DNA of 47,572 nt from Gammaproteobacteria bacterium (GTDB lineage: Bacteria > Pseudomonadota > Gammaproteobacteria > SZUA-140): assembly GCA_016124415.1 (NCBI GenBank), contig WGNS01000059.1, positions 1 through 47,572 of the forward strand, in the 5' to 3' direction. Below the pieces are notes generated by a model. The model did no database searches. It was not told where the DNA came from and saw only the letters and a list, made by a program, of their open reading frames with translations. How positions within the stretch are numbered: the stretch's first letter is position 1; every line of letters starts with the position of its first letter. The translations under genes were made by a program, and so were the position numbers. This document shows, piece by piece, positions 1 to 47,572 of the stretch.

Positions 1-189
1 CAGGATAGGTCTGTTCAGAGTCAGTCGAATTCTGATAAAAGAGATCAAACATTCTAAAAGCACAGGCACAATTGGTACGATGTGATTCAGAAAATAATGG
101 ACCGGCGGCGGAATGCCGCGTTTTTAGAGGTCCCCTTAAACAATGCGGAGCAATAACAATTATATTGCGCTGAACAATTGGGGTCAGGT

Positions 190-218
190 TGAACCTCCCC
201 CATTTTAACGGACACTTT
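190..218 (+). mobile_element. Isolated IS3-family-like terminal inverted repeat fragment
   Basis: TGAACCTCCCCCATTTTAACGGACACTTT resembles IS3-family ends (TG start, C-run, GGACAC). No partner IR or transposase in the window. Confidence 0.4.
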
Positions 219-409
219 AACAATCGGGGTCAGGTACGAATGGTACTTACTTAGCTTCAAACTCGAATTTCCGTCATTCCGGCGTAGGCCGGAATCCAGG
301 AAATCGGGCACAAAAGTACAATCTGGATCCCGGCCTACGCCGGGATCAAACAATTGGGGTCAGGTACGAATGGTACTTACTTAGCTTCAAAGTCGAATTT
401 CCGTCATTC
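219..409 (+). repeat. 61-bp direct repeat (219-279 and 349-409), with a 17-bp partial copy at 173-189
   Basis: AACAATyGGGGTCAGGTACGAATGGTACTTACTTAGCTTCAAAsTCGAATTTCCGTCATTC occurs twice with 2 mismatches, period 130 bp. Confidence 0.9.
273..347. repeat. Inverted pair of REP-like palindromes (GTCATTCCGGC...GGAATCCAG type)
   Basis: GTCATTCCGGCGTAGGCCGGAATCCAG (273-299) and the inverted copy CTGGATCCCGGCCTACGCCGGGATC (323-347); each arm is itself a hairpin. Confidence 0.8.
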
Positions 410-412
410 TGG

Positions 413-489
413 GATATTTGGGGTCAGAGTAAAAACTTTCCGTCGCATCAGCAGCCAACCAGTAAGTTTTTACTCTGACCCCAAATATC
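413..489. repeat. Perfect 26-bp inverted repeat with 25-bp spacer (GGGGTCAG-type REP/MITE)
   Basis: GATATTTGGGGTCAGAGTAAAAACTT (413-438) is the exact reverse complement of 464-489. Confidence 0.9.
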
Positions 490-642
490 TGGATGCCGGA
501 TGTGGGCCGGGGCCAAACGACGGCTGATCCGGTATTCGGTGGAATCAGTTGCAACAAGCGGCGCCGAGCGGGTAACTTCAAGCCTTGATTCCTCAAGTCC
601 GATCTATCCGGTCGTACCTATTCGACAACATGAAGGTGAACC

Positions 643-1167
643 ATGGCAGTGCTCGGAAGACAAGCCATTCTGAAGGCGATCGAACAAGGCGCTTTATCCA
701 TCACACCCTTTACACCCGAGTTGGTGGGGCCGGCATCCGTTGATTTAACGTTGGCCAGTACCTTTCGCGTATTCCGAAAGGTGCATCAGGTCATCGAGGT
801 GCGGAAGAACACCGATTATCGCGATCTCACCGATAAGATGGAGGTGCCCAGCGGTCAGCACATCCTCATCATGCCGGGCGAGACGGTGCTGGGGATCACA
901 AAAGAGCGCCTGCGATTGGGGCCGGGGCTTTGCGGCTGGTTGGAGGGGCGCAGCCGTTTCGCCCGTCTCGGACTGATGGTGCATATCAGCGCCCCGTTCA
1001 TGGGGCCCGGAATAGACAGCCAGCAGGTTTTGGAAATGAGCAACTTCGGCCCGGCGCCGTTGGAGGTCTATCCGGGCACCCCGATTTGCCAGTTTGTCTT
1101 CCAGCATCTGGAGGGAAGTGAACAATATGAGGGGCGCTTTGCCGATCAGACGGAAGCGTCCTTTTAG
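643..1167 (+). CDS. dcd: dCTP deaminase
   Basis: 174 aa. Motifs GPASVDLTL, EGRSRFARLGLMVH, LEMSN and PGTPICQ of the trimeric dCTP deaminase family; AAGGTG RBS. Confidence 0.85.
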   Translation: MAVLGRQAILKAIEQGALSITPFTPELVGPASVDLTLASTFRVFRKVHQVIEVRKNTDYRDLTDKMEVPSGQHILIMPGETVLGITKERLRLGPGLCGWLEGRSRFARLGLMVHISAPFMGPGIDSQQVLEMSNFGPAPLEVYPGTPICQFVFQHLEGSEQYEGRFADQTEASF

Positions 1168-1245
1168 CAGGCCGTTGAAAAACCCTCATGCGGCACGATA
1201 CCTCGACAGGTACCCCGATATCCGGCTCACAAGGAACCCACTCCC

Positions 1246-1797
1246 ATGGCAAAACAACACCCGGAAATATCCGACGCCCTGAGCGACTTCATCAATAACC
1301 AAAAGTTATTCTTTGTGGGCACCGCGGCCGCCGATGGGCGGGTCAATGTCTCGCCGAAGGGGATGGACTCCTTACGGATATTGGGTAGGAACCGGGTTGC
1401 TTGGCTCAATGTGACGGGCAGCGGCAACGAGACGTCGGCCCATGTCCAGGAAAACCCGCGTATGACGCTGATGTTCGCCGCGTTCGAGGGGGATCCGATG
1501 ATCCTGCGTCTGTATGGGCAGGCCAGGGTGGTTCATCAAAACGACCCGGAATGGGATGAGCTGTACAAGCTGTTCCCCACCATCCCCGGCGCGAGGCAGA
1601 TCTTCGACCTGGATGTGGATCTCGTGCAGACCTCCTGTGGCATGGGAGTGCCGTGTTTCGATTATGTCGGCGATCGCGAGTTGCTGAACGACTGGGCCGT
1701 GAGCAAGGGCGAATCGGGCATCCGCGAATACTGGAAGGAGAAAAACCAGGTGAGCATCGACGGCAAGCCGACGCACATCGTGGAAAGAAATACCTGA
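1246..1797 (+). CDS. Pyridoxamine 5'-phosphate oxidase-like FMN-binding protein
   Basis: 183 aa. FFVGTA..DGRVNVSPKG, LNVTGSGNETSAH and VQTSCG are typical of this split-barrel family. Confidence 0.85.
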   Translation: MAKQHPEISDALSDFINNQKLFFVGTAAADGRVNVSPKGMDSLRILGRNRVAWLNVTGSGNETSAHVQENPRMTLMFAAFEGDPMILRLYGQARVVHQNDPEWDELYKLFPTIPGARQIFDLDVDLVQTSCGMGVPCFDYVGDRELLNDWAVSKGESGIREYWKEKNQVSIDGKPTHIVERNT

Positions 1798-1965
1798 TCG
1801 GGTTGACCGCCGCCTAAGTCCGGCTGGCCGTACCCCGCAAAACACGCTACCCCGTTTCTCCCCGGGGCCTCACGCGGCGCCTTCGTCAAGGCGCCTTGCG
1901 CCATTTTCGCGCTTTCCCTTGAACCTGTGCGGCAATCTCCGCTCATGCGCGCCAGCTCGTCGGGC

Positions 1966-2020
1966 TTGCAAATATTGCGCGTTTCGGTAAAATCCCGACT
2001 GGATTGGTAATATACCAATC
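1966..2020 (+). promoter_or_regulatory. Putative sigma70 promoter with downstream palindromic operator
   Basis: TTGCAA(1966-71)-N16-TAAAAT(1988-93), then the perfect 8-3-8 palindrome GATTGGTA-ATA-TACCAATC (2002-2020). Confidence 0.5.
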
Positions 2021-2058
2021 TAGTCAACAATAAGCGCAAATGAAGGAGGAGGGTCGTC

Positions 2059-2139
2059 ATGAATCCTGTTGTCGGTGTTGCTGTAATTCCCGTAGGTTTT
2101 TGTCTGCTGATTATCGGGGCTTTCCTCGGCGGTCATTAA
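2059..2139 (+). CDS. Putative 26-aa single-TM microprotein MNPVVGVAVIPVGFCLLIIGAFLGGH
   Basis: Strong SD AAGGAGGAGG at 2043-2052, ATG at 2059, an uninterrupted hydrophobic stretch, and a hairpin directly after the TAA. Too short for the ORF track. Confidence 0.55.
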   Translation: MNPVVGVAVIPVGFCLLIIGAFLGGH

Positions 2140-2149
2140 GGCGAAACCC

Positions 2150-2180
2150 CCGGGCAAATGGCGATCCGCCGTTTGCCCGG
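2150..2180 (+). terminator. 14-bp stem hairpin after the microprotein ORF
   Basis: CCGGGCAAATGGCG-ATC-CGCCGTTTGCCCGG (one G.U pair). The tail is pyrimidine-rich but has no clean U-run. Confidence 0.45.
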
Positions 2181-2380
2181 TATCCCTTCCTCCGCATTCC
2201 CTCCCGTTCCAAGCATTTCCCTTTTCGCCTTTCCCAAACCTCCACGGCTGAAGCCGATACATCGCCGTTGTGCGCAACGTCCGGGCCCGGATATTCCCGA
2301 TATTCGCTCTCAGTTGCGGGGTGCGCGTTATTTGCCTATCCTTCTGACATAACGACATAAAAAACAGAAGGCGGTGTCCC

Positions 2381-4384
2381 ATGTCCTGGTCCCATATTCT
2401 GCCCCCGTTGTTTGGTGTCATCGGCATGGTTGCCGCTTATCAAGTCTATCGGGTCGTCATGACGCACCCGCCCGGGACCGGGAAACTCGAAGAGATCGCC
2501 GAGGCCATTCATCACGGCGCGCTCGTTTTCATTCGGCGCGAGTATCGAATACTCTCGATATTCGTTGCCGTCGTTACCGTGTTGCTGGTCATTGCGCTGG
2601 GCATTGGGACGGCCTTCGCTTTCCTGCTCGGGGCGTTCTGTTCCGCGACAGCCGGATATATCGGTATGTCCACGGCGACCCGGGCCAATGTGCGAACGAC
2701 CGTCGCGGCGCATGAGAAGGGGCAGGCCGAGGCCCTGACCGTCGCCTTTTACGGCGGCTCGATCATGGGCCTGACCGTGGCATCCATCGGCCTCCTGGGC
2801 CTTGGCGGGCTCTATCTCATCTTCGGTAACGACCCGGCCACGTCCTACGTCATTCACGGCTTCGGTATGGGCGCATCCAGCGTCGCCCTGTTTTCGCGTG
2901 TCGGCGGCGGCATCTACACGAAGAGTGCCGACGTCGGCGCCGATCTCGTGGGCAAGGTCGAGGCGGGCATTCCCGAGGACGATCCCCGCAATCCGGGGGT
3001 CATCGCGGACAACGTCGGTGACAACGTCGGCGACGTGGCGGGTATGGGCTCGGATATCTTCGAATCCTATTGCGGCTCGATGATCGCGACCATCGCCATG
3101 GCTTCGACGATGTCCGCCGCCTCCGCGGCCGCACTCGGCGAGCGGGCCGATTTGATGTTTCTGCCGCTCGCGTTGGCTGCGGCCGGGTTGATCTGTTCCC
3201 TGATCGGCATTCGTCTGGTGCGCAGTTCGTCGGATAAAGCGCCTGAAAAGGCCCTGCGCATGGGTACGATCGGCGCCTCAGTGCTGTTTATCATCGTGGC
3301 GCTGATCACGGTCCTCTCGGTCGGATTGTCGGCATCCGTCTGGGGCGCGGTCCTGGTCGGAACGGTCGGCGGCATCATCATCGGGCTCGTGACCGAGTAC
3401 TTCACGGCCGGCAAGCCCGTCGAGCGGATCGCCACGGCAGGCGAGACGGGGCCCGCGACGGTCATGATCACGGGGCTCTCGGTCGGCATGAATTCCGTGG
3501 TGATCCCGGTGCTCACGATCTGCGCCATCATCTTCATCGCGAGTCATCTCTGCGGACTCTACGGCGTCGGCATCGCCGCGGTCGGCATGCTGGCGACGGT
3601 CGGCATCACGATGGCGATCGACGCCTACGGCCCTGTCGCCGATAACGCCGGCGGCATCGCCGAGATGGCCGGGCTGGGCGAGGACACCCGCAAGATCACG
3701 GACTCGCTCGACGAACTCGGCAACACGACGGCCGCGATCGGCAAGGGCTTTGCGATCGGCGCCGCGGCCCTGGCGGCGCTCGCCATCATCTCGGCCTTCA
3801 TTCAGGACGTCAGCGTACACGTCCCCGATTTCCGACTCGATATCGGTGATCCCGAGGTCCTCATGGGCCTCTTCCTGGGCGGTATCTTCCCGTTCCTGGT
3901 TGCTTCGCTGACCATGACGGCCGTCGGCGATGCCGCCTTCGACATGATCCGCGAGATCCGCCGCCAGTTCCGGGAGATCCCCGGCCTGCTCGAAGGCACG
4001 GCCAAACCCGATACCGAGCGTTGTATCGATATCGCGACCCAGGCGGCGCTGAAGCGAATGATCCTGCCCGGCGTGCTGGCCGTGTCCGCGCCGGTGGTCG
4101 TCGGGTTCGGCATCGGTCCCGAGGCCTTGGGCGGGATGCTGGGCGGCGCGCTTTTAGGAGGTGTATTGCTTGCGCTGACCATGGCCAACGCCGGCGGCGC
4201 CTGGGACAATGCCAAGAAGTACGTCGAGAAGGGCAACCTCGGCGGCAAGGGCTCGGATGTGCACAAGGCCTGTGTCGTCGGCGACACCGTGGGCGATCCG
4301 TTCAAGGATACTTCCGGCCCTTCGATGAACATCCTGATCAATGTGCTCGCGATCGTGAGTCTGGTGATTGCGCCTTTGCTGTGA
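2381..4384 (+). CDS. hppA: Membrane-integral pyrophosphatase, K+-dependent type (probably Na+-translocating)
   Basis: 667 aa polytopic protein. Motifs [41 protein letters not shown] (Ala = K+-dependent) and DTVGDPFKD. Confidence 0.93.
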
Positions 4385-4390
4385 TGAATC

Positions 4391-4523
4391 CGTTGGGCTT
4401 CGTGCCTCAGCCCAACCTACATTCTGTTCGGAAAAAGATGTAGGTTGGGCTGAATGGAATGAAGCCCAACGATACTCGTTAAGTTCGGTTGAACGTTGGG
4501 CTTCGTGCCTCAGCCCAACCTAC
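4391..4523. repeat. Cluster of three GTAG-type REP elements (BIME-like)
   Basis: CGTTGGGCTTCGTGCCTCAGCCCAACCTAC is identical at 4391-4420 and 4494-4523; the inverted GTAGGTTGGGCTGAATGGAATGAAGCCCAACG lies at 4440-4471. Confidence 0.9.
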
Positions 4524-4619
4524 GGAATCTCAGATGGTGGGAATGTTGCGAAGCGCTATAGCTTAAGGATGAAAGACGTACTTTGAATTAGCCATTTATT
4601 TACGACAGGAGCGACAAGG

Positions 4620-5735
4620 ATGGTTGCTGTGACGGAATTGGACGCCTGGCTTGCCCTGCTCAGGGTGCCGGGACTTGGTGCTTTGGGTATCGGGGCGCTT
4701 ATCGAACGACTCGGATCGCCGGAAGCCGCTTTCGATGCGAGTGACGAAGCGCTGGCGGCTTGTGGTCTGCGGGCGGGGGCGCGAGCGGCGCTACGCAAAT
4801 TGGATTGGAATTCGATCCGACCGGATCTCGATTGGCTCGATGCGCCCGGCCATCATTGTATAACGATGCGCGACGCCGCTTATCCCCGTTTGCTGGCCGA
4901 AACCGCCGGCGCGCCGCCCGTGCTCTTCGTGGACGGCGACCCGGGTGTCCTTTCCGAGCCGCAATTGGCCGTCGTCGGGAGTCGCAACCCGAGTCCTGAC
5001 GGTTTGATTCAGGCGCGGGACTTTTCGATGGATCTTTGCGCTTACGGGATCGCCGTCACCAGCGGGCTTGCGGCCGGGATCGACGGCGCCGCCCACCAGG
5101 CGGCGCTGGACGTCGGCGGCAGGACGATCGCGGTGCTCGGGACCGGTATCGATCGCATCTATCCCGAGCGTCATCGGCACCTTGCGGCATCGATCCGCGA
5201 GCGCGGCGCGTTGGTCAGCGAGTTTCCGATCGGGACACCGCCTAGGGCGGAGCATTTTCCACGCCGCAACCGGATCATCAGTGGGCTCGCCATGGGAACC
5301 CTGGTCGTGGAGGCGACCCAGCGTAGCGGTTCCCTGATCACGGCCCGGTGTTGCGCCGAGCAGGGACGCGAACTGTTCGCGATCCCCGGTTCGATCCGTA
5401 ATCCGCTGACAAAGGGCTGTCACCGCCTGATCCGCGAGGGTGCCAAGCTGACCGAGACGGTCGAGGACATTATCGAGGAATTGTCGCCGCTCGCCGGTGT
5501 CATACTGGGGCAGATTGCTGAGCCGGCCAGGGAAGACCCGTGTAAGGATCCGGAACACGCCCGGGTGCTCAGCGAAATGGGGTTCGCGCCCGTCTCCGTC
5601 GACGATCTTTGCGTTCGTTCCGGGGTGTCCGCGGCGCGGTTGTCGACCATTCTCCTGTTGCTGGAGATGGAAAATCGGGTAATATCGGTGCCCGGCGGTC
5701 TTTATCTCCGCTGTAAACATCAAGGCAATACATGA
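4620..5735 (+). CDS. dprA: DNA-processing protein DprA
   Basis: AVVGSR, TSGLAAGIDGAAH, HFPRRNRIISG, EATQRSGSL and a C-terminal winged helix; dprA-smg-topA synteny. Confidence 0.96.
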   Translation: MVAVTELDAWLALLRVPGLGALGIGALIERLGSPEAAFDASDEALAACGLRAGARAALRKLDWNSIRPDLDWLDAPGHHCITMRDAAYPRLLAETAGAPPVLFVDGDPGVLSEPQLAVVGSRNPSPDGLIQARDFSMDLCAYGIAVTSGLAAGIDGAAHQAALDVGGRTIAVLGTGIDRIYPERHRHLAASIRERGALVSEFPIGTPPRAEHFPRRNRIISGLAMGTLVVEATQRSGSLITARCCAEQGRELFAIPGSIRNPLTKGCHRLIREGAKLTETVEDIIEELSPLAGVILGQIAEPAREDPCKDPEHARVLSEMGFAPVSVDDLCVRSGVSAARLSTILLLLEMENRVISVPGGLYLRCKHQGNT

Positions 5736-6205
5736 AAGAAAATATGTTGGACGTCCTCCTTTATATGTTCGAGTTCTGCGACGAGGAGGAACTGAGGCTG
5801 GAAGAGGGCGAGGAAGCCCTGCACGGGAAACTGGTGCGCGCCGGCTTCGGCAATCAAGAGATCTTCAAGGCGTTTTCGTGGCTCAACGAGCTCTCCGAGC
5901 AGGGCGACGAGCCCGGCCGTCTGCCCGATACCGGAAGTTTCCGGATCTTCGCGCAGGACGAGATCCTGAGGCTGCCCGTGGAATGCAGGAGCATGTTGAT
6001 GCTGTTGGAGCAATTCGGCGTCATCGGCCCCGACTCGCGGGAGCAGATCATCGAGCGTGCCCTGGCCCTTGAGGTCGAGGACATGGATCTTGATCAGTTC
6101 AAGTGGGTCCTGATGATGGTCCTGCTCAACCAGGACAAGGAAGTTCCGGCGTTTATTCTGAACGACGAAAATCTGATGGGCGAGGGATCAAGGCATCCGC
6201 ATTGA
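5732..6205 (+). CDS. smg: Smg (DUF494) protein
   Basis: N-terminal LDVLLYMFE, AGF..EIFKAFSWL and REQIIERA..KWVLMMVL; overlaps the dprA stop (ATGA). Confidence 0.9.
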   Translation: MKENMLDVLLYMFEFCDEEELRLEEGEEALHGKLVRAGFGNQEIFKAFSWLNELSEQGDEPGRLPDTGSFRIFAQDEILRLPVECRSMLMLLEQFGVIGPDSREQIIERALALEVEDMDLDQFKWVLMMVLLNQDKEVPAFILNDENLMGEGSRHPH

Positions 6206-6310
6206 TCGTTCGGCCAATCCCGCCCGGCCTGACGATGGTCCGGGCACATTTACCGTTACCGACCTGTTTCCTCTGACCTGGAGCGCGAGTACGTTTTACC
6301 CAATCGAATC

Positions 6311-8599
6311 ATGAGCAAACACCTCGTCATCGTCGAATCGCCGGCCAAATCCAAGACCCTGCAGAAATATCTCGGCAAGGATTACCAGATCCTCGCCTCG
6401 TACGGACACGTGCGCGACCTGCTGCCCAAGGAGGGCGCCGTCGATCCCGAGCAGGATTTCGCGATGACCTATCAGGTCATCGACAAGAATCAGCGTCATG
6501 TCGACGCCATCTGCAAGGCGCTGAAACAGTCGGACGACCTGTTCCTCGCAACCGATCCGGATCGCGAGGGCGAGGCCATTTCCTGGCATCTGTACGAATA
6601 TCTCAAAGGGCGCGGCCTGCTCAAGGACAAGCCCGTCCACCGTATCGCCTTCCACGAAATCACGAAGCAGGCGGTGACCGACGCCGTCAAGCATCCGCGC
6701 ACGATTTCGATGGAACTCGTCAATGCCCAGCAGGCGAGACGGGCGCTGGACTATCTGGTCGGATTCAAGCTGTCGCCCCTGCTTTGGAAGAAGATCCGCC
6801 GAGGGCTCTCGGCCGGTCGGGTCCAGAGTCCCGCGCTGCGCATGATCGCCGAGCGCGAGGCCGAGATCGAGGCCTTCGAGTCGCGCGAGTTCTGGACGAT
6901 CGGCGCCGAGCTGACCCAGGCCAAGGAGGCCTTTCCGGCCCGTCTCACGCATTTCGAAGGCGAAAAACTCGAGCAGTTCAGCATCGTCGACGGCGAGCGT
7001 GCTCAGGCCGTCACCGATGCGCTGACGGCCGCCGCGGGCGGCGTGCTCAAGGTCAGCCAGGTCGAGCGCAAGCAGCGCAAGCGTAATCCCGCGGCGCCGT
7101 TCATCACCTCGACCCTGCAACAGGAGGCGGCCCGCAAGCTCGGCTTCACGGCCCAGCGCACGATGCGCACCGCGCAGCAGCTCTACGAAGGTATCGATAC
7201 CGGAGACGGCGCGGTCGGTCTGATCACCTACATGCGTACCGACTCGGTCAACCTGTCCCAGGAGGCTCTGCAGGACATCCGTCAGCTCATTCACGATCGC
7301 TACGGCGCCGACCAGTTGCCCGACAAGCCGCGCGCGTTCAAGTCGCGTTCCAAGAACGCCCAGGAGGCGCACGAGGCGATTCGTCCGACGGCCGCGACCC
7401 GTTTCCCCGATGCCATCAAGGCGCGTCTGACCAGCGACCAGTACAAGCTCTACGAGCTGATCTGGAAGCGCGCGGTGGCGAGCCAGATGATCGAGGCCAG
7501 GATCAATACCGTGGCGATCGACCTCGAGGCCGGCGACAAGGGCGTGTTCCGGGCCAACGGTTCGGTCGTGGTCGAGCCCGGCTTCATGGCCGTCTACCAG
7601 GAGGGGCAGGACGACCAGAAAGGCGGCGGCGACGACCGTATCCTGCCGCCCATGGAGGTCGGCGACAAGATTCCGCTAAATGCGATCACGCCCGAGCAGC
7701 ATTTCACCGAGCCGCCGCCGCGCTATACCGAAGCCAGCCTGATCCGTGCGCTCGAAGAACACGGCATCGGCCGTCCGTCGACCTACGCCTCGATCATCGC
7801 GACCCTGCAACAGCGCGAGTATGTCGTGCTCGACAAGAAGCGCTTTTTCCCGACCGACGTCGGGCGCATCGTCAACAAGTTCCTGACCGAGCACTTTTCC
7901 CAGTACGTGGATTACGACTTCACGGCGCGGTTGGAGGACGAACTCGACGCGGTGTCCCGCGGCGAACACGAGTGGGTGCCCTTGCTCCGGGAGTTCTGGC
8001 GGCCGTTCAAGGCCCTGATCGACGATAAGGAGACCTCGGTACAGCGTAAGGACGTGACGCAGGAGCTGATGGACGAGGAATGCCCCAAGTGCGGCAAGCA
8101 GCTCTCGATCAGGCTCGGCCGGCGCGGGCGCTTCGTCGGCTGCACGGGATACCCGGAGTGCGACTATACCCGCAGCCTCGAAGGCGATACGCCGGAAGAG
8201 GTCGAGACCGTCGAGGGACGTGTCTGTCCCAAGTGCGGCGGCGGGCTGGTGATGCGGCAGGGCAAGTACGGCAAGTTCATCGGGTGCAGCAAGTATCCGG
8301 AGTGCAAGTACATCGAGCCGATCGAGAAACCCACGGATACCGGCGTGACCTGTCCCAAGTGCGGCAAGGGGACCATTTTCCAGCGCCGGTCCCGGCGGGG
8401 CAAGGTGTTTTATTCCTGCGGCGATTATCCGAAGTGCGATTATGCGATCTGGAACGAGCCGGTCGCCGAGCCCTGTCCGTCGTGCAATTGGCCGATCCTG
8501 ACCATCAAGACCACCAAGCGCCGCGGTACTGAAAAGGTCTGTCCCCAGGAGGGTTGCGGTTTCAGCGAGCCGGTTGAAGAGGCCGGGGGCGAGGACTGA
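6311..8599 (+). CDS. topA: DNA topoisomerase I
   Basis: LVIVESPAK, ATDPDREGE, SAGRVQS, LITYMRTD (catalytic Tyr) and four C-terminal Cys4 zinc ribbons. Confidence 0.97.
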   Translation: MSKHLVIVESPAKSKTLQKYLGKDYQILASYGHVRDLLPKEGAVDPEQDFAMTYQVIDKNQRHVDAICKALKQSDDLFLATDPDREGEAISWHLYEYLKGRGLLKDKPVHRIAFHEITKQAVTDAVKHPRTISMELVNAQQARRALDYLVGFKLSPLLWKKIRRGLSAGRVQSPALRMIAEREAEIEAFESREFWTIGAELTQAKEAFPARLTHFEGEKLEQFSIVDGERAQAVTDALTAAAGGVLKVSQVERKQRKRNPAAPFITSTLQQEAARKLGFTAQRTMRTAQQLYEGIDTGDGAVGLITYMRTDSVNLSQEALQDIRQLIHDRYGADQLPDKPRAFKSRSKNAQEAHEAIRPTAATRFPDAIKARLTSDQYKLYELIWKRAVASQMIEARINTVAIDLEAGDKGVFRANGSVVVEPGFMAVYQEGQDDQKGGGDDRILPPMEVGDKIPLNAITPEQHFTEPPPRYTEASLIRALEEHGIGRPSTYASIIATLQQREYVVLDKKRFFPTDVGRIVNKFLTEHFSQYVDYDFTARLEDELDAVSRGEHEWVPLLREFWRPFKALIDDKETSVQRKDVTQELMDEECPKCGKQLSIRLGRRGRFVGCTGYPECDYTRSLEGDTPEEVETVEGRVCPKCGGGLVMRQGKYGKFIGCSKYPECKYIEPIEKPTDTGVTCPKCGKGTIFQRRSRRGKVFYSCGDYPKCDYAIWNEPVAEPCPSCNWPILTIKTTKRRGTEKVCPQEGCGFSEPVEEAGGED

Positions 8600-8621
8600 T
8601 CGGGGACTGCCCGGCTGAGGT

Positions 8622-9542
8622 TTAGCGCCGGGTCGCTTCGTCGATGGTCGCCCGGTCGAGGCGCGGCGACAACATCTCCATGAAGGTATACAGGAACTCG
8701 CGCGGCGGCAGGCCGCGACGCAGCGCGACATACGAGGTGCTGGACGCGAACAGATGGCTGGCGTCCAGCATGCGCAGGTTCGGGTCCCGCTCCGGATCGA
8801 AGGCCATACGGGCTACGATGCCCACGCCCAGCCCGATTTCCACATAGGTCTTGATGACGTCCGAGTCGATCGCGGAAAGCGCGATCTTGGGCCTGACGCC
8901 GCGTCTTGCGAAGGCCTCGTCGATGCGTTCCCGGCCGGCGATGGCCTTGTCGTAAGTCACGATCGGGTACTCCGCGATGTCGTCCAGCGTCAGCGGCTGC
9001 TTGCGCAGCAGCGGCAGGCCGGGCGGTGCGATCAGGCAGTGATTCCACTCGTAGCAGGGAAGGGCGATCAGTTCGGCGCTGTTCAGCAGACCCTCGGTCG
9101 CGAGACCGATATCGGCGACGCCGCGGCTCACCCATTGCGCGATCTGGTCGGGTCGTCCCTGGTGGATCTGCAGGCTGATGTGCGGATAGCGTTCGATGAA
9201 CTGGCGGATGACCTGGGGCAACGCATAGCGGGCCTGGGTGTGCGTGGTCGCGATCGAGAGCAGGCCGGTTTCTTCATGGGCGAACTCAGCGCTGACCGCT
9301 TTCATCTGCTCGATCTCCCTGAGCACGCGTTCGGCCATCGCCGCGATGGTCCGGCCCGGCTGGGTAAGGCCCGTCAGGCGTTTACCGTGGCGGTCGAAGA
9401 TCGCGATGCCGAGTTCGTCCTCCAGCTGCTTGATCTGGTGACTGATCCCGGGTTGGGCCGTATGCAGCGTTTCCGATGCCGCCGAGATGTTGAAATCCTG
9501 GCGTACGACCTCTCTGATGTAGCGTAACTGCTGAAGATTCAT
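8622..9542 (-). CDS. cysB: CysB/Cbl-family LysR regulator
   Basis: MNLQQLRY HTH, IATTHTQARYALP, IGLATE and DSDVIKTYV signature; divergent from the sulfur genes. Confidence 0.9.
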   Translation of the reverse strand: MNLQQLRYIREVVRQDFNISAASETLHTAQPGISHQIKQLEDELGIAIFDRHGKRLTGLTQPGRTIAAMAERVLREIEQMKAVSAEFAHEETGLLSIATTHTQARYALPQVIRQFIERYPHISLQIHQGRPDQIAQWVSRGVADIGLATEGLLNSAELIALPCYEWNHCLIAPPGLPLLRKQPLTLDDIAEYPIVTYDKAIAGRERIDEAFARRGVRPKIALSAIDSDVIKTYVEIGLGVGIVARMAFDPERDPNLRMLDASHLFASSTSYVALRRGLPPREFLYTFMEMLSPRLDRATIDEATRR

Positions 9543-9620
9543 ATACCATATAACTGGAAATTATATTTACATAAAATATTATTATTTTTATCGATATAAG
9601 GCAATCGCTATAATGCGTAG
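9543..9620. promoter_or_regulatory. AT-rich divergent control region (likely CysB-bound) with a TATAAT -10 for tauE
   Basis: Strongly AT-rich stretch in a GC-rich context; TATAAT at 9609-9614; classic divergent LysR layout. Confidence 0.5.
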
Positions 9621-9698
9621 CCTGGGTCAAGGCCCTCCGCGTTTTTTGGGTGGTCGCACTGCGATCGACAACTTTGAGATAGATTCGAGACTCAAGTC

Positions 9699-10478
9699 GT
9701 GGATATAGCCTACATAGTAGCCGGCTTCGCCGTCGGCGGATTGGTTGGATTGACGGGTGTCGGAGGCGGTTCGCTCATGACGCCTTTGCTGATCTTCGGT
9801 TTCGGTATTCCGCCTTTAACGGCCGTGGGTACCGACCTTGTCTTCGCGGCGTTGACCAAGGCGAGCGGCGTCGTAAGCCACTGGAGATTGAAGCACATTC
9901 GCGGATCGCTTGTCGCCTTGATGTTGTTGGGCAGCGTGCCGAGTGCAATGGTGTCGCTCATGCTGCTCGAACACATGCAGGCGGACGTCTCGCGCGTCGA
10001 AGGTTTGATCCATGTCATGCTGGGATTTGCCCTGATCATGACGGCCTTTTCGCTGGTTTGGCGGGGAAGGGTCCAGGCTTTGGGTTATACCGTTAAGCGC
10101 AACTGGCCCGGCGTGTTCCGGTTGCGCCCCGTGCTGACGGTGCTGCTAGGATGCCTGCTCGGCATCCTGGTTCCGGTGTCGTCGATCGGTGCCGGCGCGC
10201 TTGGCGCGGCTGCACTGATGCTGCTGTACCCGGGGATGCCGACGCGCAGGATCGTGGGCACCGATCTGGCTCATGCCGTGCCGTTGACCGCGATCGCGGG
10301 GTTGGGGCATTGGCAGATGGGTTCGGTGGATCCGGCGCTGTTGAGCCAGTTGCTCATGGGTTCCTTGCCGGGCATCTGGTGCGGCACTCAGCTCGGCAGC
10401 AGGGTTCCTGAGCGCTATATGCGCCCGACCCTCGCCGGGATGTTGATGCTCATCGGGGTCAAATTTATCACGGTCTGA
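9699..10478 (+). CDS. TauE/SafE (TSUP) family sulfur-compound transporter
   Basis: GLTGVGGGSLMTP, AVGTDL and IVGTDLAHAVPL motifs; polytopic membrane protein; GTG start. Confidence 0.9.
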   Translation: MDIAYIVAGFAVGGLVGLTGVGGGSLMTPLLIFGFGIPPLTAVGTDLVFAALTKASGVVSHWRLKHIRGSLVALMLLGSVPSAMVSLMLLEHMQADVSRVEGLIHVMLGFALIMTAFSLVWRGRVQALGYTVKRNWPGVFRLRPVLTVLLGCLLGILVPVSSIGAGALGAAALMLLYPGMPTRRIVGTDLAHAVPLTAIAGLGHWQMGSVDPALLSQLLMGSLPGIWCGTQLGSRVPERYMRPTLAGMLMLIGVKFITV

Positions 10479-10502
10479 ATTCCGGTCGTTCCTTCATGAT
10501 TT

Positions 10503-10524
10503 CGCCGGATCGGCCGATCCGGCG
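10503..10524. repeat. Perfect 22-bp palindrome between tauE and the sulfite reductase gene
   Basis: CGCCGGATCGGCCGATCCGGCG, followed by TTCTT and a T-rich tract at ~10539-10551. Confidence 0.6.
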
Positions 10525-10648
10525 TTCTTACCATGGGATTTTTTTTATTTTGGGGTGTGATCGGGTGCGAAATCGGCTGATGCCGGTTAGAATGCACCCG
10601 TTGAAATCAAGTCGGGTACGGTCTTGTGTCCGCAGGAGTAGGAAAGCA

Positions 10649-12727
10649 ATGAGCGAGATAAAGAGTTTGGTCGATCGCGAAGAACTGCAGCGGTTTGCGG
10701 AAGCGGTCAAGGGTTTTCAAGACGGGTCGATCGATGCCGAGCGCTTCCAGTCCATGCGCCTCCAGCAAGGTGTCTATGGGCAGCGCCAGGAAGGCGTCAA
10801 CATGGTGCGCGTCAAACTGCCCGGCGGACGTCTGAATCCGACGCAGTTGCGTCACTGCGGCCGTGTGCTTGATGAGTGCTCGGAGCACAATGTGGCCCAC
10901 ATCACGACGCGTCAGGACATCCAGATCCACTACGTTCCGCTTGAGAAATCGCCGAAGTCGCTCGAGATCCTGGCGGATGCCGAGCTCACGACCCGCGAGG
11001 CCTGTAACAACACCGTCCGCAACGTATCCGCCTGTCCACTCGCCGGCGTCTGCGCGCGCGAGCATGTCGATATCCGTCCGTATTACGAGACGGCCGTTCG
11101 TCATTTTCTGCGTCATCCCCTGACGCAGCATCTGCCGCGCAAATTCAAGATTTCGTTTTCCGGCTGCGAGTCGGATTGCGCCCAGGGCATGATTCATGAC
11201 CTCGGCGTTATCGCCGTGCACCAGAACGGCCGATTCGGCTTCAAGCTGGTCGCCGGCGGCGGTCTGGGACACAAGCCGCATGAGGCGATCGTTGTCGAGG
11301 AGTTCGTCGAGCCGGGTGACCTGTTGGCCTGCATGGAGGCCGTGATCTCACTGCACAACCGTTATTCCGACCGTAAGAAGCGCGCCAAGTCGCGTATCAA
11401 ATTTCTGGTCGACCGTTTCGGCGCCGAGGGCTTCGTGGGGCATTATCGCGAGGAGCTTGAGCGTACCCGTACGGCGCTTGCCGATGTCGCGATCCCCAGT
11501 GAACAGTGGCGGGCCGGCCGGGCCGATGTCGCCGGTTACGACAATCCGGGCGCGCCGAGGACGATCCTGGCGCAGAAGCAGCCCGGGCTCAACGTATTCC
11601 CGATCAGCGTGCTGACCGGCGACCTGACGGTGCCTCAGATGTACGGCATCGCCGATCTCCTCGAAGCCAACGGTCTCGATGAGTTGGCCGCGACCCAGGA
11701 TCAGAATCTCATGGTCTTCAACGTCCCTGATGACAAGTTGGATACGCTGAAGCAGGGTTTGATTGCGCTCGGCCTGGGTACGCCCAAGACCGGCGACGAC
11801 GTCGTTGCCTGCCCGGGTACCTCGACCTGCCGTCTGGGCATCACGTCGTCGAAGATCATCGGCGCCAAGCTTTCCGGCGGCGCGCACGACCTGCGCATCC
11901 GCGTCAGCGGTTGTCACAACGGTTGCGCACAGCCCGAGACAGGAGACATCGGTATCTACGGCGAGGGCAAGCGCAAGCACGGCAAGCTGATTCCGCATTA
12001 TCAGATGTACATCGGCGGAGATGGCCGCGCTTGCGGGCACATCGCCGTCAAGGGTCCCACCGTCCCGGCGGCCCGTATCGAGTCCGCGATCGGTCGTCTT
12101 CAGCAGACCTACGGCGACCAGCGTGTCGACGGCGAGTCCTTCTTCACGTGGGCCCGCCGCCAGGAGGATGGTTATTTCAATACCCTGCTCGAGGATATCG
12201 TCAACGTCGACCCTGCGGATCTCGCCAGCGTGCAGTCGGATCACGGCGACGTGTCCGCGTTCAAGGTGGAACAGTTCGGCGGCGGCGAGTGCGCCGGCGC
12301 GGCGCAGGAAACCGTGGCCGCGAACTTCGCCGAGGCCGCCAACGAGCGCAATTATCGCAACGCCTTCCTGCTGCAGCGCAAGCACGAGGAATCCATCGAG
12401 TGCGCTCGGGAGGTCGTGCGGCTTGTGGGACAGTCCCTGTTGTTCCTGGCCGGGCAGCCCAGCCGGGACGCGCTGAACGAGATCGCGGAGACGCTCGAAT
12501 CGTCATTCAAGCAGGGAAATACCCTGGGCGGCCGTCTGGCCGAGATCAGTTCGGTCCTGTCCGAGTTGGGCGCCGATTTCGATGAGGCTCGTTTCAAGGC
12601 CCTGAACGAGGCGATGGATCTCTGGACCCTTGAGGCCGCCGAGGCCTGTCAGACGATCGATCAGCAGCTCGACCTGAGCGCGTCGATGCCCAAGGTAGCG
12701 AGAGAAAAAAAAAACTTGAGGGCCTGA
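10649..12727 (+). CDS. Siroheme nitrite/sulfite reductase (probably assimilatory sulfite reductase), frame-0 product of 692 aa
   Basis: GVYGQRQ, RVKLPGG, HITTRQDIQ, LPRKFK, CPGTSTC...SGCHNGC, then GGECAG and a helical C-terminal domain. ATG 10649 has an AGGA SD and is preferred over the ORF-track start at 10496. Confidence 0.9.
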   Translation: MSEIKSLVDREELQRFAEAVKGFQDGSIDAERFQSMRLQQGVYGQRQEGVNMVRVKLPGGRLNPTQLRHCGRVLDECSEHNVAHITTRQDIQIHYVPLEKSPKSLEILADAELTTREACNNTVRNVSACPLAGVCAREHVDIRPYYETAVRHFLRHPLTQHLPRKFKISFSGCESDCAQGMIHDLGVIAVHQNGRFGFKLVAGGGLGHKPHEAIVVEEFVEPGDLLACMEAVISLHNRYSDRKKRAKSRIKFLVDRFGAEGFVGHYREELERTRTALADVAIPSEQWRAGRADVAGYDNPGAPRTILAQKQPGLNVFPISVLTGDLTVPQMYGIADLLEANGLDELAATQDQNLMVFNVPDDKLDTLKQGLIALGLGTPKTGDDVVACPGTSTCRLGITSSKIIGAKLSGGAHDLRIRVSGCHNGCAQPETGDIGIYGEGKRKHGKLIPHYQMYIGGDGRACGHIAVKGPTVPAARIESAIGRLQQTYGDQRVDGESFFTWARRQEDGYFNTLLEDIVNVDPADLASVQSDHGDVSAFKVEQFGGGECAGAAQETVAANFAEAANERNYRNAFLLQRKHEESIECAREVVRLVGQSLLFLAGQPSRDALNEIAETLESSFKQGNTLGGRLAEISSVLSELGADFDEARFKALNEAMDLWTLEAAEACQTIDQQLDLSASMPKVAREKKNLRA

Positions 12728-12954
12728 GCCCGGTCACTGTCGATCTAACGAGCTATGGCTGCCCGCTGCACTTTATTAAGGCGCGCAACGTGCTGAGGTC
12801 TGATGAGACCGACGGCGGTCCCGTCGGCTTCATATTCGCAACAACCGATTTGGCCGAGCAGGCGGTGCGCAGTCTCGAGGCGGACGGTTACCGCAGTCTC
12901 GGTGATGTGCGGGCGATGAACGACGGTCGTGCCGAGGTGACGATAGGACGCTGA
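12715..12954 (+). CDS. TusA/SirA-like sulfur-carrier domain in the -1 frame, with no start codon of its own (probable frameshift extension of the reductase)
   Basis: Hand translation: LEGLSPVTVDLTSYGCPLHFIKARNVLRSDETDGGPVGFIFATTDLAEQAVRSLEADGYRSLGDVRAMNDGRAEVTIGR*. DL..YGCP..FIKA matches the TusA N-terminal motif. No ATG/GTG/TTG between the in-frame stop at 12631-33 and the Cys motif. Confidence 0.8.
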   Translation, partial: LEGLSPVTVDLTSYGCPLHFIKARNVLRSDETDGGPVGFIFATTDLAEQAVRSLEADGYRSLGDVRAMNDGRAEVTIGR

Positions 12955-12988
12955 ACGAGTGCCCGAAACGGGCGAGAAAGGATGCGGC

Positions 12989-13024
12989 AAAAAAAAGGGA
13001 AGGGCGCCGCCGACACCCTTCCCT
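12989..13024 (-). terminator. Rho-independent terminator of the cytochrome c gene
   Basis: AGGGAAGGG...CCCTTCCCT stem with a U-run on the minus strand (A8 at 12989-12996 on plus). Confidence 0.8.
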
Positions 13025-13032
13025 ATGAGGGA

Positions 13033-13383
13033 TCAATTAAGCGTAAGAATGAAATCGACCAGCTTGGCGATATCCTCATCCGATACGCGGGGGGAGTAGG
13101 GGGGCATGGGGACGCCGCCCGTGACAGTGGTCCAGTTGCCTTTTCCACCGGTTTTGACCTTGCCAATCAGCGCGTCACGGGCACCGGCATCGCCTTGATA
13201 GTGCTTGCCGACATCGCGCCAGGCGGGACCAACAACCTTCTTTTCAACCGAATGGCAGGCCAGGCAGCCACTCTTCTGCGCCAGCGCAAGCTCATCTGCC
13301 GCAACCGGGGTCGATACCAGCATCGGAGCGGCCAGAACGCCAGCGGCCATCAGTCCGAGATACGAATTCTTCACAAATCGCAT
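13033..13383 (-). CDS. Periplasmic monoheme cytochrome c (c551/c8-like)
   Basis: Signal peptide, CLACH heme motif, VVGPAW and VPMPP axial Met. ATG 13383 has a GGAG SD. Confidence 0.92.
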   Translation of the reverse strand: MRFVKNSYLGLMAAGVLAAPMLVSTPVAADELALAQKSGCLACHSVEKKVVGPAWRDVGKHYQGDAGARDALIGKVKTGGKGNWTTVTGGVPMPPYSPRVSDEDIAKLVDFILTLN

Positions 13384-13457
13384 ATTCAAAATTCTCCCGT
13401 TTGGAACATAGATAAGATCGTTGTCCCCTCCATGTTCGTAACAATAAACCCGGCAAG

Positions 13458-13474
13458 CTGAACCGAAACTGAAC
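13458..13474 (-). promoter_or_regulatory. OmpR/PhoP-type direct-repeat box upstream of cytochrome c
   Basis: The minus strand reads GTTCAG-TTTCG-GTTCAG, followed 11 nt later by a TATTGT -10-like hexamer. Confidence 0.5.
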
Positions 13475-13539
13475 GCAAACGTTCAGGCGGAGAATTTCCT
13501 TGGGGAGAAACCCGGGGCGTCGCGCCGGCCGGGGCGGGG

Positions 13540-14070
13540 CTAGGGCGTGCCGGGCGTCAACGTCAGCGTGTCGCCGCGTTGCGTGAATTCGAGATCTTTG
13601 AGCAGGCTCATGCCGAGCAGAATTTCCATGCTGCCCATGCCCGGGTTCAGGCTGGCGCGGACGTTATGAATGACGAGGGGGCCGATGGTCAGTTCATCGA
13701 TGTGGGTGGTAAAAGCCGTCACGAAGCCGTTCGCGGTTTGATATTGACGCGGCATGCCCGGGCGCAAACCCAGGCGGTCCGCCATCTCCAAGGGGATCGC
13801 GATGTCCGATGCCCCGGTATCCACGAGGAACTCGACGGGATGCCCGTTGACGGTTCCGCTGCCAAGATAGTGTCCCGCCCGATTCTGTTTCAGGACTACG
13901 GATGGCCGTCCGGCGGTATCGTTGTAAGTGACGAGCGTGCGGTTGGGGTTACGCTGCCGATCCAGCACGTTTTGAAAGAACAAGACGAGAATGCCCAATA
14001 CGACGATCCAGGCCACGTAGATCATGGCCTTACCCAGTCCGCCGGAGATTGGCTTGACCGGCCCGGTCAT
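13540..14070 (-). CDS. Clan AA retropepsin-like aspartic protease (membrane-anchored)
   Basis: N-terminal TM helix, [15 protein letters not shown] and LLGMS motifs. Confidence 0.9.
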
Positions 14071-16652
14071 GTGTCCTCCACGATCTCCTTGAGCCGGTAG
14101 AGTGCTGCCAGCGCCTCTCTTGGCGTCATCGCGTCCGGATCGATGTCCTCGAGCGCGTCGAGAACCCTGGTGTCGGCGGGATCGGCGCCCGCCGGAGGGA
14201 ACAGCGCGAGCTGGGGCTGATGCGTTTGCGCGACCGTGTCCGCGACGGCTTGATTCTCGAGTCGAAGCAAGCGCTGCCGCGCCGCCCGAATCACGGTTTG
14301 CGGGATCCCGGCCAGGGCGGCGACCTGGAGCCCGTAACTTTGGCTCGCGGGGCCTTCCTTGACCTGATGCATGAAGACGATTTCATCACCGTGCTCGACG
14401 GCGTCGAGGTGTACGTTGGCGACCGCGGAGATCTGCTCGGGCAGCGTCGTAAGCTCGAAGTAATGGGTCGCGAACAGCGTCAGCGCGCGAAGTTCTTTGG
14501 CCAGATATTCGGCGCTGGCCCAGGCCAGGGATAGGCCGTCGAACGTGCTCGTGCCGCGTCCCACCTCGTCCATGAGCACAAGACTATTGGGCCCTGCGTT
14601 GTGGAGAATATTGGCCGTCTCGGTCATCTCGACCATGAAGGTCGAACGGCCGCCGGCGAGATCGTCCGCGGAGCCGATGCGCGTAAAGATGCGGTCGATC
14701 GGACCGATCTCGGCCCGCGCGGCCGGCACGAAGCTGCCGATGTGGGCGAGAATGACGATGAGTGCCGTTTGCCGCATATAGGTCGATTTACCGCCCATGT
14801 TGGGACCCGTGATGATCAGCATCCTGCGCTCGTCGGAAAGCCGGCAATCGTTGCTGATGAACGGCGCGTCGAGCACTTCTTCCACTACCGGATGGCGGCC
14901 GCCCTCGATCGTGAGGCCCGCATCGTCGACAAGCGCGGGGCGCGTGAAACCCAGGCTGTCGGCGCGTTCCGCGAGCGTGTTCAAGGTGTCCAGGGTTGCG
15001 ATGCCTTCGGCGCAGGCTTGCAAGGCCTTGAGTTCAGGTTGAAGGGTTTCCAGCAGCGCTTCGTAAAGCGCCTTTTCCCGTGACAGGGAGCGTTCGCGGG
15101 CGCTGAGCGCCTTGTCCTCGAAGGCCTTGAGTTCGGGTGTGATGAAGCGTTCAGCGCCCTTCAGCGTCTGCCGGCGAATATAGTCCTCGGGCGCGCGGTC
15201 GAGTTGGCTTCGGCTGATCTCGATGTAATAGCCGTGAACGCGGTTATAGCTGACCTTGAGCGTCGGAATCCCGGTGCGCTCGCGCTCGCGCAGTTCGAGG
15301 TCGATCAGGAATTGCCCGGCACCTTCGCTGAGCGCGCGTAATTCGTCGAGTTCGGGGTCGTATCCGGGCGCGATGACGCCGCCGTCGCGGATCAGGACGG
15401 GTGGTTCGTCGATGATCGCCCGTTCGAGAAGCGCGGCCAACTCGGTGAAGTCTCCGATTTGCGCGGAGATGACGCCGATCAGATCCGCATCAAGGACGCT
15501 GAACGCGTCTCTCAGTGTGGGCAAGGCCTGAAGGGAGGCGCGCAGCTGGGCGAGGTCGCGAGGCCGGGCCGAGCGGAGCGCTACGCGGGTTAGAATACGT
15601 TCGAGGTCGGCGATCCCGCGAAGCTGCCCGTGCAGCGACGGCATAAGGTTACGTTCGATGATCCGTCCGATCGCATCCTGGCGCGCGCGCAGGTGCGCCC
15701 GTTCCCGCAACGGGCGCGCGATCCAGCGCCGGATCATGCGGCCGCCCATCGGGTTTGCGGTTCGGTCCATGATCGCCGCCAACGTCTTGTCACGCCCGCC
15801 CGACAGATTGGTGTCGAGTTCGAGGTTGCGCCGGCTTGCGGCATCGATAACGATGGCTTCATCGCGCCGTTCGAGCGCCAGCGACCGGATATGGGGCAGC
15901 GCGCTGCGCTGAGTATCGCGGACGTAGCGCAGCAACGCGCCGGCTGCGGCTTGGGCGCGTAGGGCCTCCTCGCAGCCGAAGCCGCGTAGATCCAGTGTGC
16001 CGAATTGCTCGCGCAGCAAGCGGTAGGCCGATTCATGATCGAAGTGCCAGGGCGGAAGCGCGCGCATGCCCTTGCGCGACCTGAGTTCGGCCGGCACCGC
16101 GTCCTCGGAATACAGGAGTTCGGCCGGATCGAGGCGTGCGATTTCATCGCAAAGGGCCTGAACCTCTTCAACCTCAATCAAGCTGAAGCGGCCGCTGCCC
16201 ATCTCGAGGACGGCGATACCGAATCCTATGCGGCCGTCCCGGTGAACGGCCGCGAGCAGGGTTTCCTTGCGCGTATCGAGCAGCGCTTCGTCGGTGACGG
16301 TTCCCGGCGTGACGATACGCACGACCTGACGCTCGACCGGGCCTTTGGCGAGCGCCGGATCACCGATCTGCTCGCAGATCGCCACGGATTCCCCGGCGGC
16401 GACCAGTTTGGAGAGATAACCATCGGCCGCGTGGTAGGGGATGCCGGCCATGGGGATGGGCTTGCCCGCGGATTGGCCTCGTTGGGTCAACGTGATTTCG
16501 AGCAGGCGGGCCGCCTTGGCGGCATCTTCGTAGAACAGCTCGTAGAAGTCGCCCATGCGGTAGAACACCAGGATGTCGGGGTGTTCCGCCTTGATGCGCA
16601 GATATTGCTGCATCATTGGCGTATGGCCGTTGTTCTGTTCTGTCTTGCTCAT
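14067..16652 (-). CDS. mutS: DNA mismatch repair protein MutS
   Basis: [41 protein letters not shown] and FATHY. An alternative GTG start lies at 16658. Confidence 0.98.
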
Positions 16653-16741
16653 GAGCACTGGCGTGAGGCCGGTGGTGGGTGTTGGCGGCCGTCCGGCAGC
16701 GCCGGAATGATCGTCCGGATCGTGTTCCTCATCGGGAAGGG

Positions 16742-17566
16742 TTACGCCCCGGTTGCGGGCCCGCTCTCCACCGACGTCTGGGGGTCGTTACCCCAGTCCG
16801 ACCATGAACCGGGATATCCCCGGAGCTTGGTGAACCCCAGCAGCTTGAGTACGACGTAACTATGCGAGGACCGTTGGTGGGTCTGGCAATGGACGACGGT
16901 CTCGCGATCGGGGTCGAGCGTCGCATAGATGGTCCGCAATTCTTCGAGCGCGTGCAGCCGCATTTGATGCGCACGGTCAATAGACTGAGTCCACTCGATA
17001 TTGATCGCGCCGGGAATGTGCCCGCCGCGCTGCGCTCGCTTGTCGACGCCTTCATATTCCGCCGCCGAACGCACATCGACGATCTGGAGGTCCCCGAGAT
17101 GGGACTGAATGTACTGCTTGTCGGCGATGACCCCGGACTCGGGCTGCGCCTTGTAAACCGCCGCGGCGACGGTGGCCGCGGCGGCGCTCAGGCTGCGCCC
17201 TTCGGCCGCCCATGCCTGCAATCCGCCGTCGAGTAGCGATGAATGTTTGTGTCCAAGGCAGTCGAGCGTCCAGAGCAGACGGCAGGCTTTGGCGTTGGAC
17301 TCCTCGTCATAAGCGACGATGTGGGTGTCGGCGGTGGCGCCGAGGGACCCGAGCAGGTTCTCGAGATAGCCTGTTTCCGGAAGCAGGCCCATGACGGGCG
17401 GTTGGCTGGCCATGATTCTGCCGATGTCCAGATTGACGGCGCCGGGAATGTGCTGCTGCATATAGAGCGGCGGTCGCGACAAGTCGACGACCAGGACATC
17501 GCCGGCATCCATGGCCGACTGGAGGGTTTCGCCATCGATCAATAGAGGATATCGGGACTCGCTCAT
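16742..17566 (-). CDS. rhdA: Tandem-domain rhodanese/sulfurtransferase (RhdA-like)
   Basis: HIPGA twice, active-site loop HCQTHQR and C-terminal YPGSWSDW. Confidence 0.88.
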
Positions 17567-17605
17567 GGCATCTCTCTCGCTCGTGGATTAGGGGGCTTGG
17601 CCTGC

Positions 17606-18427
17606 TTAGAGTGGGTTCGCCGCCTGCTTCGGGTTTAGCAGCGCTTCGGGCAGCAGGGGTTTGATCTCCTGAAGGATTTCCTGGAAGACGCGCGGTGTGC
17701 CGGCCACGACCTGGCCCCTTTCCAGGTAGGCATTGCCTCCGGAAAAGTCGCTGACCATGCCGCCCGCCTCCTGGATCAGCAGAGCGCCGGCCGCCATATC
17801 CCAGGGTTTGAGGCCGATTTCCCAAAACCCGTCGAGACGTCCTGCGGCGACATACGCCAAGTCGAGCGCTGCGGAGCCGGGTCTGCGGATGCCGGAAGTC
17901 TTCAGCAACAACGCACGGAAGCACGCCAGATATTCGTCCAGATAGGCAAAGTCACGGAACGGGAAACCCGTGCCAAGCAGCGTGCCGTTCAATCCTTTGG
18001 CGCTGCTGACGCGCAGTCTGCGTTGGTTGCAGAACGCGCCGCCGCCACGGCTTGCCGTGAAGAGCTCCTGGCTGATGGGGTCGTAAATGACGGCCTGTTC
18101 GATTTCGCTCTGGTGGCGGAGCGCGATCGAGACCGCGAACTGGGGAAAGCCGTGCAGGAAATTGGTCGTGCCGTCCAGCGGGTCGATGATCCAGCAATAA
18201 TCGTTGCCGTCGCTCGCGCCGCCTTCCTCGGCGAGGATTGCATGGTCGGGGTAAGCCTGACGAATGACCTGGATGATCGCGGCCTCGGCGCGCTGGTCGA
18301 CCTCGCTGACGAAATCGTTGTTTCCCTTGGTGGCGACCTTCACGTCTTCGAGTCGGCCAAAGGCGCGTGTAATGACGGTGCCGGCCTGTCGGGCGGCCTT
18401 GACGGCTATATTAAGTGCAGGATGCAT
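17606..18427 (-). CDS. suhB: Inositol monophosphatase family protein / Nus factor SuhB
   Basis: WIIDPLDGTTNF, RRPGSAALDL and WDMAAG; divergent from trmJ as is usual. Confidence 0.95.
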   Translation of the reverse strand: MHPALNIAVKAARQAGTVITRAFGRLEDVKVATKGNNDFVSEVDQRAEAAIIQVIRQAYPDHAILAEEGGASDGNDYCWIIDPLDGTTNFLHGFPQFAVSIALRHQSEIEQAVIYDPISQELFTASRGGGAFCNQRRLRVSSAKGLNGTLLGTGFPFRDFAYLDEYLACFRALLLKTSGIRRPGSAALDLAYVAAGRLDGFWEIGLKPWDMAAGALLIQEAGGMVSDFSGGNAYLERGQVVAGTPRVFQEILQEIKPLLPEALLNPKQAANPL

Positions 18428-18667
18428 TAAGTGCTCTTTCCAAATTGGTGTCGTCGCATTCCGCGAAGCCTAAGGCGGTCGCCCGCCGAGTCTCGCAGAA
18501 CGCTGGAATATGACTGTCGAAATGTCCGCCAAGGGTACTCGATCGACCGGGGCGTCGACAAGGGAGCCGGGGAGCTATTCCGTTGTCGTTGCGTCGTTTG
18601 GTGTCTTTAGTCGGTCTCGGAGGCGGCCCGGCTTTTCAAAATCCTCGCCTTCAGGTAGGGTCGTTCG

Positions 18668-19411
18668 ATGTTCAACCATATCCGAATCGTACTCGTGCAT
18701 ACGACCCACCCCGGCAATATCGGGGCGGTCGCTCGCGCAATGAAGAATATGGGGCTCGCCGAACTTTGGCTCGTTGCGCCCAAGGTGTTCCCCAGTGCGG
18801 AGGCCACGGCCAGGGCGTCGGGGGCCGACGATCTGCTCGCGGCCGCCCGCGTCGTCGGGACCCTGGAGGAGGCGGTTGGCGACTGCGGTCTCGTGATCGG
18901 TGCCAGCGCTCGGCAGCGCACGCTGGATTTGGTTGAAGAGCCGCCTTGGGATGCCGCCGGCCGAGCGTTGACGGAGTCGTCGCAACATCCCGTGGCCTTC
19001 GTATTCGGTCGCGAGCATTCCGGGTTGTCCAACGCCGAGCTGGATCTTTGCCATCAGCGCCTCTGGATCCCCGTCACGGACGACTTCCCATCGTTGAATC
19101 TGGCCGCTGCGGTCCAGGTGGTGGTCTACGAGTTGCGCAAGAATGCGCTTGAGCGCGATAATACCCACCAAAAAGGTCGGGAACTTTCTTCCGAGGACGT
19201 TGCCCCATCAACGGAGATGGCGCGTTTTTATGAACACCTTGAAACCGTCCTCGAGGAGATCGGGTTTTTGAACCCCAGCAACCCGCGGAAACTCATGCGC
19301 CGGCTGCGCAGATTGTTTCAGCGGGCGCGTCCCGATCGCAACGAAATCAACATCCTGAGAGGGATACTGACTGCCGTGCAAGGCCTGTTGACCGGTCGAG
19401 GGCAAAACTGA
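18668..19411 (+). CDS. trmJ: tRNA (cytidine/uridine-32-2'-O)-methyltransferase
   Basis: THPGNIGAVARAMKNMG, FGREHSGL, SLNLAAAVQ and EINILRG. Confidence 0.93.
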   Translation: MFNHIRIVLVHTTHPGNIGAVARAMKNMGLAELWLVAPKVFPSAEATARASGADDLLAAARVVGTLEEAVGDCGLVIGASARQRTLDLVEEPPWDAAGRALTESSQHPVAFVFGREHSGLSNAELDLCHQRLWIPVTDDFPSLNLAAAVQVVVYELRKNALERDNTHQKGRELSSEDVAPSTEMARFYEHLETVLEEIGFLNPSNPRKLMRRLRRLFQRARPDRNEINILRGILTAVQGLLTGRGQN

Positions 19412-19424
19412 CCCGTGTCGTACG

Positions 19425-19453
19425 CCGGTTCCGTTGTTGCCGGAACCGGTTTC
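19425..19453 (+). terminator. Possible hairpin terminator after trmJ
   Basis: CCGGTTCCG-N7-CGGAACCGG followed by TTTC. Confidence 0.4.
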
Positions 19454-19582
19454 TACGGCCCCGGGGGCGCGGATATTTCGGTTTCAGTGCCTGCTTAATT
19501 CACGTTTTTCCAGGGCCTGACACAAAAACCCTACAAATGAGTATATAATGCCTGAAACATCTGCTATGGAATTGTGGTCTCA

Positions 19583-20359
19583 ATGTTCAAGCATCTGAGA
19601 GAAGACATCGCCTGCGTGTTCGATCGCGATCCTGCGGCGCGTAGCGTCTTCAGCGTCGTGACGACGTATGCCGGAGTGCATGCATTGATTCTGCATCGGG
19701 TGAGCCACCGATTGTGGAGTTGGGGTTTGCGGTGGCCGGCGTCGTTTTTGGCGGCGGTATCGCGCTTTCTGACGGGCATCGAGATTCATCCCGCCGCCCG
19801 GATCGGCCGGCGCTTTTTTATCGACCACGGCATGGGCGTGGTGATTGGAGAGACCGCCGAGATCGGCGACGATTGTACGCTTTACCACGGGGTCACGCTC
19901 GGCGGCACCAGCTGGGAAAAGGGCAAGCGTCATCCCACTTTGTGCAATAACGTCATTATCGGTGCCGGGGCGAAAGTGCTCGGACCGATCACCGTCGGCG
20001 AGGGTGGGCGCGTGGGTTCGAATGCGGTCGTGACGAAAGACGTGCCCCCCGGGGCGACCGTGGTCGGCGTGCCGGGACATGTCGCCAAGCGTGCCCGAAA
20101 GTCCGGGGATGAAGAGCGGCGCCGCGAGTTTGCCCGCAAAATCGGTTTTGAGGCCTATGGCGCCTCGCAAGACCTCGACGACCCGGTCGCGAGGTCCGTA
20201 CACAGTCTGCTTGACCACGTGCATGCGCTGGATCTAAGGATCGAGACGATGCGCGCGGAAATGGAGCGGCATGGCCTGAAAGTCCCTGAGGACGTCAAGG
20301 AACCCGAGCTTTGTGAGCTCGATGAACCCCCTCCTCAGGGGAAATCGGCCAATGGGTAA
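19583..20359 (+). CDS. cysE: Serine O-acetyltransferase
   Basis: [27 protein letters not shown] and KRHPT hexapeptide repeats. ATG 19583 is preferred over GTG 19574. Confidence 0.95.
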
Positions 20360-20383
20360 TACTTGACTATTTTAGTCAAGTAT
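20359..20383 (+). promoter_or_regulatory. IscR type-1 operator
   Basis: ATACTTGACTATTTTAGTCAAGTAT fits the consensus ATASYYGACTRWWWYAGTCRRSTAT at every position, directly upstream of iscR. Confidence 0.9.
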
Positions 20384-20436
20384 GTAACAGTTGCATTACT
20401 GAATGAAGTGGTCATTCAAACAGGGGAGTCCCGCCT

Positions 20437-20910
20437 ATGAAACTCACGACTAAAGGGCGCTACGCCGTTACGGCCATGCTCGATCTGGCTCTGCATGCTA
20501 CGGAAACGCCGGTCCCGCTCGCGGATATCTCGCAGCGCCAGGCGATCTCGCTGTCCTATCTTGAACAATTGTTCGCCAAGCTGCGCCGGCAATCGCTGGT
20601 TCAAAGCGCGCGCGGCCCGGGTGGCGGCTACCGCCTGAGCCGGGATCCGGATGAGATCACGGTCGTCGAGATCATCAATGCCATCAACGAAAACGTCGAT
20701 GCCACCCGTTGCGGCGGTTTGGGCAATTGTCAGGAGAATCAGCCCTGTCTGACCCATGTGCTGTGGAAGGATCTGAGTGAACAGATTCACTCGTTCCTGG
20801 CCGGAATCAGTCTCGGCGATCTCGTGGACAAGAAGGACGTTCAGGTGATTCGCAGCCGTCAGGACGATATCCAGCAGGGTAAACCCGTCAGTCAGGTCGT
20901 GCTTAGCTGA
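20437..20910 (+). CDS. iscR: Fe-S cluster assembly regulator IscR
   Basis: [28 protein letters not shown] and the C-x5-C-x5-C..H cluster ligands. Confidence 0.96.
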
Positions 20911-20950
20911 GATCGATCCTCAGGCGTAGTTGGATCGACTCACTGGGAAT

Positions 20951-22117
20951 ATGTCCGCGTATTTCGACCACAACGCGACGACTCCGGTAGATGAAAGGGT
21001 CGTCGAGGCCATGTTGCCCTATTTTCGAGGGCGATACGGCAATCCTTCCAGTCTGCATCGGCTGGGGCGATTGTCTCGTCAGGCCGTGGAACAGGCCCGA
21101 GATCAGGTTGCCGGTCTTGTCGGCGCCCATCCCGGGCAGGTCATTTTCACGAGCGGCGGTACGGAGGCGAACAATCTCGCCTTGCGCGGCCCGAATGTCG
21201 GCCGCCTCGTGGTCAGCGCCGTCGAGCACGCATCGGTCATGATGCCGGCGCGGTTTCTCGAGTCGACGGGATGCGAGCTGTTCGTTGCCGGTGTCGACCC
21301 TCAGGGGCGGCTTGATCGTGTTTTGCTCGAGGCGTATCTTCACGACGCCGGGGCGCGCCCATCGGCTGGATCGGGGCTGGTTTCCGTCATGCTGGCGAAT
21401 AACGAGACGGGGGCGCTACAGGATATTTCCTCGATCGCGGCACTGGCGCGGGAGCATGGTTATCTGGTGCATAGCGATGCCGCTCAGTCTGCGGGCCGGA
21501 TTCCAGTTCGCTGGGAGGCGCTGGGCATCCATATGATGACCTTGTCCGCGCACAAGATGTACGGTCCCAAGGGCGTCGGCGCCCTGATCGTGGATAAGGC
21601 CATCGAATTGACGCCCCAGATGTTGGGCGGTGGCCACGAGTCCGGATTTCGCGCCGGGACCGAGAATCTGGCCTCCATTGTCGGCTTCGGTGCGGCTGCC
21701 GAGCTTGCCCGAGGCCTCGTTGAAAGGAGAAGCGAACACCTTAAGGAGTTGAGGTCTCGACTGGAACATCAGATTGCATCGTTGCCGGTCGTGACTTATT
21801 CGGCCGACGCCGAACGCTTGCCCAATACGGTTTGTTTTTCCGTGCCCGGAATCGACGGCGAGACATTGGTCATGCAACTCGACCGGGCCGGGTTCGCGGT
21901 CTCGAGCGGTTCAGCTTGCGACAGCGGCGGTCGCACCCCAAGCCATGTGCTGATGGCGATGGGCGTTTCGGCCGAATTGGCCGGCTGTGCCATTCGGATC
22001 AGCTTGGGGGTCGACAATACGATCGACGATGTAGACGCCTTCGTCGTAGCGTTGGCCGGATTGATCGATCGGTTCACGCCGCGACAGGCGGCCCGGACCG
22101 TCGCAACGGTATCTTGA
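20951..22117 (+). CDS. Cysteine desulfurase (divergent IscS/NifS paralogue)
   Basis: [29 protein letters not shown] and SSGSACDS; ATG 20951. Confidence 0.9.
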
Positions 22118-22140
22118 AATATTTGAGTGAGAACCAGGTA

Positions 22141-23361
22141 ATGACGATTGCTTTGCCCATTTACTTCGACTATTCCGCCACCACGCCGGCCGACCCCCGC
22201 GTCGCCGAAAAGATGATGGCCTGCCTGACGTTGGACGGAAACTTCGGTAACCCTGCGTCGCGCTCTCATGTCTTCGGGTGGCGAGCGGAGGCGGCGGTCG
22301 AAGAGGCTCGTGCTCAGGTTGCGGCATTGATCGGCGCGGATCCCAGGGAGATCGTCTGGACCTCGGGCGCGACCGAATCGGATAACCTCGCCATCAAAGG
22401 TGCGGCGCATTTCTATCGCCAGAAGGGTAATCACATCATCACGATGCGCACCGAACACAAGGCCGTGCTCGATACCTGCCGGCAGTTGGAGCGCGAGGGT
22501 TTCCAGGTCACTTATCTCGATCCTGAACCCGATGGTCTGCTCGATCTCGATAAGTTGGCCGCGGCGATTCGTCCGGATACGACCTTGATCTCCGTCATGC
22601 ACGTCAACAATGAAATCGGCGTCATTCAGGATATTGCAGCGATCGGCGAGCTGGCGCGTGAACGTGGGGTACTGTTCCATTGCGACGCGGCGCAGAGCGC
22701 CGGCAAGGTGCCGATCGATCTGTCGACGACGAAGGTCGACCTGTTGTCGCTGTCGGCGCATAAGATTTACGGCCCCAAGGGCATCGGCGCGCTTTACGTG
22801 CGGCGCAAGCCTCGCGTCCGGATCGAGGCCCAGATGCACGGCGGCGGCCATGAGCGCGGTATGCGTTCCGGTACGCTTGCGACGCATCAGATCGTCGGTA
22901 TGGGCGAGGCCTTCAGGATCGCCGCCGAGGAAATGGCGGCCGAGAACGAACGCATCCTTGGCTTGCGGCAGCGTCTTTGGAACGGTTTCAAGGACATCGA
23001 GGAGGTCTATGTGAACGGCGATCTGGATCGCCGCGTCGCCGGCAATCTCAATGTCAGCTTCAATTTCGTGGAAGGCGAGTCGCTGATCATGGCGCTCAAG
23101 GACATTGCGGTGTCGTCGGGTTCCGCCTGTACATCGGCCAGCCTCGAACCTTCTTACGTATTGCGCGCCCTGGGGCGCAACGATGAACTCGCGCACAGCT
23201 CTTTGCGCTTCACGATCGGACGTTTCACGACGGCGGAGGAGATCGACTATGCGGTCGATCTGGTCTGTAAGAGCGTCGAACGTTTGCGTGATCTCTCGCC
23301 GCTTTGGGAGATGTACCGCGATGGCATCGACTTGAACACGGTGCAGTGGGCCGCACACTAG
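22141..23361 (+). CDS. iscS: Cysteine desulfurase IscS
   Basis: [33 protein letters not shown] and C-terminal SPLWEM..W. The true start is ATG 22141, not 21832. Confidence 0.96.
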
Positions 23362-23412
23362 GCCCTGCTCACCTTTTTGGTTACATCGTTATTCGTGTTT
23401 TAGGAGAACGAC

Positions 23413-23805
23413 ATGGCATACAGTGAAAAGGTCTTGGACCATTACGAGCACCCCCGTAACGTGGGTTCGTTTGATAAGGCCGATCTCAACGTAGGTACGG
23501 GCATGGTCGGCGCGCCCGCCTGTGGCGACGTCATGCGTTTGCAGATCAAGGTCAACGATGAGGGCATCATCGAAGACGCCCGCTTCAAGACCTATGGCTG
23601 CGGTTCCGCCATTGCTTCGAGTTCCCTGCTGACCGAGTGGGTCAAGGGTAAGACTCTGGAGCAGGCCACCGAGATCAAGAATACCCAGATCGCGGAAGAA
23701 CTGGCGTTGCCGCCCGTTAAGATCCATTGTTCAGTGTTGGCTGAGGATGCCATCAAGGCAGCCATTGCCGACTATATGGGCAAGCGATCACAGTCCGAAG
23801 GCTAG
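23413..23805 (+). CDS. iscU: Fe-S scaffold IscU
   Basis: [23 protein letters not shown] and LPPVKIHC. Confidence 0.97.
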
Positions 23806-23833
23806 TCCTGGCGAAGGAAGGAGAATTCGAGCG

Positions 23834-24157
23834 ATGGCGATTACCATGAGTCCCTCGGCCGTCAGGCACGTCAAAGGGTTTCTCGAAAGTCGCGGCAAGG
23901 GCGGCGGCTTGCGGCTGGGCGTCAAGACCTCGGGCTGCTCGGGGCTTGCCTATGTGCTCGAGGTCTTCGACGAGGTCGATAAGAACGACGAGGTCTTCGA
24001 CATAGAGGGAATTAAGATCGCGGTAGATCGCAAGAGCCTGATCTATCTCGACGGAACCGAACTCGATTATGTCCGTGAAGGGCTGAACGAGGGCTTCAAG
24101 TTCAAGAACCCCAACGAGAAAAACTCCTGTGGATGCGGCGAGAGCTTTAGCGTCTGA
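23834..24157 (+). CDS. iscA: Fe-S carrier IscA
   Basis: TSGCSG and C-terminal CGCGESF; start ATG 23834 after a GGAG SD. Confidence 0.96.
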
Positions 24158-24180
24158 TGACTTGCTGATACGTCACGGTG

Positions 24181-24720
24181 ATGAACACGGCACTGCAACA
24201 GGATCATTTTGCGCTTTTCGGACTGACCGCCACCTTTGATCTCGATACCGGCGACCTTTATCGGCGCTATCGGGATCTTCAACGCACGCTTCACCCCGAT
24301 CGCTTCGCCGGCGCCAGCCCGCAGGAGCGCAGGCTATCGGTTCAGATGGCCGCTCAGCTAAACGAGGCCTACAGTGTTTTGAGTCAGCCGCTGACTCGAG
24401 CCCGCTATCTGCTCGAATGCCGCAATCACCCCCCGCAGAGCAATCCCAAGGATCTGGATATCGGGTTCCTTCAGGAACAGATCCTGTTGCGCGAGGAGTG
24501 GGAAGATGTCCGGCGGGCCGGCGACCAAACGGCGATCGCCGAATTTCAGCTTGACCTGAAGCGTCGCATCGAGGCCGAGGAAGCCGAATTTTCCCGTTTG
24601 GCGTCCACGGTCGGCGGTGCGGACGCAGACCTTGAGCTTGCGCGTCAGGCCTTTTATCGTATGCAGTTTTATCATCGACAACTCGAAGACTGCCAGGCGT
24701 GGCAGCCGGCAGCTAACTAA
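24181..24720 (+). CDS. hscB: Co-chaperone HscB
   Basis: J-domain HPD, NEAY..L..P..RARYLL and FL.EQ..LRE. Confidence 0.93.
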
Positions 24721-24721
24721 T

Positions 24722-26614
24722 ATGACCCTCTTGCAGATCAGTGAACCCGGGCGGAGTCCGGAGCCTCATGCGCGTAGGCGCGCCGCCGGTATAGACCTCG
24801 GTACGACCCATTCCCTCGTGGCTACGGTCGTCGACGGTCGGCCCGAGACGATCCCCGATGCCGACGGCCGAGTTTTACTTCCCTCCGTTGTCCGTTATCT
24901 GGCGGATGGGGCGCCCGCCGTGGTTGGAGACGCCGCGCGCGCGGCCCAGGCCGAGGACCCGCTCAATACCCTGGCCTCGGTCAAGCGCCTGATCGGTCGT
25001 TCCATCGACGAACTCCCGGAGTTCGCGAACCGTTCGCACTATGAATTCGCGGCCGGGGATTCGATCATGCCGAAATTCGCCACGGTCGCGGGCCCCATCA
25101 GCCCCGTTCAGGCCTCGGCCGAGATCCTGCGTGCGCTTGCGCTTCGTGCCGCCGGGACCTTGGGGGGGGCGCCCGAAGGTGTCGTGATTACGGTGCCGGC
25201 GTATTTCGACGACTCGCAACGTCAGGCCACGATCGATGCCGCCCGCATTGCCGGGCTCAATGTCCTGCGCCTGTTGAACGAGCCTACCGCGGCGGCTGTC
25301 GCCTACGGTCTCGACAGAGGCACCGAGGGCGTTCATGCCGTCTACGATCTTGGCGGAGGCACCTTCGATATCTCGATTCTGCGTTTCACCAAAGGCGTCT
25401 TCGAAGTCCTGTCCACGGCCGGAGACTCCGCGCTTGGGGGGGACGACGTCGATGCCCGTCTGGCGGCGTGGATTCGCGCTCAGGCCGGACTCGGCGACAA
25501 TCTCGATCACGGCGCGCACCGCCAATTGCTCGTTTTGGCAAGGGCGATCAAGGAAGGCTTGAGCGACCATGCGGAGATGGAGATCACATTGTCCCGACCC
25601 TCGGGTGAGAACTGGCTGGGGCGAATCACGCGTGCTCAATTCGAGGAGCTGATCGCCGATTTGATCGAGCGGACCTTGGCGCCTTGCCGACAGGCGGTCA
25701 AGGACGCGGGCATCGCCCTGGATGAGCTTACTGAGGTGATTCTGGTCGGTGGTTCGACGAGAATCCCGCTCGTTCGCGAGGCCGTTGCCAAGTTCTTCGG
25801 TCGCGAGGCTCATGTCGAGATCGACCCTGACCGTGTCGTCGCGCTCGGTGCCGCGATTCAGGCCGATATCCTGATCGGTAACAAGCCCGATAGCGACATG
25901 CTGTTGCTGGACGTTATCCCGCTCTCTCTCGGCATCGAGACCATGGGTGGACTGACCGAGAAGATCATTCCCCGCAACACGACGATCCCGGCCGTCCGCG
26001 CCCAGGACTTTACGACCTACAAGGACGGCCAAACCGCCTTGAGTCTGCATGTGCTTCAGGGCGAGCGCGAACTTGTGCGAGACAACCGCTCGCTGGCCCG
26101 TTTCGAACTCAGGGGCATCCCGCCGATGGTTGCCGGCGCGGCGCGTATCCGGGTGACTTTCCAGGTCGATGCCGACGGTCTTCTGAGCGTATCCGCACGC
26201 GAGCAGACTCAGGGTGTGGAGAGCCGTATCGAGGTCAAACCCTCTTACGGACTCAGCGACGAAGAGGTCGAGAGCATGCTGACCGCGGCAATGGATCATG
26301 CCCACGAGGATATGGATCAACGTCGCTTGCGCGAACTCAAGCTGGAGGCGAATCAAACCATGGAGGCGTTGACCGCGGCTCTGGCGAAAGACGGGGAGCG
26401 GCTGCTGGACGCCGGGGAACGGACCGATATCGCCGGCGCCTTGGCCCGCCTCCACGGGCTCAATCAGGGCGCAGACGAGACCGCGATCAGGGGCGCAATA
26501 GACGAACTCGATCGGGTTTCCACCGTATTCGCACAACGACGTATGGACGACGCTATCCGCAATGCCCTGTCGGGACACGGCGTCGCCGAATTTTCCGGAG
26601 ATCAGGATGCCTAA
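24722..26614 (+). CDS. hscA: Fe-S chaperone HscA (Hsp70)
   Basis: [26 protein letters not shown] and LVGGSTR; start ATG 24722. Confidence 0.96.
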
Positions 26615-26945
26615 ACTCATCTTTCTGCCGCATGAAGAAATATGCCCTGAAGGTGAGGTCATCGAGGTCGAGCCCGGCATCAGCGTCTGCGATGCGGCAT
26701 TGGCCCACGGCATTCCCATCGAGCATGCCTGCGAGAAATCCTGCGCCTGCACGACTTGCCACGTCTATGTCCGAGAAGGGTTGGCGTCGTTGGAATCCGC
26801 CACCGAGGACGAAGAGGATATGCTCGACAAGGCCTGGGGCCTTGAGCCCGATTCCCGCCTGAGCTGCCAGGCCATCGTCGGGGACGAGGACTTGACCATC
26901 GAAATTCCCCGTTACACCATCAATATGGTTTCCGAAGGACATTGA
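26607..26945 (+). CDS. fdx: ISC [2Fe-2S] ferredoxin
   Basis: [22 protein letters not shown] and SRLSCQ; start ATG 26607 overlaps the hscA end. Confidence 0.96.
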
Positions 26946-26947
26946 AC

Positions 26948-27148
26948 ATGAGCCTGAAATGGACCGATTCGCTGGACATCGCGATTGCCTTGGAGGAGAC
27001 GTACCCGGATGTGGACCCGATGTCGGTTCGTTTTACCGATTTGCGTGACTGGGTGCTCGGCCTCGACGAATTCGGCGACGATCCCGAGCACTGCGGCGAG
27101 AAGATTCTGGAGGCGATTCAGATGGCGTGGATGGATGAGCACGGCTGA
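26948..27148 (+). CDS. iscX: Fe-S assembly protein IscX
   Basis: LKWTD..DIAI.L, VRFTDL and EKILEAIQMAW. Confidence 0.95.
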   Translation: MSLKWTDSLDIAIALEETYPDVDPMSVRFTDLRDWVLGLDEFGDDPEHCGEKILEAIQMAWMDEHG

Positions 27149-27353
27149 CAAAAACGCGCTTCCATTTTATGCGTGGTCGCCAGGGACTATTGGGGTACGC
27201 AAATCACGTGTATTTAAGACGAAGGGAGTTCCTTCCTGATATGATTTGCCATCGGCCGCATTGACGATCCGGGTTGGGCGTCGAAGGCCGACATAAACAT
27301 TTTCCCGTTAAAGATTTTTTGGTTCGTCGACCGCCTTCGGATTCCGCACCTGA

Positions 27354-28817
27354 ATGCATCACCGCTGCCCGCAAAACCTTAAGTGTAAACATCGGTCTTG
27401 GCGCGGGCATATGGCTTCGGTCGCTGTGGCGGTCTTATGCGTGTCCTGTGCAAGCCAACCTCGTGTTCCCGAGTCGGCCGAGGCCGTACCTCAGAATCTT
27501 CCGGATAAATGGGCGTCGCCGCTGCCGGCGGATGATCAGGCCTTCGTCCGCGGTTGGCTGGGTGATTTCGACGCGCCCGGACTCGACGCCGTCGTGACCG
27601 AGGCGTTGAATGCCAATCGAAACCTCCAGGCGGCCGCGGCGCGCGTCGAGGCGGCGCGGGCGCAGGCGACTATATCCGGAGCGGCTTTGTGGCCCGACGC
27701 GAGTCTGTCTTTTTCCGCTCAGCGTAGCCGGCGAACGCCATCCGGACTTGCCGTCGGCTCGTCGCCGGCCGTGACCCGTTTCGGACTCGACGGCAACATC
27801 TCCTGGGAGGCCGATTTTTGGTCGAGACTTGATGACCAAGCCAAGGCTGCGGGACTAACGGCCGAGGCCAGCGCGGCGGATTATGGCGCCGCCCGTTTGA
27901 GTCTCGTCGCTTCGGTGACCCAATCCTGGTTCGCTGTCGCCGAGGCCTCCGCGCAAACGTTTTTGGCCGAGCACACCGTCGAAAGCTTCCGGCGCGCTCG
28001 CAATACGATCGACGAACGCTATCGCCGCGGCTTGGCTTCGGCGCTCGATCTCCATCTTGCTCGCGAAAACGTGGCCACGGCGGAGAGCGCGCTCGCTCAG
28101 TGGCGTAGGGATCGCGACGGGGCGACGCGTGTACTCGAGACCCTGCTGGGACGTTATCCGGGTGCCGCCCTGAGTTCGGACGGCGTCCTGCCCGCGGTGC
28201 GGGAGGCTGTCCCCTCGGGCCTGCCTTCGAGTCTGTTGAACCGGCGCCCTGATCTGCTCGCGGCCGAGATGCGCTTGCGGGCGGCGAGTTATCGCCTGAC
28301 CGCAGCGCGCAAGAATCTGCTGCCTTCCATTCAATTGACGACTTCCGCCGGCGTCGCGAGTTCCGCATTGAGCAATCTGCTGGATTGGAACCGCTTGGTC
28401 TGGAGTATTCTCGGCAGCGTGACGCAACCGCTGTTCTCGGGCGGTCAGCTCACGGCGGAGCGCGCGCTGGCCGCCGCCGATCATCGCGAGCTTTGGGCCA
28501 CGTACGCGCAAACCGTATTGACGGCCTTCCGCGAGGTCGAGACGGCATTGGCCGCGGAACAGTGGTATCGGGACCAAAAAGTTGCGCTTGACGTTGCTTC
28601 GACGGAGGCCGATGCGGCCGTCAAATTGGCTTTTGAGCAGTACGGACAGGGATTGATCGATATCGTTACGCTGCTGGAAACGCAGCGCCGAGCGTTTACC
28701 GCCGAAAGCAATCGACTTAGAACGATCCGCCAGCGATTGGACAATCGCGTGGCGCTTTATCTGGCGCTGGGCGGCCCGTTCGAGGCACCGACGAAGGAGA
28801 CCAAGGAAATACCATGA
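27354..28817 (+). CDS. RND efflux outer-membrane lipoprotein (OprM/NodT family)
   Basis: Lipobox-like VSC, SWEADFW, LLNRRPDL, AFREVE and LYLALGG. The start could instead be ATG 27411. Confidence 0.9.
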   Translation: MHHRCPQNLKCKHRSWRGHMASVAVAVLCVSCASQPRVPESAEAVPQNLPDKWASPLPADDQAFVRGWLGDFDAPGLDAVVTEALNANRNLQAAAARVEAARAQATISGAALWPDASLSFSAQRSRRTPSGLAVGSSPAVTRFGLDGNISWEADFWSRLDDQAKAAGLTAEASAADYGAARLSLVASVTQSWFAVAEASAQTFLAEHTVESFRRARNTIDERYRRGLASALDLHLARENVATAESALAQWRRDRDGATRVLETLLGRYPGAALSSDGVLPAVREAVPSGLPSSLLNRRPDLLAAEMRLRAASYRLTAARKNLLPSIQLTTSAGVASSALSNLLDWNRLVWSILGSVTQPLFSGGQLTAERALAAADHRELWATYAQTVLTAFREVETALAAEQWYRDQKVALDVASTEADAAVKLAFEQYGQGLIDIVTLLETQRRAFTAESNRLRTIRQRLDNRVALYLALGGPFEAPTKETKEIP

Positions 28818-30031
28818 AGATGTGGGTACGTATCGCGACGCCTCTGGCCGTAACGGCCGCGGGGCTGGCGGCGGGAATGGTGCTGATGGCAACCGGGCCC
28901 AAAACGGAGCGGAAACGACCGCCGCCGGTGGTGCCCGTCGTCGAGGCCATGACGGTTGTCGAACAGGACTATCCGATCAAGATCCGGAGCCGGGGCACCG
29001 TGTCGCCGCGCACCCAAAGCACGTTGATCCCCGAGGTCTCGGGCCGCATTGTCAAGGTCTCGCCGGCCTTGCGCAGCGGCGGTTTCTTTGAAAAGGGCGA
29101 AGAGCTGCTGCACATCGATTCCACCGACTACGACAATGCGGTCGTCATCGCCCGCGCCGATCTCGCCAAGGCAAGATTGACGCTGGCGCAGGAGGAAGCC
29201 CAGGCCGATCAGGCCCGCCGCGATTGGGAGCGCCTCGCCCCCAACGAACGGCCCTCCGCCCTGGTCGTGCGCCAACCCCAGGTGGATAGCGCACGCGCCG
29301 AGGTCGCGGCGGCGGAGGCGAGGCTTGCCCAGGCCGAGACCGATCTGGCGCGGACCCGTATCTTGGCGCCTTACGCCGGACGGGTCCTGCAGAAACAGGT
29401 CGATGTGGGACAGTATGTGTCGCCGGGAACCGTGGTGGCGACGATCTACGCGGTGGATTACGTCGAGATCCGTTTGCCTTTGACCGACAATCAGGTCGGT
29501 TTCGTGGATCTGCCCGAACAGTATCGCGGCAGCCCTTCCGGCATGCCCGCCGAAAAGGGGGCGGCGGTGACGTTGACGGCGATAATCGGCCAGGATCGGT
29601 ATGGCTGGCATGGTCGTCTGGTCAGGACCGACGGCGCGATCGATACCGCGAACCGGCAGTTGTTCGTGGTGGCCCAGGTCGATGATCCCTATGCCCGTCA
29701 CGGATCTGAGCCACCGCTCAAGGTCGGTCAATTCGTCGAGGCCGAGATAGACGGGCGTGTGTTGCGCCATGTCTTCGTACTGCCGCGATCCATCCTGGAG
29801 CCCGGAGACAAGGTGCTCGTGATCGACGATCAACACCGCTTGCAGCGCCGCCCGGTAGAGGTACGGTGGCGGGATGGCGAAAACGTTGTCGTCACCAGCG
29901 GCCTCAGCGCCGGAGAACGCGTGTCCCTGACGGCGATGGTTTTCGCCGCCGAAGGAACGGTCGTACGCGTTCAGGGTGAAGAGACATTGTCGCAAGACGG
30001 AATGAAGCCCGCTTCGAGGAAGGGAGGCTAA
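28814..30031 (+). CDS. RND periplasmic adaptor (membrane fusion protein)
   Basis: N-terminal TM, PEVSGRI, coiled-coil hairpin and RTRILAPYAG..VDVGQYV; ATGA overlap with the upstream gene. Confidence 0.92.
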   Translation: MKMWVRIATPLAVTAAGLAAGMVLMATGPKTERKRPPPVVPVVEAMTVVEQDYPIKIRSRGTVSPRTQSTLIPEVSGRIVKVSPALRSGGFFEKGEELLHIDSTDYDNAVVIARADLAKARLTLAQEEAQADQARRDWERLAPNERPSALVVRQPQVDSARAEVAAAEARLAQAETDLARTRILAPYAGRVLQKQVDVGQYVSPGTVVATIYAVDYVEIRLPLTDNQVGFVDLPEQYRGSPSGMPAEKGAAVTLTAIIGQDRYGWHGRLVRTDGAIDTANRQLFVVAQVDDPYARHGSEPPLKVGQFVEAEIDGRVLRHVFVLPRSILEPGDKVLVIDDQHRLQRRPVEVRWRDGENVVVTSGLSAGERVSLTAMVFAAEGTVVRVQGEETLSQDGMKPASRKGG

Positions 30032-30036
30032 GTCCC

Positions 30037-33000
30037 ATGCAGGGCATGATCGCCTGGTTCGCGCGCAACGACGTCGCCGCCAATCTGCTGATGATCATCA
30101 TCATCGCGGTCGGCGCCTGGTCGGCGTTCGACCGGATCCCGCTTGAGGTTTTTCCTGAGTTTGAGCGGGATGTCGTTACGATCTCCATGACCTATCGCGG
30201 CGCCACGCCGGCGGAGGTCGAGGAATCGCTCGTGGTCCGGATCGAAGAGGCCGTTGGGGATCTGGAAGGCATCAAGCAGATTCTGTCTAACGCCAACGAG
30301 GGTGTTGCCCGTATTCGCGTCGAGCTTGAGAAGGGTCGTGACGCTCGAGCTTTGCTCGATGATATCAAGACCCGTGTAGACGCTATTACGACGTTCCCCG
30401 ACGATGCCGAACGGCCGACTTACAGTGTCGTCCTGTTTCGGCGCGGCGTGATCAACGTCGTCGTTTCCGGCGACCTGCCCGAGGCCGAGCTGCGTATCTT
30501 GACCCAGAGGGTGCGCGATGACGTTGCCGCGCTGCCCGACGTCAGCCTGGCCGAGATGAGTACGACCCGGGCCCCGGAGATTTCAATCGAGGTCAGCGAA
30601 AAGGCCCTGGATCACTATGGCTTGACCTTCGACGCCGTCGTCAATGCGGTGCGTCGTTCTTCGGTCGATCTGCCTGCGGGTTCGATCCGCACGTCCGGCG
30701 GAGAGATCCTGTTGCGCACAAAGGGCCAAGCCTATACCGGCCCGGATTTCGCCAAGATCGCCATTCGTACCCGCCCGGACGGCACTCGGTTGACCGTCGG
30801 CGAGGTTGCGACGGTGCACGACGGCTTCGAGGACGAACCCGTATTCACGACTTACAACGGCAGGCGGGCGATGCAAATCGAGGTCTATCGGGCCGGCGAT
30901 CAAAGCGCGCTGAATATCGGGCGCGCCGTCAAGGCCTTCGTTGCCTCGGCCAAGTCGCGGATGCCGCCGGGCGTTTCGATCGACTACGCCCATGATCGTT
31001 CGCGTATCGTTCAACTGCGCCTGAATACCCTTGTCACCAGCGCCTGGCAGGGCGGTTTGCTGGTGTTTCTGATTCTCGCGATGTTCCTGCGCATGTCGGT
31101 CGCGCTCTGGGTCTGCGTGGGTATCCCGATCAGTTTCATGGGCGCGCTGGCCCTGATGCCGTCGCTGGGCATCACGATCAACATCATCAGTCTGTTCGCC
31201 TTCATCCTCGTGCTGGGTATCGTCGTCGACGACGCCATCGTGACGAGCGAGAACATCTATAGCCACCTGAAGCGGGCCGAAAATCCAGTCGGCGCAGCCG
31301 TGCGCGGCGCCCAGGAGGTGGCCGTGCCGGTGACCTTCGGTGTGTTGACCACCGTTGCGGCGTTTTTGCCGTTGATCTTTATGGAAGGACAGCGTGGCCC
31401 CATTTTCGCGCAGATCCCCATGGTCGTGATTCCGGTGTTGCTGTTTTCCTGGGTCGAGTCGAAGTTGATCCTGCCGGCCCACATGAGGCATGTTCGCGTC
31501 GATCCGGATCCCAATGCAGGACCTGCCTATGAGCGTCTGCAGCGAAGGATGGCCGACGGTTTGGAAAACTGGGTGGCGCGGGTTTATCAGCCTTTCCTGG
31601 ATCGCCTATTGCGGCATCGATACCTGACGCTTGCGGTTTTCGTGGCGGTCTCGTTCGTGATCATCAGCTTCGTCCTCAGCGGGCGCTACGGATTCACGTT
31701 CTTCCCACGCGTGCAGAGCGAGACCGCACGTGCGACGCTGGTCATGCAGACGGGGACGGCCGAGGAGGTGACGGAGCGGCATCTCAAACGTATCGAGGAC
31801 GTCGCCAAGACCCTGCAGGAAAAATATGTCGACGGTCAGGGACACTCTCTGATCAAAAATATTACCGTGGACATGGGGTCGGCCGGTGGGTCGGGCGGGC
31901 AGCCGAGTTCGGGGGGCAGTTCGGAATTGGGCCGGGTCAGCCTGGAGCTCATGCCGCCCGAGGAGCGCAAGATCGACGTCACGACGTCGGCTATCGTGAC
32001 CGACTGGCGCAAACAGATCGGCACCATTCCCGGCGCGAAGGAACTGAACTTCCGCGCCGAGATCGGCCGCGGCGGAGACCCGATCGACGTTCAGCTTTCA
32101 GGACAGGACTTCGCCGTGTTGGCCAAGGTGTCCGAAGCGGTACGCAAGCGGCTTGCCGAATATCCTGGCATTTTTGACATTCAGGACAGCTTCGACGAGG
32201 GCAAGCCCGAAATCAAACTGACCATGCGTCCCGAGGCGGAGCTGCTCGGGTTGTCGGCGACCGATCTCGGCAGTCAGGTGCGTCAGGCGTTCTTCGGCGC
32301 GGAGGCGCAGCGTATTCAGCGCGAGCGGGACGACGTCCGCGTCATGGTGCGTTATCCCGAATCGGAGCGGCGTTCTGTCAGTAGTCTCGACACGATGCGG
32401 ATCCGGACCGCCGACGGTACCGAAGTGCCCTTCGGCAATGTCGCCGAGGTCAAAATGGGGCAGGGCTTTTCCACGATCCGTCGTGTCGACCGGCAGCGCG
32501 TCGTTGACGTCACGGCCGACATGGACAAGGAACATACCGATGCCCGCCAGGTCGTCGCCGACCTGACGCGCTTCCTCGACGATTTGTTGGTGCAGTATCC
32601 GGGGGTGCGCTATAGCATGGAAGGCGAACAGCGTGAGCAGCGGGAATCCTTCCACAGCCTGATGCTCGGCACCGCCTTCGCCTTGTTCTCGATCTACGCG
32701 TTGCTGGCGATTCCGTTCCGTTCCTATTCGCAACCCATCGTGGTCATGCTCGTGATTCCGTTCAGTATTGTCGGCGCCCTTTTGGGGCACATGATCATGG
32801 GCATGAATCTGAGCCTCATGAGTCTCATGGGCATCCTGGCGCTTGCGGGCGTCGTGGTCAACGACAGCCTTGTGCTCGTCGATTGGGTCAACCGCAGCCG
32901 ACGGGCGGGTATGGCGCTGATGGACGCCTTGCGTACGGCGGGGGTATCCCGCTTCCGGCCTATTCTGCTGACCTCGCTAACGACCTTCGCGGGACTTACG

Positions 33001-33180
33001 CCGTTGCTGCTCGAAAAGAGTACCCAGGCCCAGTTCCTGATCCCGATGGCGGTGTCCTTGGGCTTCGGAATTCTCTATGCCACGCTACTGAGCCTGCTGT
33101 TGGTCCCCGTCGGTTATCTGATCCTCGAGGATCTGTTGGGCTTGTTCCGGCGCAGTTCCGTCCCCATGATAGAGACTTGA
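30037..33180 (+). CDS. RND efflux permease (AcrB/AcrD/AcrF family)
   Basis: 1047 aa. GIVVDDAIV, RFRPILLTSLTT and two large periplasmic loops. Confidence 0.94.
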   Translation: MQGMIAWFARNDVAANLLMIIIIAVGAWSAFDRIPLEVFPEFERDVVTISMTYRGATPAEVEESLVVRIEEAVGDLEGIKQILSNANEGVARIRVELEKGRDARALLDDIKTRVDAITTFPDDAERPTYSVVLFRRGVINVVVSGDLPEAELRILTQRVRDDVAALPDVSLAEMSTTRAPEISIEVSEKALDHYGLTFDAVVNAVRRSSVDLPAGSIRTSGGEILLRTKGQAYTGPDFAKIAIRTRPDGTRLTVGEVATVHDGFEDEPVFTTYNGRRAMQIEVYRAGDQSALNIGRAVKAFVASAKSRMPPGVSIDYAHDRSRIVQLRLNTLVTSAWQGGLLVFLILAMFLRMSVALWVCVGIPISFMGALALMPSLGITINIISLFAFILVLGIVVDDAIVTSENIYSHLKRAENPVGAAVRGAQEVAVPVTFGVLTTVAAFLPLIFMEGQRGPIFAQIPMVVIPVLLFSWVESKLILPAHMRHVRVDPDPNAGPAYERLQRRMADGLENWVARVYQPFLDRLLRHRYLTLAVFVAVSFVIISFVLSGRYGFTFFPRVQSETARATLVMQTGTAEEVTERHLKRIEDVAKTLQEKYVDGQGHSLIKNITVDMGSAGGSGGQPSSGGSSELGRVSLELMPPEERKIDVTTSAIVTDWRKQIGTIPGAKELNFRAEIGRGGDPIDVQLSGQDFAVLAKVSEAVRKRLAEYPGIFDIQDSFDEGKPEIKLTMRPEAELLGLSATDLGSQVRQAFFGAEAQRIQRERDDVRVMVRYPESERRSVSSLDTMRIRTADGTEVPFGNVAEVKMGQGFSTIRRVDRQRVVDVTADMDKEHTDARQVVADLTRFLDDLLVQYPGVRYSMEGEQREQRESFHSLMLGTAFALFSIYALLAIPFRSYSQPIVVMLVIPFSIVGALLGHMIMGMNLSLMSLMGILALAGVVVNDSLVLVDWVNRSRRAGMALMDALRTAGVSRFRPILLTSLTTFAGLTPLLLEKSTQAQFLIPMAVSLGFGILYATLLSLLLVPVGYLILEDLLGLFRRSSVPMIET

Positions 33181-33202
33181 CCGGCGTTTTACGTCACTTC
33201 CA

Positions 33203-33241
33203 TGCCTCACGAAGGGGCATTTAACGCACTAAATTGGTCGG
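33203..33241 (+). promoter_or_regulatory. Tandem NtrC-like enhancer sites
   Basis: TGCCTCACGAAGGGGCA (33203-19) and CGCACTAAATTGGTCGG (33225-41), offset by 22 bp, compared with the consensus TGCACCA-N3-TGGTGCA. Confidence 0.45.
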
Positions 33242-33359
33242 AATTTGGTGTGCCTTAAGCACCTTTTAATCCTTCAAAGCGTCTATAGCATTAAGTAGCG
33301 TCGAGGTCGTCACGGTTTTTCATGCGATTTGGCGGCCGGTCCCCAGGATTTGCGGTGAC

Positions 33360-33375
33360 TGGCCCATTTTTTGCT
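33360..33375 (+). promoter_or_regulatory. Sigma54 (-24/-12) promoter
   Basis: TGGCCCATTTTTTGCT: GG-N10-GC with TTGC at -12. Confidence 0.65.
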
Positions 33376-33555
33376 GGCCCTTGATTGTAACTTATGTCAT
33401 GACGCGTTCATGGCCATCGATTAACCTTTGGAGGCCGCTGAGCCATTTTTGAGCCAACGCTTTGGACGAAAAGGGATCATTCTCCGCGTGGTGAATTGGC
33501 GCCCTCTTCATTCGATTCAGGATCGACATCGAAAACGTTCTGAATTTCCAAGCTG

Positions 33556-35166
33556 ATGACGAAGATCAATATGTCTGCCGAGATTTCAATGATAGCCACA
33601 TCAGAAACATCGCTTTCTGCCGAAGTCGCCGAGATTATCCTCGATGCGGTTCAATTGGCTGCAACATCCCCTGATATAGAGATGACCGTCGGCGGGATCT
33701 TGCGCCTATTGGATGAACGTTTGAGCCTGACCAAGGGGCGCGTGTTGCAGAAGGATTTCACGGACGGACACCTGCACGTCAGTTATGCCCATGGTTTGAG
33801 CCGGAGCGAGATCGAACAGGCGGTATACGCCGTCGGCGAGGGACTCACCGGTCGCATCTTCAAGACGGGGAAAAGCGTCGTCGTCTCGGAGACGGGGCAG
33901 GCCGTGGATTTCGAGGCCGGCGCGCCCGTGAGGCCGGTCGGCAGGGACATCGCCTACATCGCCGTACCGATCCTCTGGAACGACGGCGTGGTCGGTGTGC
34001 TCGCCGCACAGTCGCCGCCCCGGACGGGCGAGGCGCTGTCGGTTGCGCATTACGTCATGCGGATCATGGCGGGATTGATCGGGCAGGTCCTGTGTATTCA
34101 TCGCATGGTCGCTGCCCAGATCCGCCAGTTGCGGCGCGAAAACGAGCGCTTGCGCCGGATGGATAGCGAGGTCGACGGTGCGGTTCACGGCATCGTAGGC
34201 AAGAGTCCGGCCTTGCGGCGTGCCCTGGCGGACGCGGCGAAAGCGGCCACCTCCAGTGCCACCGTCATGCTGATCGGCGAATCGGGCTGCGGTAAGGAGC
34301 GTTTTTCGCGCATGATTCACCTCGCCAGTGAACGCCGCGACGCGCCGTTCGTTTGCATCAATTGCGCGGCTATTCCGCACAACCTGCTCGAATCCGAATT
34401 GTTCGGTTACGAGAAGGGCAGCTTCACCGGCGCGACGACCACCCGAAAAGGTACCTTCGAGCAGGCGGCCGGCGGTACTTTGTTCCTGGACGAGATCGGG
34501 GACATGCCCGTCGATCTGCAGGCCAAGCTGCTCAGGGTGTTGCAGGAGCGGACCGTGCAGCGTATCGGCGGCAGCCAGGAGATCCCGGTCGACGTGCGCA
34601 TCATTTGCGCCACCAACCGGCAGATGGACGAAGCCATCAGGCGCGGCGACTTCCGGCTGGATCTCTATTACCGCCTCAACGTGCTGCCGATCCTGTTGCC
34701 GCCGCTCCGCGAGCGGGACGGGGACATCGAGCTGCTGTCGCTGTATTTCCTGGCCCGGTACAACCAAAAGCAGCGGCGCAATGTGACCTTTTCTTCGCCG
34801 GCGCTGAAGCGGCTTGAGGAATACGAGTGGCCGGGTAACGTGCGCCAGCTCGAGAATTTCATCGAACGGCTCGTCATCATGTCGGATGAAGAACTCATTA
34901 CGCCTGACGGGATCGATTCCATGATGCTCATGGAGACGCCGATTACGATCGAGGATCTCAAATCGGCGAATGACGACGAGATCGGTGCTGAATTCGAATG
35001 GCAGGACAACTACCGTCCCTATCGCCGTGTGCGTCACGACGATCGCGACGCAATCATTGATGCGATGAGAAAGGCCCAGGGTAACAAGACGCAGGCCGCT
35101 AAGCGCCTTGGGCTCAGCACTCGTCAGCTGCATTACCGCTTAAACAAGCTCAAGATCGAAAGCTGA
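33556..35166 (+). CDS. NifA-like sigma54 enhancer-binding protein (GAF + AAA+ + Fis HTH)
   Basis: GAF region (YAVGEGLTG, IAVPI), GESGCGKE, ESELFGYEKGSFTGA, LFLDEIGD, WPGNVRQL and HTH GNKTQAAKRLGLSTRQLHYR. Confidence 0.9.
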   Translation: MTKINMSAEISMIATSETSLSAEVAEIILDAVQLAATSPDIEMTVGGILRLLDERLSLTKGRVLQKDFTDGHLHVSYAHGLSRSEIEQAVYAVGEGLTGRIFKTGKSVVVSETGQAVDFEAGAPVRPVGRDIAYIAVPILWNDGVVGVLAAQSPPRTGEALSVAHYVMRIMAGLIGQVLCIHRMVAAQIRQLRRENERLRRMDSEVDGAVHGIVGKSPALRRALADAAKAATSSATVMLIGESGCGKERFSRMIHLASERRDAPFVCINCAAIPHNLLESELFGYEKGSFTGATTTRKGTFEQAAGGTLFLDEIGDMPVDLQAKLLRVLQERTVQRIGGSQEIPVDVRIICATNRQMDEAIRRGDFRLDLYYRLNVLPILLPPLRERDGDIELLSLYFLARYNQKQRRNVTFSSPALKRLEEYEWPGNVRQLENFIERLVIMSDEELITPDGIDSMMLMETPITIEDLKSANDDEIGAEFEWQDNYRPYRRVRHDDRDAIIDAMRKAQGNKTQAAKRLGLSTRQLHYRLNKLKIES

Positions 35167-35226
35167 AAGGAGACGTTTCCTTGTCGATGAGTTGATCCGA
35201 TCCTCATATTTCACTTCTCCCCCTTA

Positions 35227-35261
35227 GGGCCGGCCCCCCCAATATGCCGGCCCATTTTTTT
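35227..35261 (+). terminator. Rho-independent terminator after the NifA-like gene
   Basis: GGGCCGGC-N11-GCCGGCCC followed by ATTTTTTT. Confidence 0.7.
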
Positions 35262-35328
35262 CTGCGTCCTTTGCGCTTTCGGTGGTTCTTTTATAGAGTG
35301 GCCCTTTATAGCCATGGTCTGCACGGCA

Positions 35329-37155
35329 ATGCGAATTCATCTTTTATCCCCACAATTATCGAATCAGATCGCCGCAGGCGAGGTCGTCGAGCGTCCCGCG
35401 TCGGTGATCAAGGAACTCGTCGAGAACAGTCTCGACGCCGGCGCGCGCCAGATTCGGATTGAAGTCGAACAGGGCGGCCTGAAGCGACTCCAGGTTCGGG
35501 ACGACGGCGAAGGGATCGAGCGGGAAGACCTTCAGCTTGCCTTGAGCCGTCATGCCACGAGCAAGATCGAGTCGGTCGACGACCTCATGGCGATCGCGAC
35601 GCTGGGTTTTCGGGGCGAGGCGCTGCCGAGTATCGCGTCGGTCGCGGCCTTGACGCTGACCTCGCGTCGCCAGGGTTGCGATCATGGTTGGTCGTTGCGT
35701 TGCGAGGGTGACGTTCCACGCGACGAGCCGAGGCCCGCACCGCATCCGGTCGGGACGACCGTGGAAGTGCGCGACCTCTTTTTCAATGTGCCCGCGCGCC
35801 GCAAGTTTTTGCGCAACGAGCGCACGGAATTCAAGCACATCGAGGAGGTCGTCCGGCGCATGGCGCTGAGCCGGGACGGCGTTGCCTGGTCGTTGGTGCA
35901 CAACGGCCGGGGCGTGCTCGAAGTGCCCGCCTGCGATGATCACTGGTCTCCGGTTGCGCGTTTGGGGCAGTTGTTCGGACAGTCTTTCGCCGAGCAGATG
36001 ATCGGGATCGAGGCGGAAACCCAAAGCTTGTCGTTGCGCGGCTGGATCGGCTTGCCGACCTGTTCGCGGAGCCAGGCCGATATGCAGTACTTCTACGTCA
36101 ACGGCCGAATGGTTCGCGATCGCCTGATCAGTCATGCCTTGCGCCAAGCCTATCAGGACGTGCTCTATCACGGCAGGCATCCGATCTATGTCCTCTACCT
36201 CGAAATGCCGCCCGATGAGGTCGACGTCAACGTGCATCCCGGCAAACAGGAGGTACGCTTCCGCGAGTCGCGATCGATTCACGATTTCGTCGCCCGCCGT
36301 GTGACCGAGGCCATCGCCGATATCCGGCCCGAAGCGGAGGAGGCGGTATCTTATTTGTCGCCGGAGCCTTTACGCCCGACACAATACGTCTCGGGTGGAT
36401 ACACATCGGCCGCCATGCGAAGCCGTTCAGCCGGATTGCCGTTCGCGGGCGGGAGCGACGCGCCGCTTCGCGCTTACGAGGACTTGTATCGGAACGCAGG
36501 AATCGATCCGCTTGTAAGGCAGGATCCTGTGTCGGCGGCAGGGGTGGCCGATGAGGCCGAGCGTGACGAAGATCAGCCGCTCGGACGCGCCGTCGCTCAA
36601 ATTCACGGCGTTTACGTCATCGCCGAGAATGCGGCCGGCATGGCTTTGGTCGACATGCACGCGGCTCATGAGCGCATCACTTATGAGCGCATGAAGAGCA
36701 GCTTATCCGGCTCAGGGATCAGGCGTCAGCCTCTGTTGTTGCCTATTTCCATCACATTGACCACGCAGGAGGCGGATCTGGTCGAGAACGAGGATGAGTT
36801 GTTGCAGTCTCTCGGCCTCGTCGCGCGGCGACTCGGGCCGGATTCCGTTGCATTACACGAAGTGCCCGCCCTGCTCGCGGATGGGGATGTCGAGGCCTTG
36901 TTTCGGGATGTGATCGCCGATCTGCGCAGTCACGGTACGAGTGATCGGGTGGAGACGGAGCAGAACGCCATCCTGGCGCGCATGGCCTGTCACGGTTCGG
37001 TGCGCGCCAATCGACGCCTGAGTCTGGTCGAGATGGACGCCTTGCTCAGGGATCTGGAGCGCACCGAGCGTGGCGGGCAATGCAATCACGGTAGGCCGAC
37101 CTGGGTGCAGTTGGATATGCAGGAGCTGGACCGCATGTTCCTTCGCGGGCGCTAA
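35329..37155 (+). CDS. mutL: DNA mismatch repair endonuclease MutL
   Basis: NQIAAGEVVERPASVIKELVENSLDAG, GFRGEAL, DVNVHP, DMHAAHERITYE, ACH and CNHGRP. An alternative start lies at 35314. Confidence 0.97.
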   Translation: MRIHLLSPQLSNQIAAGEVVERPASVIKELVENSLDAGARQIRIEVEQGGLKRLQVRDDGEGIEREDLQLALSRHATSKIESVDDLMAIATLGFRGEALPSIASVAALTLTSRRQGCDHGWSLRCEGDVPRDEPRPAPHPVGTTVEVRDLFFNVPARRKFLRNERTEFKHIEEVVRRMALSRDGVAWSLVHNGRGVLEVPACDDHWSPVARLGQLFGQSFAEQMIGIEAETQSLSLRGWIGLPTCSRSQADMQYFYVNGRMVRDRLISHALRQAYQDVLYHGRHPIYVLYLEMPPDEVDVNVHPGKQEVRFRESRSIHDFVARRVTEAIADIRPEAEEAVSYLSPEPLRPTQYVSGGYTSAAMRSRSAGLPFAGGSDAPLRAYEDLYRNAGIDPLVRQDPVSAAGVADEAERDEDQPLGRAVAQIHGVYVIAENAAGMALVDMHAAHERITYERMKSSLSGSGIRRQPLLLPISITLTTQEADLVENEDELLQSLGLVARRLGPDSVALHEVPALLADGDVEALFRDVIADLRSHGTSDRVETEQNAILARMACHGSVRANRRLSLVEMDALLRDLERTERGGQCNHGRPTWVQLDMQELDRMFLRGR

Positions 37156-37275
37156 AAGTGCGCCTAAGGGCGTATCGCGGCGTTGGAAATAAGCTCAAAA
37201 TGCTCACGTACTTTAAATGTACGCTCCGCTTTTTCGCTGATTTCCGCCTTGCGCCACACCCTTAGGCGCACTTTT
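37154..37275 (+). repeat. ~120-bp palindromic element, copy 1 (RPE/MITE-like)
   Basis: Perfect 17-bp terminal IR AAAAGTGCGCCTAAGGG; core CAAAATGCTCACGTAC...GTACGCTCCGCTTTTTC; begins within the mutL stop codon. Confidence 0.88.
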
Positions 37276-37306
37276 CCGTAATAGAGACGGGTAGGGGCAT
37301 TCAGCG

Positions 37307-37903
37307 TCAGGTGCGGGCGAGTTCCAGGTAGCGTCGGTGTAGCGCTGCGACCTCGGTTTGCAGTTGTTCGAGGTCATCGTCGTTTCGGATGATGTCGTCG
37401 GCGCGGGCGCGCCGGGTCGCGTCGTCGATTTGGGCGGACATGATGCGGCGAATGGTGGTTTCGTCGAGACCGCTCCGGCCTTTGATCCGCTGTATCCGGG
37501 CCGAGACATCGGCGTCGACGACGAGGATCCGGTCCACCAGATCAGTCATGTTGGATTCGATCAACAAGGGTACGGCCAATATGCAATAAGCCCCTTTGGT
37601 CGCGGATACCTTGCGGAGCATTTCCCTGCGCACGAGGGGATGCAGGATGCCTTCGAGCTTGCGTCTGAGTTCGGGACGCTCAAAGACGCGTTCGCGGACG
37701 ACGGCGCGATTCAGCGCGCCTTCGTCCGTGATGACTTCGTCTCCGAAGATCGCGCGGATCCGGTCGAGCGCCGCCCCGCCGGGACCAGTAAGGTTATGGC
37801 TGATGACATCGGCATCGATTACGGGAATCCCGTGCGCCACAAACATCCGGGATACGGTCGACTTCCCGCTGCCGATACCCCCGGTCAAACCCACGATGAG
37901 CAT
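37307..37903 (-). CDS. coaE: Dephospho-CoA kinase
   Basis: GLTGGIGSGKST, IDAD, LHP and VPLLIE; sits downstream of pilD as is usual. Confidence 0.96.
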   Translation of the reverse strand: MLIVGLTGGIGSGKSTVSRMFVAHGIPVIDADVISHNLTGPGGAALDRIRAIFGDEVITDEGALNRAVVRERVFERPELRRKLEGILHPLVRREMLRKVSATKGAYCILAVPLLIESNMTDLVDRILVVDADVSARIQRIKGRSGLDETTIRRIMSAQIDDATRRARADDIIRNDDDLEQLQTEVAALHRRYLELART

Positions 37904-37990
37904 GACGTGATCCTGCGTATGGTCATGCGCGCATAGTCGGATTTTTCTCGGCAGCGGTCAACCGCCCCCAGGGTTTATAAAAACTCAGCG

Positions 37991-38109
37991 GAAGTGTGCC
38001 CGAGGGATGTAGCGCAAGGCGGAAAGGTCCGAAAAAGCGGAGCGTACTTTCTGTACGTGAGCATTTTGAGGGCGTTTCCAACGCCGCGATACGCCCTCCG
38101 GCACGCTTC
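37991..38109 (-). repeat. ~120-bp palindromic element, copy 2
   Basis: Same core as copy 1 on the minus strand; begins within the pilD stop codon. Confidence 0.88.
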
Positions 38110-38990
38110 TAATTTCCAAGCCCGGCCCAGTGGAGGTAGGCGTCTCTGATCTGCTGCCCCCATAGCAACGTTATCCAGCCCGCCATGGCCAGGTAGGGTC
38201 CGAAGGGGATTGGAATCTGGCGGTCGCGCCCCAGGATTGCGACCATGCTTACGCCGACCAGCGCGCCAAGTAGCGAAGAAGTCAGCACGATCGGGAACAA
38301 TCCTTGCCAGCCGGTCCAGGCGCCCAACAGGGCAAGCAGTTTGAAGTCGCCGTAGCCCATGCCTTCCTTGCCGGTCAGCAACCGGAAGCTATGGAATACC
38401 AGCCAAAGGCTCATATAGCCCGCGACTGCACCGACGATGGCGTCGTGCGAGTTGGTGAAAACGCCGAACAGACTGAGCGCGAGTCCCAGCCAAAGCAGAG
38501 GTAGAGTGATATTGTCGGGCAGGAGTTGGTGATCTGCGTCGATCACGGAAAGTGCAACGAGCGCCCAGGTCAGTATTGCCGCCGCTAGGGCTTGAGTGCC
38601 CGGGCCGTAGTGCCAGGCTACGGCTACGGTCAGTACGGCCGTCAGGGCTTCAACCGCCGGATAGCGCAAGGGGATGCGCATCTTGCACTCGGAGCAACGG
38701 CCGCGGAGCAACAGATAGGACAAGACTGGGATGTTTTCCCAGAAACGGATCTTGTGTCCGCAACCGGGGCAATGCGAAGCAGGGCGGCTGAGATCGAAAC
38801 GTTCTTCCTCTTCGGCTTCAGCCGGCTCGCGGCCTTCGAATTCCGCGCACTGTTTGCGCCACTGCCGTTCCATCATGACCGGAAGGCGCAGGATCACGAC
38901 GTTCAAAAAGCTGCCTACGATCAAACCGAGGACCGCGGCCAGACTAAGATAGACTTGGGGCTGTTCCTGGAGCAGCTCGATCGTTGTCAT
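38109..38990 (-). CDS. pilD: Prepilin peptidase/N-methyltransferase
   Basis: GSFLNVVI, two CxxC motifs, ID...QLLPD, GMGYGDFKL and PFGPYL. Confidence 0.96.
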   Translation of the reverse strand: MTTIELLQEQPQVYLSLAAVLGLIVGSFLNVVILRLPVMMERQWRKQCAEFEGREPAEAEEEERFDLSRPASHCPGCGHKIRFWENIPVLSYLLLRGRCSECKMRIPLRYPAVEALTAVLTVAVAWHYGPGTQALAAAILTWALVALSVIDADHQLLPDNITLPLLWLGLALSLFGVFTNSHDAIVGAVAGYMSLWLVFHSFRLLTGKEGMGYGDFKLLALLGAWTGWQGLFPIVLTSSLLGALVGVSMVAILGRDRQIPIPFGPYLAMAGWITLLWGQQIRDAYLHWAGLGN

Positions 38991-39149
38991 GAAGGTGTTT
39001 CCAATTTCTCCGGGGCGTCGGCGATTACCGGCATTCGTAACTGAGGATGTGGTGCCTGATGGTACAGCCTACATCCGAAACGTGCATGACGAAACACGTA
39101 TGATTCCGGGCCGTTTCCCGTCCGAGGTAGGTGGCGACGGCAAGTCCCC

Positions 39150-40379
39150 TTAGACGACTTCGCCCATTTTAAAGATGGGCAAATACATGGCAATCACCAG
39201 ACCGCCGATAACGACGCCCAGGAACGCCATAATCAAGGGCTCGAGCAGGCTGCTGAGTCCGTCGACGGCGTCATCGACCTCCTGTTCGTAGAAATCGGCA
39301 ACCTTGGCGAGCATGCTGTCGATCGAGCCGGCTTCCTCGCCGATCGCCACCATCTGTACCACCATATTGGGGAACAGATTGGAGTTTCTCATCGAGAGGT
39401 TAAGTTGTGAACCCGTCGATATCTCATCGCGCATTTGCAGGATGGCGGACGCGTAGACATGGTTGCCCGCGGCGCCGGCAACGGTGCCCATGGCCTCGAC
39501 GAGCGGCACGCCCGCCGCGAACATGGTCGACAGCGTTCTCGCGAAGCGCGCGATCGTGGCCTTCGTTATCAGAGAGCCGAAAATCGGTAGCTTCAAGGTC
39601 AGCGCATCGAGCTTGTTTCGGAACGACTCGGAACGATGCTTGGCCTCGAAAAATGCGTAGATGCCGATACCGATGCCGCCGAATATTGCCCACCAGTAGG
39701 CCTGAAATATCTTGGAAAGGCCGATGACCATCAGTGTCATGGCCGGCAGATTGGCGCCGAAGCTGCTGAACATCTCCTGGAACTGCGGGATCACGAAGAT
39801 CAGCAGGATCGCGGTTACGATAAACGCGACCACGATGACGGCAACCGGGTAAAACAGGGCCTTTTTGATCTTACTCTTGATGGCCTCGGTCTTTTCCTTA
39901 TAGGTCGCGATCTTGTCGAGTAGCGAATCGAGAATACCGGCCTGTTCGCCGGCATTGACCAAGCTGCAGTAGAGGTCGTCGAACTGGCGGGGATACTTCG
40001 CCAGCGCCTCGGCCAAAGGATTTCCGGACTCGACCTCGGCCTTAATACCCATGATCATGTCCTGCATGGACGCGTTTTCGTGGCCCTTGCCGATGATGTC
40101 GAAGGATTGGACCAGCGGCACGCCCGATTGCATCATGGTTGCCATCTGACGGCTGAATACCGCAACGTCGTTGGCCGTGATCTTCTTTTTCTTGGCGCGC
40201 CCACCGCCGAAAAGGCCTTGCGACTTTTTCCGGATCTTGGTGGGATTGATACCCTGTTTGCGCAGTTCGGCGCGCGCCAACGCGAGGCTGGCGCTACGGG
40301 TTTCGCCTTTGACTTTGGCGCCTCGTTTATCGAGGGCCTCCCATGCAAAGATATGCAGTTTTTTCGCGGTTTCGGCCAT
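39150..40379 (-). CDS. pilC: Type IV pilus platform protein PilC
   Basis: FSRQMATMMQSGVPL, GEQAG, KKALFYP and EPLIM...MYLPIF. Confidence 0.96.
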   Translation of the reverse strand: MAETAKKLHIFAWEALDKRGAKVKGETRSASLALARAELRKQGINPTKIRKKSQGLFGGGRAKKKKITANDVAVFSRQMATMMQSGVPLVQSFDIIGKGHENASMQDMIMGIKAEVESGNPLAEALAKYPRQFDDLYCSLVNAGEQAGILDSLLDKIATYKEKTEAIKSKIKKALFYPVAVIVVAFIVTAILLIFVIPQFQEMFSSFGANLPAMTLMVIGLSKIFQAYWWAIFGGIGIGIYAFFEAKHRSESFRNKLDALTLKLPIFGSLITKATIARFARTLSTMFAAGVPLVEAMGTVAGAAGNHVYASAILQMRDEISTGSQLNLSMRNSNLFPNMVVQMVAIGEEAGSIDSMLAKVADFYEQEVDDAVDGLSSLLEPLIMAFLGVVIGGLVIAMYLPIFKMGEVV

Positions 40380-40488
40380 GGTTCAAATACTCTTCGCCAA
40401 TGGATGTAGTCAATTCATTAGGCCGGGAAGGAGCACTGCACAGCGCGCATCGATCAGGCATTGCCGGTTCCCGTCCCTGGGATGACGG

Positions 40489-42216
40489 CTAGTCTACGAT
40501 AACCCTGTGCAATTCCTCCAGGCTTAGGATGCCCTGCCGGACCTTTTCGAGCCCCGATTGATAAAGGTCGGGGATTCCTTCTTTCTTAGCCTGTTCTGCG
40601 AGCTGTATGGAGTTGCCGTTTTCCATGATGATCTTGCTCATGGCTTCTGAGATCGGCATGACTTGGTAGATACCCACGCGCCCCTTGTAGCCGCCCGTGC
40701 ATTTGTCGCAACCGACGGCCTTATAGATCACGAGCTTATCGACTTCGTCGGGACGGAACCCTTCTTCGATCAACGCTTGGTGGGGGATGTCCGCGGGTTC
40801 CTTGCAGTGACTGCAAAGCCTTCGGCCCAGACGCTGGGCGATGATGAGATTGACGGCCGAGGCGATATTGAACGGGGCGACGCCCATGTTGACCAGTCGA
40901 GTCAGCGTTTTCGGGGCGTCGTTGGTATGCAGTGTCGAAAGCACCAAGTGGCCCGTCTGGGCGGCTTTGACCGCGATCTCGCCCGTTTCCAAGTCACGAA
41001 TCTCACCGATCATGATGATATCGGGATCCTGACGCAAAAATGACTTCAGGGCGCCCGCGAAGGTCAGGCCGGCCTTGGGGTTGACGTTGACCTGATTGAT
41101 GCCCGGTAGATTGATTTCCGCCGGATCTTCCGCGGTCGAGATATTGCGATCCTGGGTATTCAGGATATTCAGCGCCGTATACAGGGAAACCGTTTTACCG
41201 CTGCCGGTCGGCCCGGTCACGAGCACCATGCCGTAGGGACGGTGTATGGCCTCGAGGAACAGACGCTTCTGTTCTTCATCGTAGCCGAGGGCGTCGATGC
41301 CGAGCTGGGCGCTGGTCGGGTCAAGGATACGCATGACGACCTTTTCGCCGAACAAGGTCGGGCAGGTGCTGACACGAAAGTCGATGACCCGGTTGCGGGA
41401 CAGTTTCATCTTCATGCGTCCGTCCTGAGGGACGCGTCGTTCGGAGATGTCCAGACGGGACATGACCTTGATGCGGGCGGCGATCTTCTTGGCCAGCGTG
41501 CTCGGCGGAGAAGTAATCTCCTGAAGGATGCCGTCGATGCGGAAACGTACCCGATAGGTGTGTTCATACGGCTCGAAGTGCAAGTCGGACGCGCCTTTGT
41601 TCACGGCGTCCAAAATGACTTTGTTGACGAAGCGCACGATCGGGGTATCGTCGACATCCGGACCGTCCTCGTCGCTTGCTGACTGGAGGTCGTCGTCCTG
41701 CTCGGAGAAATCGATATCGTCGAGGTCGGTGTCGTCGAGCCCCTCGTGTCGCGTGGTCTCGGCCTCGATGAGGTCGGTAATGGCCTTGGTCAGCTTGTCA
41801 TGTTCGACGAGGACGGGTTCCACGTTCATGCCGACGTGGAACTTGATCTCGTCCAGCCCTTGCAGATGGGCGGGATCCGAGATGGCGACATATAGGATGC
41901 TGCCGCGTTTATAGAGCGGGAGTGTCTTGTGGCGTCGGATCAGTTTCTCGTCAACCAGGGAGATCGGGCAAAGCTCGAAGTCCATGGCGCCTAGGTCGAA
42001 CAGAGGGATACCGAATTCCTGTGAGGAAATGGTCGCAATCGTCAGGCAATCGATCGTTTCGGCGGCGACGAGTTGCTCGACAAACGTGACTTCCTGTTCG
42101 CCGGCCGCTTGGCAGGTCTTGACGACGACTTGTTCATCCAGAACGCCGAGGTCGACGATCTTGCGCGCAAGCCCACTCAGGACGGTATTAGGCATTTGAC
42201 TAGCTGGTGTGCTCAT
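40489..42216 (-). CDS. pilB: Type IV pilus assembly ATPase PilB
   Basis: ASDLHFEP, RVPQDGR, TGPTGSGKT, LRQDPD, HLVLSTLHTN and zinc-binding Cys pairs. Confidence 0.97.
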   Translation of the reverse strand: MSTPASQMPNTVLSGLARKIVDLGVLDEQVVVKTCQAAGEQEVTFVEQLVAAETIDCLTIATISSQEFGIPLFDLGAMDFELCPISLVDEKLIRRHKTLPLYKRGSILYVAISDPAHLQGLDEIKFHVGMNVEPVLVEHDKLTKAITDLIEAETTRHEGLDDTDLDDIDFSEQDDDLQSASDEDGPDVDDTPIVRFVNKVILDAVNKGASDLHFEPYEHTYRVRFRIDGILQEITSPPSTLAKKIAARIKVMSRLDISERRVPQDGRMKMKLSRNRVIDFRVSTCPTLFGEKVVMRILDPTSAQLGIDALGYDEEQKRLFLEAIHRPYGMVLVTGPTGSGKTVSLYTALNILNTQDRNISTAEDPAEINLPGINQVNVNPKAGLTFAGALKSFLRQDPDIIMIGEIRDLETGEIAVKAAQTGHLVLSTLHTNDAPKTLTRLVNMGVAPFNIASAVNLIIAQRLGRRLCSHCKEPADIPHQALIEEGFRPDEVDKLVIYKAVGCDKCTGGYKGRVGIYQVMPISEAMSKIIMENGNSIQLAEQAKKEGIPDLYQSGLEKVRQGILSLEELHRVIVD

Positions 42217-42282
42217 ATCGATCTTATCGGCCTAACAGGTTTCGACGTTAGACCCAGGGGCCATTCGCGAGTGATCCGTTCC

Positions 42283-42313
42283 AAAAAAAGAGCCCCTCTT
42301 TTAGGAGGGGCTC
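42283..42313 (-). terminator. Rho-independent terminator of pilA
   Basis: GAGCCCCTC/GAGGGGCTC 9-bp stem with U7 on the minus strand. Confidence 0.85.
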
Positions 42314-42368
42314 CTTGCATCGGGTTCGGGGCCCGTCACACTAGGCCTTGCACCCGTAGAGCTTAGCC

Positions 42369-42791
42369 TTAGCGGCAGTTGGCCGGCAGGTATTTTTTGT
42401 CGACCGTGCTGCTGGTACAGCTCCACTGGACACCGGTGGTGCTGCCGGTGCCGGTAAAGATGACATCCTTCCCATCTGCGGCGGAGTTCGTACCAGTCAC
42501 GGTGTATGACAGTCCGCCGGCGCCGTCGTAAGCGATAGTGCTGATATAGATGCTTTGACCGGCATCGGTGCTGACACCGGCCGCAGTGGCGTCAGCCGGC
42601 ATGGAGCCCATGCTGATGTAATACTCGGAGACTGAGCTCTTGTCCTTTGCAGCGATACCGATGACCTCGGAGATCTTGGCGCGGGTCGTGTAGTCCTGAT
42701 AAGCCGGGATGGCGACCGCGGCAAGAATACCAATGATGGCCACGACGATCATCAGTTCGATAAGCGTAAAACCTTGCTGTGTCTTCTTCAT
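42369..42791 (-). CDS. pilA: Type IVa major pilin (140 aa precursor)
   Basis: MKKTQQG|[27 protein letters not shown] and a C-terminal disulfide loop. ATG 42791 has an AGGAG SD; the ORF-track start at 42977 is too far upstream. Confidence 0.96.
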
Positions 42792-42882
42792 GGGGGTAAC
42801 TCCTATGGGTTGTTCAATTCTGTGTAAACCGGCACTGCCGTTCTCCTCTCCGGATGCACCGCCTTGCCTTACACAGGTTATC

Positions 42883-42898
42883 TGCACCAAGCGTGCCA
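42883..42898 (-). promoter_or_regulatory. Sigma54 promoter of pilA
   Basis: The minus strand reads TGGCACGCTTGGTGCA (GG-N10-GC); pilR, a sigma54 activator, is adjacent. Confidence 0.85.
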
Positions 42899-43020
42899 GC
42901 TTTAGGAAAATTTTCGTGGAGCATCTCGGAGAAGCCCTTTTTTCCTTTAGATACAAAAGATTGCGTGTTGCGTGCATGGGTCGGCCGAAGGCGGTCGATT
43001 TCCTTATCTATCCGGTCCGG

Positions 43021-43059
43021 ACTGTTGATTATCAGCAGGACCTGCTGATTTTCAACAGT
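43021..43059. repeat. 19-bp imperfect inverted repeat between pilR and the pilA promoter
   Basis: ACTGTTGATTATCAGCAGG-A-CCTGCTGATTTTCAACAGT (2 mismatches). Confidence 0.7.
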
Positions 43060-43085
43060 TTTTGACACGGTTTCAATCCGTGACT

Positions 43086-44411
43086 TTATTCGAGTCCGAG
43101 CTTCTTGAGCCGGTAACGCAGGGCGCTGAACGAAATGCCAAGCAATTTGGCGGCGGCGGTTTTATTGTATCGCGTCTGCTCGAGGGCTTTTTCGATCGTG
43201 TCGCGTTCCATGTGCCCCAGCATCGGATCCAACGGCATGCCGAGGTCGGGTGCGTTGAGCGCCGTGGGTTCGGGTGAGCTCCGGAGCTGAAGGTCCTCGG
43301 GACCGATCCGGTCGTTTTCACAGAATGCGGTCGCCCGTTCCAGAATATTCTCGAGTTCCCGGACATTGCCGGGAAAGGCGTAGTTGCGTAAACGAGCGAT
43401 CGCGGCATCGGTCAGAAAGGCGGCACGGTTCCCGATCGTTTCCGCAAGCCGCCGTAATATGTGGTCGGCGAGCAGCGGGATGTCGTCCGCGCGATCGCGA
43501 AGCGGCGGCAGGTCGAGCGTGATGACGTTGATCCGGTAAAACAGGTCCTGGCGGAAATGGCCGGCTAAGACCATCGCCTCGAGATCCTTATGTGTCGCGC
43601 TCAGGATCCGGACGTCGATCGGACGCTCGCGGTGTTCGCCGACCGGACGGATCGCTTTTTCCTGGATGGCTCTGAGCAGCTTGACCTGCATGTGTTGTGG
43701 CAGATCGGCCACTTCGTCAAGGAAGAGTGTGCCGCCCCGGGCGGCCTCGAAAAGTCCGATTTTGTCCGAAGTGGCGCCTGTGAAGCTGCCTCGGCGGTGC
43801 CCGAAAAACTCGCTTTCCATGAGCGCCTCGGGAATCGCGCCGCAGTTCACGGGGATGAACGGGCCTTCGGCGCGCGGTCCCAGATGATGGATCATCGCGG
43901 CGGCAAGTTCCTTGCCCGTCCCGGATTCTCCGCTGATATAGACCGGGGCCTGGCTACGCGCGAGTTTCGCGATCGTAGCGCGAGTTTCCTGCATTGCGGC
44001 TGTGTTGCCCAGCAACATCGGCCCGGCATCCCGGGTCGATCCCGGACGCGATTTGATCGCCGCCGCGGCCAAGTCCCTTAGTATATGAAGATCTACGGGT
44101 TTCGAGACAAAATCGAAGGCGCCCGCCTTGAGGGCGCGGACCGCGGATTCCATGTTGCCGTGGGCCGTGATGACCGCTGTGGGCAGGTCGGGGAAGAATC
44201 GTTGGATATATTCGACCAGGTCTATACCGTTGCCGTCGGGTAGTCGCATATCGGTCAGGCAGAGGTCGAAATGGTCCTCGTTGAGCGCTTTGCGGGCCTC
44301 GTCGATGTTGGCGGTCGACCGACAGCTGATGTCCATGCGGGAAAGGGTCAGTTCCAGCAGTTCCCGGATATCCGGTTCGTCATCGACGACCAGAGCGCGT
44401 GGCAAACTCAT
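43086..44411 (-). CDS. pilR: Sigma54 response regulator PilR
   Basis: Receiver domain (VVDDE, TDMRLPD, KP), GESGTGKE, ESEFFGH..GSFTGA and HTH. ATG 44411 has a GAGGAGG SD. Confidence 0.93.
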   Translation of the reverse strand: MSLPRALVVDDEPDIRELLELTLSRMDISCRSTANIDEARKALNEDHFDLCLTDMRLPDGNGIDLVEYIQRFFPDLPTAVITAHGNMESAVRALKAGAFDFVSKPVDLHILRDLAAAAIKSRPGSTRDAGPMLLGNTAAMQETRATIAKLARSQAPVYISGESGTGKELAAAMIHHLGPRAEGPFIPVNCGAIPEALMESEFFGHRRGSFTGATSDKIGLFEAARGGTLFLDEVADLPQHMQVKLLRAIQEKAIRPVGEHRERPIDVRILSATHKDLEAMVLAGHFRQDLFYRINVITLDLPPLRDRADDIPLLADHILRRLAETIGNRAAFLTDAAIARLRNYAFPGNVRELENILERATAFCENDRIGPEDLQLRSSPEPTALNAPDLGMPLDPMLGHMERDTIEKALEQTRYNKTAAAKLLGISFSALRYRLKKLGLE

Positions 44412-46087
44412 TGTAGTTGTTTCCTCCTCGGATCGGCGAAGGTAAGGCGGAAGCGGCCACCGCCCTCTCCGGGTAGGCAGGCGAGATGCGCTTGGTTGCA
44501 TTCCGCGAGCTCCTTGGACAAATAGAGTCCTAATCCCGTGCCGTTTGGGGCGGTCGTGTAAAACGGTTCGAAGAGATGTTGCGCGACCTCTTCGGGAACG
44601 CCGGCGCCGTTATCGATGACCTCGATGTAGGGGCGTTGCGTTTCCAGGCTGACGCCGGTGACCAGCGAAATGCGTGGTTCACCGTTGTTTCCGCCGTGGC
44701 GGAGCGCGTTCTGGCAGAGGTTGTCCAAAATCATGCGCAGTTGGTCCGGGTCGATTCGAATCACGAGTTCATTCATGAGGTTATCGATGGATATCTGGGA
44801 GTCCTTGAGCCCGTGGCCTTGTTTCAGTTCCTTCGCGTAGAGATCGAGCCATGACCTGAGATCGAAGTGTTGGGGATTGCTGGGGTCGCGGCGGCTCAAT
44901 TGCATGACGTTGCGGATGATGGTGTTGACTCTTTGCGCATGGTTTTGAACGATCTCGAGCAACCGTTTATCTCCGCCTGAAATGTCCTCCGATTCGTCCA
45001 GCAGCTGGGCGGCGTGACTGATCGCCGCGAGCGGATTGCGTATCTCGTGGGCGATACTCGCCGTTAAACGGCCCAATGAGGCGAGTTTGAGTTGTTGGGC
45101 CTGTTGTATGGTTGCGGCTGTGTCCTCGAGGAAGATCAACGCGCCGGAATTTGTCGACTGGCCAAGGCGCGCGAAGCGCGGCAAGACTTCGGTCGACATG
45201 GTCGAGCCGTGAAAAGGCTGGCTCTCGGCTGCGTTGAAACGCCAGTCCATCAATTGTCGGGTAAGCGGCTCCGGCAGCTGATTCAGGGAGCGGATCGGAC
45301 GCTCGGCCGGAACGCCCAGCAGGTGATGGGCGGATTCATTCATCAGGCGCACCGAAAAATCCTTGTCGACAACGATGATGCCGGTCTGCATACGCTGAAT
45401 AATGTACTCCGTGAGCTGGGCCATATCGGCCAGATCCACACCCCGTTGGGCCGCCAGCACTTCGCTTTCCCGTTGCCTTCTGGCGAGGTGATGAGTCAGG
45501 ATCGCCGTCGCGAAAAAGCTTGCGCCGAGCAGGCCTGCGTGAGCGAAGCTAGAAGGCGCAAGCGGTTCCTGAAGTCCTGCGAAAACCTGTTCCGCGAAGA
45601 TCGCCAGCGTTGCCATGGCGGCAAAAAAGCGGGCCATTTGGCCGCCGACCGCGGCGGAGCCGGTAGCGATCGAGATGATCAACAGCATGCCCAGGCCGCT
45701 ACGCACGCCGCCGCTGGCATGCATCAGCGTCGTGATCGCGATGATGTCGATGAATACGGACAAAAGCGTCAGTTTGATCGGATCGAATACCCGCAGATAG
45801 GTGATCGGGATATTTGCAAGCCCGAACAGCAGGTAGACGACGCTGACGCTCAGAAAGAACGATTTGCCGTCTTCGACCTGATGGAGAAACGCGACATGGT
45901 TGTAGGCGAGGATGATGAAGATCGTCGCCAGCACGAGTCGGTAGAGATTCAGGTAGGCGTATTGCCGCCAGCCGATCGGCCGCAGGGAACCTTCGTCCGC
46001 CGCGTGGTGGCTCGTGGCGAACAGGCCCGAATCGTGGCTGGAGGTGACAGGAAGCGCAGGCAAAGTAAACCCCTTGATGGGTGACAC
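44408..46087 (-). CDS. pilS: Sensor histidine kinase PilS
   Basis: Multi-TM N-terminus, PAS-like region, LGRLTASIAHEIRNPL and N/G1/F/G2 boxes. The start position is uncertain. Confidence 0.92.
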   Translation of the reverse strand: MSPIKGFTLPALPVTSSHDSGLFATSHHAADEGSLRPIGWRQYAYLNLYRLVLATIFIILAYNHVAFLHQVEDGKSFFLSVSVVYLLFGLANIPITYLRVFDPIKLTLLSVFIDIIAITTLMHASGGVRSGLGMLLIISIATGSAAVGGQMARFFAAMATLAIFAEQVFAGLQEPLAPSSFAHAGLLGASFFATAILTHHLARRQRESEVLAAQRGVDLADMAQLTEYIIQRMQTGIIVVDKDFSVRLMNESAHHLLGVPAERPIRSLNQLPEPLTRQLMDWRFNAAESQPFHGSTMSTEVLPRFARLGQSTNSGALIFLEDTAATIQQAQQLKLASLGRLTASIAHEIRNPLAAISHAAQLLDESEDISGGDKRLLEIVQNHAQRVNTIIRNVMQLSRRDPSNPQHFDLRSWLDLYAKELKQGHGLKDSQISIDNLMNELVIRIDPDQLRMILDNLCQNALRHGGNNGEPRISLVTGVSLETQRPYIEVIDNGAGVPEEVAQHLFEPFYTTAPNGTGLGLYLSKELAECNQAHLACLPGEGGGRFRLTFADPRRKQLQ

Positions 46088-46157
46088 TGCCTACTTATCG
46101 GAACAATCGCCCTTGCTTATTAGAGTTGAAACCTGCCTGCTTGCCTCACAACGCGTT

Positions 46158-46209
46158 TTTCTCAAGGCATGCGTGAATTCGGAGCGGAGCACCAACATGC
46201 CTTGAGAAA
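46158..46209. repeat. Perfect 14-bp inverted repeat upstream of pilS
   Basis: TTTCTCAAGGCATG (46158-71) and CATGCCTTGAGAAA (46196-209). Confidence 0.7.
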
Positions 46210-46323
46210 GTCGCCCAAGGGTGTAGCGCAAGGCGGAAACGCGCGAAAAAGCGGAGCGTACTCGAGGTACGCGAGCATTTTGAGCGTGCTTCCAACGCCG
46301 CTATACGCGCTTCGGCGGCTTTC
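46206..46323 (-). repeat. ~120-bp palindromic element, copy 3
   Basis: Same core (GCGGCGTTGGAA..CTCAAAATGCTCGCGTAC..GTACGCTCCGCTTTTTC); begins within the ABC-F stop codon. Confidence 0.88.
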
Positions 46324-47572
46324 AACTAATGCCCTGGTTGCGGAGGTAGGATTCGTAGTCTCCCTTAAAGTCCACCGGCCCGTTCGGCGTCAACTCGATG
46401 ACCCGAGTCGCGAGCGAAGAGACGAACTCGCGATCGTGACTCACGAAGATCAGCGTGCCCGGATAGTTTTCGAGCGCCAGGTTCAGAGACTCGATCGATT
46501 CCATGTCGAGGTGGTTGGTGGGCTCGTCCATGATCAGGATGTTGGGGCGCATGAGCATGAGCTTGCCGAACAGCATGCGGCCCTGTTCTCCACCGGAAAG
46601 AACGCGTACGGATTTGTTGATATCATCCTTGGAAAACAGCAGGCGCCCAAGAGTGCCGCGGATAACCTGTTCGTCGTCTCCGGGCTTGGCCCATCGCCCC
46701 ATCCAATCCACGAGCGACATGTCGGTGTCGAAATCCTCTGCATGATCCTGAGCGAAGTAACCGACCTCGGCGTTTTCCGACCAGCGCACCACGCCCCGGT
46801 CCGCTTTCTTGCTGTCGACCAGGCATGACAGCAGCGTGGTCTTACCGATACCGTTGGGTCCGATGACGGCGACCCGCTCTCCGGCCTCGATCATGATGCC
46901 GAAGTTCTTGAAAAGCACGAGGTCGTCGTAGGCCTTGTCCAGTTTGTGAACCTCGAGGGCCTGACGGAACAGCTTGCGTCCCTGTTCGAAACGGATAAAG
47001 GGATTGACCCGGCTGGAAGGTTTGACCTCCTCGAGCTGAATCTTTTCGATCTGGCGCGCGCGCGAGGTGGCCTGTTTGGCCTTCGATGCGTTCGCGGAGA
47101 AGCGGCTCACAAAGGTCTGCAGCTCGGCGATCTGGGCCTTCTTTTTGGCGTTGTCGGACAGCAGGCGATCGCGGGCCTGGGTCGCCGCGATCATGTATTC
47201 GTCGTAGTTGCCTGGGAAGATGCGGAGTTCGCCGTAATCGAGGTCGGCCATGTGTGTGCAGACGCTGTTCAGAAAGTGGCGGTCGTGCGAAATGATGATC
47301 ATCGTGCTGCGGCGATTGTTGATCGCATCCTCGAGCCAACGAATAGTATTGATGTCGAGGTTGTTGGTCGGCTCGTCGAGCAGCAGGATATCCGGATCCG
47401 CAAACAGCGCCTGGGCAAGCAGCACGCGCAACTTCCAGCCGGGTGCGACGGCGCTCATGGGCCCGTTGTGCTGTTCCAGCGGGATGCCCACGCCGAGCAG
47501 TAGCTCCCCGGCGCGCGACTCGGCCGTATAGCCGTCGAGTTCGGCGAACTCGACCTCGAGTTCGGCGACCCG
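46322..47572 (-). CDS. ybiT: ABC-F family ATPase (YbiT-like), 5' end outside the window
   Basis: The frame is open to the window edge ([28 protein letters not shown]...). Motifs [18 protein letters not shown] twice, GPNGIGKT and LSGGE. Confidence 0.9.

What the first reader, a model, noticed from the sequence alone, without database searches (positions are those of the whole stretch)
12690..12954. Hidden -1 frameshift joins the sulfite reductase to a TusA-type sulfur-carrier domain
Seen: frame 0 ends GAA AAA AAA AAC TTG AGG GCC TGA. It contains an A10 run (12705-12714) and an X_XXY_YYZ heptamer, A_AAA_AAC (12709-12715), three sense codons before the stop. The -1 frame continues for 79 codons as VDLTSYGCPLHFIKARNVL...SLEADGY...VTIGR*, a TusA/SirA-like sequence with the putative persulfide Cys, and has no start codon before that motif. 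A small hairpin (GGGC-CTGA-GCCC, 12720-31) follows the heptamer and a weak SD-like AAGGT (12692-96) precedes it. A GC hairpin (12961-73) follows the TusA stop. Known: -1 frameshifting yields two products from dnaX and from copA in E. coli, and long A runs cause RNA polymerase slippage. Inference: the gene makes a 692-aa reductase and a ~768-aa reductase-TusA fusion that could capture product sulfide as persulfide, in a recoding-set ratio. The ORF track misses it entirely.
Basis: partly seen in the sequence, partly recalled or inferred. Interest (0 to 1): 0.88.

Follow-up and report, generated by a model that had tools for sequence, protein, structure and literature searches.

The report
Conserved A-run recoding joins reductase and TusA
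A run of ten A's at the end of a sulfite-reductase gene puts a small sulfur-carrier domain one base out of frame, and related bacteria keep the same arrangement, so the cell probably makes both a plain and a carrier-tagged enzyme from one gene.

Summary
An A10 run (12705-12714) lies four codons before the stop of a 692-aa NirA/Sir-type reductase. A 79-codon TusA-like reading frame follows in the -1 frame.

The arrangement is not private to this window. 18 distinct loci (17 species genomes of one gammaproteobacterial family, plus one metagenome contig) have an A9 or A10 run with the TusA frame at -1, never +1. All 18 TusA frames are intact and under purifying selection (dN/dS 0.07-0.38). 17 of 18 have no start codon of their own. 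The run is conserved at the nucleotide level far beyond neighbouring synonymous sites. 44 of 120 related protein clusters end a few codons after 'KK'.

No upstream SD or flanking RNA structure is conserved, and the run is never shorter than 9. The two mechanisms cannot be separated here.

Pfam's TusA model misses the window's domain but hits 29 of 33 relatives, and the predicted fold is TusA/SirA-like.

No raw reads or RNA data were available. This is a new member of a known kind of recoding.

The parts
8622..9542 (-). CysB-family LysR-type regulator, divergent from the operon
   Evidence: NCBIfam NF009327 CysB family, 464 bits over a cut-off of 402
9699..10478 (+). TauE/SafE-family permease gene directly upstream of the reductase
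   Evidence: Pfam PF01925 TauE, E 5.5e-44
10649..12727 (+). Frame-0 ORF: NirA/Sir-type siroheme/[4Fe-4S] reductase, 692 aa, ending ...AREKKNLRA*. It includes a ~170-aa C-terminal extension with no Pfam family.
   Evidence: Pfam NIR_SIR 7.5e-47 and NIR_SIR_ferr 2.6e-27. The start is placed by alignment to homologues. The extension has no Pfam hit.
12705..12714 (+). A10 slippery run, the recoding site. It contains the frame-0 heptamer A_AAA_AAC at 12709-12715.
   Evidence: An A9/A10 run is conserved in 22 distinct related loci, while 0 of 16 comparable synonymous sites are conserved.
12725..12727 (+). Frame-0 stop codon (TGA), 4 codons after the run
12715..12954 (+). TusA/SirA-like domain in the -1 frame (79 codons plus stop). 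The conserved Cys codon is at 12760-12762, in the motif GCPLHF. There is no start codon of its own.
   Evidence: AlphaFold2 pLDDT 92.1. Foldseek top hit 3hz7, a SirA-like protein, TM 0.79. dN/dS 0.10-0.11 against the nearest relatives.
12961..12973 (+). Small GC hairpin (5-bp stem) after the TusA stop, without a T tail
   Evidence: Read; not called by the terminator scan
12996..13024 (.). 13-bp palindromic hairpin between the convergent reductase-TusA and cytochrome c genes. It is preceded by A8 on the + strand, which is the T tail on the - strand.
   Evidence: Terminator-like site on the - strand

Best explanation
This is a real, evolutionarily conserved recoding site. Templated decoding gives a 692-aa assimilatory-type sulfite reductase that stops four codons after the A10 run. 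In a fraction of expression events the reading frame moves to -1 at the run, which appends a 79-residue TusA-like sulfur-carrier domain (768 aa).

The most likely main cause is RNA-polymerase slippage on the A10 run (T10 in the template). Slippage would add one non-templated A and give mRNAs with A11. A ribosomal -1 slip on A_AAA_AAC may contribute.

Shown here:
- the anatomy of the site;
- its conservation across relatives;
- purifying selection on the TusA frame;
- nucleotide-level selection on the run;
- absence of an own start codon;
- absence of conserved flanking stimulators.

Inferred: that slippage occurs, in what ratio, and what the domain does.

My reading of function is speculative. 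The Cys of the tethered domain may take sulfur at or near the siroheme site, or hand it on. The A run would then set how many reductase molecules carry the domain. Sister lineages with an in-frame A9 would make mostly the fusion plus some truncated enzyme. The -1 lineages would make mostly the plain enzyme plus some fusion.
For: 1. The same architecture recurs. After removing 5 duplicates, 18 distinct loci (17 species genomes in 5 genera of one family, including the window, plus metagenome contig L170) have the TusA frame at -1 relative to the reductase frame. Each has an A9 (13 loci) or A10 (5 loci) run between the QLDL and CPLH motifs. None is at +1, and no shifted locus lacks the run.

2. 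In those 18 loci the templated frame stops 2-6 codons after the run. The frame reached by adding one A runs 70-85 codons. The third frame stops after 1-22 codons.

3. All 18 TusA frames are intact (66-81 aa) and keep the invariant residues D, L, C, P, H, A, R, G, S, L, G. For the 9 close shifted pairs that could be scored, dN/dS of the TusA part is 0.07-0.38. The window against L082 gives 0.11 and against L170 0.10, both at dS>1.

4. 17 of 18 shifted loci have no ATG/GTG/TTG in the TusA frame from 30 nt upstream of the run to the Cys codon. In 9 of 18 that frame opens only at the run itself.

5. The run is under nucleotide-level selection. In the 22 run-bearing loci, 0 of 16 columns with invariant K/E/Q in the 400 upstream codons keep one third base in all loci (mean A 0.29), yet every synonymous position inside the run is A. 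AAA is the minor Lys codon in this genome (30%). The 4 in-frame A9 loci show the same pattern: 2 of 39 such columns are all-A at dS 0.57-1.34.

6. At the protein level, 44 of the 120 best 90%-identity clusters end a few codons after KK. These come from ncbi, jgi, ena and Logan sources. 73 are fused and 3 lack TusA.

7. Independent assemblies keep A10. A contig in runs X2/X3, from other studies (about 12% nucleotide divergence), has no indel in the run. G002 (L082) and L170 also have A10.

8. A uniform homopolymer miscall cannot explain the pattern. A9 loci exist both in frame (L001, L088, L089, L097) and at -1 (for example L096, L105), with the same codon phase of the run. G8 and C8 runs in this assembly sit inside long intact ORFs.

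9. Points favouring transcription over the ribosome: the run is 9 or more in 22 of 22 loci although a heptamer would do. Its codon phase varies (GAA-AAA-AAA-A, GTA-AAA-AAA-AAG, GAT-AAA-AAA-AAA). 12 of 18 shifted loci have no SD-like motif. Downstream folds have z from -2.1 to +1.9 and upstream folds a median z of +0.46. There is no Rfam frameshift element.

10. Background from passages read in PMC1088944: selection against A/T runs sets in at about 9 nt in many bacteria. A 9A/9T run whose length is conserved among homologues is taken there as a likely purposeful slippage site. Thermus thermophilus dnaX (A9) and Shigella mxiE are precedents.
Against: - There is no direct evidence of expression. 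No RNA holder was listed and only assembled contigs, not raw reads, could be laid. Neither the A count in reads nor heterogeneity in mRNA was seen.
- The best DNA holder (X1) may be the window's own source, and X2 and X3 look like one data set filed twice.
- A heptamer A_AAA_AAN lies in frame 0 in every shifted locus. By passages read in PMC4066793, A_AAA_AAC is a proven -1 site in an IS cluster with no established stimulator. Ribosomal frameshifting therefore explains the -1 offset equally well.
- The loci are kin. The 18 represent at least 4 state changes on a quick tree, not 18 independent events.
- Pfam and NCBIfam do not recognise the window's own TusA part. In this genus the domain has diverged (DGY for DGH).
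- 'Programmed' cannot be told apart from 'a frameshift mutation permanently rescued by slippage'.
- All function-level statements about the domain are inference.
Confidence: 0.72

Rival explanations
1. [quoted passage not shown] The mRNA would be a faithful A10 copy.
For: A frame-0 heptamer of the X_XXY_YYZ type is present in all 18 shifted loci, including the classical A_AAA_AAG in L086, L094, L095 and L098. The offset is always -1. A_AAA_AAC works without a known stimulator in an IS cluster (passage in PMC4066793).
Against: No conserved stimulator was found. 12 of 18 loci have no SD-like motif upstream. Downstream folds are not better than shuffles (window z +0.70; set z -2.1 to +1.9). There is no Rfam element. 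A heptamer would suffice, yet no locus has fewer than 9 A's, and the run is also kept in the 4 in-frame lineages, where no -1 shift is needed. The codon phase of the run varies.
Confidence: 0.18
2. Sequencing or assembly error at the homopolymer: the true gene is a plain in-frame fusion (A11).
For: Homopolymers of 10 are error-prone. The window comes from an 80%-complete metagenome-assembled genome at about 10x word depth. No raw reads could be inspected. Minor-strain unitigs in X2/X3 break at both flanks of the run.
Against: The same -1 offset occurs in 18 loci and 44 protein clusters from many assemblies and sources, with no +1 case. A9 runs of identical phase are in frame in some species and at -1 in others, so no uniform miscall restores all of them. 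Other 8-nt homopolymers in this assembly do not break ORFs.
Confidence: 0.03
3. Decay: a frameshift mutation has cut off a dispensable TusA domain, which is now a pseudogene remnant.
For: Beta-proteobacterial homologues (about 687 aa) lack the domain altogether, so the enzyme can work without it. The window's domain is the most diverged and fails the HMM.
Against: 18 of 18 shifted TusA frames are intact. dN/dS is 0.07-0.38 between pairs that both carry the shift, at dS up to more than 1. The invariant Cys, Pro and His are kept.
Confidence: 0.03
4. DNA-level phase variation: replication slippage at the run switches populations between fused (ON) and truncated (OFF) genotypes.
For: A9/A10 tracts are mutable. 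On the tree, in-frame and -1 states changed at least 4 times. Monophyly of the shifted loci is rejected (p-AU 6e-5, groups named after seeing the tree). Antonov et al. list poly-A tracts as a cause of phase variation (passages in PMC3711429).
Against: States are fixed by clade (g1 3 of 3, g4 8 of 8, g7 2 of 2 genomes with the TusA part are shifted; g11 3 of 3 in frame) rather than mixed. Five 90% clusters of the window's genus all end in EKKNLRA. No +1 state was seen. The shift relative to in-frame kin is not always a change in run length (L096 against L001). This rival is compatible with slippage at the RNA level as well.
Confidence: 0.04

Closest known systems
Transcriptional-slippage genes with A/T runs: Thermus thermophilus dnaX (A9), Shigella flexneri mxiE (T9), and IS elements with 9A (passages read in PMC1088944)
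   Same: A homopolymer run of 9-10 lies inside a coding region and its length is conserved among homologues. Two ORFs are joined only if one extra base is inserted (as in mxiE and the IS elements). Two products come from one gene, one lacking a C-terminal part (as in dnaX). No flanking stimulator is needed.
   Different: The gene is a core metabolic enzyme (sulfite reductase) and the optional part is a sulfur-carrier domain. Sister lineages hold the same run in frame, so the default product differs between clades. No transcript data exist here.
E. coli dnaX and copA, and IS1/IS3 -1 programmed ribosomal frameshifting (dnaX and copA recalled; the IS A_AAA_AAC case from PMC4066793)
   Same: An A_AAA_AAN heptamer lies in the zero frame, the direction is -1, and long and short isoforms result.
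   Different: In dnaX and copA the shift truncates the protein; here it extends it. dnaX has an SD and a stem-loop (recalled), whereas none is conserved here. The run is always 9 or more.
In-frame NirA/Sir-TusA fusion proteins of other Gammaproteobacteria (for example P0008, P0009, P0040, P0064; annotated 'nitrite/sulfite reductase' or 'sulfurtransferase TusA family protein')
   Same: They are orthologous (57-69% identity over the region searched). They share the domain order, the linker position and the GCPLHY motif.
   Different: They are encoded in one frame. Most (29 of 33 distinct in-frame loci) have no A run of 7 or more in the linker.
TusA/SirA/YeeD sulfur-carrier proteins (PF01206; PDB 3hz7, 8k1r, 3lvj)
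   Same: The predicted two-layer alpha/beta fold matches (TM 0.77-0.81), with a conserved Cys at the N-terminus of helix 1.
   Different: The motif is CP[LVM]H rather than the canonical CPxP (the canonical motif is recalled). The domain is fused to a reductase rather than free-standing. The window's copy scores below Pfam's reach.

Membership tests
Programmed transcriptional slippage site | Homopolymeric A or T run of about 9 or more in the coding strand | tested here: met
   A10 at 12705-12714; A9/A10 in 22 of 22 run-bearing loci
Programmed transcriptional slippage site | The run is conserved among homologues beyond what coding requires | tested here: met
   0 of 16 control synonymous columns are conserved, against all positions in the run; 2 of 39 in the in-frame subset
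Programmed transcriptional slippage site | ORF layout in which a 1-nt insertion joins two conserved reading frames | tested here: met
   The +1A frame runs 70-85 codons through TusA in 18 of 18 loci; the other frames stop within 22 codons
Programmed transcriptional slippage site | mRNA heterogeneous in run length, and two protein products | not testable with these tools
   No RNA run was listed and only contigs were available
-1 programmed ribosomal frameshift site | X_XXY_YYZ heptamer in the zero frame | tested here: met
   A_AAA_AAC at 12709-12715; A_AAA_AAA or A_AAA_AAG in relatives
-1 programmed ribosomal frameshift site | Conserved stimulator (upstream SD-like element and/or downstream stem-loop or pseudoknot) | tested here: not met
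   12 of 18 loci have no SD-like motif. Downstream folds have z -2.1 to +1.9 (window z +0.70). No Rfam element. Stimulators are not obligatory (IS A_AAA_AAC cluster).
TusA / SirA family (PF01206) | Match to the family HMM | tested here: not met
   The window's part has no hit at E<=1; 29 of 33 aligned relatives hit, best 5.2e-13. A profile against PDB gives 1jdq at E 0.031.
TusA / SirA family (PF01206) | Two-layer alpha/beta sandwich fold | tested here: met
   AlphaFold2 pLDDT 92.1. Foldseek: 3hz7 at E 8.4e-4, TM 0.79; YeeD in 8k1r TM 0.81; E. coli TusA 3lvj_C TM 0.77. This is a predicted model, not a solved structure.
TusA / SirA family (PF01206) | Conserved active Cys in a CPxP motif at the start of helix 1 | tested here: inconclusive
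   Cys and the first Pro are invariant. The second Pro is replaced by an invariant His (CP[LVM]H) in 33 of 33 sequences. The CPxP definition is recalled.
NirA/Sir siroheme-[4Fe-4S] reductases | NIR_SIR and NIR_SIR_ferr domains | tested here: met
   PF01077 7.5e-47 and PF03460 2.6e-27
NirA/Sir siroheme-[4Fe-4S] reductases | Assignment to a curated equivalog (sulfite or nitrite specificity) | tested here: not met
   The best NCBIfam scores, 215-217 bits, are below the cut-offs of 523-594. Sulfite is inferred from the CysB and TauE neighbours and a separate NirB gene.
Phase-variable contingency locus | Run length polymorphic within a species or population, giving ON and OFF genotypes | tested here: inconclusive
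   States are clade-fixed, and five clusters of the genus share one state. No read-level population data exist.

The most novel reading that the evidence does not exclude
The A run is an evolvable stoichiometry dial on a metabolic enzyme. RNA-polymerase slippage would make every run-bearing lineage produce both plain and TusA-tagged sulfite reductase. Single-base changes around the run have repeatedly flipped which form is the default: in-frame A9 gives mostly the fusion, and -1 A9/A10 gives mostly the plain enzyme. The tethered CP-x-H cysteine domain would work like a built-in DsrC-type acceptor, taking sulfur from the siroheme site as a protein-bound species. That would split assimilated sulfur between free sulfide and a protein-carried pool.
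Probability: 0.25. Interest if true: 0.85.

Novelty: new member of a known kind. Interest (0 to 1): 0.68.

Why it matters
Conserved recoding in bacterial housekeeping or metabolic genes is rare. The textbook set is dnaX, prfB and copA, plus mobile elements and phage tail genes.

Here a core sulfur-assimilation enzyme appears to use a homopolymer run to make two isoforms. The family offers a natural series: no TusA domain, fused, fused with an in-frame slippery run, and -1 with a slippery run. That series makes the question 'what does the ratio do?' directly testable.

Gene callers split or truncate these genes: 44 of the 120 best protein clusters are stored as about 695-aa products. As a result the TusA domain is invisible in annotation of a whole family of uncultured sulfur-cycle Gammaproteobacteria.

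The site also points to an unstudied partnership between an assimilatory-type siroheme reductase and a TusA-like cysteine domain with an unusual CP-x-H motif.

Tried and rejected
Independent translation of the TusA part was rejected. 17 of 18 shifted loci have no canonical start codon near or after the run, and in 9 of 18 the frame opens only at the run itself.

Conserved RNA stimulators were looked for upstream and downstream and not found. Rfam at E<=1 gave only three chance snoRNA-type matches below threshold.

Complex prediction was run with the reductase body (A1, residues 3-685) and the TusA part (A2). The result was 'no answer', score 0.00, and the controls were not run. This is no evidence either way.

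The look-up of sequencing runs listed no RNA holder, and all holders are kept as Logan contigs. X5 laid nothing. The minor-strain unitigs of X2/X3 that end at 12691 and start at 12706 are uninterpretable.

The genome-contig scan returned mostly beta-proteobacterial homologues without TusA; only L002 among its 80 loci was shifted. The metagenome scan added two shifted loci, L113 (a duplicate of L105) and L170.

My motif-pair script found no pair in 136 of 192 loci. These are mostly homologues without a TusA part or truncated contigs. L085 was one such miss and on inspection is in frame without a run. Four family genomes with in-frame-length open frames (G004, G024, G028, G030) were not fetched.

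Literature. No paper holds 'transcriptional slippage' + 'sulfite reductase', or TusA + frameshift + 'sulfite reductase'. The 16 papers with TusA + 'sulfite reductase' + fused (15 listed) and the 5 with 'assimilatory sulfite reductase' + TusA were seen as listings only, except PMC10839748, whose passages were irrelevant. Term searches for sulfite/TusA/SirA/nitrite found nothing in PMC5009743 (first 300,000 characters only), in the main text of PMC3711429, or in bioRxiv 10.1101/2025.10.02.679949.

dN/dS used my own Nei-Gojobori script. Many distant pairs were saturated, and two of the eleven printed pairs gave no value. The tree is a quick IQ-TREE search with LG+G4. The AU tests used groups named after the tree was seen, and L106 sits on a long branch.
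Full report
1. WHAT IS IN THE SEQUENCE

The finding's description is accurate to the base.
- The long + strand ORF ends GAA AAA AAA AAC TTG AGG GCC TGA, with the stop at 12725-12727.
- It contains an A10 run at 12705-12714 and the zero-frame heptamer A_AAA_AAC at 12709-12715.
- This is the only run of 9 or more A's in the window; shuffles expect 0.13 matches.
- The whole 2.19-Mb, 60.2% GC genome has 7 A or T runs of 9 or more.
- The -1 frame is open from 12634 to the TGA at 12952-12954 and reads ...KKKLEGLSPVTVDLTSYGCPLHFIKARNVL...VTIGR.
- That frame has no ATG, GTG or TTG before the Cys codon at 12760.
- With the start placed at the Met at 10649, where homologues begin, standard decoding gives 692 aa. 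A shift to -1 at the run gives 768 aa.

2. WHAT THE TWO PARTS ARE

The frame-0 protein has the NIR_SIR and NIR_SIR_ferr domains (E 7.5e-47 and 2.6e-27). It stays below every NCBIfam equivalog cut-off.

Its neighbours are a divergent CysB-family regulator (464 bits, cut-off 402) and a TauE/SafE permease. The only other NIR_SIR gene found in this 80%-complete genome is NirB (772 bits). I therefore read the gene as the assimilatory sulfite reductase. That reading is an inference from context.

The -1 frame peptide gets no Pfam or NCBIfam hit by itself. It aligns at 33-83% identity with the C-terminal domains of relatives, and 29 of the 33 aligned members hit PF01206 TusA (best 5.2e-13). An AlphaFold2 model built on that alignment has pLDDT 92.1. 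Its best PDB matches are:
- a SirA-like protein, 3hz7 (E 8.4e-4, TM 0.79);
- YeeD in the YeeE-YeeD complex, 8k1r (TM 0.81);
- E. coli TusA, 3lvj_C (TM 0.77).

The domain is therefore TusA-like in fold. It has an invariant Cys, but the motif is CP[LVM]H rather than CPxP (the canonical motif is recalled).

3. THE DECISIVE COMPARISON

A search with residues 400-694 of the reductase listed 120 protein clusters at 90% identity. Sorted by their ends:
- 73 are about 765-aa in-frame reductase-TusA fusions;
- 3 are about 687-aa forms without TusA;
- 44 are about 690-703-aa forms that all stop a few residues after 'KK' or 'KKK' (…EKKNLRA, …EKKTLRASI, …DKKKVRSSI, …EKKRANLSI, …).

The 44 truncated forms come from NCBI, JGI, ENA and Logan assemblies. 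The recurrent ending 'SI*' is the out-of-frame reading of the conserved (I/V)DLT codons.

DNA was then fetched. All 36 species genomes of the window's family were searched, and 34 hold the TusA part. Two collection scans were added. After removing 5 duplicates:
- 18 distinct loci have the TusA frame at -1 relative to the reductase frame. Each has an A9 (13 loci) or A10 (5 loci) run in the linker.
- No locus is at +1, and no shifted locus lacks the run.
- Of 33 distinct in-frame loci found by the script, 4 carry an in-frame A9 (Lys-Lys-Lys) and 29 have no run of 7 or more.
- L085, missed by the script, is in frame without a run.

By genus, among the genomes that hold the TusA part:
- shifted: g1 3 of 3, g2 3 of 4, g4 8 of 8, g7 2 of 2, g8 1 of 1;
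- in frame: g3, g5, g6, g9, g10 and g11.

4. IS THE DOWNSTREAM FRAME USED?

All 18 shifted TusA frames are intact (66-81 aa) and keep the family's invariant residues.

For close pairs that both carry the shift, dN/dS of the TusA part is 0.07-0.38. The window against L082 gives 0.11 and against L170 0.10, both at dS above 1. Two of eleven printed pairs were saturated. The medians over all usable pairs are 0.35 for the TusA part and 0.24 for the reductase part.

17 of 18 loci have no canonical start in the TusA frame from 30 nt before the run to the Cys codon. In 9 of 18 that frame opens only at the run itself.

After the run, the templated frame stops in 2-6 codons. The frame reached by one extra A runs 70-85 codons. 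The third frame stops in 1-22 codons.

A decayed remnant or a separately translated gene does not fit these data.

5. IS THE RUN ITSELF SELECTED?

Yes. In the 22 run-bearing loci, the 400 codons upstream hold 16 columns with invariant Lys, Glu or Gln. None keeps the same third base in all loci, and the mean share of A is 0.29. Inside the run, every such position is A in all 22 loci. AAA is only 30% of Lys codons in this genome.

The four in-frame A9 loci do not need a shift to make the fusion, yet they show the same pattern. At dS 0.57-1.34, only 2 of 39 comparable columns are all-A, while all three Lys codons of the run are AAA. In these loci an extra or a missing A leads to a stop within 1-6 codons.

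This suggests the run is kept to produce a second product in both kinds of lineage. That is my inference, and it rests on only four related species.

6. ERROR, MUTATION OR PHASE VARIATION?

Raw reads were not available. All listed holders are kept as Logan contigs and none is RNA.
- The best holder, X1, matches exactly but may be the source of this DNA.
- X2 and X3 come from other studies but appear to be one data set filed twice. They contain a 3415-nt contig of a sister strain (96 differences in about 780 bases). It has a 6-nt insertion just upstream and no indel in the run.
- G002 and the JGI contig L170 also have A10.

A uniform homopolymer miscall cannot remove the frameshift from the family. 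A9 runs in the same codon phase (GAT AAA AAA AAA G…) are in frame in L001 and at -1 in L096 and L105, where the difference lies outside the run. This assembly carries G8 and C8 runs inside long intact ORFs.

On a quick maximum-likelihood tree of the last about 400 reductase residues (59 rows), the two states need at least 4 changes. Holding the shifted loci together is rejected (p-AU 6e-5), as is holding the run-bearing loci together (p-AU 0.001). The groups were named after seeing the tree, and one branch is long. The offset has therefore flipped several times over evolutionary time.

Within clades the state is fixed, and five clusters of the window's own genus share the same ending. That does not look like classical ON/OFF phase variation, but population-level data are lacking.

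7. MECHANISM

Both known mechanisms fit a -1 offset behind an A run.

For the ribosome:
- a zero-frame A_AAA_AAN heptamer is present in every shifted locus;
- A_AAA_AAC is a proven -1 site in an IS cluster without an established stimulator (passage in PMC4066793).

- his hairpin is a 4-bp stem in a region that folds no better than shuffles (z +0.70), and it is not kept outside the genus;
- AAGGT is the Pro-Lys-Val coding sequence;
- 12 of 18 shifted loci have no SD-like motif;
- downstream z-scores range from -2.1 to +1.9, and upstream folds have a median z of +0.46;
- Rfam has nothing at the site.

For the polymerase:
- the only conserved element is the run;
- it is never shorter than 9 in 22 loci, although 7 would do for the ribosome;
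- its codon phase varies;
- it is conserved where no -1 shift is needed.

Baranov et al. (passages of PMC1088944) report that selection against A/T runs becomes evident at about nine nucleotides in many bacteria. They also argue that a 9A/9T run of conserved length among homologues is likely used for purposeful slippage, with T. thermophilus dnaX and Shigella mxiE as precedents. Antonov et al. (passages of PMC3711429) use the same reasoning for two-ORF dnaX genes with A10.

I therefore put transcriptional slippage (+1 A) first and ribosomal -1 frameshifting second. Both may act on the same site. The junction residue would distinguish them: Lys for slippage, Asn for the ribosome.

8. FUNCTION (INFERENCE ONLY)

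Relatives show every state: no domain, always fused, fused with a slippery run, and -1 with a slippery run. The domain is thus useful but not needed on every enzyme molecule.

A DsrC-like interception of a partly reduced intermediate is an analogy recalled from dissimilatory enzymes, not tested here. A complex prediction between the reductase body and the domain gave no answer and counts for nothing.

9. KNOWN OR NEW?

The kind of mechanism is known. I found no description of this case:
- no paper combines transcriptional slippage, or TusA and frameshift, with sulfite reductase;
- listings for TusA + sulfite reductase + fused, and for assimilatory sulfite reductase + TusA, showed nothing pertinent;
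- the recoding review (first 300,000 characters), the GeneTack paper's main text and a 2025 preprint do not mention sulfite, TusA or SirA.

Supplementary tables could not be opened. The organisms are uncultured genomes that post-date those surveys.

VERDICT

The two-product recoding is well supported by comparative genomics. Expression and function remain unproven. This is a new member of a known kind of recoding, of solid interest to the recoding and sulfur-metabolism fields.

Noticed in passing
window 10539-10546: There is a T8 run in the 170-nt leader between the TauE stop (10478) and the reductase start (10649). The long upstream extension of the reductase ORF to 10496 is probably not coding.
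   Followed up: no
window 12989-13024: An A8 run is followed by a 13-bp GC-rich palindromic hairpin, which reads as hairpin plus T7 on the minus strand. It looks like a shared, possibly bidirectional, terminator between the convergent reductase-TusA and cytochrome c (13033-13389, -) genes.
   Followed up: partly
L081, L082, L083, L170 (TusA parts; window 12739-12951): In the window's genus the TusA-like domain has DGY/EGY where all other lineages have DGH. Its last strands differ and it escapes the Pfam model, yet it is under purifying selection (dN/dS about 0.1). It may be a genus-specific change of function.
   Followed up: partly
L093 (G003), linker: L093 is nested among shifted loci on the tree, yet it is in frame and its run is interrupted (AAAGAAAAAC, Lys-Lys-Asn). 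It looks like a lineage that returned to a fixed fusion and then lost the slippery run.
   Followed up: no
window 12200-12700 (reductase residues ~520-690): The ~170-aa C-terminal extension between the second NIR_SIR half and the linker has no Pfam family. It is nevertheless well conserved, with invariant GGGEC, W661 and the QxDxQLxL motif, including in beta-proteobacterial forms without TusA.
   Followed up: no
G000 C7:9570-9578 and C98:2828-2836: These are two other A9 runs inside open frames of the same genome. One encodes in-frame Lys-Lys-Lys 171 nt into a 2487-nt open frame. The other (minus strand) encodes Lys-Lys-Lys two codons before the stop of a 1128-nt frame. Neither breaks a frame.
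   Followed up: partly
window 12691 and 12706 (runs X2/X3): Low-depth Logan unitigs identical to the window end at 12691 and restart at 12706, which brackets the A run. The cause could be low coverage or length heterogeneity at the run; contigs cannot tell.
   Followed up: no
L012-L080 (beta-proteobacterial homologues, including Nitrosospira and Nitrosomonas isolates): The orthologous reductase in Nitrosomonadaceae, Gallionellaceae and relatives ends shortly after the QLDL motif (about 687 aa), with no TusA part detected by my motif script.
   Followed up: no
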